DNA from: Klebsormidium nitens
Lineage: Eukaryota > Plantae > Klebsormidiophyceae
Assembly: GCA_000708835.1 (NCBI GenBank)
Contig: DF236962.1
Location: 372,001-436,000, forward strand
Reading direction: 5' to 3'
Length of the DNA: 64,000 nucleotides
Below, in pieces: positions 1 through 64,000 of this stretch (position 1 is its first letter; each line of letters begins with the position of its first letter). The position numbers and the translations under genes are program-made. The notes under the pieces are model-generated. The model made no database searches. It saw only the letters and a program-made list of their open reading frames with translations, and was not told the DNA's origin.

Positions 1-2201
1 CGAGCACTACTGACTGAGACGTAGATTGGATGGAGTCATCTAGCTGCTCTTGGACTTTGACTACATTCGAGTACAATGTACATAATACAACGGTTAAGCA
101 AGGGCGGCGATTGCATGCTATAGTAGTCTGCGAAGTCAATGTCAGAGGTTGGAAAAGCTTTTTCTGTCGGCTCGGTAGTCTGCAATTGGCTTTACCGGCC
201 GGCTGAGCCCACCAAGTGCCTGCCATTTCTGCCGGCCAACCAGCCGGCGCCGTGCCTTTGGAATCGGCCGGGGTCCTGTCTCGGCCGGCCAGGTCCTAGT
301 TCTCTTGCTTGACTTAAGGCCAATGTCGAAGCGGAAATTAAGGCTTCGCATGCATCTGCCTTTTGCAGATGTCCTCATTCGAGTTTTTGACTAATACGCA
401 CGTGCTAAGCACTTGCACAAGTTAAGGCACAGCACAGTTGTTGTTGCACAAGCATGTTTGTGACTACTGAATTCGAGGTCTATTTTTGCATAGATATGCA
501 TGTTTGAAACCGTTTGAAATTGTTCCATGCAATCCCTTGATGTTTATCACAGGACAATTTCTGCGCAAGTGTGCATAATAGATTATTGGGAACCCTCTGC
601 TCAGCTGAATAGGAGTCGCTGCAATATGCGGACACTCGCACCATGAGGCACGCCCGGCGACGTTTGCCAGAGAGGCCCGGCCCGCGGCCGCCAGGCTGAA
701 GCCGCTGCTCGTATATGTTCGAGATGCACATGCGACCGGCCCCGCTCTAGTTGCCGCAGATACTTTACCAAAGCGTGCCAGCTGGACGGCGCTGCCACGT
801 GGCGATCGCACATCCAGCCTGAAGTGGCAGCAATCTGGCGCGCAGGCTGCCACGCAATGGCGCCGTTTGATGCTCATCCGATCAGCGCATCCAAATTGCA
901 ATGGGATGGATGTGAAGAGGGGGACGCCATGGAGGGAATCTGCTGCACACTGCACAGGCTGAAGCTAGGTGACCCAAAGCTGGCTTTCGCATTGGCTCCC
1001 TTTTGCTCTTTCTAGGTTTCAGTTTCCGTAAGGACTTAAGTTTCGGCTGCCACATACATGCGCGCCCGTTTGAGGCAGCTGCAGCGAGGAGACGCTGACA
1101 TGTAGCTGACGCGCAATGGCGTCAACTGCATTCATTGCCAGAGTAGGCCGGTCTGCCTTCCTGGCCGGTCACATTCACCATTTAGAAGATACATTGCCTG
1201 CAACTGCCGCCCGCCCCGCATTTGTGCACCAAAAAACAGCCAGGCACTCATTTGTAATCAGGGGACAGCAGTCTCCTTCTAGAAGATCAGAAGGAATTCC
1301 AAGGCAGGGGTCGGGTCAGCCAGGGTTGAGAACTGTCGGCAGGCGGTCGGCATTCAAATTGGCGGGGGAAAGAGTTGGCAGGGGAATGGGAATTGGCGCA
1401 GCTTCCGGGAACGCTGACCCGGGGGAGCTGAGAGTGGTCGAAATCAGCTCACATCAGAAGACAGCAGGTGCCGTTGTGACTTTGTTTCAGAATGTGTCCG
1501 CACTGATTCCCCCATATTCTGTCTGGATTCTGTTCTGGATTTTGATCTATTTGCTGAAACGAGTATTCCCATTTTAGACTAAATTTGGTCACTTGACTTT
1601 GAAGTTGGACAACAGCTCAGTCTCACCTCTGAGCTATGCAACGCCTGTTGAACGCTCCTGGTGAGAAGATAAAGCAGGCGAAGATGTGACCTTTCAGTCG
1701 CAAAGCCAGCGAGTATGCAGCTTCTCAGAAGGAGCTTGCTTATGAGGACTTCGAGAAGATTCTGTTCTGCAGGAGGTAAAACTTTGCTGGCGGCAATTGC
1801 GATGGCTCAAAGGTTGTTTAGTGGCGTCTCTTTCGTTTTCAGAACGACAGCAATGTGAGCAATAGAGTGTGGTCAAACGAATTGCTTATGGAAGTGAAAG
1901 TGCGATTGAGCAGAGGTCCACAGCAGAGGTCCGCTTGCAGCAAAGCAAAAAGGTAACACGAATTATGCTCGGGCGAAAGCCTGGCAACTCTGCATGATCG
2001 TGCTAGGTGCTGGGTGTCTGCAGTCACTAGAAGAACGCACAGACAGTTTCCCAGGAGACTGACCGACTGCATCTTTACTTCGCTCAGTGCGTGAAGCAAG
2101 CCATGGTATGTCTTGAACTGTGGTTTTGCGGTTTCTCTTGCCAATCTCTTTGAAAGTATTCTCACAACCACCAAATCAAGGCTCATTCATTCCCCTCACA
2201 G

Positions 2202-2824
2202 CCAACCCCTATGGCTACGCCTGGTGGAAGGTCGCCCTCGCCGTCGCCGCCACCGCGGCCTTCTTCTACCTCTTCACCTCGCTCGAGGCCCAAATGCACG
2301 CCCTCCAAGCCCCCGATCTTCCAAAGATCACCATCCCCGACAAATGGCCGTGGCCGCAGCTCCGAACGCCAGCGGAGCTCGAGGCGACCTTCAATATTCT
2401 CGGGGAAGCCGGACGGGGAATCTACAAGTGCTACATGGCCCTCGACTTCTTCTTCCCAGTAGTGTATACGGTGCTTTACTCCCAGCTGTTGGGTTTCCTG
2501 GTAGTGTGGTCGCAGTTCTGGGCCCGGATCCCACGGAACATGTTTCCGAGCTGGATCGGATTGCTTGCATACACAGTTTTCCCGTGGGACTTGCTCGAAA
2601 ACGCGGCGGTGTTTTACGCCATGAGCAATCCCGGGACGGCGCTGTCGCACAAGGTGGCGGCCGCCGCGGGCTACTTCACGTGGGTCAAGTTTCTGATGGT
2701 CGTCGTTAATGTTTCGTTCATGTACATGGGTCTCCTGCTCGGGGTGTTCGACTTTGTTTTCAAGTTGTTGAGGAATAGGTATGACGGGCTGTCTGCTATC
2801 ATTTACAGCCTCGCGCAACGGTAG
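2202..2824 (+). CDS. Multi-pass membrane protein of unknown function (main/last exon); 5' exon(s) unresolved, best candidate 1715-1775 (MQLLRRSLLMRTSRRFCSAG, phase-1 donor compatible with the 2202 acceptor)
   Basis: ORF 2120-2824 has about four hydrophobic segments and motifs LGEAGRGIY..LDFFFPVVY and WDLLEN..TWVKF. Acceptor cctcacag ends at 2201. GC-rich codon usage starts at the acceptor. Confidence 0.75.
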
Positions 2825-4470
2825 TAGATTTGGAACGGGATTGGGGGGGTTATGCAGCGGCGCCGGGTGTGTGGGAGGGTCGGTTGTGGACACTAGCTGA
2901 GACGCAAAACATTCATTCGTTTCTGTGCGGTTCGATTTGCCTGATACCGTGTAGCTGATCCAGTCAAGCGGCGAGTACGAGGGAGCTGCCCCGTTGCGAG
3001 TTAGACAAGTTGCGAAGTTTGTAATCAGTCACCTAGAGGCACTAAGGTTAGAGAAGAGTACGTTTCTACAGTGCTTAACTTTGCGTTAGGTACCCTTTCT
3101 TAGCTACAACCCAACAGGTTTGCACTTGATGTAATACAGCCCGTCTTTGTAAGCCTCGATCATTTTTGAGCACGTCCCTCTCAAAGGTATTGCATCAGAA
3201 ATGTTGTGTAATCTCCACTTGACAATCACAGCTTTGTGATGATGACAGTGTGACAGTATACTTTGCGGAGCTGCGCGCTCGTAGTGCCATGGTCGATCAT
3301 CTGGCAAAACTGCAAAACATGTGCCGCGCTCTGATCCTTGCGCGTTGAACTCCTTGATATACGGCCCCATAAGATCCGGGGTTTGACAATCGGGAACCTG
3401 ACGGTTTACATGCTATGATCCAGTAAACTTATTTTAAACTGTCCACGGATTCATGAGCGGGTCGGTGTGGCAGTGACCCATGTGACGTCATCATCGCCAT
3501 GCACAGCGACAGGTTGGCGCTAAGTTTGCTACAGCCAGCCAAGGATCGATTGAAACGTGAACCGGTGCGTTGAGCTAGTAGTGGATAGAAGAAGGCAATC
3601 GTTAAAGCTTACACCATCAAGCGGATTCCGCCAGCCGTTGCTCGAGTACCAGATTACGAGCTGAACAAAGCTGTCCTTGCTGACTCCAACTTCATCATGA
3701 ACGAAGAAGATGTAGGCCACTTAGTTTGGCTCCCCGAAGTTCATGCAGAGCTGGTACATGCTTGACAGCGTCACGGGTAAAGAAGTTGGGCGACGAAGAT
3801 TTGTTTGTAATGAGCGAGGATACCATTCGTGTATCAAATGTACGTACATAGCGCGAGCAAGAGTGGACACAAGTTTTGGCGGAGACCATTTCTTGAGATT
3901 GAATATTTGCACGTCGCACATGAACTTACGTGTGTGCTTTTCACAGTCGGAAGCTTTCATCAGAACTAAGATTGCAGAGAGTCGCAAGCTGGCCGCATCG
4001 TGTGAGTGAAACGAGTAGAGGTAGCTGCATGTGCTGGCACACACATTTCTATCTCAAACAAAGCCTGGGTTCCGCAGTCTGCATCGATATGAGCAAGCGC
4101 TTGAAGCAGTTCAGAATCGAAATGTGTCGGAAATCATTCAAACCAAACGGACAGAATTGGTACAAAGCTAACGCGGTACTGCAAGTTTGAGCTTGTTCGC
4201 TTCACAATCGAAAGGAACACTGACACGAGACAAGACCGCCTTCGATGCCCGATGCAACCTGCTGATTTTCTAGACGGCGAAAGCAGCAAAGCAGCTGCTC
4301 TCCTAAGAGCGGAATCCACTGCCCACAATTTGCAAAGGACCCTCCTCGCTGAGTTTCACCATTGTCTTTTCCTAGTAGAGGTCGTCTTATCATGTACAAA
4401 CACCCACGCTAACGGCTTCCTATTTACAAAACGGCTCTGATTGCAACGAGCTAGTACTTGGATCTCTAAC

Positions 4471-4523
4471 ACTTTTCGGTACAGTACCGAAAAGTTTTGT
4501 ACGTTTGTACGTAAGTTTTGTAC
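4471..4523. promoter_or_regulatory. Perfect 12-bp inverted repeat (ACTTTTCGGTAC-A-GTACCGAAAAGT) followed by three TTTGTACG (=CGTACAA) copies; SBP-type GTAC cluster
   Basis: Read directly: palindrome 4471-4495; GTAC at 4454, 4479, 4484, 4499, 4507, 4520. Regulatory function is inferred. Confidence 0.45.
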
Positions 4524-4591
4524 GTGCAAACAAACCAAGACACTACTCCGGACCCTTTGTAGATCTGCATCAAACCGGCCGTTTAAGACTC

Positions 4592-5852
4592 TCATTCGTT
4601 GCTTCCTGAAACAGAAAGGGCTCTTCGTTTCGCACGTACTTCGCGAGGTGATCCGCTGCCTGCTCCCTCTTCCGACCTGCAGATTCTTCGGAGTGTCTTC
4701 ACACACTCCCACTTTCCCCCGTTTTCCGACATCTCAAAAGTGAGTTCCCTCAGTTCAGGACACCCTTCCAGTGGTTTTTCCTGCTCGGAGACCCATTTTA
4801 GAGTCCGCTCTTTTGCGTTCTTTGACGACGGAGTATCCATCCTGACATGAAGCTCCTGCAGTTGGGGGCAGTCTTTCTCGAGCATCTCATACAACGACGC
4901 GGGTCTGAAGTCCACGTAAGAAAAGTGGCGCCAGTAGAGCTCTAGAACCCGTAAAGTGTTTGGGAAAGTAAACCCAGGGATATTGACCAACAGTGGACTT
5001 GGGCACATCCGACGGCTGCTCATCCTACTACCGGCATCGTATACGGTTGCGCTCAGGTGCCGAAGACTGGGGAGGTTTGCTGAGACGAGAGCAAATGGGA
5101 AGTCTACGTCGGGTTGATACTCCGGGGTAAGGAAGACTCCAACTCCAAGGTAAGGGCAATACAAGCCTGCGATGTTCAAGCTCGCCAAATGTTCGTGCTT
5201 CACAACGAAGTCGTAATCTAGATCATGGCGTGCCATGGATAAGCCTTCCAAGGTCAGAGCTTCGAGCTTGGGAAAGCGTTCCAAGAAGCTGAAGACAGTA
5301 CGCTCGAACCGGAAGTGAAACCCTGTAATGACCAGTCTCTTGAGGCCAGTTGCACACGCAGAGACTATCTTCTTTGGGTACTCGTCCTCCCACGTCGTTC
5401 TACAGGAGGTTCTACAGCGCTGCCCACAAGAGGTCCCTTCTATCTCGACGTCTTCCCAGGGAACCTCGGTCAATATTCTGAGAAACGAGAAGTTGCAGTG
5501 CTCTTCCTCGCTTCGATAGCTTGTGTCTGTGATCACCAGCTTGATTAGACCGGCGCGCAGGCTGAGCTCCTCTACGAGGATCTCTTTGGGAAGCTTCAAG
5601 TTGACGGGGAGTGCCCCATCTATCAGCTCGCCATCCGCTGTTCCTCGCTCACAAGCTGACAAACCCCGCGCCCGTTTCAAAGGCGTCACGACCAGAGTCT
5701 TGGTGCACCGTCGCGCAGAGTCACGCAGACCTTTGCTGGTTTGCTCCAGCGCTTGGAAGCTCTTTGCGCAGCTCTGCCGCACCTTTTCTGTGATCATGTC
5801 CAAGAGCTCAGAAGGAAGCAGGGTCGAAGCTTGTTTCTAGCGCCGGCGCCAT
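4592..5852 (-). pseudogene. Intronless F-box/LRR-like protein, paralog 1; 1-nt insertion near the N-terminus (or sequencing error)
   Basis: 403-aa ORF 4592-5803 is collinear with paralogs 2 and 3 (LEALTL, LPSLRHLSAT, LRVLELYWR, DCPQLQELH). The homologous start MAPALETSFD (ATG 5852) is out of frame with LPSELLDMITEK because of an extra C in GAC-CCTG-CTT at ~5821-5823. Confidence 0.7.
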
Positions 5853-6692
5853 GGCTCCTAGATATCGATAAGGTGCGCTGATCAAATCGTCTTTCAAGAT
5901 TGCTGGGGCTTTGAGAAGCGGGCCGCTTTGAAGACAAGGCTGAACCTTCAGAAAAGAATACACCTATCGTTTCTTCGCGGCTAGTAGCCAGGCGCTTTCA
6001 TGGAGTAAAGCTTTGAATTCGACGCTCTTCTGCTCCAGAAGCAGCTTGGTAGCTGCAGCCACTGCGATTCTCGTCAACGAAAGCTATGCAACAGGGAGAC
6101 GTTCTGCCGAAGTTGATTCGTGTTGATGCCTGGGTTTACTTTAGACTTGAGACTAAAGCTTAGTCGAGGCAGTCGAGCATCTTGCATGACATCATCTTTG
6201 AACGGTTTCATTTTATCGCAGTGTCATGATGTGCTGCTTGACACAGGCTTGACATACGGATTGCGCCGGCTCATGCATGCAGATCAGCCGTTTAGATGGC
6301 CAGAGATAAGCGGAGAAGTCGCTGAACGATTCTCCTGAACTTCTGAGGTTGACGATCCGCTTATTATGCTTGACAAGGTCCAGTCAGATGTGCTGAAAAG
6401 CGAAGACACTGCTTCTTTGCATCACTTCCATTGCACCCTAAGAAGAGCAGAAAGCGCGCCTATGGTCATCTTTCGTGCAACGGACCTTAAAGATAAGAGT
6501 CCATACAACAGTGAGCGCCTCTCCGCTTGAGCGCGCGCTTTTGCGCCTATAGCCGCATCGCGGTTCCAAAACTGCGGAGCTCTTCAAACCTTTTGGGCAG
6601 GTCTTGATTGGAAAACCCCACTTCTGCTCTAGCTTTGACGCACTTCTTATCTTTCGGCCCTATTTGCGCGCCTCGATAAGCAGTTAAGAGCA

Positions 6693-7844
6693 ATGGCGCC
6701 AGCAGTGGTCGGATCACGCTTTGACCAGCTTCCTTCTGATGTGATAGACATCATCACGGAGAAGATCCGTTGCGACTGCCTGCAAAGCTTCCAGGCCCTG
6801 AAGCGAACCAGCCGCAGTCTGCGTCAGTCCGCACAGCGGTGCAGCAAGGCTCTGATCCTGACGCCTTCCAGGCGCTGCAAGAACGGTCTGTTTGTGCGTC
6901 AGAAAGCGACTTCAAAGAGCGCATCAAAGACATCGAGGCTTCCGAAGAAGATCCTGTCGCAAGAGTTGAGCCAGTGTGCTCAGGTATCCAAGCTGGTGGT
7001 CAAGAGAATCACATGCTTCAGAGCGGGTCGCAACTCCTCCATTTTGGACCCACTGATTTGCATGCCCTGGAGGGACATTGAAATAGACGGACTATGTCGT
7101 GGCGAGAACCGCAGAACTTTTCTGAGGAGCCAATGGGGAGAAGGGTTTCCGGAGGAGCAGATAATCCTCCGTTCTGCAGCCAGCCTCAAAGAATTGATCC
7201 TTATAGACTTTGATTTCGTGGGAATGAAGGGTATCACACCTTTGTTGCACAAACTTCCTAACCTCGAGACTCTGAAGGTGGGAGGATTCTACTTAAGAGG
7301 CTACCCGGAATGCCTGGTGCGCAGCTTTGCGAAGCACGAATGCCTGAAGACGTTGGACGTCGCAGACTTTGCCTGCCGGAATCGTGGCTTCTTCATGGCC
7401 CCCTCGGATCAGCAGTTGGTCCCTGAGAACGCGTACGTATCATTAAAACTAAGTCTCCCCAGACTTCAGCACTTGATTGCGACTGTCTATGACTACGTCG
7501 GATCGAAACGCAAGAAACATCCGTGTCTGCTTGTGGACAGTCCGGGCTTTTCATTTCCAACCAAACTAAAGGTCCTGGAGCTCTACTGGCGCTACTTCAC
7601 CCGTGACCAGGAAACTAGGCTCTCTTCGCTTTACTTCATGCTAGAAAGAGATTTTCCACAGCTTCAACGACTCCACTTTAGGATCCCCACGCCGAAAAAT
7701 GAGAAGGCAAAACAGAGGAGCCTCCAATGGATGTGCGAGCAGAGCGGCATACCACAAGGGCTGTCGGAGCTCGAAGCAGTCAGTTTCGAGATAGAAGAGA
7801 AGCCGGGGGAGTGGCAGTGCATCAAGAGAGTTTGTAGGCAGTAG
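6693..7844 (+). CDS. Intronless F-box/LRR-like (RNI-like) protein, paralog 2, intact, 383 aa
   Basis: Uninterrupted ORF. N-terminal F-box-like FDQLPSDVIDIITEKI..FQALKRTSRSLR. Leucine-rich repeats LKELIL, LPNLETLKV, LPRLQHL, LKVLELYW, FPQLQRLH. Confidence 0.8.
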   Translation: MAPAVVGSRFDQLPSDVIDIITEKIRCDCLQSFQALKRTSRSLRQSAQRCSKALILTPSRRCKNGLFVRQKATSKSASKTSRLPKKILSQELSQCAQVSKLVVKRITCFRAGRNSSILDPLICMPWRDIEIDGLCRGENRRTFLRSQWGEGFPEEQIILRSAASLKELILIDFDFVGMKGITPLLHKLPNLETLKVGGFYLRGYPECLVRSFAKHECLKTLDVADFACRNRGFFMAPSDQQLVPENAYVSLKLSLPRLQHLIATVYDYVGSKRKKHPCLLVDSPGFSFPTKLKVLELYWRYFTRDQETRLSSLYFMLERDFPQLQRLHFRIPTPKNEKAKQRSLQWMCEQSGIPQGLSELEAVSFEIEEKPGEWQCIKRVCRQ

Positions 7845-9917
7845 ATTGCTGTGAAAGCCAGGCATCTTAGGGCGTCGAGCTGTGGGCGAGAGAAGACCGA
7901 TGTTGGAAAGTGTATCAAAAACAGATGTCTGCTCAGGGGAGGATGAAGCAATGGGAAAGTTCTTCTCAAACTGCCTTTTTGATGGAAGGAGAATAGAAGC
8001 TGCCGATTTTCTTGTACATACAAATTTTTGCAGATAAAAGATGGTCAATGAGACATCAAGATTCTATACGAAGCCGTCTTAGGCTGTTAGCACATGATTC
8101 TTTTGGCAACACTCAAGAATACCTCGGTGCCATTGGCTTCAGACGTCCTGAAAGAGATACTGTTTTGAAATGCTTTGTAAATACTTGTTGGTCCAACCCT
8201 TTGTGGCAGAGTCTATCGGTTTTGAAACAAAATAGATAACCCAAGAGCCGTTTCAGCCTGGTGGCTCCAAAGGACATCATGCCGATGCTTATTTCGACTA
8301 CTAATACTTGGCTTCTGTCAGATCGAAAGCTCTGCAGTACTTTGTTTGTTTGCATGTTGCCTAGCTAAGCACAGGACGCAATGAAGATGTTGGGCTAGTC
8401 GTCAGTCCGACCTTTTCTTGTCATGGTGGCTTGAATAACCGTCCAGTTCGACATCACACTCTCGGAGTTGTAAGTCACCCGAATAGGTGGAGAATGGTCC
8501 TGGGCAATCTATTCTATTCGCTATACTTCCGAAATATTGCCCACATGCAGATTTGGGGCAGCTTTCACTATACATGCTTGTGGCATGAATATGATACTTA
8601 CAGATTAGACTGCTTCATGTACGATCCGCTTCAGAGCCTCAATTTGATGAACGGCTTCCTCTTCAAGAATGCAATCATCTCCGCACTTGCTCAAACTACG
8701 TAGCTCAACCGTTCGAAAGTTTAATGATCTGGACACCTCTTCTTACAACCCGAGCTAATGATTTGCTCCAATTGTGTTTTAAGTGCTGGAGAGCGTGCGT
8801 AAAATCATCACCGAACTTGAACGGGTTTGTGCTGTCCGTTTCATGTGAATAAGTTTTACGAGTTAGCAGCTATTGCACTCTTGCCGAGTTGAAGGCAAAG
8901 GGCTCCAATGGTCCATGTTCCCCCTTTTGCCTGGTTTAGACGGTTCGTGCTCTCAACACATCAAAGTCTGTTTATCCAAATCCCTGCTGGCGTCATCTTG
9001 ACTGCTGAGATGCGTACGAGGGCCTCAAACCGACCTGAAGAAGCTGAGAAGAGCACGGATTAAACCTTGTGGAACAGCATAGAGATGAACTGCAGAAACG
9101 AATGCCGAAGTCATGCAAATAAGCCAGGGCTCCAGTGGAGCGAGACGTCTGCTGTCCTTTTAAAAAACCTTAGCCCTTCCTCTCTACCTTTCGCACTGTT
9201 GTTTCCATCCGGAGGAATTCACGTTGTCCATATAATGTGTGCACTTTTCGCCAGGACTGCTTTGCAATGATCTAGGCGTTTATAATTGGCTCGAACTACA
9301 TATGCGGATCTCAACGAAAAGGCGGATTCAATATGCGCGCGTGCATGAAGGTCAAGGCGCCGCGGCCCGGCCCGTCGGCCGGCGCGCGCGCGCGCACTAG
9401 GGCGCTTCGCATCGATCGAGTTGGTGGAGGTATGCTGATGTCAAGTTATGGTGCATGACATGCGACTTCATGCTACTGATGTTATTTAGAATCCCTCGAA
9501 TGTCTCGACCAGCAATTCTGGCTGTTTAGATGGGCCGTAATTCAGACGAGAGTCTCACTGTCAACCCTGTCTAGGAGGAGCCTATGAAAGCTCTGTATCG
9601 ACTCGGACATGAAGGAAGCTCAAGCACTGCGCAGAACCTCCCGGCTCTTATTGCATCTGTAGCAGCTTCTCTTGACGGAAAGCTAAGATAAGCTTCGCGC
9701 AGTGCTGCCATGAGTTGAGTTCAGAGGCCGCCAACATTAAGCAGGCGTCTGCGTGGCTGTCAGGTCCTGATTTGAAGGGGCGCTCGACAACATTAGCAGC
9801 TAGTCGCAGAGAAATTGTTTTCCCGCAGATTTGGGCTTTCCCTCTACACTCCCATGTTCTCATCTCAAGAGGGCGTGCCAAAGTGACGCTTGCGCACCGT
9901 ATCAGCATTCAGAAGCC

Positions 9918-11108
9918 ATGCCCTCAGAGTCCGCAACAATGGTCGACCGGCTTCCTCCAGAGCTTTTGGACATCATCACGAACAAGGTGCGGCAAAGCTG
10001 CCCAAAGGGTTTTCGAGCGCTGGAGCGAGCTAGCAGAGGTCTGCGCGAATCCGCGCGACGGTGCAGCAAAACTCTGGTCGTGGCGCCTTCTGATTGGGTG
10101 CGAGAGCAGTCAGATGGTGACTCAGAAACAGCGGATGACGAGCAGATTGACGAGCAGGTTCAGTGGGTGCCCCCTGCCATAACTTCGAAGCTTCCTGAAG
10201 GGCTGATCCTTTTGAAAGAGTTCAGCCTGCGCCCAGGTTTATCAAAGCTGGTAATGACAGACACAAGCTTTGAACGAATCAAAGAAGAAACGCGCTGCGA
10301 AGCATTCTCGGTCTTGAAGATTCTCACCGACTTTCCTTGGGAAGACGCCGAGATTGACGGGTCCTTCTGTGAGAAGCGGGAAAGAAGACTTTGCAGGATT
10401 TGGGAAGAAGAGTTCCCACAAACGATAATCGCTAAGTGCGCGACTAGCCTCAAGAGACTGACCATCACGAGGTTTGAGTTTCGACAAGAGCACACCGTCG
10501 TCAGCTTCCTGCAAGGCCTTCCCAAGCTTGAGGCCCTGACCCTGGACGGCCTATTCCTGGGGCGGTGTAATGTACACTACGATCCACGCGTGAAGCACGA
10601 GAAACTAGCAAGCTTGAACCTTGCGGAACTGCGGAGCCCCTTCCTTGGGTCTTCTTGGACTCGTGTGATCAAAACGTAGTCCCTAAAGGGGCTTTCCTTG
10701 TGGCCAGTCTTCCCAGCCTTCGACAACTGAGCGCCACCTTGTATCACGGTAGCGGGATAAGCTATGGACATCGCCAGACACCACTGATGATGGAAGCTCC
10801 TCTCTTCTCTTTCCCAAGCTCTTTGGAGGCCCTCGAGCTCTACTGGCGCAAATTCTCTTCTGAGGACTTCAAACCGGCGTCGCCTTTTCGCGATGCTTGA
10901 GAGAGACTGCCCGCAACTGCGAGAGCTTCACGTCCGGATGGATAATCCAGTAACCGAAGAGGCGAAGCAGCGGAGTCTGCAATGGATCTACCAGCAGAAA
11001 CAGCTACCTGTAGGCTGTCCAGAATTGCGGGAATTGAGTTTCGAGATAGCGGAAGATGGGGGGAGGTGGGAGTATGTGAAGAGACTTTGCAAGTCGGGGA
11101 GGAGGTAG
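9918..11108 (+). pseudogene. Intronless F-box/LRR-like protein, paralog 3, with two compensating frameshifts (~10650 and ~10884)
   Basis: Homology to paralogs 1 and 2 continues across ORFs 9831-10679, 10655-10900 and 10893-11108. The first and last share a frame; the middle one is offset by -1. Stop TAG at 10677-10679 if read through. Confidence 0.75.
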
Positions 11109-13394
11109 GCGATGGGCTGGATGGCTTCGCGGAGTACTCTCCAAAGAGAAAGCTCTTTCTTCGTGGGGAAGGGGGACTTTTCTAGAGGAAAAGCAGGTAG
11201 AGCTTTGTTCCCGGAACCCTTCTGATGGAGCACGAACAAAGGCGTCCAATAAGTGTAGCTGTTTGTATAAAGAGCTGATTCCTTGGAGATAAAGCGAGAC
11301 TTTGAGGCGTCAATGCAGAGCGAGTGTGGGTATGGTTTTGGCGCCCAAGGATACCAAAAAATGAATACTGAGATTAGCCAATTCTTCAAAGTGCCGACCG
11401 TGTTTTTTGGATACTACAATATAGCACTATCTGGGCACAAACTTTCTGCTCTTTGAACCATAGAGAGCTGAGCGCCTGCTTTTTAGCTACGTTCGCCTTC
11501 AGGTCAGAGGAGAAACGTTTTAGTCGGGCAGTGAATAAGGCGGTCGCAATCTGTCTCATGCCAGTGCCGCTTTGAAGCGTGATGGAAACTTGTACATGAC
11601 GCAGATTTGGATTCTGGGCTGGACGGCCGGGTAATTCTTGTCAATAGCAATGGACCTGATCCTATTGTGATGATGATTCAGGTCTTTCATCTTTTCTGCG
11701 GGTCTCTGCGCTATACAACAAGGGTTAAGGGCGAGTCGTCCTTTTGAGATACTTTTACATTGTCTATCTGGAAGAAGATACTGATCTGTGTCCGCGGTTT
11801 TCCTTTCTGAAGAGAAAGAAGAGTCTTCTGATGGGCTTGGACATTTGGTTTTGGATCTAAACATTCAAACATGCTATGCACATGAGCTGCCTCATTCTAC
11901 TCTTGTGTGTACTGCCAGCTCGCGAGTCTCAAGGTTCTTCAAAGCTTCCGAATGCAACAAAGCATACGACTTTGCATCACGCTCTGACGTGATGGTCCAA
12001 AATTCAATCTGATGAACGGCTCATGTTGCAAAGCGGAAACGTCCTCTCAACTCTTGCTCGTGTAATATGCCATGACAATTTGAAGCACGAATTACTGACT
12101 GATGACTTCGTCTCGGCGCTCGTCTTCCATGAGTAGTTGCTGTCAAGCATGTTCTGATCCGTTCTCAAGAGCCTGAAAGCTGGCTTCATGATCTTCGTTT
12201 GCTGGAATTCGTATCAATCAAAGAAAATAGTCGGCTGAACACACGTCAAAAGAAAAGCTGGCGCAGAAACGCCAAGATGTCACTGAGTCATGCCACGGTT
12301 CCAACCGATTTTGGCGGTCAATACTTGGTCAGCGAAGCACAAAGCATTGGTTTGACGCCGCAACCCATATTTCGGTGGAGTGAGTTTCGTCGTTGAGGGG
12401 TTGTCGAGTCACTCGAAGAGGTAATCGGCGATCGATGCGATCTTCCAGATTCCTTGTAGAAACTTTCTGCCACAAGCTCGATGTTACAAACAGATTCTGA
12501 AATAGACGAGTTCGTTTGTTGGGGTAGCAACAAAAGACAGTTGCCCCCAAAACGCGATGCAAACAGCTAGCTCCTGGAACTAGTGGATCCTAACCGGCAC
12601 TTGATCTGCCGGTGACCGGATGACCTTTCGCATAGCCTGAGAGCCTGAGAGCGAATGGCACAAATAAGCTTCATGCCAAACAGCAAAATCTTCGCGGATT
12701 TGAACAGGAAAAAAATTTGGACCATTTCTCGATTTGTGCGTGTCATCCTTGCGCAGGGGCCATGCTAATCTTCTCTGTATCTTTCCAATTTTATCGAGTG
12801 TTCCGAAGAACGAAAAAGTTGTGAAGTCTAGCCATATAAACGCGGACAGAAAGCAGAAGATTGTGTGTGGGTCTTGGACAGGTACGCTATCGCAACCGTT
12901 CGTTGTTTTCTTCCTAGATTCTGCACCGTCGATGAAGTCACCGAGCAGCAGAGTTGAAACTTGAAAGAAGCTGCATGGGCACCGCGCTTTGCTGAGCCTG
13001 CAGGAGAAATGACTGCATGCAGAAGCATGAGAGAAGACAAATACGACAGGAACATCCGGTGGAAAGGACGGATGATTCAGGTAGCGCAGAGCGGGGAGAA
13101 AAAGATGGAACATTTAGTCTAACCGAAGGATACAAGCTCCTTCTTTTATGTCATAGTCGCGTGCTACCAAAGGTGTCACGCTAGTCTGGCTTCAACAGGC
13201 GTGGATGATTAGAGCCCCACAGTGTTCTAGCGGCTTCGGTTCTGCAGGCACAAGCATTGTAAGTCAATATCATGTCCTCGTATTTGTGAACAGCATTGAT
13301 CACTGGATGCAGGTGGTTGCTCTCTCAAGGAGTCTGGGGTCCGCTGGAAGCCATAGCTTTCTTCCACTGCTGTGCGTTTATCACCGGCTGATCG

Positions 13395-16300
13395 ATGGCG
13401 GTAGAGTCAGCCATTCAATGCTGTCTGCTGAGCAGGTCAACCGCCGGCGCACTCTTCCCGAACAGGGACACAGCTTTGAAACTAGCCACCCGCCCGCTCA
13501 ACATCGCTCCGCCAGACCCACTGCTCCAGCAAAACCCATCTACAACCACTAGGAAACACTCCAGCTCTTCAAGCACTCGCCGACGGTGTCACCGAAGTAC
13601 ACATCTCCAGTGCAATGTGGCCCTATCGAGAGCTAAATGCAGTACCCAGGGGGTCAGATGTTTCAGCAGCCTGGGCTCAAACAACCTTTGTGGGGGGCTG
13701 ATTGCCTTAAGAGGCCCTGTTTTTGGGGTGCCGGCAAGGCGAAAGCCCCGGGCAGTGACTGCGATGGCGGTGGCAGGGCCTCTTGTGGGGCCTGGAGCTG
13801 GCGCAACTCTGTGGGCCGTCTTGGCTGCGGCCGCTGCTGCGGGACAGGTAGATTTTCTCTTCTTTCTACAATCTGCAGAGAAGGCATCTGTTTGATAACG
13901 AGGTTGACAATGAAAAATCCTTATTCTGTGGGCCTAGATCAAATTAATCTGAGCGCCAATCAAACGTGTTGCCAGCCAACCGTGTTGCGGAACTGCACCC
14001 GATCCTTTCTCTGGAATGCCAGTCGGGGCGCCAAGAAGAAAGGTCCTCGAGTTTATGTCACAATGAGTTGCCCGTGGCATTTGCCCCTCCTTGTGGGGCC
14101 TGTGATCAGATCTTTCCTTGCTCAAACTAACCAAAAGATGAACGCGCCTGCCTTTGCTACCTCCGCTCAGCGCGCCAGTCAGGATGATGTAAGGCCGCCA
14201 GTCAGACGACGGATCAGAAGAGGAGACAATTACCTGCCAATAGGAAGGGAAGTCGACAGGCCGAGAAAGTTCATCAGTTCAGGTTTGATAAAGTACATAA
14301 CGCTTTCACTCTCTCTGCACCAGGTCCTTGAGAACCGCACGAAATGGGGCGCCTCTGTCTCGGCCCCCTTGCTGACGATGGGCATCTCCATCGCCCTCTC
14401 TTGGTCAGGGATTATCCCCACTGCCTCCCCTACATTCGAACTAGTATGGTCCCAAATCATGCCGCTCGCGGTTTGCTTCTACCTGCTCGAGACGGACGTA
14501 AGGAAGGTGTTCAGGTATGGGACAGTGTTAGTTTGAGCTTGAAGTTTTGCATGGACGATATCACGTTCGCGACGGATATGCTTCTGTTCTTCAAAACTCA
14601 GTTGGTCAATCACGATGATGTTACTGTGTTGAGGTGAACCAGTTTGTTTCCCGCCGGGAAACTTGCTTCTGAGTGAAGGGCTTTCAGTTTCGGCAAGGAC
14701 CTGGAGTAATATGAAACTTTTGAAACTCAAGCGACTCTCTTTTTCCGGATGGAACACACTACTTTGCTTGAAGATGAAACACAGGCTCATCCTAAACGAA
14801 AATATACTTATCTTTGAGATTGAGTCGAGTCTTAATCGTCAAACGCCAGTTTTAAGCTCCTGTGGTGTAAGCTCCTGTGGTGTATCAAGGGGACACCACA
14901 GGAGCTTACACGTCAAATGTTCATGGGTCCTTTCGAAGCCTGGCAGCCCTCAAAGTCTACAACTAGGCGTTCCAGCAGTGTCTGTAAACTCGTCCTCTCA
15001 ACTCCTCCCCCGACTGGACCAGTGGAAGTGGCTAAAATCCCCTATGCACCACATCCAATCCGCTCTTTGATGTAGAAACTTCTGTACGTAGCCCCCTCCT
15101 CACCCCACAGCACCTGAAATCCGCTAAGCTTCCCAGCGATGCAGGCACGACCTTCAAGGCGTTCGTCATCGGCGCCTTGGGGACGGTCTTAGGGACCATT
15201 ATCGCTTTTGCATGCGTTGGGCGGTGGATGGGTCCTGACGGCTGGAAGATGGCGGCGTGCCTCTGCGCAAGCTATGTTGGCGGGTCGATCAACTACGCAG
15301 CCACGGCACAGGCGCTGGGAGTCGCTTCAGGCGCCTCTTTAGCAGCTGGTAAGTATGGGAAGAAGATCTTCCGAGGGTGACGCACTGTTTGTTGAGTTTT
15401 GCGGATGTGGCCTCTGAGTGGAGTTTTTTGTGTTGAGCTACGTGGGGGAGTCCGATCATACTGAGCCGCCGCGGCGCAGGCGCTGGGAGTCGCTTCGGGA
15501 GCCTCTTTAGCAGCTGGTAAGGAGCAATGATTCTTCGAGGGTACTTTTGTATTTCTTCGGGGTTTGGGGACGTGGCTTTGCGCAAAAACATTATGTACGA
15601 GGCACGGGCAGGAGCAAGTCAACCACGCAGCCACAGCTCCCAGGCATTGGGGATCGCTTCAGGAGCCTCTTAGCCTCTGGCGAGGCGAGTACAGCAACTT
15701 TGCAGCGTGACAAATTCCTTACTGGGGGCTTACTGAAAGGGATTACGGGACGGAGATACTTGTGTTCGAGGCACCAGGGTCCATTCACATTGCGGCCATG
15801 GCGCAGGTGCTTGCGGTTGCTTCAAGGACGTTTTCAGGAGCTGGTAAATATTGTTTCTTTTCGGTGGTGTATTCTCAGGATTTCTTGAGGATGTTTTGCA
15901 TCGGCGGTTCAGAGCCCAATCACGTGAGCGGGATCCGATTAACTAAGCCGCCAAGGAGCAGGTCTTAGGAGTGGGTTCGAGGGCCTCTTTGACGGCTAGG
16001 TTTGCACTCTTATTTCTCTGGGGGCAAGGCTGCGGGTGATTGGGGGATCGGTGAAACGGCCTTGTTATGTTCGGGGGCTGTTCGAATGACCGGCGGCTAT
16101 GACGAAGGCGTTCCGAGTTGGTTCCGGGCCGTTTTTGGCAGCAGTGGGTCAACAGAATGTTTCGACGTCGATAGTGGACGACCATGAAGCGAGAGCCTTG
16201 ATTCAGCCTCTTCAATCCCAAATCCTCGTCAGGTCATTTTCGTAAACCTGGGCATGCTGCCAACGCTACTTATTGCTCGTTATTGTTCCCTTTCGACTAC

Positions 16301-19300
16301 GTCAATTTTGCAGCCGAGAATAGACCTCTCCTCGCGGGAGCCTGTCCTTGCCCCCGTTCGTTAACCTTTCTCTTTCGTTACTTCAGGTATGGCTGCCGAC
16401 AACCTCGCGATGGCCGCGTACTTTGGAGTGCTCATGAGCTGGCCCACAGGAACAGATGGACAGCAAGACGACGATAAAAACGCAAGAAGGGCACAGTTCG
16501 AAAAGTCTGTACAATCCGAAAGAGCGTTCGGCGGAGAGTTGTTTGCCGCAGTGAACCAAACAGCTGTGTCGCTGAAAGAAAGACAATTGAACACATCAAC
16601 GGACCAGAATGACGGTGACGTGGCATCTTCTGGACGGGACGGTGAGAACGGGCTCGTAGATGATAGTGGGCGCAGTTTGGGCAGGCTGCAGAGAGCGTAT
16701 TCACAGCGGGTTTCGATCAGCGACGAAGCAGAAACACGCAGCCGGGCCGAACCGAGCGGACGGTTTTTGAGAAGCAGCGAAAGCGGAGTCGCTACCGAAG
16801 AGGTTCGAAGGTTTGGGGATGGGGGCTCAGTAAGTGGCACGGAACTAGCGGAGCGAAGCATTTCAGGCCGGAACGCAGGATCTAGCGGAAACGGAGCCGG
16901 AAACGGAACAACATACGAAACGGGATACGAAACGAGAAGCGAAAGAACGAACGGTGTGGGGTACGAAGAGGGAAAGGCTTATGGACACGGAAACGACGGC
17001 GGAAACGGAAACGGAAACGGAAATGGAAACGGAGCGGAACGGCTTCGGGAGAACGTCCAGTTGTCTGGGACCGGCGAAATTGGTGGCGAGATGGGCGATA
17101 GCGATGAACAGCACGCGCGCCCAAGTACTGAGGAAGAGCGCGCGCGCCCGAGCGCGGAAAGTGTGTCGTTGTCGTTGGCGGCGGCTGCGGGGTCGTGTTG
17201 CCTGGGCCAGGCGCTAGCGAGCGCCTTGCCACCGGCGTTTGCGGGTGAGAAAACGAAGACTGCTCCAAAGTTCGTGAATCGTTTCTGCGTTTGACTTGAG
17301 CATCGTTGTCGAGGCTGTCCAAGAAGGCCGGAGGTATGCTTTGGATTGCAGGACCCGCTAGTTGGACACGCCAGAGAGCGGAACTTGTGGTTGATCTGCA
17401 ACTTGAGTGCGAGTACTAGCTTGAAACCCGGAATGGTAAAAGCTGGCTGGTTGAACTGAGTGAGTTTGGGAGGCTTGGGTTGCGTGTACGAGGTATTGGA
17501 GTGTTATAAGGCAGACTTTTTATGATTGGGCCCAAATAGCAACATGAGAATAATAAGAGCTCATGTGTCATAGTGCGTTACATGGAGCGTCGATGGCCGG
17601 ACTCAAACGCTGGGCGTTTATGTCCGACAGGGAATGGTTTAATCAGGACTATAGTCAATTGTCAAAGAGAAAGGCAAGTAGACAAGAGAGGGAGGGCTGT
17701 CAACTCCCTCCTTTGTCAATGCACCACCCTCTCTCTTAACTGATTGCTTTGCTATCACATGTGCATGCTGAATTGCTTTGGGGACAGGACGGCAGAGCGG
17801 ATAATCTCGTGCCGTATAAAACGAGAAGATGCATATGCTAGCACAAGATTGGAATGCTTGTATCATGTATCTAGCTTGTGCTACTTTATAGTCTACACCG
17901 ACATTAGCCAGGCTCTCGTCACTAATTCCAATGGCAGTTGTACGGCTTTGGAAGGTAACGTCACCCTGTGAAAAGGACTCGCCGTGACATTACTCCTTCC
18001 AATCAGCAGGTTACGTCACCTGACTGTCTGCTTACAACTGGGTGACGTTACCCTTTGAGCTCACATTTGGTACATTTGATTTTCAGGAAGCACACTAGAC
18101 GTCGGTGTAGCAATACCAAACCGTCAAGCGTAATGACTTCTATGCGGGGTTTGCACAGTTCAAACCCGGCCACCGACACCTGTCCTCCTTTTCTCCACGA
18201 AGGCTAAACTTTTTGCAGGGCTTTTGGCCCTTCAAACGGCGGCCTCGTTACCGTTGGTTTCAAGACTCGATGCCCGCCTGACAAAGAGCGACTGATGATT
18301 CTTGACTCCTGGTTCCGGAGACGTTACTTGCCTCCTCCATCAACCGCCGGCAGTCCACATGCCTTCGGCCAGTCAGCTTTTGAAGACTGCACGATTTTAT
18401 CTTTCCGCTTGACAGACTACGCTCTTCAATAAGGTACCGCCTCGTATGCAGGTACGGAGCTGGCGCTTATGGCCGTCATCGCGTCGCTTATATCTGTCAC
18501 TGTGGGTCAATTGACGTCAGGGGGAAGGGACTCGGGGCCGCACATTGCGGCGTTTGCGGGCGCGGAGATGATCGGCGGCGCGCTGATGCAGGTCTTCTTT
18601 GCCGTGGTACGTCTTTTTCTTCTTTCGACAATCACAAAGGGGTAAACTTGGGACGCAAGATTGTTCGGTAAAGGTTCCAGACAAGGATCCACTTTGGAGA
18701 AATACCTGATCTGTACGTAGTCAAAATCCGAGCACAGGTCGCTGCATTACAACCCAGAAGTTACCGATTGAACACTCAGAATGGGACTCTTCTCACGTTG
18801 TTCTTTTCAGGTAAAAACAGCAGGCAATTGTCGCATATGTGAAGTAATAAGCCGCTCTGATGACAACGACCCCGGATCGTTGTTGGTTATTTGCCCTTCT
18901 ACCAAGGAGATGGGGTTCATCCCAGGATCAATGCCCTTCAACCAGTTGTGGTTAAGAGCAAAAGCTTTCTATGCACTGTGAGGGCGCTACCGCTACAAAA
19001 GAGATGAGTTTCTGAAAGAATGTGATCTGGAAGTACATTATCGCCCTCGGCACCATCCTCTCAAGAACTTTTGGCTCTACATTTGCCTCAACCATAACGC
19101 AGGTTGGAGCAACGGCAAGCCTTCAGGAGGCCATCAACGGCGGCTGGCCGCTGCTCATCTTCATCCTCGTGCTGCTGGCCGTCCACGTGGCATTCATCGC
19201 CGTCCTCGGCTCTAAGGTCTTCAAGTTGCCGATCCGTTCCGTGTTGATTGCGTCGAACGCAAACGTGGGCGGTCCGGCGACCGCGGCCGCCATGGCGTCG

Positions 19301-20216
19301 GCCAAAGGGTGGCCAGACCTGGTGAGAATCGGCACACCCGCTTGTGGACAATCGAAAACTCACTTTCTGCTCGTTGTACTCGTGGCTTGGGTTACCTTTC
19401 ATTGCGCGGTAATACCGTCGCGGCCAAAAGGTGGTCGAATTGGTGAGGTTGAAGAACAGGAATGAGGATGCTGATGTAGCGCAATAGTCAGTTGCCCTCA
19501 CCTGCATTCTCAATTTTGAATCTGCTTCTGATCGCATATGGACGAGGATGGTCAAAGGCGGGCAATGACGCAATCAGTTTCCGGACGGATAGCCGAGAGG
19601 GTGGGAAACTCGGCTTCGTTCGTTGTTGACATTATTAACTGGCAACTTTGGCCAGCCGGTCAACTAAAAGCTTCTTTTAGTTCAGGAGAACAGAAGAAAC
19701 ATAGCCCGAATTGTCGGAGCCTGTCGTTTACCAACTGACTCAGGCACTGTCCGGCGAGAAGTATTTCCGAAGGTCACGCATAGATTCGTCTGCACTCTCA
19801 ACGAATCTGACCATTTACGTCTGATTCTGACTTCTAATTCCAAGTACTGGCGTGACTTTCGGCTGTTGGAAGTTGCCTCGATACGGTCACGTCTGACCGG
19901 AACTCCTCGTCTAGCATCCGTGAGTAAGGTATCGGCGAGCCAAAGTCCACAGTCTCGCAGCAGTATGTGGACGGTGTAACCCATCCAAGCTTAGTACATT
20001 TCAATCGCAATCGGACTGTCGCAAAGTGTTTGACCATGGCGCCACCCAAGACACAGGGGTGGTCAGTCTTCGGTCTGACCATTCCGGTCTGCTGTCTGAC
20101 CATTCCGGTCTGCTGGTCGCTTCCAGGTGCGAGGAGCTTTGCTGACCGGAACGCTCGGCTACACCGTTGGCACTGCTATCGGCTGCCTGGTCGGGACTCT
20201 CCTCCGGGTCATGTGA
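13395..20216 (+). CDS. DUF819 (YjcL-like) multi-pass membrane protein with transit-peptide-like N-terminus; exons 13395-13847, 14324-14514, 15137-15348, 16387-17244, 18452-18606, 19103-19321, 20127-20216
   Basis: All joins are GT-AG and frame-consistent. Family motifs ASYVGGSINYAA, AADNLAMAAYF, LIASNANVGGPATAAAMA..KGW, GTLGYTVGTAIG. Ser/Arg-rich N-terminus. Confidence 0.88.
15276..15998 (+). repeat. Five-copy degenerate tandem repeat (~160-bp period) of the DUF819 exon-3 3' end plus 5' splice site
   Basis: Exon end CAGGCGCTGGGAGTCGCTTCAGGCGCCTCTTTAGCAGCTG|GTAAG (to 15348) recurs at ~15478-15520, ~15640-15682, ~15803-15848 and ~15957-15998. Confidence 0.85.
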
Positions 20217-21718
20217 TAGTGAAGGCCTTCACGGGTCAGCCCAGAAGGGAGCACTCAGGGAACCCCCGGCAAATGTTCCCAGAGCTTTACTTAGTTTATC
20301 AATAATGCGTACGAGATCTGATTTATAGCACTTCCTATATGGCCCTCTATCTATAGGACAATTACTTTTTGCACGCTTTGTTATCGCAGACTTACGCGAT
20401 AGGTTGAATTGGAAACGTATTGATGTGGGTTGACGTTGCTTTCGTGCGCGCCGGCTGCTGTGTGCTCAATGCAAGGAGGTCGAAGGCAGCTCTCATCAGA
20501 GGGTCGCAGCTTTGGTCGCGTATATGAAGCCTACTGAGGCCCTTGATGTGTGCTTGAAGCCCGAGTTAGCGTGCGATCTATGTCTTCTTGCAGCATACGA
20601 AAAGCTCGTCAAGAATGACTCGGTGGCAACTTAAGTCCAAGAAATCAAGCATGCTGATGATGTTTAGGCGTCTTGGGTGCTTATGGTGCTAGGACCATGC
20701 GTTGGGTAGCAAGCGACCATTATGCACGCATTTCATGTTTTGAAACTTGTCAGGACAGGATATCTCACGGCCTCCACTCAAATTTGATCAATCAGAATTT
20801 AGCGGGATTGCTTGATCTCATGGAGCTCCTCCGCATGGGGCCAGCGTCGTTCAAGGGCTCCCTGTTCAAGGCCGATTCATCTGAAAAGACGTACGTCCAA
20901 TTGAATGGAGAAATGTTTTTTCTAGGCCCCATTGCGGCTATAATTGAATAAAGTGAAATACATACGAATCTTCAAATCCTGACAATGGTCATGCCGGCTC
21001 CGGCCCCATCATCATGCCATGCACATTGCACCATCTTGGGACAAGCTAGCCATATGTTGGCATGCTATGCAGACTGAACTGCGGGCGAGACTGTCACTCA
21101 ACACTGCGAGTCGTGACAGTGGGCCATGCACCTTGGTCAGTAGCCGCCTGGCTCTGACTTAATTGTAGCCTGTGAGCCCCCGGCGCCGGTCTGGCTGCGC
21201 GTGCCGCGGCGATTACTACGCCGCGGACTTCGCGCGGCCGCGCCGCCAAGGTGACGTTATTGCGGCAGGCGTTGGCCTGAATCACGCGCGCACGCTCGCG
21301 TTAAACTTGTTATATGGAGCAAACCCTAATTTCGTCCCTTGGCTCCAGCTTGGCTTGTTAAGGTACTCTGAGCAAAGCTTTCATCTGCTGTGGAATGGTT
21401 CTGACGGCCCAGAAGTTTCCGATTCCCCCAAGTTCATGTGACACAGAGAAGCAATCTGTGCAAGCAATTGGGGGCCAAAATGCTGTTCACACGTTTTGGT
21501 TTCTTTGGTTGGAGGGATCCTTGTGTCAGAGGAAGAGGGCAAGTCCCTACGAAGCGAAGGCAATGATACGAACATAGCGAAGTGATGCTTTGAATGTATA
21601 TCAGTAGCCTGCCCAAAGGTCACGCTGAATTCAAGACAGTACTCAATGAAAAGGAAAAACAACCAAGCGGAATGTGGTGTGAGGGTCGTTGTATGGAGCA
21701 ATAGAGAAGCCTAACACC

Positions 21719-24700
21719 ATGGTTGAGGAAGCAGAGGGCAAACGGGAGGACCATTCTGAAGACATCTTTGATGGCATTCAGGTGAGAGTTGATGGGCTGG
21801 AAGTGCTGGGGTCGGTTTGAAGTAAAAGGGGCATGGCACGATCCACAGAGGACATGTAACCTTGAGCAGTCAAGGGCTTAGAATGACTTGATGATGTACC
21901 CTGACTCCTCGACTTCGAGGAGATGTCGTACTTTGTACTGAAAACTTTGTTTCACATCTGTTTCATATCATCAATTGCAGTCGAGTTCAACAGCTGTAGG
22001 CTTATGGCTACTCTTCATAAGCCTCTGTGCAACTCATGTTGCTCATTGTTGCTAGAAATGTGTAGCTTGCCAAATGTCATGTTAGGCTTACCAGATTTTA
22101 AGATGTTCTTAGAGGTGACAAGGGGCAGCAAAGATGCGAAGCTGTATTCCCAGTCCAGCGTAGTCTGGCAGGGACTTGATGTCAGAAGCGGATGAGCTTC
22201 AGCAATTTACCAGCCCCAGGCATGCTTCCAGTCATGGCCCCATTGCAATCAAGCCCCATGCTGGCCGAGCCATCAATTGTGTGCGTCCTGCTCCTCTAGT
22301 TGGTATGTAGACTTGCATTTGAAAAGGCTAGTACTGAGAAGTGGGTTAGATCTCAATCAGCAAATGGTTCAACTGCTTTAACGGCCAGATTGGGCCACTA
22401 GTTGACATTTTACCTATTCATCAAGATGTGAAAGGATTCCTTGCTCACAGAGCCAAGAAGACAGCCAGTCAGCTTTCGAGCCTGACATCTGGTGTGGCCC
22501 TATGAGCTGGGTTCTTTGATCAGGTTTGTCTTACATGTGGTGTCTAGCTCCATCAGACACCTGCAAAGAGGACACACATTCCCAATCAAAACTATGAGCT
22601 TTTCTGGACAATGAAGATGCAGAATATGCATCCGCTTCTTATCTTCTGTCAGGAGGATGATGGCGCAAGCGATGATGAGACAGACAGCTTCAAAGCAGCC
22701 TCGGAACAAGCATACAAGCAGCACCTAGAGGAACAAAGCCGGCGACAGGTAAGAAGAGCTCCCAAAAGGGTTCGACTGATAAGTTCAAGGTGGGAATAGT
22801 CAAGAGAAAGGTTACCATTTGGCTTTTCCAAGATTTCCTGGAGAACAAGAAATAAAACAGCACTGGGTGATACTGTTTTCCAGGTTGTGGGGACTTCCAT
22901 GATTGAAAATGGCTCTTAAGGATGAGTAGCAGACAGTCGACCATCCTAGCTTAAGCAGAGCTTGATCATGATTGTTGAACTGGCTCGAGAGAACAGGTAA
23001 GAGAGTGTTCTTGCAGGCAGCTCTCGTGAGAAGTACTGAATCCTAGCCCGACCCGATCAGGTTGCGAGGGAGTTGAGATTGCCGGGTGCATGTCAAGTCC
23101 CAAAGTGGAGATAAAGCTGCCCAAAGTGGTACAGGCACGGATCAGGCTTATTCTCGAGTGATAGGCCCTGTATTCCCTGACTCCGGATCTCTTTCCTGTT
23201 TCTTTTTCCAGAGTCTACGACCTCGAACAGCTCCAACAAGGCCTCAAACCCCGAGCAGTGCAGACAGAAAGCGGAGAGCTGTTGAGCAACAGGACGAACG
23301 TTTCAGGGTAAGTCCCAAACGCTCTTGTCGGGAGGACAACAAGTGAAGGCAAGTCAAGAACGACAGCGAAAGCGTGCTGTCACGAGTAGATTGCCGACAG
23401 TAGAGTTATGTTAGCTGTCTCCAACCGAATCAAAGAGGAAGGGAAGGTGAGACCTCGATGTGAAGTCGATGGGAGCGAACACCTCCTTGAGTGCGGTTCG
23501 AAGCTGGATATCTTGACTGACCGGTGTGGTTCAAGCAAGGGAGCTGAAGTCGCGCTTGGTAAGCGAGGGACTTCGATTACATTTGGGCTCATTGCAATCC
23601 CTGGTCAATCGTGTTACTGAAATATGGGAAGATTCGGAGAGACGTTGTCAGACAAGGCTGCCGATATTTCGCCTATTGACAATGCTTGATATGCGACCTT
23701 TGACGAACTTCACCAGAACATACTTCGTACAATGGAGAGTCAATACCCTTCCTCCATCAGCAGCCAACAAGGAAGTTTCTTCCGACGGGAAATGTCCTCC
23801 AGACGGGCTGAGGGACTCTTCAGAAAAGCTGGAAACAAGTCAGGAAGCTCGAGCAAGTTTTTCCAATTCACTGCAGTTCCGTCCTGAGACACCCCGTGTC
23901 GATTACGTCCCCCCCCGGCGGCCAATCACCGGGCCGGAGATCGACCACGCCGCCTGGGGCTTCTGGCTGAGCCCCGGGTGCTCGTACACTCAGCTTATGG
24001 GGCCCATAAGCAACCGGCCGGCGACCGCTTATGCCCCTCGAAAAGTCACGGAGTCTCTGGATTGGCGGGATGTTGTGGGGAGGCAAGACAAGGGACGGCA
24101 GCCGTGGCAGGACGTGAAGCCGTGCGATGTAAACGGAGCGTCAAAGGTACGACACTTGTTTTGCTCATGTTCTGTCACTAAGGTGTAAGTTCGCTCCTTA
24201 ACCTTCGCAATGAATAACGAAGTCGGTTGCCGATCTGGGCACGGTGCTCGTGAAAGGCTCCGAATCGCCCCTTTTCTTCTGGTCGTGCGACGAAGGTGCA
24301 GCAGGGTTTGTCAACAGCTTAACCGTGTATGAAGCTTGGTAGTCGTGTTTGTCTTTGATCAGCAGGTTTTGCAATGTCCCGGAGAAGATGGTCGCAACTG
24401 TTGACAATCTGTGCAGGATGTCAAGTATTTGTGTAGTCAGCTGATTGTGTTCGATGCGGGACGTCTTTCAGAGTGCTTATACGGTACGTGCTTCATTCTC
24501 GGGAGCGTGTGTTCGGCTGCCGAAGGGCTTTCATGGAGCAGCGCTGGTGTGTGGAATTGGATGAAACAGAAAAAGAGCGCGTTTTATTACATGCCACCGC
24601 CAGCCGTGAATGCCAAACGCGTCTGCAAAAGCCGGCATAAGTGGGTGTTCGGAGATTGGCGCAAAGAAGGCCGCTGACGTCGGGACACGGAGGCGTCATG

Positions 24701-27700
24701 ACGTCATCACTTTCCTCCCTCATTCAGGATGCGAATCATCGGCAGCCGTACGGAGAGGAGCCGCAGTTTGCAGCAGCGGCAACCCCCCGTCAGACGACGT
24801 CCCCTTACCTGTCTGGTCCCAAGTATCTGCGACGGCCTTTCTCCGCGTCCGTTGCGGATAAACGGTACGATCACGCTTCCCTCATCTTAATTTTACGCCC
24901 GATGCATTTCAAGTTGTTTCTTGTCGGAGGCTGGCACTTCTGTTGCGCATCAACCTCACCTTCTCGAAGCGGAACCCTTGGAAAGTCGTGGCTTCGCGGC
25001 TCTAGATTCTCCGCGTTGACTCCAAGTATTTCGTGTTCGGCTAAGGGGAGCTTACATGGGAAGGAGCTGAAAGGATGCTCGAAGAGCTTTGCAAAGTCTA
25101 GAACGCATTGGATCATTGGACAGCACCGTTGGAAGAGTCGGTTGGATTGCGGGAGCTGGCGTTGCAAAAGATGTTTCTTATTTGACCGAGCAAAAACGTC
25201 AGGGCTCGCCCTTATAGTTATGAACCGGAATCAGATTGCTCATCTGGAAGCACTTTGAGTTAGTCAGCATAACTTTTTACGAATCAGCAGACGAGAGGTC
25301 AGAAGGGCAAAGCCCCTACAGGAAGTTTCGTCAAGACTGACTTTCTTCACGATTCAATTGCAGACGGAAAATGCAGAATAAAGGGTCCCCCTCGGCAGCC
25401 GTCCGGGAGAGCCCACTGCGGCGGCGGAAAGAGTCCGCCGGAATGCGGATAGACAACCCAACCGAACGGAGCGGAGCGGAACGGAACCCCGAGGTCCAGA
25501 ACCCTACTGACCGTGCGGCTCAGCCGCCTGGAGGCGCGGAGCCAAACCGTCTGTCCGGCAATCCGGCATGCGACTCGGACGCTCGAGCGGACTGCAACCC
25601 ACCAGCGGAATCCGCTGCTCCGGACTCCGGTCCTGCGAGCGGATCCCCTCATCGAGCCGCGCGCCACATCCCGTTCATGGCTTCTATCGAAGAGCGGCTG
25701 CAGAGTATGAGCATTGCTGCCTCAAGCCCGGGCGCTCAAACCTCCAAACCTGTTTCTCCGGACACGCAAAGCGCCAGACCTTTGGTTCCGGACGTCCAAA
25801 CCCCCTCCAGACCGGTTGAGTCTCAGTCCCCGGCCGAGTTGACCAATAGTCAGGCGCCACGTGTCGATGGGCCAGCTCATGGAAACGCAAACGAGGGCGT
25901 CGAGATGGACGGTCAAAACCTGGACGTACGGATTCCGCCCACCGCAGATATCGTTCCGCCCACCGCAAATTCCGTCCGTTCCGACAATTCAAGCCCAGAC
26001 TCGAATCCACGCCTGGAAACGGAGGCAGAGACCTGCGCTCTCCCGGCCTCCTTTCCGGCGCGGCCTTTCACTGCGGGCGTCGCGCGCCGCGGCTCGAGCG
26101 ACCTAAACCCTCCAAACCACTCGCGGCCCGCGACGGCGCCCGTCAAGCCCTGCGTTCCGTCCCTGTCCGAGTCGTTCAGCAGAATGGGTCTCGGGAACGC
26201 GGCCCCGGAAAGCGGCGCCGTCAGCGGCCGGTCGGACCTGTACCGGAATCCGCTGTCGAGCCGGAGTTCTGCCGGAAAGGCGCCCTCGGCGTACACGCGG
26301 CGGGTCATGGCGCCCCCGCAGTTCGTGCAGCTGACGCCGTGGGACGCCAATATCGTCGAGGACGTGCTCGAAAAGGTACGTACCGGGCTGAGTTTCGTTA
26401 TCCTCTCAGCTTGCCTTCTCTTATACTCTCAGCTTGACTTGTGTAATCCTCTCAGCTTGATTCTGTCATCCTCTCAGCTTGATGTATTACAAGAAATCAG
26501 GCTCCCCTTTATCTGTGAAATCTTTCGGAAGGGTCAGATCCTGGAAGGGACTCGACCCTCATTTTCAACCAGAGTATTGCTCTTGTCTTGTCTTCGCGTC
26601 CTCAGTCTCTGTCCGTCTACATGCCATCTATACCCGGTCAAAAACTCAGCGCTCCCACAATCTCATGAAAGACTGGAGTCATACAGCCCGGTACGAGAAC
26701 AACTTGCTGGCCTATTCGCCCGGTAACCTTTGCATGCAGGACGACCACGAGAAAGGTCGGTCGGCGTAGTCTGAGCAGGCCTTGCTCTGAGGCACTCCCC
26801 TTAGAACACTACGAAGCCTGGTCAAGCGGCAGGCGCTTTGATCCTGATCTGGATCCCGCTGTCTTTTGAAGCATCGTAGTTATGCCTGCGCTTAAGAGCA
26901 GCAGCCATCACCAAGTTTGGCAAAGAAGCGGCTCGTCTCTGGAAGAAAACCCTCACTATCTGACAGCGCAGGCCTCGTTAAATGACAGGTTCGACATTAC
27001 GGACAACTTCCTCACAGCTGACGGGAACCCATACGCAAGGGACAGTCCATACCAACTTCCAGTAAACTGTAGATCAGCCTCAAGTACCTTGAATTGACTC
27101 TGCCCCCTCTACATGATTCTAACTTCTTCTGGGCGAGCAGGGACCGGGGCAAGTGGGGCACGTACCCGAGGAGCGGGGCATCGTCGAGGGGGTAGCCGGG
27201 GCGGGTATGCCGGCACAGTTCCGTTTTGGGGACGGTCGGTTGTGGATGTTGGGCAGCATGTTGTGGGCGACGCCTTGCGGCACGGAACCTGGGCCCAACC
27301 GGTGGAAGAACCACTAAAAGTTGGCTTCCCCTCCCCGCAGGTGACGGAGGCCAACAAGCTGTCCCGCGCCATAGGCCTATCGGTGCGCTACAACATGTTC
27401 CAGAACGGCAAGAAGGACGTGTGGGTCGAAGTGTACGAAGCGCGTACGCTCGTGAAGCACAAAGGATCGGACACGTCATCGCTCGAGCGGCGAGAGTGGC
27501 GCGAGACGATTGAGGACCCCGCGGAGGCGGCCGCGCAGTCGGCCACGCGAAACCCCGACGCCGGGGACCCCGGTGAGCGCCCGCGCGCGCGCGCCTCTCC
27601 GCCCCTCCGTAACCGTATTTTCATGTCATGATTGAAGTTTCTAAACCCTGAAGTTTCTAAACTCCCAGTTGTGTTTCCTTGCTTCGCCGCGCGCCTCTTT

Positions 27701-28424
27701 TGAAGCTTTGTCTTTCCCAGCTTTCCAACAGATCCTCTTCTCTTCCTGAGTTTCCTTCAAAGGATGCAATAACACCTGTTCGCAGACACAAGCTGGCCCA
27801 TGCGCTTTTCATGCACAAAGATCTTCTCTTATCTGACACCTACCACCGAATGAAGCATGAGACCTCCAGTCAAGAAAGGGTAAAGTGATTGAACCCGCTG
27901 ACTAGTCACTTAACCACCGTATTCTTACGACAGCGGACGAGTTCCGCGGCTCGAAACTGCGCGACGTTTCTGTGGACGTATTCCTCCGGACGCACCGGCG
28001 GCTGCAGAAGGCTGCGACGGACGCCCGGTTCCGGGGGTTCCTCTCCCTGGCGGAACCGGAACCGGAAGGCAAGCCGTGGGAGCGGCACGAGAAGGACGGG
28101 GAAGGGAAGAAAGAGCTCTGGGAAGAGCTTGGGGTCAACGAAGGCTTTGCGAAAATCTTGACAAAAGCGCGCGAGCAAGTGATCCAGAATAAGCACAGCA
28201 TAGCGAGTTCTGGACGGGACACCGCGGTTCGCGGGCGGCTGATTGGGTCTACGGCGGGGCTTATAGAGATCACAAATCCATTACTGAAGGGCCCGCGCGC
28301 GCTTTACGATCAGTCTAAGACGAGCACGAATGTTGCAAAAGCCATGGGCACGTTCTCAGCGTTTGGGCTCGCAATGGCACAGCGCGACGACATGGGGCGA
28401 ACAACAGCGGCAACGAACAAGTAA
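21719..28424 (+). CDS. Hypothetical protein (~830 aa, Pro/Ser/Ala-rich middle); proposed exons 21719-21781, 22653-22748, 22959-22996, 23212-23307, 23401-23448, 23877-24146, 24728-24864, 25364-26375, 27341-27572, 27934-28424
   Basis: Chain of frame-compatible GT-AG exons linking ORFs 22611, 23526, 24641, 25371, 27113 and 27972. The last five exons are well supported; the small 5' exons are tentative. Confidence 0.6.
26400..26482 (+). repeat. Four copies of ATCCTCTCAGCTTG (~23-bp period) just inside an intron
   Basis: Read directly at ~26400, 26423, 26446 and 26468, starting ~25 nt after the donor at 26376. Confidence 0.85.
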
Positions 28425-29730
28425 CTTATGTCCAAGCTGGCTGTGACATATTGTCTTTAAGACTCGGCTTGACTGCGTTTGCTCTGCACTCTCAAGAGTA
28501 CAATTCCGTAAGCCATCCTTAGTAGCCACTATAACGGCTCTCTCCCACGGTCACAGAGTTCTCGCTGCAGTCCGGATAACTTCATACTCGGTCGATGGTG
28601 CATTGATCCTTAGCCGTGGCTAGAGTTCGCTTGCGAATTTGTGCACCGGCCGGGCGGCCAGCAAGCCCTATGTTTGTTAAATGCTGACATAAACGGACGG
28701 AGGTTCGACACTTCTATAGTCCATTAATCAGCTTTGCGCGTCCTCATGCAGGTCAGATCCAGCATGAATACGTGCAGGTCGACTGTGTTCGCCCTCTTTT
28801 CCTTCTCGCAAGTGAGCGCTGAAATGTTTTGCGGGTTCACCTTGTGTCGCACTCGACCATGTACGTAAGAGCCAAAGTCTGGATTGTATAGGTTAGAGAT
28901 CGTCAAGCTCTCGTGCGATGTTTAACCATATCGTCCCGGCCGTACTTTCTCTATCAAAGACGTACATGGACCATGTCGAACACTAAAGGATTTAGTAGAC
29001 TCTTTCAGCAGTCCGACAGAAAGCATGCTGCTTCGGAGCCGGCGGGCCGGAACCCTTCGCTACCGTCGATTGATAGAGGGAGCCCCCAACTTCAAACCCT
29101 CTGAATCGTCCGATTGCTATCGCATCAATGGCTCCCCGGCAACCGCAGATGCCGACCCTAAACTTCGTTGGCGACGTGTTCGGGCATTTCGCCTGAGTGC
29201 GTCGCCCATCAAAGCAACTTTCTCATTGACCACTGTAGAGCTTTTCGGTCCACAAACTTCTTTTTGTGTCCAAAACTTGATCCACTCCAAGTCGTGAGTT
29301 GGCATCAGTCAAAGATTTTCAGCCGCTTTTGACTCGTGATCAGCTGAAAAGGTCACATTGAATGAGGGCCGTGCATAATGCATGGTGGCGGAAAGTGGAT
29401 TTTCAGCTAGTTCGTAGTCAAGGTTGAGAATATCGTATAAGTTATGTAGCTATACAACTTTAATTCAGCAAAAGTCGCCCAGGCCCAGGGCCACAACTTA
29501 CTAATACAACCCAGGGCCAGGGCCATTGAGTAGCAAGGATCAGTCTTCCAGCTAATGTACTGCTTGCAGCCACAAAGTAGATACCCTTCTATGAGCAAAA
29601 ATTCACAAGATCCACAAGGTGGTGTGATTGCTTGAAAAGACCTCTTCCACGCCAATCATCACCCTTCTTCCCCTAAAACACGTTCCAAGCAGGCATCAGT
29701 CGATACCTGCTACCACCTCTTGCACAAGCT

Positions 29731-32700
29731 ATGGCTCCCAGAGCTGCTGAGCTGTTCTCACTCAAGGGCAAGACTGCCTTTGTGACGGGCGCCTCTCAGG
29801 GGCTTGGCCGCAGGTTTGCAATCTGGCTGGCAGCCGAGGGGGCCAACGTTGTGCTGGCGGCGCGCAATGTGGCCAACCTTGAACAAGTCGCTGCGGAGAT
29901 TGAGACCGAGGGGGGCTCCGCCAAAGTGGTGAGAAAGGGGTTCCCTTGCGATCCAGATGCTGTCCCTTCCAGCATTCTTCAAATGGATACAGATCTGAGG
30001 AAACGTGTCACAGTGGTGCAAATCCACTTTTTTGAAGTCCTACACATTGATACCATTGGTTTGTTTGGTCATGCTCATTGCATTGTTTGACTCATTCTGA
30101 TCCCATTGCTCGCGAATACGATTTTGCATGATCTATCATTTAGCCCATGCAATGGTGAATCAGTTCCTCTGCATTGTACGCTAGCTTTCCGCATGTTGGC
30201 GGACCCATTTGCCACCAGGCTTCTTTGAACTGAGCGAAGGAGAGCTCCCTTCATTCTGCTTGAACCAGGAGGTTTCAATACTTAGCTCATTGCCGCTCAA
30301 CTGTATGACAGCCCTTCAGCACAACTAAGAGATGCTTTCAAGGAACTTTGAGCTGGCAAGCCTATCATAGAGGGGCCAGATTTGTCAAGAAGGTGCTTCT
30401 TGCAGAGCATCAATGTATCCTCTTCACGATGCATGCGATATGAGTCTCAGAACCATTTGAACCCTGACAGAACCAGTGGAAGGAGAACGTGGGCTCCAGT
30501 TTCTATCCTCGACCCCCACACTGGTTGGTATCCCTATGCGCGAGCAGCTGGAGGCTAGGCCGCCGCGGCACTTGCCATGAGTCGTGACTCACACGTAGCC
30601 GATGGTAACGTCGTAACCTTGTTTACCTGCTCTCGACCGGCCGATTGAATCCAAACCGAGGGCTCAAATAGAAGGTACATGGACATAGTTCCGCGTCCCC
30701 GGGCATGCGACCAAGAGACCGGGTGAGGATGATTGTAACCAGTCATCTCATACCAAGCAGTGTGGGGGTCCAGAACGAAAACTGGAGTCCACGTTCTCCT
30801 TCCATGGGTTCTGACAGCAAAAGGGAGAGGCCTGGTCTATTGTAGCTCATCAGCGCGTAAATCACGGGTACTTATCAGGGCTCTCATTGCTTCAATGACT
30901 GGGAATCTTACTCTGTTGAGCCTGCCATTTGACAGAACATTACTGCCGCTAAACGGAAAGACAATAATCAGGGATTCTGTCAACTGATATCAGTTTTCTG
31001 CAGGTTAGATTCATTATTTTAAATGAAAAAAGTTGAGAGCCCATCTGCAGTCTTTCCAACCACTGAGATTGCTGTATAGATCTTGCAATGAAGGGAAGGG
31101 ATCACAAACTTGATGCAAATTCTAGCAAGAGCTATCAAACTGTCTTTTTCTGTACTACTACGACCAGGAATGAGATGCTAGGGACCTGACCATTTCTGAA
31201 CGGTTGAAGCGCTTGCCACCAGTCTGGACAGATGTCCGGTTGCAACGCCTTCATCAAGCGTCGCGAAATCCAGTTTTGCCGCCCTCAGATATCTCTTAAA
31301 GTAATCTTGCTGTCAAAAGAGTACCTCGAGGGGTATTCCGATATCGCGATCAATCAAAAAGGTCTAGATTGGACGTTTGCTCCGCAGCAACATCTGCCAT
31401 TTATGATCGAAGAAACCCCACCTGCTCAGATGGGCATCCACTTTGAGACTCTCAATTCTCTTAGTTTTCCTGAATGCAACACCCGTCTCCTTGATCCGAT
31501 CATCGACGAGGAGCTCTCACTCGCTACTTGAAATTGCTTCAAAGTAGATGTTGTACAAGACTTCCATCGGGTCTCTTGTTTTCATTTGCCCGCTGATCCT
31601 TCCAAGCTGACGGTCAGACGTTCAGGTGCGTCACGCGCAGAGATTGTGTCTATTCATCAGTTAATCGCCTCACATTCTAACTCCCTTATCAAAACATCTT
31701 ACGTACGGTAGTTCTTCTCTTGCCGCTGGACCTCTATAACCCTCTAGCTAATGGAGGGTAAAGCTCCTCCTTGCTTACAACAATCTCACCATCTTATACT
31801 CGAATCAAGCTCGTCAGCTTACAACATGCTTGAAGAATGGAAGAAGAGAAGAGAAAACGAAAGAAATGGCTTGAGAAATAGATTTAACGCAGACCTGAAG
31901 AAGACGAATTGTTTGAAAAGTGGGCTTGCCTTTTGTGCGCAGGTTCTCCTCAATCTCGTCGAAGACGAGCAGAGTCTTTCGCCGTTCAAACATTCCCTTC
32001 TGACCTTTGATACTATCCACAGATGAGCACCCGACTCGGTTACCTTAACCCGCTTTTTGCTCCCCGCAGGTTCCACTCGACCAAAGACGACAGCACGCTC
32101 TCTGCGGTTGAGACAGCCTGGAACGCCTTTGAGGGCGGGGTCGATATCGTGGTTAACAACTCGGGCATCGGCAATCTCGGGCCGTGTCTCGACTTGACCA
32201 CTGAGGCGTTTGACGAGGTTATGAACATTAATCTGCGCGGCGCGTTTGTGGTTAGCCGCGAATTCGCGAAGCGGATGGTCGCGGCCGGCAAGCGCGGCTC
32301 GATCATTAACGTGTCGTCCGCAGCCGGGGACGGGGCGCTGATGTGGGGAGTGCCGTACTGCGCCTCGAAGGTACTTTCAGAACTTCACAACGTTTGTGTT
32401 TTGAGGTTCTGAGATATGGTTATTCCGAGGTGTTAAGATTTTGGTTGTTCCTCGAATATAGTGTTTGGGTCGATCACTAATGTGTTGTCGGCAGCCGGGG
32501 ACGGGTCGCTGATGTGGGGAGTGCCGTTTTGCGCCTCGAAGGTACCTTCAGGATTTTCAATCGAATGCTTGAGAGTCGGGGTCTTGGAAGATAGTCAGTA
32601 GGTGTCAAGACTCAAGTCTAAGCATCTGAACGGTCACTGGATAGGTTGTTCCTGAGTGGCCGAGCAGCGGGATGGGCCGCTGATGTGGGGAGTGCCGTAC

Positions 32701-35248
32701 TAGCTGCGCCCTGGTTGCGCCTCCAAGGTACTCCCATATTCTCAAATGGTTGAATTCCGGGGTTCTGAGGTATTCCAAAGTCTCTGACGTCGAACCTCCG
32801 GGACTCGAGGAGGAGATATGGTTGTTGAATCCCTTGAACTCCTTGACCTCCTTGAACTCCTTGACCAAGAATTTTTGGCGTCAATCGCCAGAGTCTGGTC
32901 CAGACCGGAAAGCAGCCCTGATGTGGAGTGTCCTGCTCTTCCTCGTTTAATCTTCATTCAAAGCTTCCCCAAGTTCCAGGGCGTCCAATGCAATTGATGG
33001 GCTCGGTGCATAGATGATCGGCATTAAGGAGGATACATAAAACATAAAGGTCAGCGCTTGCTCGTGGACCGATTGTTACGTGCAGGAACAAGAGCGCTAA
33101 TGTTGTAAGTCCCCTACGGTGCTTCTTGCTTCAATGACTCACGGCCAAATGCAAGGTTCTGCTTCTTCCATGTAAAACATCGGTTCTGCGGTTCAGGCAG
33201 AAAACTTGCTTTCAACCACTAAAATCAACTCAACGTTCTGACACTCAAAGCTTTAGACGTTGACTTTCTACCTCGAACGATGAAGTCACGTTGTCTCCCA
33301 GCTGAAGACAAGCTCGACGAACGATCAGGGAAGCTTGAACCGTTCTTGAGCCCCAGCAGCCGTCTATTCCAAGTTGGCTGCAGCGCTGATGTTCTTGAAG
33401 CGTACCTCAGCTTCTTCGTTACTCCGTTCCTGGGCTGCCAAGACTTCGATGATATCAATTGGCCCTAGCATAGAAGTTCTCTTACTACGTCTGACGGACT
33501 CAAGTCGCTCAATCTGGGCCGTCCGTACGCAATCGTGCGGTGGGGCTTCCTCTCTAAGGGTTGACAGTACCGGCGGAGGTCGCCTACTTTCTCTGTAATG
33601 ACCAGAGAAAGAAACTTGGCGTCGGAGAGCCTTCTCCTTTTAGGGGGAAGTGCGACGTTCTTCCCGACTTGATGACGGGGCTAAGCCACCAGGCAAACGG
33701 CTCCCCCCGCTTGTTCTACAACGACCCGCCTCTTGGTCATCAACTTCAATCCGTTTCTCTTTACCTTCAATGTCTTCTTAATTTTCTGCAACTTTTCTGT
33801 GGTACATTATCTTGAAAAAGTCATTCACTGTTTGGCAGGCTGCCATGAACCACATGACCCGGACGATGGCCCGGGAGCTCGGCCCGAAGGGCATCCGCGT
33901 GAATGCGCTGGCGCCCGGTTACATCATCACGGACATCAACGCCACGCTGCTCAACTCTCCGATGGGCGAACACATGGCGTCGACTATCCCCCTACGGAAG
34001 TAGGGAGCTTCAGGCCTTTTCTTTTCTTCCGTGGATGAAAACAGCGCTTTTTGAGCACCTGCCGGTTGTAGATAAAGGGGAAGCTTGAAGTTACGTCAAG
34101 TTAGTTCTTGGAAGAAGCGGTGCAGGCTTGACTAGCTTTATCGTCTAACTTCTGGGCAACCGAGAGTTTTTGGGATCCGGCAGCTTGCTTGAAAAGCGCT
34201 GTGCTACGAGTTAGAGCTTGTCGTGATAGGCTATTTATCTCTGAGAAGGAGGTTTGAAAAGCGTGCGCTCATTGCTTGAAAGTCGACATCGTTCCTTGTC
34301 TTTTTTGGGAGCTACTGTCCACGCAACAAGCGTTTATTCCGAAACCCCTTCTGCTCTGGAACAAGACCTTCGAGACAGCGCTGCAAGAGCTCCAAAGCGC
34401 GCCAGCGAACCTGATCTGGAAACCGGATCGTGATGGATGGAATTCCTTTCCTTCATTTCAGTCCTTATACAGCAACTTGGCACACGCGCGAGACACCGAA
34501 AGCAGTTTCCACACATCAGGACTTTGCATAGCATGATCCGCTTTCGTATGAGACCTCAACAACCAAGGAGAAAAATAATACTGGGAAAAGCATTTTCCTT
34601 GTCAGCGCAAGTGATTTCGACTAGTTTTGAGATGAGTAATACTCTCTTGAATGCTGTCGACAAAGCCCCAAATCGATTTGGCGTTGGCTGATGTATGCGC
34701 TTCAGAGGTAACGGCTGACGTATGTGCATCACAAGAATCGGTTGACGTGTGCGCTTCACGAGTTTCTTCGGATTTGGCGACCTTATAGAAGGACCTGCAG
34801 GACGCGCTCCTCTTCTAACTTCTGCTGGAAAAAGCCCCAGGTGAAGATGGCTGACGTAAGCGCTCCTCCGCTGAGTTCTGCTCCAAAAAGCCCCGGGTAA
34901 AGATGGCTGTCGTAAGCGCTTACCTCATCTTTCAGGTTTGGCGACATCGAGAAGGACGTGCACGGCGCGCTCCTCTGCCGATGTCTGCCGCAAAAGCCCC
35001 TGTGAAATTGATCAACGTAAGCGCCCCTCTGCCGAGATCTGCCGGAAAACTCCTAAATAAAGATGGCCGACGTAAGCGCTTACCTCATCTTTAGGTTTGG
35101 CGACATCGAGAAGGACCTGCACGGCGCGCTCCTGCTGCTCGCGAGCGACGCGGGCGCGTACATGACGGGCTCCGTCGTGGTCGTGGATGGGGGCGTCGTC
35201 AGCGGAACGGTGACGTCAATCGACCCCGACTGGAAGGACCCCATTTGA
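29731..35248 (+). CDS. Classical short-chain dehydrogenase/reductase (FabG-like SDR); exons 29731-29928, 32070-32370, 33839-33999, 35095-35248; apparent frameshift at the start of exon 2
   Basis: TGASQGLG (TGxxxGxG), VVNNSG, IINVSS, catalytic YCASK, GIRVNALAPG, YMTGSVVVVDGG. Canonical splice sites. Confidence 0.88.
32296..32935 (+). repeat. Intronic echo copies of the SDR exon-2 3' end plus donor (32467-32550, ~32663-32732, ~32911-32935)
   Basis: Copy 1 matches 32296-32379 with about nine substitutions and no indels, and retains AAG|GTAC. Later copies are more degraded. Confidence 0.85.
32832..32866 (+). repeat. 9-bp tandem repeat CCTTGA(A/C)CT x4
   Basis: Read directly. Confidence 0.85.
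34660..35140 (+). repeat. Intronic echo copies of the SDR intron-3 3' end plus last-exon start
   Basis: AAGATGGCYGWCGTAAGCGCTTACCTCATCTTT(C)AG|GTTTGGCGACATCGAGAAGGAC occurs at ~34900-34975 and 35060-35130. Partial copies at ~34768-34870, ~34673-34720 and ~34990-35040. Confidence 0.85.
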
Positions 35249-36403
35249 ACAGGCAGCCAAATCGTGGCTTCCACTGGATTGAGCACGTTGCTGCAGGTTC
35301 AATTGTCCTCATTAGTGACGACAGAAAGTTGTCGTAACTTATCGGGGAAGGATAGTCGATCATTGAGCCCATTTAGTGGTCATTGTATCATCGTCGTGCA
35401 TTACGTCCATTCCTTGACAAAAGCCGGCACTCGCTGCTTACGCCAAGAGTAGCACGCTCATGCAGCTGATACAGCTAGCGGTAGATGCAAGCGAGGCTCG
35501 CGCGGGCAATAAAGGTCAAACATAGGCACACTTACCCGTTGAAAGCTGTACGAAAAGGGGAATTGAGAGTACCGTCCCGCGACAGTTCCCGATTGTTTGT
35601 TTCAGCCTCACACATGCGAAGTAGCCAACGTAGAGCACCACCGTATCTGGGTTTTCTTTGTTTTTGGCTTTCAGATGCGGAAAAGTTGCGATGTATAGGC
35701 CCGCGGGGACCGCAATCATGCGTGAGCTGTCACGGTTCAACCAGCTTAAGATAGAGCACTTACCTATAGCGGCCATGCAATATTGTTATTGTTAATGATC
35801 AGCAGCTGCATACTAGCTGTTATGGATTTGAAGCATATAGGCATATTGAGTTGCGCCCTTTCAATGTTAGTACATGGTCGAATGGACAATGATATGCCAT
35901 CCCCTATACATTCAATGAATTTTAGTGAGCCCGCATATATGCGTCGCTTAACACAATCGGGTGCTAGCATCATACATATCAAGGCAAGCTTATGGAACAC
36001 CGGCGCGCGGCCCTGGTCGATCTTAAACTTAGATTGATATCAATAGAATTTGCCACGGACTCCGGGAATCATTATGCCACTGTAGAGTGGTGCATGGCCG
36101 CCTCAGCTAGCATACGTCATGAACGGAGCAACCGACTAATTACGCACCATTTATCACGAAGGGCACGAATCACCGAACGTGTCGGTTTCACGGGCGGCCA
36201 GCCAACGCCGTGACGTTAAATCAGCGCCGCGGCCATGGAGATTTGAGGTAAAACAATTAAGGCACGTGCAGATGAAAACGATATTGCATGGTGAACGAAG
36301 TCGCAGCGCCGGCAATATGTAGATGAGTAATTTCAGAGCTGAATCGGAAGTCCAGTCGTTGAAGAAGCTTCAACGTATCGACATTCTACGAAAAAGCGGC
36401 TTC

Positions 36404-39400
36404 TCAGCGTCTTCGGCCAGTCACGCATGCCCAACCATCTTCTGTCGTGACCTGTATATCCTCCAAGTACTCTTCATAAGTCCTCACAACCCGGGGGACT
36501 TGTTCCTCCAGCACTCCTGATAAACCAACCACCGCTCCTGGTTTAGCGTAGCCTGTAATCGTTTTCGCCAACGCAACCAACGGGTTTAGCAGGATGTTCG
36601 CAACGACAATGTCGAAGGCTCCCACGCCCCCCTTCGCTTCGTCCGAGTCTCTGACGACTGAGATGTTTTCCGGGAGCGGGTTGCCGGCGCTTTCTCGATC
36701 TGCTAGGTAGACGCGGAGGGTTTCCGGCTTCAGGCCGTTCCGCTCGGCGTTGTGGCGCGACGCGGTGATGGACAGCGGATCGATGTCGACACCGACGGCC
36801 TGCGCTGCTCCCAACTGCGTGACGGGATCGCCGGTCCTTACAGCCCTTTGTTGACGGCTTTGTCAAATTTCTTTCGAAATGTAGGTGACGCACCCGCAAA
36901 ACGAGAGCGTAATCCGAGGCTTGCGTATACATCGGTGTTGGGAAGCAACGCTCAGCCATCGCCGGTGGAAAGGATAATCGTTTTGTGCTAAGTTCTACAA
37001 TTGGTACAACTTAGGAAGGCCCGAACGGTCAAGGCTTTAACTTGGAGCTGGAAAACCTCTCGAAACGGCTTGAACCAGATTAATGTCGACCAAAAGAACG
37101 GCACAATCCGACGCGAACACGTTTGCTATAAAGAAAGAAAAGCACAAAGAAAGCACAAAGAAAAGCGGATGAAGCGACGACTTAACGAATGTCCTTTACG
37201 TATCCGAAGCTTAGCATTTGCGATATGCGATATTCGAGATTTCGTTTGCCTTGAAAGAGGTTGCTGGCAAACAAAAGATTCAAGGTAAAAAGTCCTGCTC
37301 AACTGCAAAAGTTCGTCCCAAGTGACACGCTCTTTGGAAATGCTCACTTTTCCGGTTTCCGAAAGATCTCAGCAGACCAAACAAAGTTTGGATCACCGAC
37401 CTCGCTCTTCTGACCGTCAGAATGACAAGGAATCGGCGACAAACTACTGAATTCTGCTCACAAGAATACCAGCCACGCTCAACTAAACGGAAAACTACTC
37501 AAGATGACGTCACTCTGCTGCGCTTTCGACGCCGACGTACCTTGACCGCCGCGATCGCCAAGATGCCCGACCCGATCCCGTAGTCCATAACGCGCTCCCC
37601 GCCCTTAACCACGCTCCTAATCCACGCCAGGCACAGCCGCGTCGTTGGGTGATCCCCCGTTCCGAAGGCCACCCCGGGCTCGAGAAAGACGTTGATGGCG
37701 CCCGGGTCGATAGGCTCACACCAGGACGGTATGACCCACAGCCCCCGGGAGATCTCTACCGGTTGGTAGGAGGCCTGGGGTAAAATTTGGTCTTTTTAGG
37801 GATATTGAAGGTTTTAGCATTCTCCAGAAACTAGGGGACTCCAGACTCATAGGGTCTTTCAGGTCTCATACCGGTTGGAATGACCCACAGCCCCCGGGAG
37901 ACCTTTACCGGTTGATATCGACGCCTGGAGAAGAATTTAAGGGTTTCAGCTGTTTTACGAAGGTTGTAGGATACTTCTAAGCTTCATACGAGGCCCGGAG
38001 TAGGGGTTTTCGAGGTTCTAAGGTTGCATAAAAGGGTATTAGGAGTGTTTTCGAGCCTTACATCGGTTGATATGAGACCCTGAAGTAGGGGTTTTACATT
38101 TTAGGGGTTTCTCGAAAAAGGGTTTTCGGGTTCTCTCAGGGCTCACACCGGTTGGTATGAGGCCTGGGGTGAAGTCGATGAACTGGTCAGTCGGTTGGCG
38201 AGCATCGAAGCTCTAGGGCAAGCAGCCTGGGCAAGTTGGTCTATAGATCGAGCAACTTGTCAACCTGGAGTTGGTTGGTCGGACTTCCAAAGTTGGCGGC
38301 GCTGATCATTTTGAATCTCTCAGAAGCTTCTAACCGCGATGTAGTTTCACGTTTTCAGAATGATCACGTCCACAGTAAAGCCCTGACCTGGTTGCAGATG
38401 TATGTCTACTACAAGACGTCTGACTTTTTGGCCAGGAACAACCGGCCGGGTTGCAGTAGAAGGGTCTTTAAAAGATCGCAGTACGGTTTACTACTTTCAA
38501 ATACAATTAGGCGTGCATGACGTCACGCTGACAAGTTCATAGGATTTGGAAGCGGTCCGTCCGCCACCACGGTGGCGTTGACCGTCGAGCTCCCATGTGC
38601 AAATCTGAACCGTTCAATCGACCAGTGCCAACAATCATACGGGTCAGATTACGGCGGGATCAAAGATTTGAGGCCAAATCACAAAGACGATTACATACGA
38701 CTTGGATGTCATTGGAGCACCCCCCTCTTACCTTGATTGTTTCCACCCAGTCCTGGTCTTTCGTCATGCTGACGTCATACTGCGGCGGGCCTGGGAGCCC
38801 GAGTATCTCTGCGGCTTCTTCAAGGGCCTCCTTGATGCTGACGTCGGCAGGAAAGAGGGCGGTCACGGCGCTCTGCTCGGGAAAAAAAGCTATTGATTGG
38901 GAACAATCAGTGAATTGCATACAGGTCAAAGGCAAGTTTAAGCAGAACCCAGTCTCTGCAACGAGATGGAAACGTAGGGGAGTTTGAGACGAGGGGCAAT
39001 GGAGGCAAGGAAAAGAACGGAAAGAACAACTAGGAGGATGTTCGCAGTCGTATCCGAAGGTCCACCCAAAACGGAAGAAAAGGACAGAGATTGTTGCCGG
39101 CGAAGGTCTCCGATGTTGTCTTTTATACTTGGTATCGAGGATAGAAAGAACTTCCGAGCTCGACTTACTCCCACAATCTAATATCAGAGACTGGGGACCC
39201 AAGTAAAGCGTGGACAATAAAACACGAAACCAAGAGGAGCAAAGATCGACGGAAGAGATGACATATCCACCAGATTATCGCAGTGTTGGTCAAGTGGATA
39301 TGTGCAACCGTAATAGATGCAATTTTGAGGTGAGTCCAAGTGAAGCAACGTTCTCAGAACAGACATTCCTCGAGGACAAGTGATGCCACAAACCACGATT

Positions 39401-41668
39401 GGATAGAAGAAGCAAAAAGGCTAAAACAGAAAAGCATCGAGTCCGATGTAGAGATTTGACCTAGCGACCGATTGGAAAAGCATGACAAAGAGGCTTACCT
39501 TTTCCCATAGCCTCATGTCTGCAGGGGATCCCCAAGGCTCCGGCCCCGAGTAGATCTGCATGAATAGGGGCCGCCGGTCAGCATTTGACAGGTGGCGCTT
39601 AACAGCTCACCGCAACCAGAAACTAGTCAAACGAGTTCTTGCACCGTGCTTTGATCAGCCAACCGACCTGTTGTGCTTCGCAAGAAGACGAGGTAGACCA
39701 AAATCTGTTTGTTTGATGAGCCAAGGGCTCGGGTGGCGGCTCAACTGTGGTTCACAGCACCTCTGATTGAGGCCGCTGAGTACACAGGTTCCTTGGCAAT
39801 TCAAAAACGATAAAACGGCAATCGGGGGGCAAGCGCCCCCTGCTTGAGGAACAAAGTCCATGCACGCGGAGAGAATTTCACCGAAGGAGACGGCCACCAC
39901 GCTTATCCTGAATATTTTTTGAATATTTTTGAATATTGTTTGAAACAAGCTGCGCTTGTCAATTTGAGTGCAAAGGGTACGTGTAGCAAGGTCCGGAGGT
40001 GGACATTAAGCTGGTTACTGGTGGCCAACCATAAGAGCCAGTTTCTTCGCAGGAGTCTGCGGCTTTCAAGCTGGTGCACATCTCGAATCTATGTCATCTC
40101 TCGGCACCAATTCCTAACAGGCTAAAGGGATGAAGGAAACGGTTTCCGAAGCTGACCATGACAGATGAAAAGTGCATTACTTGCCTAGACACGGTTGTCA
40201 GCCTGGCTCGCAAACATAGCATACCAAAAAAAATGGTCACTCTGAACAGGAACCACACCTCGTCACTTTACTTTCACCTCACTACTTGATGACGGCTAAT
40301 GTGCCTCTGCCTGATGTCAACCAAATAGCTTTAAAGCAATCATTATTACAACTAGGTGCGGCTGACTCACCTCCTCCTCCCCTTCCTGGTCCAGGTTGGC
40401 ATCTTCAATGCTGCAGGAAGCAGCCCCGCAGCCAAGCAGGGCATCGCAGAGCGCGTCCTGGATGGACATACAAAAAGGAGGATGTCAAATTGCACGGTGA
40501 GATGGATGAAAGACCATAGCTTCAATCAAGCTATCTATCAATCACATGTGATGAAACAAAGGGCCAGAAAAGGAAAAGTGGGGGGCTTGAGGCAACGGCA
40601 GCCCCCCCGTTTTAAAGGTTCAAAGGGGGCTGGAAGTATGTACTGGGCACAATTCATGCAGATTAGAGTAATCTGAGGCGAGTATAATAGCCACCGCTAA
40701 CCAAGCCTTGCCATCCTGCACAGCATCTGTTTCCTTTCTAAAGCTTACGTTGAGGGCAGAAGACCTTTAAATGGAGACTTTGAATTTATCCACTTTGACA
40801 AACTGTGCAGATGAGCAAGCGAATTGGACTCAAGCTGACTGGCATTAAGATGGTGTCAGAGTCTGGGTAGAGGTGAACCTGAAACTGCAACCTGCATCTT
40901 GCCCCCCCCAGCGACGGCAATGCAGCGTAACCTGGTCGTTCATTGAAAAGAGGATCAAAGCTGTTCAAAGGAGAGACCTAAAGAGGCTACCTACATTGGA
41001 AGTTTTAGTTTTGATAAGAGGGTGGTGCAGGTTCAGCAAGAATGTTGGTGATAGCGCAACTTACAGCATTGTCTCCTTCGACGTAGATCTTTGCAGCTTG
41101 CATTGATCCTCCCAGCGCCTCTGCATCATACTGACTGTCATGACTTTTGCTGCTCGCATCATACAACGGAGCTTCTCTCTTGCTTGACCCGTTTCCAGAA
41201 GCTGTGCAGGGTGTGTCTGTCTGTATAGAGGCAAGGCGAAAAACATGACCCGTCTGAAATTGACGATTGTGAAGGAGTGTTCCGGAAAAGCCGATTGCTG
41301 TCCAGCTCGGAAAGAAGCTCTTCCAAGTGTGCAGTGGTGGAATATTTACTGCCAACTTCTTCAGCATATTTCTGGGTGGGGAAATGCAGGCTGCATTCCA
41401 CCTGCATAACTTCTTCACAACACTGACAGTATCCATTGCTCTGAAAAGACTGTTCACCAGCATGTCAAGCGCAATGCCCGGTACCTTAGTACACTCAAAG
41501 TTACAGCATTCCGCATGGACCGGAGTGGCTGCTTCAAGCAGTCACGTGTGCTAATGACACTTTTAAAGACACCACTTGAACGGCCTTGGAAGTCATAGAC
41601 TTAGTCTAGTGCCTACCTGCCCGTGCTATAGCTGCAATGGACCTGCAAACCGCCATTTGCATTGCCAT
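36404..41668 (-). CDS. prmA: Ribosomal protein L11 methyltransferase (PrmA) with organellar transit-peptide-like N-terminus; exons 41668-41617 (tentative), 41390-41065, 40457-40371, 39555-39499, 38872-38732, 37774-37541, 36814-36404
   Basis: Spliced product contains DALCDALLGCGAASCSIED, DQDWVETIK, LWVIPSW, LEPGVAFGTGDHPTTRLCL, VMDYGIGSGILAIAA, GVDIDP, FDIVVANILLNPL, GLSGVL and DGWACV, all PrmA hallmark segments. Joins are frame-consistent. Confidence 0.92.
37725..38175 (-). repeat. Intronic echo copies of the PrmA acceptor and exon start
   Basis: On the + strand, ATGACCCACAGCCCCCGGGAGA..ACCGGTTG..GGCCTGG (37730-37780) recurs at 37880-37930, with shorter pieces at ~37863, ~37985, ~38058 and ~38142. 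Confidence 0.8.
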
Positions 41669-42106
41669 GGCCTTGAGGAAAGTCTTCACAAAGCTTCAAG
41701 TTCAGGCTTGAAGGCGAGCTAGGTGTGTGGTTCCGTTTCAATGAAGTTTCTGCGCTAGGCCGTCGGAATGCAGCGCGGCCGCACACTGCATTAACCGGCC
41801 GGCCGCGCGGCCGCGCTACAACTTTATAATCACAGCCAGGGTTTGACGGTTCACGCTCGCGCACGAACAGTTGTACAGTTCAGGTCCTGAATAATGACAC
41901 CGTGGAGTTGTTCAGGGGGGGCAAATTGTGATTCTGCCGCTAACAGGGGGCCACCTGCAAAAACGGATCGAGGGAGGAAGAAAAAGCAGATGCTGCCCTC
42001 ATCCCCATCCAGTTGAACAAAGTAGCCGGGTCCAATCAGATTTTGCCACCTGAGCATGCAAAACCGACGACGCAACAGACTTTCTAACCGTTTTGCATGT
42101 CCAATT

Positions 42107-42488
42107 GTACTTGCGATAGGGTAGGTACTCGCGAGCCTGTGCGCAACCGTCGTTGACTCCAATCTTCATTCCGGTACCTGCGTTGCAGTGTACAAGACAA
42201 GAGGTAGGTACCGGCTCTCTGACAAAAGTTCGTTGTAGGTACCTGGTCCGTACGTGGGAACTTTCAAGGTACGGTACCTCGGATACCCTACTAAAAGTAA
42301 AAGTCTCATGTAACTAGGTAGGTAACTACCGGCCGGCGGTACCTAGAAGGGTGCATACCGCCAAAACTCAAGGCAGGGAGGTACAGACCAGGATGGAGAA
42401 TAAGGTACGTACCCAATACTAGCTTAAGTATATAGGTACCAATTTCGCGATGGGACTCATGTACCGTAATGTACAAGGTACTAGGTAC
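42107..42488. promoter_or_regulatory. Dense GTAC/GGTAC array (18 GTAC in ~380 bp) in the divergent PrmA/ARM intergenic region; candidate SBP/SPL (copper-response-type) element cluster
   Basis: GTAC counted at 42107, 42125, 42174, 42190, 42208, 42239, 42250, 42269, 42274, 42339, 42381, 42405, 42409, 42436, 42461, 42471, 42478 and 42485. Function is inferred. Confidence 0.5.
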
Positions 42489-43134
42489 CTACTACTAGCC
42501 TTAGGTATCTAGATCAACACTCGATCAGCTCCTCAGGACCTCAAGTGCAAACGTACTGGAGCACCATTCCTAGGGTTCCCGCCTTCTTGTTGGATGATCA
42601 GCACATTCCTACTTGCCCAGGCTGAAGCTGCATCACATCGCCTAGCCTGCCCTTGGCATGGGTATGGAAAGAAGTATCTGTGTGCAGCAAAAGCGCTCGC
42701 GTGGAACTGCTCCTTCCGCTGCACGATGAGGTGGTGGGTCGTCCATGAGAAATCCATGCTGCAAGTGGCAAAAGCATGAGCTCCTCACGCTCTTTGCCAC
42801 CTTCTCTTCGAGGAAAGAAGGGCAATTCTTATGGCACATAGCTCTGCAGCTGTTGCAAGGGCCTAGATGCAGGGAGTAAATGCACTACTATCCTGATTGA
42901 CAAGCGAAGAGCTTCAGGCCAAGCAATAATGTAGCATTCGTGGGAATTGGACTGACCGCTCCTACCGAGTTCAACAATTGGACCAAACACCGGACTTTCT
43001 TCCCAGTTGTACAGCTGAGGGCAGCTGGTAAACTGCCACTGCTTAACTTAAGTCTTAAGGGCAGCTTAGGCAGGATGGGAGTAGGAGCTGGAGGGCGTGG
43101 CTGCTGAGCACTGGGGCAGGGCGCAGGTGCCAGC

Positions 43135-46100
43135 ATGGACCCACGCTACCAGATGATGAGGGGTCAGGGTGCGGGGCACCCGCTTCTGGAGTTTCCTAGT
43201 GACGATGAGCTCAGGGCAGGGACGTCCTCAGAAGGGATGATGCCAGAGGTGGCACACAACCTTGTTGACCCTTCGCTTTACATGGTGAGCCTGGTGGCAC
43301 ATTCTAAAGTTGTCATGTTTTTCTCCTCTGAGTATTTTGTTGATCAAGTGGTCAAAGGCTTCGCTTTTCGCCTTTCCCTTTTGTGCGCTGCATGTTGACT
43401 AGTGCTACCAGGCTCCATCAGGCAGCTTAAGCATGTGCATAGAAGGCTTCGAGGAAATGAAAGCGTCAAAATGGTAAGCTGCGGTAAAGTTGGTGGATTA
43501 AGTTTTTGCTAGTTTGCTAGAGGTTGCTTTTTAATCTTCGACGCACTCCTAGTTGTGGCAAGGGCCTTGTAATCTCCCATGCAATCTGTCAGCATGCCTC
43601 TCTAGCATAGTAATCCGACCTTACAATGTATTTCGCTGTGTACCACAACGAGTCCGAAGCATACCACCTCAAAATTTTGGAGGGGTATGCCAAATAAGCA
43701 TGCACAGGCAGACTTCAATAAGGGTTTAAAAGGCTCCTTGGCCAAATGGCACTTGCAGACTATGACAGATACTACAAAAACCCTCCGTCTTTGCAACGTA
43801 TCAGAATGACACGGCCAGACTCAAGGTCTTGGAAACTTGAGAGGTTTTGCACCTGGCCTTGACGAAAATGATGTATTCAGGACCTTGCAGAGGCTAGAAG
43901 TCACACGTAACCAGCTGCTTCACTGAGGTGCAAGGGCAGAATTGCAGTGGAAGCTTCTTACTTTTGCTTCCTCTTCACTAATTCGCCCGCACATCATATA
44001 GTCTTTCGCGCTCTAGAAGCCTGCTTAGACAGAAGCTTCGTCATGCACGGGGTGAGCCATGGAGTAGGATGAGAAGGAAAGAAACAGCTGCGCTTCCGCC
44101 AGACCATTCGAAGCGGCGCTAGTCAAGCCATGCTAATATCAAACATCGCCTGTTGCAGCCCTAACAAAGCCCTGGTTTAAGAGAGCCTACTTGCCCGTGA
44201 CCCCAGGGATCCCCAACTAGGATGCAAAATCTACATTCACTGGGGCCCTGCTAAAAAGCAAAGCTTCTTGACATACAGGAGGCGGCTCAGCTGCACGACC
44301 CCACATTCCACCCGCAAGCCATGTTCAACCCCGAGAGCCCCTTCCACCAACTTCTCCCTAACAGTCCCGCTCCTGGAAATGGCGCCCTCCTCCCTGCCGA
44401 GTACTTTGACTCTCTGCTGAACGCCTATGGCGTTGGGTTGGACCCCCGCCAAATGGCCGAGGCACGCTTGCAGTCCCAAGGGGGGCGGCAGTCAAACCCA
44501 GCCGCATTTCTTCATGACGGGGGACTTGACGTGCTGGCTGCGGAGACCCCCCGGGACGGAAACACCTTCCCAGGGGGTTTCGGCCACCCGGGTAGCAACT
44601 CCCCAGTTGACATGTACGGCGCACTCCAGCGCTTTGCTGCCAGCTTTGCCACCTCCCAGGGGGGTTTGGGGGCCCCTGTGGCAACCCCCCGTCAACTGGC
44701 CGCGGAGGAGCCGTCCCCATACCCCCCCCCAAGGGGGATGGAAATGAACTACACTACTCTCGGCCACTTTCCCGAGGCCGACGGGGCATCACACGGCAGG
44801 ACAAGCCAGCCCCCGGAGCAGGGGTTCAATTCGCGGGTGCTGACGTCAGCGGCGTGCATCACTGCGATGATCCAGAAGCTGCGGAGTCCTGAGGACGGTG
44901 TGAGAAGGGAGGCGATGCAAGCAATTAGAATGTGGGCCGGGTCTAGTCTGCTGCACCAGAGAGCCGTGGCGGCAGCGGGGGCTATCCCCCCTTTGGTGGA
45001 CGTGCTGAGGACTCCGAGCAGCACAGTTGTAAGTGTCTCACTGTGCAGCAAACGCACTGCTTCGGCTTGCGCTTTGAGTTTTTCAGGTTTTTTGGTGGAA
45101 AGGACTTGATGAGAACGTATTTCAACAATTGAACGTTTTGTTGTTTGACTGAGGCTTAGAGTAACTTTCTTTCTTCTTCCCTGAGCTTATGAATAGCGTT
45201 TCTGGAGACCTTCAGGGACTCCACTGTTTATCAAGTGTCAAAGGGTGGGGATTAGAATGCTTGCAGAAATGGAAAGCATATTCTAGCAATGCGGACTAGT
45301 CCTCTATACCTCACCGCACGCACACATTGACTCGAGTCACAAGCCTTGTCATGGGTGTCGTGCTGCCAGGGTTTTGTCTTTCTCACCGCATAGGCAGTCA
45401 GAAGCTGGTCTAGGCTGATACCAGGGCACAGACCTCAATCAGCCTCCCCTGCTTTCAATGGCATACGTATACCCAGTCCCGATGAAGTTCCATACGTTTG
45501 GAGGCCGTTTTTCAGTCCTCACTTTATTTCGCTAACCCCATTCCCTCCACTCCATTCCCTCCACAGGTCTGGGTGGAAGCCGCTCAGACTCTAGCCAGCT
45601 TAGCAATCAACAACGAGGAAAATAAAGCGTCGATTGGGTTAGCGGGCGCAATCCCCCCCTTGGTTAATCTGCTGGGGCTTCCAAGCCGGGAAGCAAGGGA
45701 GGCGGCGGTCGGAGGTCTCAGCTGCTTGGCTCGAAATGAGCATAACAAGCAGGCAATCATGGACGCAGGTGAGTGGCCAGCTTTAAACGTGTGGACTTTG
45801 ACGGATGCTGAGCAGGCGCCAGATCTTGCTCTCCAGAGAAGGACTGGAAGCTGATTGAGGGTATACATGTGAAGGGGAGTCCGCTTACTCAGGGATGGTG
45901 CTGGCATTGCAAGGATTGAAGAATGGCCTGGAGTGGGCTCAAAGAGCGCTTTGTCGTGTGATGCCGAGATATACAGCTTTTCCCAGGGGCTAAATGAAAT
46001 AGCACGCGCAGATTGCGGTGTTGTGGATTCCAGTTGTGCTAATGGGGGAATTATGGGAGAATGTTTTAGAACACCGTACTTAGCCGTATCTGAAAGAGAG

Positions 46101-49100
46101 TCATATGCTTATGTTTGAAGAAAGAGAGCCAAGAAAAAGGCAGAGAATGAGGAAGGATTGTCCTTCAGGAGGATTTCAAGCAAGATGGAGGGAACTGGCA
46201 CAGTCATGGCGTCAGAAAAGCGCCATTCGAGAGATATGTCGAGCTTTTCATGGGTCAGGGCTTATCAAGATACGGAGATTCATGCTGATGGAGCGCTCTT
46301 TATTAACGCGTCTTGTAGGTGCTGTCACGGGGCTGGTACGCATGCTGACCGACGGGGACAACAACAGCGAGTTTGGGCGCGAGGCAGCGGCAAACGTGCT
46401 CGCCAAGCTTGCGGTAAGGGGGCCAGAGACCGTCGCCTAGTTTATCCCGGAATTCTGTGTCCTAGTGACTAGCAATAGGCTTCCTTCAGGTTTGACTTCT
46501 CATCTCATGTTATGCATCGTTGCACGTGACCCGCAGAGCAATTATATAGCCCAATTTAAAAACATTCAAGCAATCTTTGTGACATTGGATTGACCAGCCA
46601 CTTCGATCAAAGCAGCTAGACTTTTGGCTGCCCATTGCTATTCGTTTGATGTGGGCGCATGTTCTGGGCAGTTGCTGCCAATCTGAGGCCAGATTTGTAA
46701 GCAACAGAACGAATTTGCGTGTGTGGATTGCGTATGAAGGTAGAGGCGATGTTGGTGGCAGAAGAAGTAAGAGTTATTTGAAGTTTGATTGGTACTTATG
46801 AGTGGGCTTGAGCGGTCCTGATCTGCGGAAACGCGTGAAAAGAAGCCGCTGATCCAGACCAATCTTGAGGCGCCTTTCTTTTCTTCTCTTTTCTCATCGG
46901 AAAGTGCTCGAATCCAAAATGAAGCTTGATATTAAGCCTGCTGGTCGTAACCCCGCAGGTGGAGAACGACGCAAATAAAAAGGCGATTGGGCAGTACGGT
47001 GCAATTCCGTTCCTGATCCGGATGGTGGAGCACGGGTCCGCCAAAGAACAGGAAGTGGCGGCCGGGGCGCTTGCTAATCTTATTCAGGTGAGACCCAAAT
47101 CAAGCAATCCAGACTGGGATGTTCGGCACTAATCCAATGTGTGCCGCAAACTTAGGAATGACACTGCCATACTATCTGGCTATTTCACTCTCTGGAAGAG
47201 CGGGCTTTTCTTCATTACAGTCAGTTCTTCTGGCACTTTCAATTGATAGGGAGAGCGGCTACTTTACGGGTCCACGACAGACACACAACATTTCCGAAGC
47301 GCCCGACCGAAAGCTACTCTCGAACTTAAACCTCAAGGTTTCACATGCTGATCTCGAAATAACTTCTGGTTTGCAGGACCCGCAAAACGCGCTGGAGCTC
47401 GTCGGCGCGGGGGGCGTGGAGGCGCTGTCCGAACTTTTGGACTGTCCGTGGGAGGGGGCGCGCCAGGCGGCGTCGGCTGCGCTGACGCAAGTCAGCGTGC
47501 ACGAGGCCAAGTGGAACGAGGAGTTCAACCTGCTGCAAGCACAGGGGCTCGAGGTGGGAGCTGGAGCTGCCACGTTGACGTGTGGGCTTGAGGGTTCAGG
47601 CTTGTTTCGCTGTCGATTTGGTTGGAAGGGGGGCTCGAAGAATGTTCACCGGAACGAGAATGTGGGTCTGCTGCAAACAGTGGGGCTGGGAGATGATCTC
47701 CGCATCACAGTAGGCTGAAATCTAAGTTACCTGTTTGAGAGGTAATTCCTGTCAAGGGGTCTGACGCTTTCTCGTGTTATATTCTCGTCAATATTAATTT
47801 CGAACTTGCATGCCGTTCCCTCCGACTTCCTCATGGGAAGCCCCACAGCCCGCCTTGATCACATAGCGAAAGCGTTTGTCGAGTTCTTTGATGGATTGCG
47901 GGACAAGAAATTCCGGTCTGGTCATTCTGAACCCCGCCCTTGACCCGGAATTGTCAATTCTGCAGGACGGCCTGCAACCAGTCGACGACGAGGACGAGCT
48001 CACTATGGACGAGGTGCGTGCCGCTGAGGAAATCCTCCGCAACGCCATCAACGATAACGGGGGGGAGGAAGACGAGGACGATGTGCCCCCCGAAGCGGAA
48101 CCCCCGGCAACCGATGAGGTAGGAGGGGAGCGGGGAGAAGAGGAGGACCAGCCGGATGACGTCAGCATCAGCGAGGCGGAGAGCTCGGACGAGGACGTGC
48201 CGCTGGTGAAGAGACGGGGCGCGGTGACGTCACAGGCGGCGTCGGCGAGAGCGGCTGACGTCGTCGAGGGCGTCGCTGACATCACCAAGGAGGGGAGAGA
48301 GCCCCCGGAGGACGTTCCGCTGGCGATGCGGTTCCGGGTTCCGTTGGAGGAGGCGGGGGCGGCGCGGCGGCGGAAGGGGGCCAAGAAGCAGGGGCGGAAA
48401 CAGGGGAGGAAGAAGCGAGTGGTGAAAATTCCGGAAAAGGGGGGGGCAGACTTGGTTGCGGAGGAGGGACAGGAAAAGATTGCCGCGGAGGGGGGGGGAG
48501 AAGCGAAGCTTGCAGAGGGGGGGGCGGAAGCGAGCGTTGCAGAGGCGAGCGAGCAGTCGTCAGAGGAGGACGTTCCGCTGGGCATGCGGAAACGAGTGAT
48601 GTCGGAGGAAGATCTGCCGATCTTGGCAAAGGGGCTGAAGCCTCTAGTTCTGGACGAGAGCATTCCGCTGGGGGTGGGGGTGGCGCGCGCGCCGAAGCGG
48701 CGGAAGCTGGAGCTGCGGCGCGCGGGGTCGGGTGACGTCAGCAGCCGGGACGGGTCCGAGAGCGAGCGCCCGAAGCGGAAGCGCCGCCGGGCTTCAGTGG
48801 CAGAGAGGTGGGGCTCGGGCTTTTGTTCTTCTCTCCTTTTTAAAGAATGCTTTTGATCTGTAGCATCTTCTCAAAAAGAGCTGACTGGCGCGTGCCGAAC
48901 CAATCGAGATTGAGGCGTTGAAAGAGGAAGCAAACGGACGGCCTGTTCGTGGTGAGGGCGATAGGCAAGCCCTTGGACCGCATGCCGCTTAGACTTGCTC
49001 CGTCTGGAACAAGACCTTGCAGATCAACAAAGCCCGTAAGCTATTTCTGGATAGCCCAGCCGTTAAAGCGCCTACGTTTTGTGCCAGGCAATATAACTGC

Positions 49101-52100
49101 TTCGTGCCAGTACTTCGGTCGCGAAGCCTCACAAACTCTACGTGATTGCTGACGAATGTTCTCGATATCTTACTCTAGGTGGGACTCGGAGGAGCGCGCT
49201 TCGGCGGACCCGTTGGACGAGGAACCGGCGATCCGGGCGGCTTTACACTCCCCTGTGCAAGCGACGATGACGGAACTCCTCGGAATGGAGGACCCCCCAG
49301 AGGGAGCGTTTGAGGATGCGCTAGCCGGGGAAGGCCACGTGACCGAGAAGGGCAGCTTAGACGAGGCGCTGTTACCCCCCGGAAAGGAAGAAGAGGGATC
49401 AGATCCGGCAGGGTGGGATGTCGTTCGGTCGCCGGACGACGAGACGGAGAGCCCCGAAAAGGAGAAGAAGCGGCGACGGGGGTCCAAGAAACGCGCGAAG
49501 CCGATGCAGCCGCCGCTCAAAGTGTCGGCGGACGTCCTCCGGAAGCCGGAACTCCAGCTTTCCGTTCCGGAGTTCTCGGCGGAAAAGGCGGACGCGGAGA
49601 CGGCGCAGTGCGACTGCATCGGCGCGACGGCGGGGGTACACAACGGGGACTGCCAGTTCAGGAGCCCGGTCGGCAAGCCCCCCCAGAGCAGCGCGGCGCA
49701 CATCCTCGCGTCCGGGGGGAGTGCGGCGAAACCAGAACCGGCAAAACCGAAGGCCCCCTTGGCGGCAGGACTCAGCCGCTTGATCGTCGCCTTCGCAGCC
49801 GGGTTGAACTCGACCCCGCCCCCCCTCCCCCCAATGCAGCCGCTCCGAGAGCCCGGTCGAAAGCCCCGGGGGCGGACCGGAAAGCTCCGGCCGGCGGCCG
49901 CTGTCCCCGACCCCCCCCCTGCGGTGCCCGGGCTCCAGCAAGGCCTCCCCGCGCTCATGGGAATGCTCCGGAGCACCAGCTTGGAGTCCCAAGAGTTTGG
50001 CTGCCTGACGGTCGCACTGTTAGCGGTTCAGGGGGGGGACGCCGCCAAGCGGAACATGGTCGAGGGGGGTATCGTGCCCGCCCTGATTTCGATCGTGCGC
50101 AGCGCGGAAGCCGGCCGCGTCTCGCAGCTTCTACGAGGGGGGGGCTTCTTCCCGCTTGCTGGGAAGGGGGGCCAGGTTCCGGGCCAGTCCGCTCTGGGCG
50201 GGGGGACGACCGTCAACGGAAGGCCGCGGAAGCGGCGGAACGCCTTCACGAACGTTGGCGCGGACGGCTTCTCTCGCCCCCCACCGGAAGGCACCTCCCC
50301 CGCCCCCGCCCGGTTACTCGGCCCTGATCTACTCCCCCCGTCCACAAATTACCAGGGCGGGGGAGGCTTCCAACCTGCTACGGGGGGGTTCTCAGGCCCG
50401 GACCTCCTTCCCCCCGGGACGCACACCTTGCAGCAGAGCCTTGGACCGCCCAGCGCGGCAGCCGCGGCGGCGCGCCACATCGGCCTGGATCTGCTTCCCC
50501 CCGGAACGAGTGTGACGCAGTTTGGGCCGTCGGGAGTGCGCTACCGCCTGCCGGTGAACGCCATGCTGAACCGAAACGGGGGGGTGAAAAAGGCGGAGCA
50601 TCACCCCGGGGGCCCGAACGTGCCCGGTAGAATGCTTCCGGGGGGTAAGCTTTTGAAGCCGAAAGCGGAGCCGACGGTTCGGGAGGCGGGGGTGGGAACC
50701 GGGGCGTTCTTTCCGGTGGCCGGGGATGCGAAGAGACGGGTCGGGCCTATTCACCTAGTAAGCAAGCAACCGGTACAAAGCCCCGGCTGGACTTCCAGCC
50801 AACCGCAGTCTATCGAGGGCACAGCGCAAGCAAGGGGAAGTGCCCCGAGCGAGAACGGCGTTGGGCCTAACGGAACGCAAAGTGAGCGTTCGCGCTCCCC
50901 CGAGCAGTCGCAGATTGTTCAAAGCAACCCGGGTTCTTTGACAGGGGCAGATCCGGCGCCTCTGACAGAGAGTGCGGAAGTAAAGGTGCCAAACGCGGCC
51001 GAAGTTGTAGATTTGACGAAGGAAGCGGCGGCTACAGATGAAAACTCGGAAAAGAAGACAGGATCTGATCAAATCGTTGCGGCGGCAACGATCGAGGCGT
51101 CGCCCGGAGTGGAAAACGGGGAAGTGTCTGAACAGCCCACAGCAGCTTTAAGAGACGGTGCAGGGGTCGGTGAACAGCCGACAGAAGGTACTAACGTTAG
51201 ATCGACGGTAGCACAGAGCACTGCTTCGGACAGCGGAGTCTCTCAGCCTGCAAATGCCCCCGTTGCACGGCCCGAGGTCGCAAGTGAGCTTCTACCTGAA
51301 GCGTCGACTGCCGGAGAAAAAGCGGAACTAGAACGGAGCGCGGTGAAGACGGACATAGAGACAGATGGTTCGGAGAGCTCACAACAGCAGACAGCAGAGA
51401 AGCCGACAAACGGAATAAGCGCACAAGGAAGTGCGCAAACAACGGGGACTGTGGCTGATGCGGAAGGACTGACAGCACAGCAAGCGACGGTCGAAGGGAC
51501 AGTCCCCGAAACGGAAGTCGAGACGGTACCGGAATCTGCAAAGGAGAGCGCAATTCCCGAGCGAGAAGGTGATGTTGAGGAAAACATAGCGGCCTCCAAT
51601 GAAGCCTCGACGGGCCCCGATGACGTCACAGCCCCTCAGAATGACGTCGAGTTGAGAGAACCTTCAAACCCTTCCGAAGAGATCACAGCGGCCGTTGATC
51701 CCGCCCCGGCCGCAACAGATCAAATCACGGCAGCCGTCGATCAGGCTGCGGCGCCAGACCCTGCAGGGGAGTCCCCGTCAGCCCCCCCGTCAAACCTTCC
51801 GTCGAATACCGCCGTCTCGAGCGGCTCCGATGCCGTCCCGGCATGGGACGGCTCTCAGTCTTTGATCCCCCGGGCGCTTTCCACCAACGCCTTTTCTCAG
51901 GCTCTTGCCAGCGCGTCAGAGTCCCCTCCGGAGTCCCCTGACAAAGCAAACCCGAGACACCTGGCGGCGCTCGCACGCATCGCGGCCGCCAATGCGCTCT
52001 CGACCCTGTGCGTCGGCAACCCCGCGGGAAAGGACGCCGCGGTCCGCGCCGGGGGGGTCCAGGCGCTCGCAATCATGGCCGCGCTCGCGCAGGGCGAGGC

Positions 52101-55100
52101 GTCGTCCAATACGCCGTCCGAAAAGCCGCGCGAGTCGTCCGAAACGCGCGCGGAAGCGTCCGAATTGCTCGCGGAGGCGTCCGATCTCAGCGAGAAGGCG
52201 TCCGAACGCGCGATAGAGGCGTCCGAAAGGCGACCGAACGCGTCCGGAAGACGGCCTGAGTCGAAGCGCGCGCGAGGCGCGCGAAACGCGGAGCGCGCGG
52301 CCGCCCTTAGTGCGCTCACGAGCTTAGCGCTGTCGGACGGCCCGCAGAAGCAAAGGATGTCGTCTGCGACGGCGGTGCCGTGGGTGGCAAAAATGATGGA
52401 GGGAGCGGACGCTCTAGAGGTTGCCGCGGGGGCAGGAGGACTGCAGGTAAGCCTTCCGAGTTTCTCGGCGATGCTCCTTTCTGCAAATTGTCGTCTCTAT
52501 CCACAGGCGTCTGGGCATTGTCCAGATTGTTGCTGACAAGAAAAAGACCCGTTGGGTCAGGGCCTCAACAAAATGTCCTTCTGTGTTGGCATGTCTTGTC
52601 ACTTGTCTTGCAAATTAGAATCTTATATGCAAGTACTAGCTAGTGCCTTGACGTCAAGAGCAAACTTCGAATATGTAGCTTCTTCAACGAGATTCATCGC
52701 AGAGCCTTTATTCTCTGAACGCGTGAGGTGTTGTTAGCATCTTTGTCGTCTCGTTAAAGCTCTTCTGCTCTGCTTCTTTGACTTCACTTGCTGTTCATTT
52801 CCCAGCACTTCTTTACCTCCACTGAAATCCATCCTTCGTTTATACTTCTTGACGGCTGAACTTGCAAAGGAGCAAAGAAGACATGTAGAACCGCTGTTCG
52901 GCTTTGCCTTTAAATTAATGCTCCCCATCTTGCAGTCGATTGCGGCGAGCCTAGACTTGGAAAAGATGGACGAACCCGCCGTTTCCCAAGACGCCAAAGT
53001 TTCCGCTGCCAAGCACATGCCTCTCGAGCTCGCCTTCACTCTGATGGAGCTCATCGCGGGGGGGGCTCCCGAGACCAGAAGCGCCGCGATCCAAGCGCTC
53101 GCGTCGTTCCTGATCGTGCGCCAAGATTTGGCCTCCAAGCTGGGAGGGTTTGGGGGTTTGGGCGGCGCGTACTTCGGCCTCCACGAGCAGCTGCGCCAGG
53201 CGGGGCGCGCGGGCGCGCGCGCGCTCCTGTCGCTCCTGGGCACGCGCTCGGACGCCGCGGTGCGCGAGTCGGCGGTGGCGGCGGTCGCGGCCGCGGCCGC
53301 GGGCTCGCGGCGACTGTTGGGCTGGTTGGAGGAGGAAGGGGTCGCCCCTGCACTGATGGGCATTTTCCGAAGCGGGGGCGATGAGTTGATGCGCGCGCTG
53401 GTTCTTGCGGCGGCGTTCAATGTGGGCGCGCTTAAGGGGAAGCTTACCGGGATGGGCGGGGAGGACGTCCGGTCTCTGGTGGAGTACTTGAAGACGGAAC
53501 CGGAAACTCCGGAAGGGGTTCCTGAGGACGTTGTGGCTAAAGTGGAGGTTGGGGCGGGGACGATTGGAGGGGAGTCCAAGGAGAAAGAGCAGGAGCGAAA
53601 GGAAGGAGCTGGGGTGAAACTAGAGATGGTGGAAAGTGGCTTGGGGCAAGAGGCGGAAAAGCTGGTTGCTTCAACCGAGTCAAGGAATGACGCAAAAGCG
53701 GATGGGGTCGATTCAGCAGAAGCGGTTGGTGTTTCGGATGGTGAGCGGACTCGGGGGGTGAGAAACGCAGACGGGGCGGGCGTAGAAGAAGGGGAGAAGG
53801 GGAATACTTTGAACGGGCCGGAACCGACGGAGAAAAGTGGGGACGCAAGCGTCGAAGCTACGGTCTCAAGCGTGGAGCAAAGAAGCGAGGTTATGGACAA
53901 GGGGAAAAACGCGCCTCCAGAAACGGTCGCAGCAGAATCGATAGAGTGCGCTGCAACGGATCCGGGGGCGGCTTCTCCCGCCAGTCCCGAAGTTTCAGAA
54001 GCGAAAGGCGAGGAGGCGTCAGTCGTGGAGCCGCCACGTGTCGCCTCTCCAGAATCGAAGGGCGAGGAGGCGTCAGTGGTGGAGCCGACACATGTCGCCC
54101 CTACACTGAAGACATGTAAAGTCGAACCAGAAGATGGAGCGCTCAACCCGCCGGAGAGTGCGACGCCTTCTGATCCGACTTCACCACAAGCGGAGAAGCA
54201 TTCTGATCTTGTTGCGGAAAGCGGCCACGTGGCAAGCCCTTCGTCCGACGCCGCGGGACCTTCCGATGAAACACCTAGGGAACCGCCAGTAGCCGCAGAA
54301 ATGACGTCAGCAACGGGAGCAACGAGTGCCTCTGCCGAACAGCCAGCCGCATTGGAACTGGATGAAGCGAAGGAGGTCGTTCCTGCAACGAATGACGTCA
54401 CCGCCGTGGTGGCTCGTCCGGAAGCACACGTGGCAGCCGTCGAGGAGGCCCACGTGGCTCCGAGCCCCAAACCCCCAAACCCCGCGACGCCCTACGACCA
54501 CGCGGCCGGCGTACTCGTTTACGCGGCGCTCGGGTGCGACGCCAACGGGCACCTTGCGCTGGTCGGCGCCGGGGGGATCCCCCTCATCATGAAAGTCCTA
54601 ACCAAAAAGGGTTGGGGTTTGGATGGGCCCGCTAGAGAGGCGGCCGCCGCGGCGCTAATGATGCTGGCGGCGTCGAGCGAACAGACTTCCCGGGAAATCC
54701 GGGCGGCCGGGGGAGTGGCGCCGTTGGTGAAGATTTTGGGAGCGCAGGCGGGGGGGAGCGTAACCGGGGGAAAGGTGTGGGGGGAGAAAGAGGCGGCTGC
54801 GGCGGCGTTGGTTGTGCTCGCTGGTGAGAACTGTTCCACTGCAGCTGCACTAGTTTACTACTGGATTTTACTCTGGCAACCCTTGTTTGATCTTAGACGC
54901 GTGTGACTAAGATAGGCGCCCGGGAGACGGGTGGGGTAGGTAGGGTAGATTGGGGTGCGGAGCATGTGATGATCTTGGTTGGGGTTTTGAGTCTGTGTGC
55001 CTGGGTAGCTTGAATGTTAATCCACTTAGGTATCACGAGAGTTGCCAGTATCTGTTTTTCATTGTTCTACTGCGCGTTCAGCTTCTGTACTGTTGTGTAC

Positions 55101-58100
55101 TGCTGTAGCCAGTGGTGTGCCAGGCGTTCCAGGCCATTGTTGCTGGTGCTGCTAACTTGATGAAGTCCAAGAAAGCAGAGCATAGTACACTGAACTCTTT
55201 CCGCCACGGGCGCAAAACACGCTTCTCTTTGTTGGCTTGCTTGCTTGTCTACTTTCCCCATGGCGCTCCGATCGTACCTGTCACGTCGTTAGCATGGAGC
55301 AATCTTGAAGCGAACACGCAGACCCTCTCTTGTTTTGGCGGTGTTCGTGAAACCAATCAACTTTTTCTATGGATTGCTTTCTTGGCCGAAGCATTACACC
55401 TTACTCTGCTTTTGAAACCTTCCTTCCATTGGCAGGTGGACGATTTGCTGTGGGTTGTGCTATCGAGGAAACTTCTCAAAACGACGTTTCTCGAGATCCT
55501 CGTACACTGCCAAAATCAAAATATTCGGTCAATCTTACAAAGTTAGAGTCTCAAATTCTAGCTCCTTGAATTGACATTTTGTCGCAACAGGTCGCTGTGA
55601 AGAGGGACGCAACGCCTTGATACGCGCCGGGGGCGTCCGCGCCCTTGTCGCCGCCCTTCAGTGCTCGGAACCCGGGCCAATTCCCCCGGGCACCCCGACG
55701 CCTTCCGTTCCGCCCGGGGGGCTCTCCCCGACCGGAACCGCGGCCATCGCCCAGCTTTTGAGCACCCTGGCAGTGCACCACCCCGAGGCCCGATCGCAGA
55801 TGGCGTCACTGGGCGTCCTCCGACCGCTCGTCGACGTTCTGATGGGCGGGAGACGATCCCCCGGAGGGAAAGAAGAGGAGCCCGGAACGATCGCCCAGGA
55901 GGCCGCTGCGGCCGCGCTCGCGAACATCGTCCAGGGGGATCCCGCGAGCGCGCGCGAGGTCGTGGGCGCCGGCGCGATCGCGCCGCTCGTGCGCGCGCTC
56001 GAGGGCGGCGGCGAAGCCGCCGCGCGAGCGCGCGGTGCGGCTGCGGCCGCGCCAAACCCGGGCGGGCAGCTCGCGGCGATGACGGCGCTCGCGAGCCTGG
56101 TTCGCACGNNNNNNNNNNNNNNNNNNNNNNNNNNNNNNNNNNNNNNNNNNNNNNNNNNNNNNNNNNNNNNNNNNNNNNNNNNNNNNNNNNNNNNNNNNNN
56201 NNNNNNNNNNNNNNNNNNNNNNNNNNNNNNNNNNNNNNNNNNNNNNNNNNNNNNNNNNNNNNNNNNNNNNNNNNNNNNNNNNNNNNNNNNNNNNNNNNNN
56301 NNNNNNNNNNNNNNNNNNNNNNNNNNNNNNNNNNNNNNNNNNNNNNNNNNNNNNNNNNNNNNNNNNNNNNNNNNNNNNNNNNNNNNNNNNNNNNNNNNNN
56401 NNNNNNNNNNNNNNNNNNNNNNNNNNNNNNNNNNNNNNNNNNNNNNNNNNNNNNNNNNNNNNNNNNNNNNNNNNNNNNNNNNNNNNNNNNNNNNNNNNNN
56501 NNNNNNNNNNNNNNNNNNNNNNNNNNNNNNNNNNNNNNNNNNNNNNNNNCCGGTTGATGGCCCTGGTAGCCCCCCCGGGGCAGATGCGGCAGATGAAAGA
56601 GACGGCGGCGCTGGTGCTTACGGAGCTCGCAACGGAGGACGGGGAACTGCAGGAGACGGTCGGGGGGTCGGGCACGATCGCGGTGCTCGTGGGGATGCTG
56701 AACGGGCCGGGGAAGGGGAAGCTCGCGGCAGCAAGTGAGTGGATATGGAACATGGTTACGATGTGCACTTAGAAACTAACAGGGATTGAAGGCATGGTTG
56801 CTTGAACTAAAGAGATAAGAGCACGCATTGATTCTTGACCAATTGGTTGCTTGACCGTGCTAGTCCCGTCCGTGTCTCTCTGATGCTCTGGGGCTTCTCT
56901 GAACTTGTGCATCGCCGAAAGTCATCAAATCCTCAAGATATTACAGGAGCAGAGAGTCCAGTAGACGCGAAGAGTGTCTCTTTAAGCCTCCGGATCGTGG
57001 TTCGTGTCGATCATGTTGCACCTTAACCAAGCGGGAGAAGACTTGCAAAGTACGAGCCGCCAAGTATGGGCACGGATCCACTTAAAGGGGCCTCGCGGCT
57101 TGATAAGAAATGCTCGCCAGAGCACCCAAGAAAAACACGTCAACTCGACCAATTTATTTTGCATGAGCGCCACGTTCTAAGGAGCTCAACGTCCCAACCC
57201 TTTTTGCAGGGGCGCTGTCTATCCTGACCTCTCGGAGCGAAGCCAACAAGCACCGCGCGCGCAACGCCGGCGCTGACGTCAGCGTCCTTAGCACCCTCAA
57301 GTTCCCCGGGCAGACGGAGCCGCCAGGGGCATCCCCCGAGAAGCTCGCCAAGACGGGGCCACAGCCCCCGGGGGGCCGGCCGACTTATCAGGGGGCGCGT
57401 CAGCCGCTCACGCAAGTGCCTGGGGGAGCCCCCCGGGCAGTCAACGGCCCGGGCAAATTTTCGGGGGGGAGGATGATCAGCGGTTTTGGGGGGTGGGGCA
57501 GAACCAGGCGCCGAGGGGCCCGCAGAGCGTGCGCCAGGTGGGGGTCGGGGGGGGTAACTTTGGCCCGGGACATTACCCCGGGCAGATGGCCGGGGGAAGG
57601 GGCCCCATTGTGCATCATATCCGGGTGCCCCAACCACGCGCCCCTCAGTACTACCGACCGGCTTATACGGTAGCACCGGCGACGAAGGCCGTCCCTCAGC
57701 GGCCTCCGAGCGCATTCCCACCATCGGTCATTTACACCCGGGCGCCCGTCCAGCGCCCGGTAGGAGTTGCCGGGCAGTCCTACGCGGCTCCCGCGCAACA
57801 AAACGTGGTGCGAACGCTTTGCGCCGGGGGTGAAATCGGCAAACGGGCCAGGGCGCCCGCCTGGTGTGGAGATGAGTACGCAGGCGCAGTCGGTTCCGGT
57901 GCCAGAGGGCCGGAATCCGGCCGGAATGGGAAGCCAAACGCAACCGGCAACCGCCCAGGTCAAGGTTCCGGTGGCAGAGGTCGGGCTTCAGGTGTCCGCG
58001 CAGATTCCGCCTGGGGGGCCGACACAACCAACGGAAACCGGAGCTCAAGGTCATACCGTCCTGAATAGGGGTACTGTCAAAGGCCCTGCGGATCAAGCAG

Positions 58101-58966
58101 CGGTTACTGAGCGCCGTCCGATGGAGAGTGGTCCGAAAGCGACGGCTGAGATGGGCTGCCAGGGCCAGCCGTTGCCGGTGCAACCTAGACCGGTCGCCAC
58201 TGAACTGTCTGAGTGGTCGAAGGTACAGATGAAGGTAGTTGCTGACGTACAACCTAAGCCCTTAGTGGCGATCGAAACGGTACCCAAAGCCACACCGGCT
58301 GTGACCGAACCCCCGAAACCGGCGGTTAACCAGTCCCCAGCAACTAACCCGGCCCCTGACCCAGTTACTCATGAGATCAGTCGCCCTTCACCGATGCCTA
58401 ACATGGAAGAGAATCTTGCTAATCGGCAGGAGCCGACAAAAGCTTTCCCAGACGAAGCCGCCCGCGCGCCTGCCACGTCAGCGGACGTGGACGGGGCGCC
58501 CAGGATGACGTCAGCGGCCCGCGCGGGTTCGGATCTGAGCCTCCAGATGCTGGCGGAAGTCACTGCGGCAGCGGAAGCGGAACGAGAACTAGAACGGACT
58601 CAATCAGAGGTAAAGCTCGGTTCCACAATTTCGGGGGGGACAAAACGGGCGCGTGGGGAGGCGGGCGCAAGGCCGCCGCTTGCCGAGGGAACGAGTTCCG
58701 GCGGTGCGCAGCAGCGGACTCCGGTGGAGTCGGACGGGCTCCCGCGGCCACCCAAGAAGCCGCGGACGGGCATGCACCGGACGCCGTCCAAGCTGGTGGC
58801 GGAACGCTTTCCGAGTTTTGCGGAAGACGCAAAAGAGCAGCAAGGCCAACTGAGGGGGGGGAGTCCCGGCTCGGATGAAGCGGAGCGGAAAGACAGGGGC
58901 AACGAAACGGCGTCGGAACGAGGTCGCCGCACGAGACTCCGTGGGCCTCCTCAGAGGCTCGGTTAG
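43135..58966 (+). CDS. Giant armadillo (ARM)-repeat protein (~3,500 aa) with long low-complexity inserts; exons 43135-43284, 44279-45028, 45567-45768, 46319-46413, 46959-47087, 47377-~47490/47553, 47966-48807, 49179-52446, 52936-54823, 55591-[gap]-56734, ~57210-58966
   Basis: At least 14 ARM consensus starts (AGAIPPLVDVL, AGAIPPLVNLL, YGAIPFLIRMV, AGGVEALSELL, GGIVPALISIV, AGGVQALAIMA, AGGIPLIMKVL, AGGVAPLVKIL, AGGVRALVAAL, LGVLRPLVDVL, AGAIAPLVRAL, SGTIAVLVGML and others). Frame-compatible GT-AG joins. The last exon needs two indels. A split into two genes cannot be excluded. Confidence 0.75.
54004..54102 (+). repeat. In-frame 54-bp tandem duplication in the ARM gene (KGEEASVVEP..VA x2)
   Basis: Copies start at 54004 and 54058. 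Confidence 0.85.
56109..56549. other. Assembly gap (441 N) within the ARM gene
   Basis: N run. The coding frames on either side differ, so the gap size is an estimate or hides an intron. Confidence 0.98.
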
Positions 58967-60358
58967 TGGGCCAAACGGCTGCTTGTTTCGTATTCAAAGA
59001 GAAACTGCGACAGTCTGGGAGTCAGCCTTCATAATGACCGTTCTGAGCATTTCCGACTACATGAGCGGGTTTCAAAACCACTGTATACTAGCAATATAAG
59101 TTAAAGCGACTTGATTAAATCAGCGCCGGGCCAAAGCTTGCAAAAGCGTTCATTTTTCGGGCCGCCATGCTGCAGTCTTTATGCATTTCGACAAACCTTC
59201 CTGCCACCACTATATACTGCTCCAAAGTATAACGATCGATGCAAATGGATTAGTACTACAGCGTGTAAGTGGCGACATGTTTTTATACAACGCCGCGGCG
59301 TCTTGCAAGACACCTAGGGCATCATTCTCCATGCAGCTTGATTGTCTGCACTACTCTTCAGAGCGCCTAGCTTGCACCGCATATCGGATGTAAATTGCGC
59401 TGCATTGACGCGATGGCAAGCGGCGCATCTGAGGAATCTATATCGTCGCTTGTGCTGGCATACAGTGCGCACTGATAGCCATGAACAATCTACAACTCAT
59501 GCCGCCGATCATGATGGCACACGGGTGCCTGCCTTTTCGTGTAGGAAAGAAGAGTTACACCGGACTCGGGAGACCGCGCGCCGCGCACGCTGGCAGATCG
59601 GACTCGGACCATGACAGCGTGACACATCCTAAATCAAATCAAACATGGTCGGAAGTCTACGTTCAGGATAAAGGGGCCGAAGTCCTGTTACCGGTGAATT
59701 CAATGAAATGATTCAAAGGAGCTTCAACCTTAAGGACCTAAGCGCAGTCAGGCGATGCGAACGGGTAGATTACAGCCAAAACCCCTCTCGGTGACAGGTC
59801 TCTGACACGGCGCTCGAACTAGTCATATGTTTGTGTAAAAGGCTTTTTTTATCCAGCCCCGATACTACAAATTGTAGCATACCGTCGCCTGACATACAGT
59901 ACACTACGCGGATTGCCTGTCCCACACTTCCTGATCCTGCCCTTACGGCATATAAGCTACTGCAAAATGCCTCTGTGGATCTGAGATACGCTCCCTGTGA
60001 TCTTGTCGCGCATCCGTACGTGTCGCGCTTAGGCAAGAACAGCTCCCACTACTGCAAGAAGTTGCCTTTTGATCTCTAGCTAAAAGTGCTGCCAAACGCA
60101 GCTAGCACAACCAAACTGCCAAAAGAGCTGCCGTCATTAAGTTAGCGACCCCAGTCGCAAAGCTGTCTACAGTCAACCCAGCTTAGTCTACAGTTGGAAT
60201 GCTGATCGTCTCCCACACTTTTCCGAGGCGGACCGCAGTGGTAGTCTGGGTATGTGCCCTATCCTTGCACGTCCCAAACTCGGCAGCCTCAGGTTACGGC
60301 ACCGAATTCCCACTGGCAACACGAGACCCTTCCGCATCAATCCAACCCACGCAAGCCC

Positions 60359-63300
60359 TCAACTGGCGCTGGCCCCCTCCTCCGGAGCAAACAGCTCCGC
60401 GTACGACGTCAGCAGCATGCCCATGTACTCCAGGATGACGTCATCCTTCGTCAGCTGCTCGACCAGCGCGAGGGACCGGACGGCCATGTCCCGGAGCTCC
60501 TCCTGGCGACCCTCCGCGCCTTGGAGCACGGTCAGAAGGTCGCCCAGATCTTCCGCGTAACGCACGTAATGCGTACCCGCCTCGAAGAAGAAGTCGGAGA
60601 ACTCGCGGTAGTGGGTCGACTGTATGGAAAAGGGCAGCCGATTAGTTGGGGGGTTTATTCAACGGCCAACAACTGGAGACGGGAAATACGACCCGGAATC
60701 GACAACGATGGACGAATCTGGGGAAGGATTTCGGATCATGCTCCGGAGATGCTATGAGGTTATGGATCCGGCACAAGACCGGCGACTGATCCCGAGGATT
60801 TTGAGTTTCTGGACATAAACAGTGACTTTGACTGCCCGCAAGTGAAGTACTCAATTCGGAAAGAACCGCCATGGGAAGAGCCACTTGTTTTCTTTTAGGG
60901 ATTTCCATCTTCTGGGACGAGCAAGGGTGTCGCAACGGAATCCAAAACGAAGTTGACCGCTTGCAATCGGGAAAGAATCAGGAGGGTATAATGCACGCGC
61001 GCACCTGCTTGAAGATTGTGGCCCCCGACGCGAGCAGCTGAAAGAAGCGCGAGCTCCACGACTCGCCGTCGATGTCCACCAGATACTTGCGCTCCATGTA
61101 GTCCGTGAAGTTAGCCAGCCGGTCAGCGTAACCCAGCTCCTGGTTAAGAAGTACAAGGAGGTTGAGAAAACTCAGTAACGGGACGCGGTTGGGGAACTGG
61201 TTTGCTTTGCCGGTCAGCGTAACCCAGCTCCTATTTGAGCAAAACCCGCGGGAGACGGTTGTGAGTAGTCTGGCGAAGTCGGCTGGCAAGGTACCGCTCG
61301 CAACGTTCATTGGTTAAACCCTCCTCATTTGGTGAGCTTTTTTTCGTTTTGTTGGATTTCTTTCCCGTATGCAGCCGGTGAGAGGGCGAGGGTTGGTCTG
61401 CGTAAGACAAGTCCTGGTTTTGCTCCGGAAGCAAGAGCGGATCATAACCCGGCCTTGTTCGTTCTAGCGCGGAAACTTTCGTAAGGCTTTGACTGTCATC
61501 CACAACGGGCTTTTGAAGGACAGATGGTGAGAGTCGTGACTGAAAGAATTTGCCGCTCTCGCATCGTGCTTTGCCTTCAGCGGTCCAAGAGAAAGGACAA
61601 AACGACGGCGTCAACGCTTCGCTTCGACTTGAGGATCTCAGAAAAGTTGAAGGGTAGGATTCGAACTGCGAAGGTTATTCAAAGACGAAGTGGACAGATC
61701 GCAGATTATATCAGGACAGACAGCACAGAAAGGCTAAGGCTTCGGCAGCTGTCCTGTTTGCGGGGCACCGAACAAAGGCGGACATTCCGCAGATTTGAGA
61801 TGAATCGGCTGGGGGGACAAGCCTCTATGCTGTTCGTTACCGTCGATAATATCATTGTATAACATGCTCCAGGTTGCTCCTAAAGAGTTCCTTAGCGGTG
61901 GTCCAACTCGCGGGCCTGGTCTCAAAAGCTGATAGCTGAAGCTCGAGATTGTACTCTTCGACTGGCTTCACCGGTAAGATTCGGACGGCTGTAGCAGAAG
62001 TTTGCCCGTTGCCGGTGGCCGGTGGTTCTGAGTCGCAATGCATATTTTAGATAGAAAATCAAGCGATCAACCCCACATTTACCCCAGCCGATTGCTACTG
62101 GATTCCGGACATGCTACACCCAATACTAACTCCTCCTTCTAGAGACTTCCAACGTGGTAAACAATCTAGTTCCAAGGAGCAGATTTGGCCACCGTTCGAG
62201 CAAGAACAGAAAGCGCCTTGCTTGTTGCATTGCGAGATCAGGGAGCGCTTCACTTGTCTTTAAGGCGCAATTTTGACCACCCAATAAGCAAGAAAAGGGA
62301 GAGCTCACCTTGCCGATCGCTTCTCTCGCGGCCTGGGTACACTGCCCGTCGGCGCACTTTGTGAACATGGCGTCGAGAAGTTCGGGGTTGGCCTTGGACA
62401 GCATCACCAGCTGGCTGCGCGCCTTCTCCTTCCAATCTTCAACCCGGTACAGACCGCCTGCGGAACAGAGAGAGCGGTTCGTACCGGCTTTTTGACAATG
62501 CGGCCTCTCTGAAAGTAAAGTGAATCGAGGGGCGATTGTAAGCTATTTGTCGGGGATAGAACTGGCACGAAGCAGAGATAGTTGTTCTAAGGTTAGGGAT
62601 TGTAAAGAGCAAAGCGTGGGCAATCTTGATAAGAACTCTCCAGCGGGTTACATTTGGTGAGCGTTTCGTTGAACGATCAAGGACAGCTCCCATGAATCGA
62701 CCGCAGTTGGTGCCGCCAGAACGTCAAGGGAGTGTATCTACTAGATTGGAGGAGGTAGTAACGATGTCGCGTCTGCCTGGAGATGGTCATAAGAAGTAGT
62801 AGTTCGTTCGTCAACAAGCAGACAGAGAAAGACAGGATATTATGTTTGGAAGAAAGGTTTGGGGTCCTGCAAACATCTCGTGCAATGTTGAGAATTGTCA
62901 AAGAGGAAGCAGAGAGAACCTTCCAATCGGCGGCGAGACAGATTAAGTGCGCTTCGCTCGCCCAAGTACAGGGAAGCAGACGCGGGCCTGACTCTGCAAC
63001 GAACACGACCCGTTGCACGACGTAGAAACGGGGGAACCAGACTGTAACCGGAGCGAGCACGGATTCCGAACCAAAAGCGTAACGACCTGCCAGTAACAAG
63101 TTAGAAACACGGTACGACCATGCAATGACGACGCAGTACAAGCTTTCCGTATCCTGAAGCGGATGCCCCGACAGCCTTGGAGGGATCCTACGATTACCGG
63201 CAATCAAGCTTTCGAGGCATGTCAGTTCGATACTCATGAGCGCCTAATTAAACGTAGACCTCGACGAAGCAAGGGACGAGCGTAACCCTTGAAGCAGATA

Positions 63301-63900
63301 TGACGAACGTACAGCTGAACTGGTCTAAGTTTTCGGCCAGAAACATCCCGGCTTCACAAGCCGTTGCTCAGTTTGAAGTCTAATCGGAAACAATGTGCGG
63401 GCGCAAATCCCCTCCAGTTGGTCACCCCTGCCACAGTGCCGATGGATTTCACTTACTCCCACTTTGTAAAGCAAAACCTTCTTCTTTCTTCTGCTCTTTT
63501 CGGAAGTCTCTCATGAGTTCTTTCTAGTGTCCTAAGACGACAGCATTTGTCAAGAGAGTCTCTTTGGGAATACCCACCGGTCGGCGACCCCCGCCACAGC
63601 GCCGATCCTCTCCTCCCCTCCCACGGGTGGTCCCGCCGTATCTTTTCCGGGTCCCACGAAAGCTTGCACTGATCGCTTTTGTACTCGTCCCGCATGAGGC
63701 ACCGGTGGTACTGAAACCCGACCCCAATCAGGTCGTAGTGCTCCGCAGTCGAGCAGTAACTGAGCACGGGGGGCAGGTCGGGGGATCGCTCCGAGCGAAG
63801 CAACCGGGGGGAGGCCTCGATGTTGACCGCTATCTCCACGTGGTCGGGAATGCGCCCCTGCTTGATCAGCAGCTTGAACATCTGGTTCACTTGGTCGGCC
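60359..63900 (-). CDS. Glycosyltransferase family 90 (CAP10/KDELC-like) protein, 3' exons 63900-63578, 62457-62309, 61139-61005, 60619-60359; 5' part lies beyond the window
   Basis: Motifs PPVLSYC..HYDL, HPWEGR..ALWRGSPTGG, RSQLVMLSK..PELLDAMFT, KYLVDIDGESWSSRF..LL.SGATIFK, HYREF..HYV..DLGDL. Frame-consistent joins. Confidence 0.85.
61118..61232 (-). repeat. 24-bp exact duplication of the GT90 acceptor AG plus exon start, 91 bp upstream in the intron
   Basis: GCCGGTCAGCGTAACCCAGCTCCT at 61118-61141 and 61209-61232. Confidence 0.85.
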
Positions 63901-64000
63901 CTGAGGAGGGATAGAGGTCGCAGTTTCTGTGTCAATCCTACATCTTTCTTGCATCAATAATCTTGGAAGGTTTGTGCACGTTGCGGGGGTGTCTCCTACA

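Follow-up and report, generated by a model that had tools for sequence, protein, structure and literature searches.

The 64-kb window, by which the whole analysed stretch of Klebsormidium nitens DNA is meant, carries two divergently oriented genes, and the non-coding region between them holds a dense island of the tetranucleotide GTAC (Table 1). The first-pass annotation had set this island between a PrmA-like gene on the minus strand and an Armadillo (ARM) repeat gene on the plus strand, and Pfam matches bear out that setting. The exons of both genes were searched singly, without spliced models. One minus strand exon matched the PrmA catalytic domain, and the Arm repeat (PF00514) was matched by four plus strand ORFs from 44321 on. 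Three of these matches were above the curated cut-off, while the fourth (47119-47718) was weak, with 16.6 bits against a cut-off of 20.6. The distance from the end of the island to the ARM start codon, earlier estimated as about 650 bp, is 647 bp, and this ATG (43135) is conserved in five orthologs. The corresponding estimate of about 440 bp on the other side holds as a distance (439 bp to 41668), the PrmA ATG itself being putative and known from sequence reading only. Adjoining the ARM gene, a plus strand ORF of 1126 residues (49156-52536) gave no Pfam match; it is 80% identical in the closest related locus and 51-65% identical in JGI and Logan contigs, and is predicted to encode a large lineage-restricted protein.

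A word search with the 262-residue ARM ORF identified three Logan proteins and a search with the neighbouring 1126-residue ORF identified two JGI contigs, which together represent five syntenic loci (L001 to L005). No protein identical to those encoded in the window was found in the word searches with the ARM and neighbouring ORFs, and a search with ARM exon 1 returned the L001 copy alone. L001 belongs to a closer relative, with a protein identity of 89% and introns that match at about 0.65-0.70. L002 and L003 matched the window at identical coordinates and with identical identities; along with L004 and L005 they form a more distant group with about 72% protein identity.

Two conserved boxes, A and B, flank the GTAC island. 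Box A is found in all five orthologs. Its inverted pair reads CATGCAAAACCG and AACCGTTTTGCATG after CCAATCA, with an RY-like CATGCA and a Myb-like AACCG. The pair is kept in L001 and also in the distant relatives, there minus its CATG ends. Box A is a probable core promoter or regulatory element of the PrmA side, and box B, likewise kept in all orthologs, is probably a proximal element of the ARM side. The E2F-like word in box B hints that the ARM gene, or the pair as a whole, is under cell-cycle control. A metagenome scan with the box A pattern gave no match; as the pattern would fit L004 and L005, the scanned collection evidently does not contain those samples. Every ortholog also has GC-rich palindromes of the GCGGCCGC type about 250-300 bp from box A in the direction of PrmA. 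On the ARM side, a short upstream ORF was found in the window and in the relatives (L001 1322, L002 993, L004 4086, L005 4365), situated 27-30 nt ahead of the ARM start codon with the frame kept. Its peptide begins with MGVG or MGAG and mostly shows a Cys before the stop. The conservation of this ORF indicates that the 5' UTR of the ARM gene extends at least to its position, and it probably acts as a regulatory uORF of that gene.

Table 1. Features of the PrmA/ARM intergenic region in the window and in the related loci. Coordinates refer to the window unless a locus is named.
Feature	Coordinates	Strand	Description
PrmA catalytic-domain exon	37499-37672	-	Pfam PF06325, E = 3.2e-20
Putative first coding exon, PrmA-like gene	41622-41668	-	ATG proposed in the first-pass annotation from the sequence alone
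Palindromes of GCGGCCGC type	41780-41816; L001 60-230; L004 2980-3040; L005 3270-3310		GC-rich
Box A	42022-42100		CCAATCA box and inverted pair GCAAAACCG / AACCGTTTTGC of GCAAAAC-type words; all five orthologs
Spacer between boxes A and B	42093-42573		481 bp, filled by the island; 19 GTAC, 14 AGGTAC, 3 GGTAGG; 1.24 GTAC expected from rest of window
GTAC / AGGTAC(C) island	42107-42488		18 GTAC; 14 AGGTAC (9 on plus, 5 on minus strand); 7 GGTACC palindromes
Longest island word identical in L001	42203-42216; L001 542-555		14/14 bases; only long one
Degenerate 7-bp micro-array	42471-42498		Four units starting GTAC/CTAC; read off the sequence, under the Tandem Repeats Finder threshold
Box B	42571-42595		E2F-like word TTCCCGCC; kept in all orthologs
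Upstream ORF of ARM gene	43075-43107	+	10 codons; same length and position in window, L001, L002, L004, L005
ARM-repeat gene exon 1	43135-43284	+	50 codons, GT donor at 43285; codons conserved in five related loci
Orthologous spacer, closer relative	L001 452-863		10 GTAC, 7 AGGTAC, 6 GGTAGG; 0.03-0.5 expected from rest of contig; reached in 0/500 shuffles
Orthologous spacers, distant group	L002 155-443; L004 3305-3526; L005 3583-3819		2-4 GTAC, 0 AGGTAC, 0-2 GGTAGG; 0.3-0.5 GTAC expected

An exact recount agreed with the earlier figure of 18 GTAC cores in the island, of which 12 read GGTAC on the plus strand. The whole window contains 183 GTAC, and the island is its densest 400-bp stretch for this word, followed among unrelated regions by one near 4.2-4.5 kb with 9. 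About 1.5 cores had been expected earlier, which is correct for a uniform base composition, and the window's own rate outside the block gives 0.99. The Poisson probability of 18 cores is about 5e-17, and about 6e-14 once all window positions are allowed for. Shuffling of the island with preserved dinucleotides gave a mean of 5.6-5.7 GTAC and a maximum of 11-12. GTAC is in excess in the window even when the island is left out (183 against 111 expected from dinucleotide shuffles for the whole), and outside the island there are 21 close pairs (30 bp or less) against 12.4 expected. No cluster like the island was found in the introns and other non-coding DNA of the 64 kb, nor in about 65 kb of the relatives' loci.

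The amplified word is longer than the bare GTAC and reads (T)AGGTAC(C) on both strands. The GTAC core is palindromic and each site therefore has two flanks, so that 18 cores give 36 half-sites. Position -1 of the half-sites is G in 21/36 and C in 5/36, and position -2 is A in 20/36, whereas the flanks of GTAC outside the island are flat. Similarly, C is the next base after 21 of the 29 GGTA (72%) in the island, compared to about 26% elsewhere. Six of the seven copies of TAGGTACC in the window are inside the island, as are 7 of the 14 GGTACC. The flank bias together with these counts and those of AGGTAC shows the unit to be a palindromic word of 6-8 bp, (T)AGGTAC(C)(T), of which GTAC is just the centre.

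The claim of the first-pass annotation that the block is not a simple satellite stands, since Tandem Repeats Finder reported nothing in it at a minimum score of 30. The cores are spaced by 4 to 65 bp with no evident regular period, and about ten units are solitary in unique spacers, 16-65 bp apart. Direct-repeat families in the block are short, with 65-86% identity; one of them (family D1) is a weak unit of about 83 bp which occurs twice. Apart from a few doublets, tandem structure is confined to one 28-bp run with a 7-bp period. The run, a degenerate micro-array (Table 1), indicates that part of the island was enlarged by slippage or micro-duplication. The micro-duplications also include doublets of 4-5 bp at 42269/42274 and 42405/42409 and three GGTAGGTA words of the (GGTA)2 type. 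Inverted repeats inside the block are weak (23 nt, 78% complementary). Taken as observed, the island is real, single-copy in the 64-kb window and in about 65 kb of related DNA, and non-tandem, with a word multiplied about 14-21 times on both strands.

Comparison of the orthologous spacers revealed how recent this enrichment may be. The spacer is longest in the window (481 bp), shorter in L001 (412 bp) and shortest in the distant group (222-289 bp). The island is present at the orthologous site in L001. The abundance of AGGTAC in the window and in L001 and its absence from the distant loci restrict the island to the lineage that comprises this genome and L001. In the L002, L004 and L005 spacers, where GTAC is mildly in excess (Table 1), CGTAC accounts for up to half of the cores. 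GGTAGG occurs six times in the L001 spacer and twice in that of L005, with less than 0.1 expected. Runs resembling (GGTA)n/(CCTA)n are present in the same spacer of L001 and L005, the one at L005 3600-3625 being CCTACCTACCTTACCTATAGG. The occurrence of such a run in a distant locus suggests that the tendency of the spacer to GGTA/TACC simple sequence predates the AGGTAC island. These alignments indicate that it was in this lineage that the island originated or underwent great amplification, on a spacer with an older mild GTAC excess.

Per-site identity between the spacers of the window and L001 is 0.44-0.64, at or under the identity of the introns. Only 3/19 GTAC have kept their position; the figure for 4-mers in general is 8.6%, and the difference is not significant. 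The GTAC words specific to the window often align to gaps or to one-mismatch versions in L001. The single long word identical in both (Table 1) is not significant either, because chance alone would yield about 1.5 runs of this kind at neutral identity. Individual GTAC sites thus turn over at approximately the neutral rate, with frequent gains through small insertions or duplications. As the conservation of sites is not above neutral, there is no sign of constraint at the site level, and any function must reside in density. The island accordingly takes the form, in the comparison of the loci, of a fast-evolving spacer between the deeply conserved boxes A and B of the divergent PrmA/Armadillo-repeat pair. 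The pattern of conservation would also fit an untranscribed promoter core.

To our knowledge, SBP-domain proteins are the only readers of the GTAC core. The earlier description of GTAC as the core bound by these factors agrees with published work (PMC9516184; bioRxiv 10.1101/2021.06.03.446925), and K. nitens has two SPL genes (PMC10796333). Clustered GTAC is typical of the targets of the copper regulator SPL7, a cluster being defined by cores less than 100 bp apart (bioRxiv 10.1101/2021.06.03.446925); FSD1, the strongest SPL7 target, has eight cores in its ChIP peak (PMC9516184). The island resembles the SPL7-bound clusters of the Arabidopsis FSD1 and miR398 promoters in having several GTAC at distances below 100 bp within a proximal promoter, its 18 cores leaving no gap above 65 bp. 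It differs from them in the number of cores, which is twice that of FSD1, in its AGGTAC(C) flanks and in its flanking genes, which are not copper genes. The published extensions of the core are GTACTRC and A/TGTACT/A for SPL7 (PMC9516184), TNCGTACAA for the SBP box (PMC10796333) and GTACGG for tomato SlSPL-CNR (PMC13458263). The island contains no GTACTRC, no TNCGTACAA, two GTACGG and three A/TGTACT/A (WGTACW), so the flank preference of SBP sites is not reproduced in it. Generic SBP-box sites (TNCGTACAA, GTACGG) favour C at position -1 (PMC10796333; PMC13458263), while the island favours G. Copper-response elements (CuREs) comprise one or two cores and lie close to genes that respond to copper or hypoxia. 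The island shares the core with the CuREs of Chlamydomonas CRR1, in which GTAC is essential according to the work cited in PMC10796333 and PMC9516184, and differs in repeating a longer palindrome in about 20 units.

A smaller GTAC cluster is situated at 4454-4523, just 3' of a minus strand LRR/F-box-like ORF (4592-5803). It consists of CGGTACAGTACCG and three TTTTGTACG words, one of which is a full match to TNCGTACAA; nothing in the island comes so near to the classic SBP box.

Candidates other than SBP proteins were also considered. A resemblance of AG|GTAC to splice donors was dropped, since the real donors in the window are GTGAG and GTAGG. The type III site of algal LEAFY is a palindrome with central ACCGGT and without spacer, as seen in the crystal DNA (bioRxiv 10.64898/2026.04.13.717636); ACCGGT occurs 14 times in the window and not once in the island, and a LEAFY type III site was rejected. 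For R2R3-MYB factors, the pattern ACCTACC is found three times in the island out of five in the window, and GKTWGGTR three times out of 11. The (GGTA)2-type word GGTAGGTA, with its three island copies, equals the MYB AC-I / type IIG word.

Among the explanations of the island, the one tentatively preferred here, at a probability somewhat short of even, is a homotypic motif cluster or docking platform in the promoter common to both genes, for which SBP proteins would be the foremost candidate readers. The non-random density, the bias to a longer word, the position between two conserved boxes, the common vocabulary with L001, the GTAC excess in distant relatives, the lack of a like cluster in the other non-coding DNA of the window and the related loci, the clustering as in SPL7 targets and the two SPL genes of K. 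nitens are in favour of such a platform. Against it stand the neutral level of site conservation, the near absence of SBP flanks, and the micro-duplications and (GGTA)n-like runs, which betray a mutational process. A strong rival, though a somewhat less likely one, is neutral cryptic simple sequence. Here an unconstrained spacer would have gained GGTA/TACC words by slippage, micro-duplication and palindrome-mediated template switching, and GTAC would be a by-product without regulatory role. Short units, rapid turnover and lineage-specific growth are shared with degenerate microsatellites, and the micro-array, the two doublets, the repeated (GGTA)2 words, the duplicated unit of about 83 bp, the frequent gaps opposite the window-specific GTAC words, the (CCTA)n-like runs of L001 and L005 and the neutral or faster divergence without site-level conservation can all be read in this way. 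Slippage would, however, hardly make the ten or so solitary sites, and a plain (GGTA)n contains no GTAC at all, yet C is the prevailing base after GGTA in the island. A degenerate microsatellite would be a head-to-tail array, whereas the units here are mostly isolated, palindromic and on both strands, and the abundant introns of the window and of the related loci have no comparable cluster.

A reader of the longer word other than an SBP protein, that is, an R2R3-MYB (AC-I, ACCTACC = GGTAGGT), algal LEAFY at its type III site or a dimeric factor for the AGGTACCT palindrome, is improbable. The share of the window's ACCTACC and GKTWGGTR words held by the island, the surplus of GGTAGG in the L001 and L005 spacers and the palindromic nature of the 8-mer, which hints at a dimer, would suit such a factor. 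However, the MYB words make up only three of about 20 units, the LEAFY core is missing, and no known factor can be named for AGGTACCT. Of still slightly lower probability is the super-element proposed in the first-pass annotation, in which a CRR1/SPL7-type SBP factor would switch PrmA, the ARM gene or a local non-coding RNA under copper deficiency or hypoxia. Its basis is the essential and clustered GTAC core of CuREs and SPL7 sites (PMC9516184; bioRxiv 10.1101/2021.06.03.446925) along with the two SPL genes of K. nitens (PMC10796333). Nevertheless, the island has few or none of the extended SPL7, CNR and classic SBP motifs, and the neighbours, a ribosomal protein L11 methyltransferase gene and an Arm-repeat gene, are not known copper-economy genes. 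AGGTAC is missing in the distant relatives though both genes and both boxes are conserved there. Nor did the RNA part of that proposal find support: no relevant Rfam match was obtained at E up to 1, the sole row being a chance bacterial sRNA outside the block (E = 0.83), the fold z-score was -1.18, and the island showed no character of a structured RNA or miRNA precursor. A copper or hypoxia switch is not indicated. Least probable is a remnant of a transposable element or dispersed repeat which came to lie in the promoter by chance, offered earlier as a fallback. The weak internal inverted repeats are the sole feature in its favour; a second copy is absent from the 64-kb window and from about 65 kb of the five related loci, neither terminal inverted repeats nor a target-site duplication were found at the block borders, the spacer is co-located in all five orthologs, and the island is common to a relative about 33% diverged at neutral sites.

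If the island is a docking platform, it would act as a high-avidity homotypic array in the shared promoter for a factor reading the GTAC core, and density, not any one site, would do the work. The two SBP-domain proteins reported for this alga, among them Kfl00107_0150, are the candidate readers. Such a platform could keep the promoter open or tune both genes. A wider proposal is that the Klebsormidium lineage evolved a class of promoter islands with tens of AGGTACC palindromes, which would offer high avidity to the two SBP proteins or to another dimeric factor, control shared housekeeping promoters as a non-copper use of GTAC, and be quickly gained and lost between sister species; this must at present be considered unlikely.

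Should the island prove to be bound by a factor, no denser natural GTAC cluster would have been described. Binding would mean that an early-diverging streptophyte alga employs the SBP/GTAC code, or some new reader of AGGTACCT, beyond copper homeostasis, and that platforms of this kind come and go within a single genus. If the island is neutral, it would provide a clean example of simple-sequence growth in a promoter spacer which mimics a binding-site 'super-element', and a caution for the prediction of regulons from motif counts. The comparison of five species points to boxes A and B and the uORF as the truly constrained parts of this promoter.
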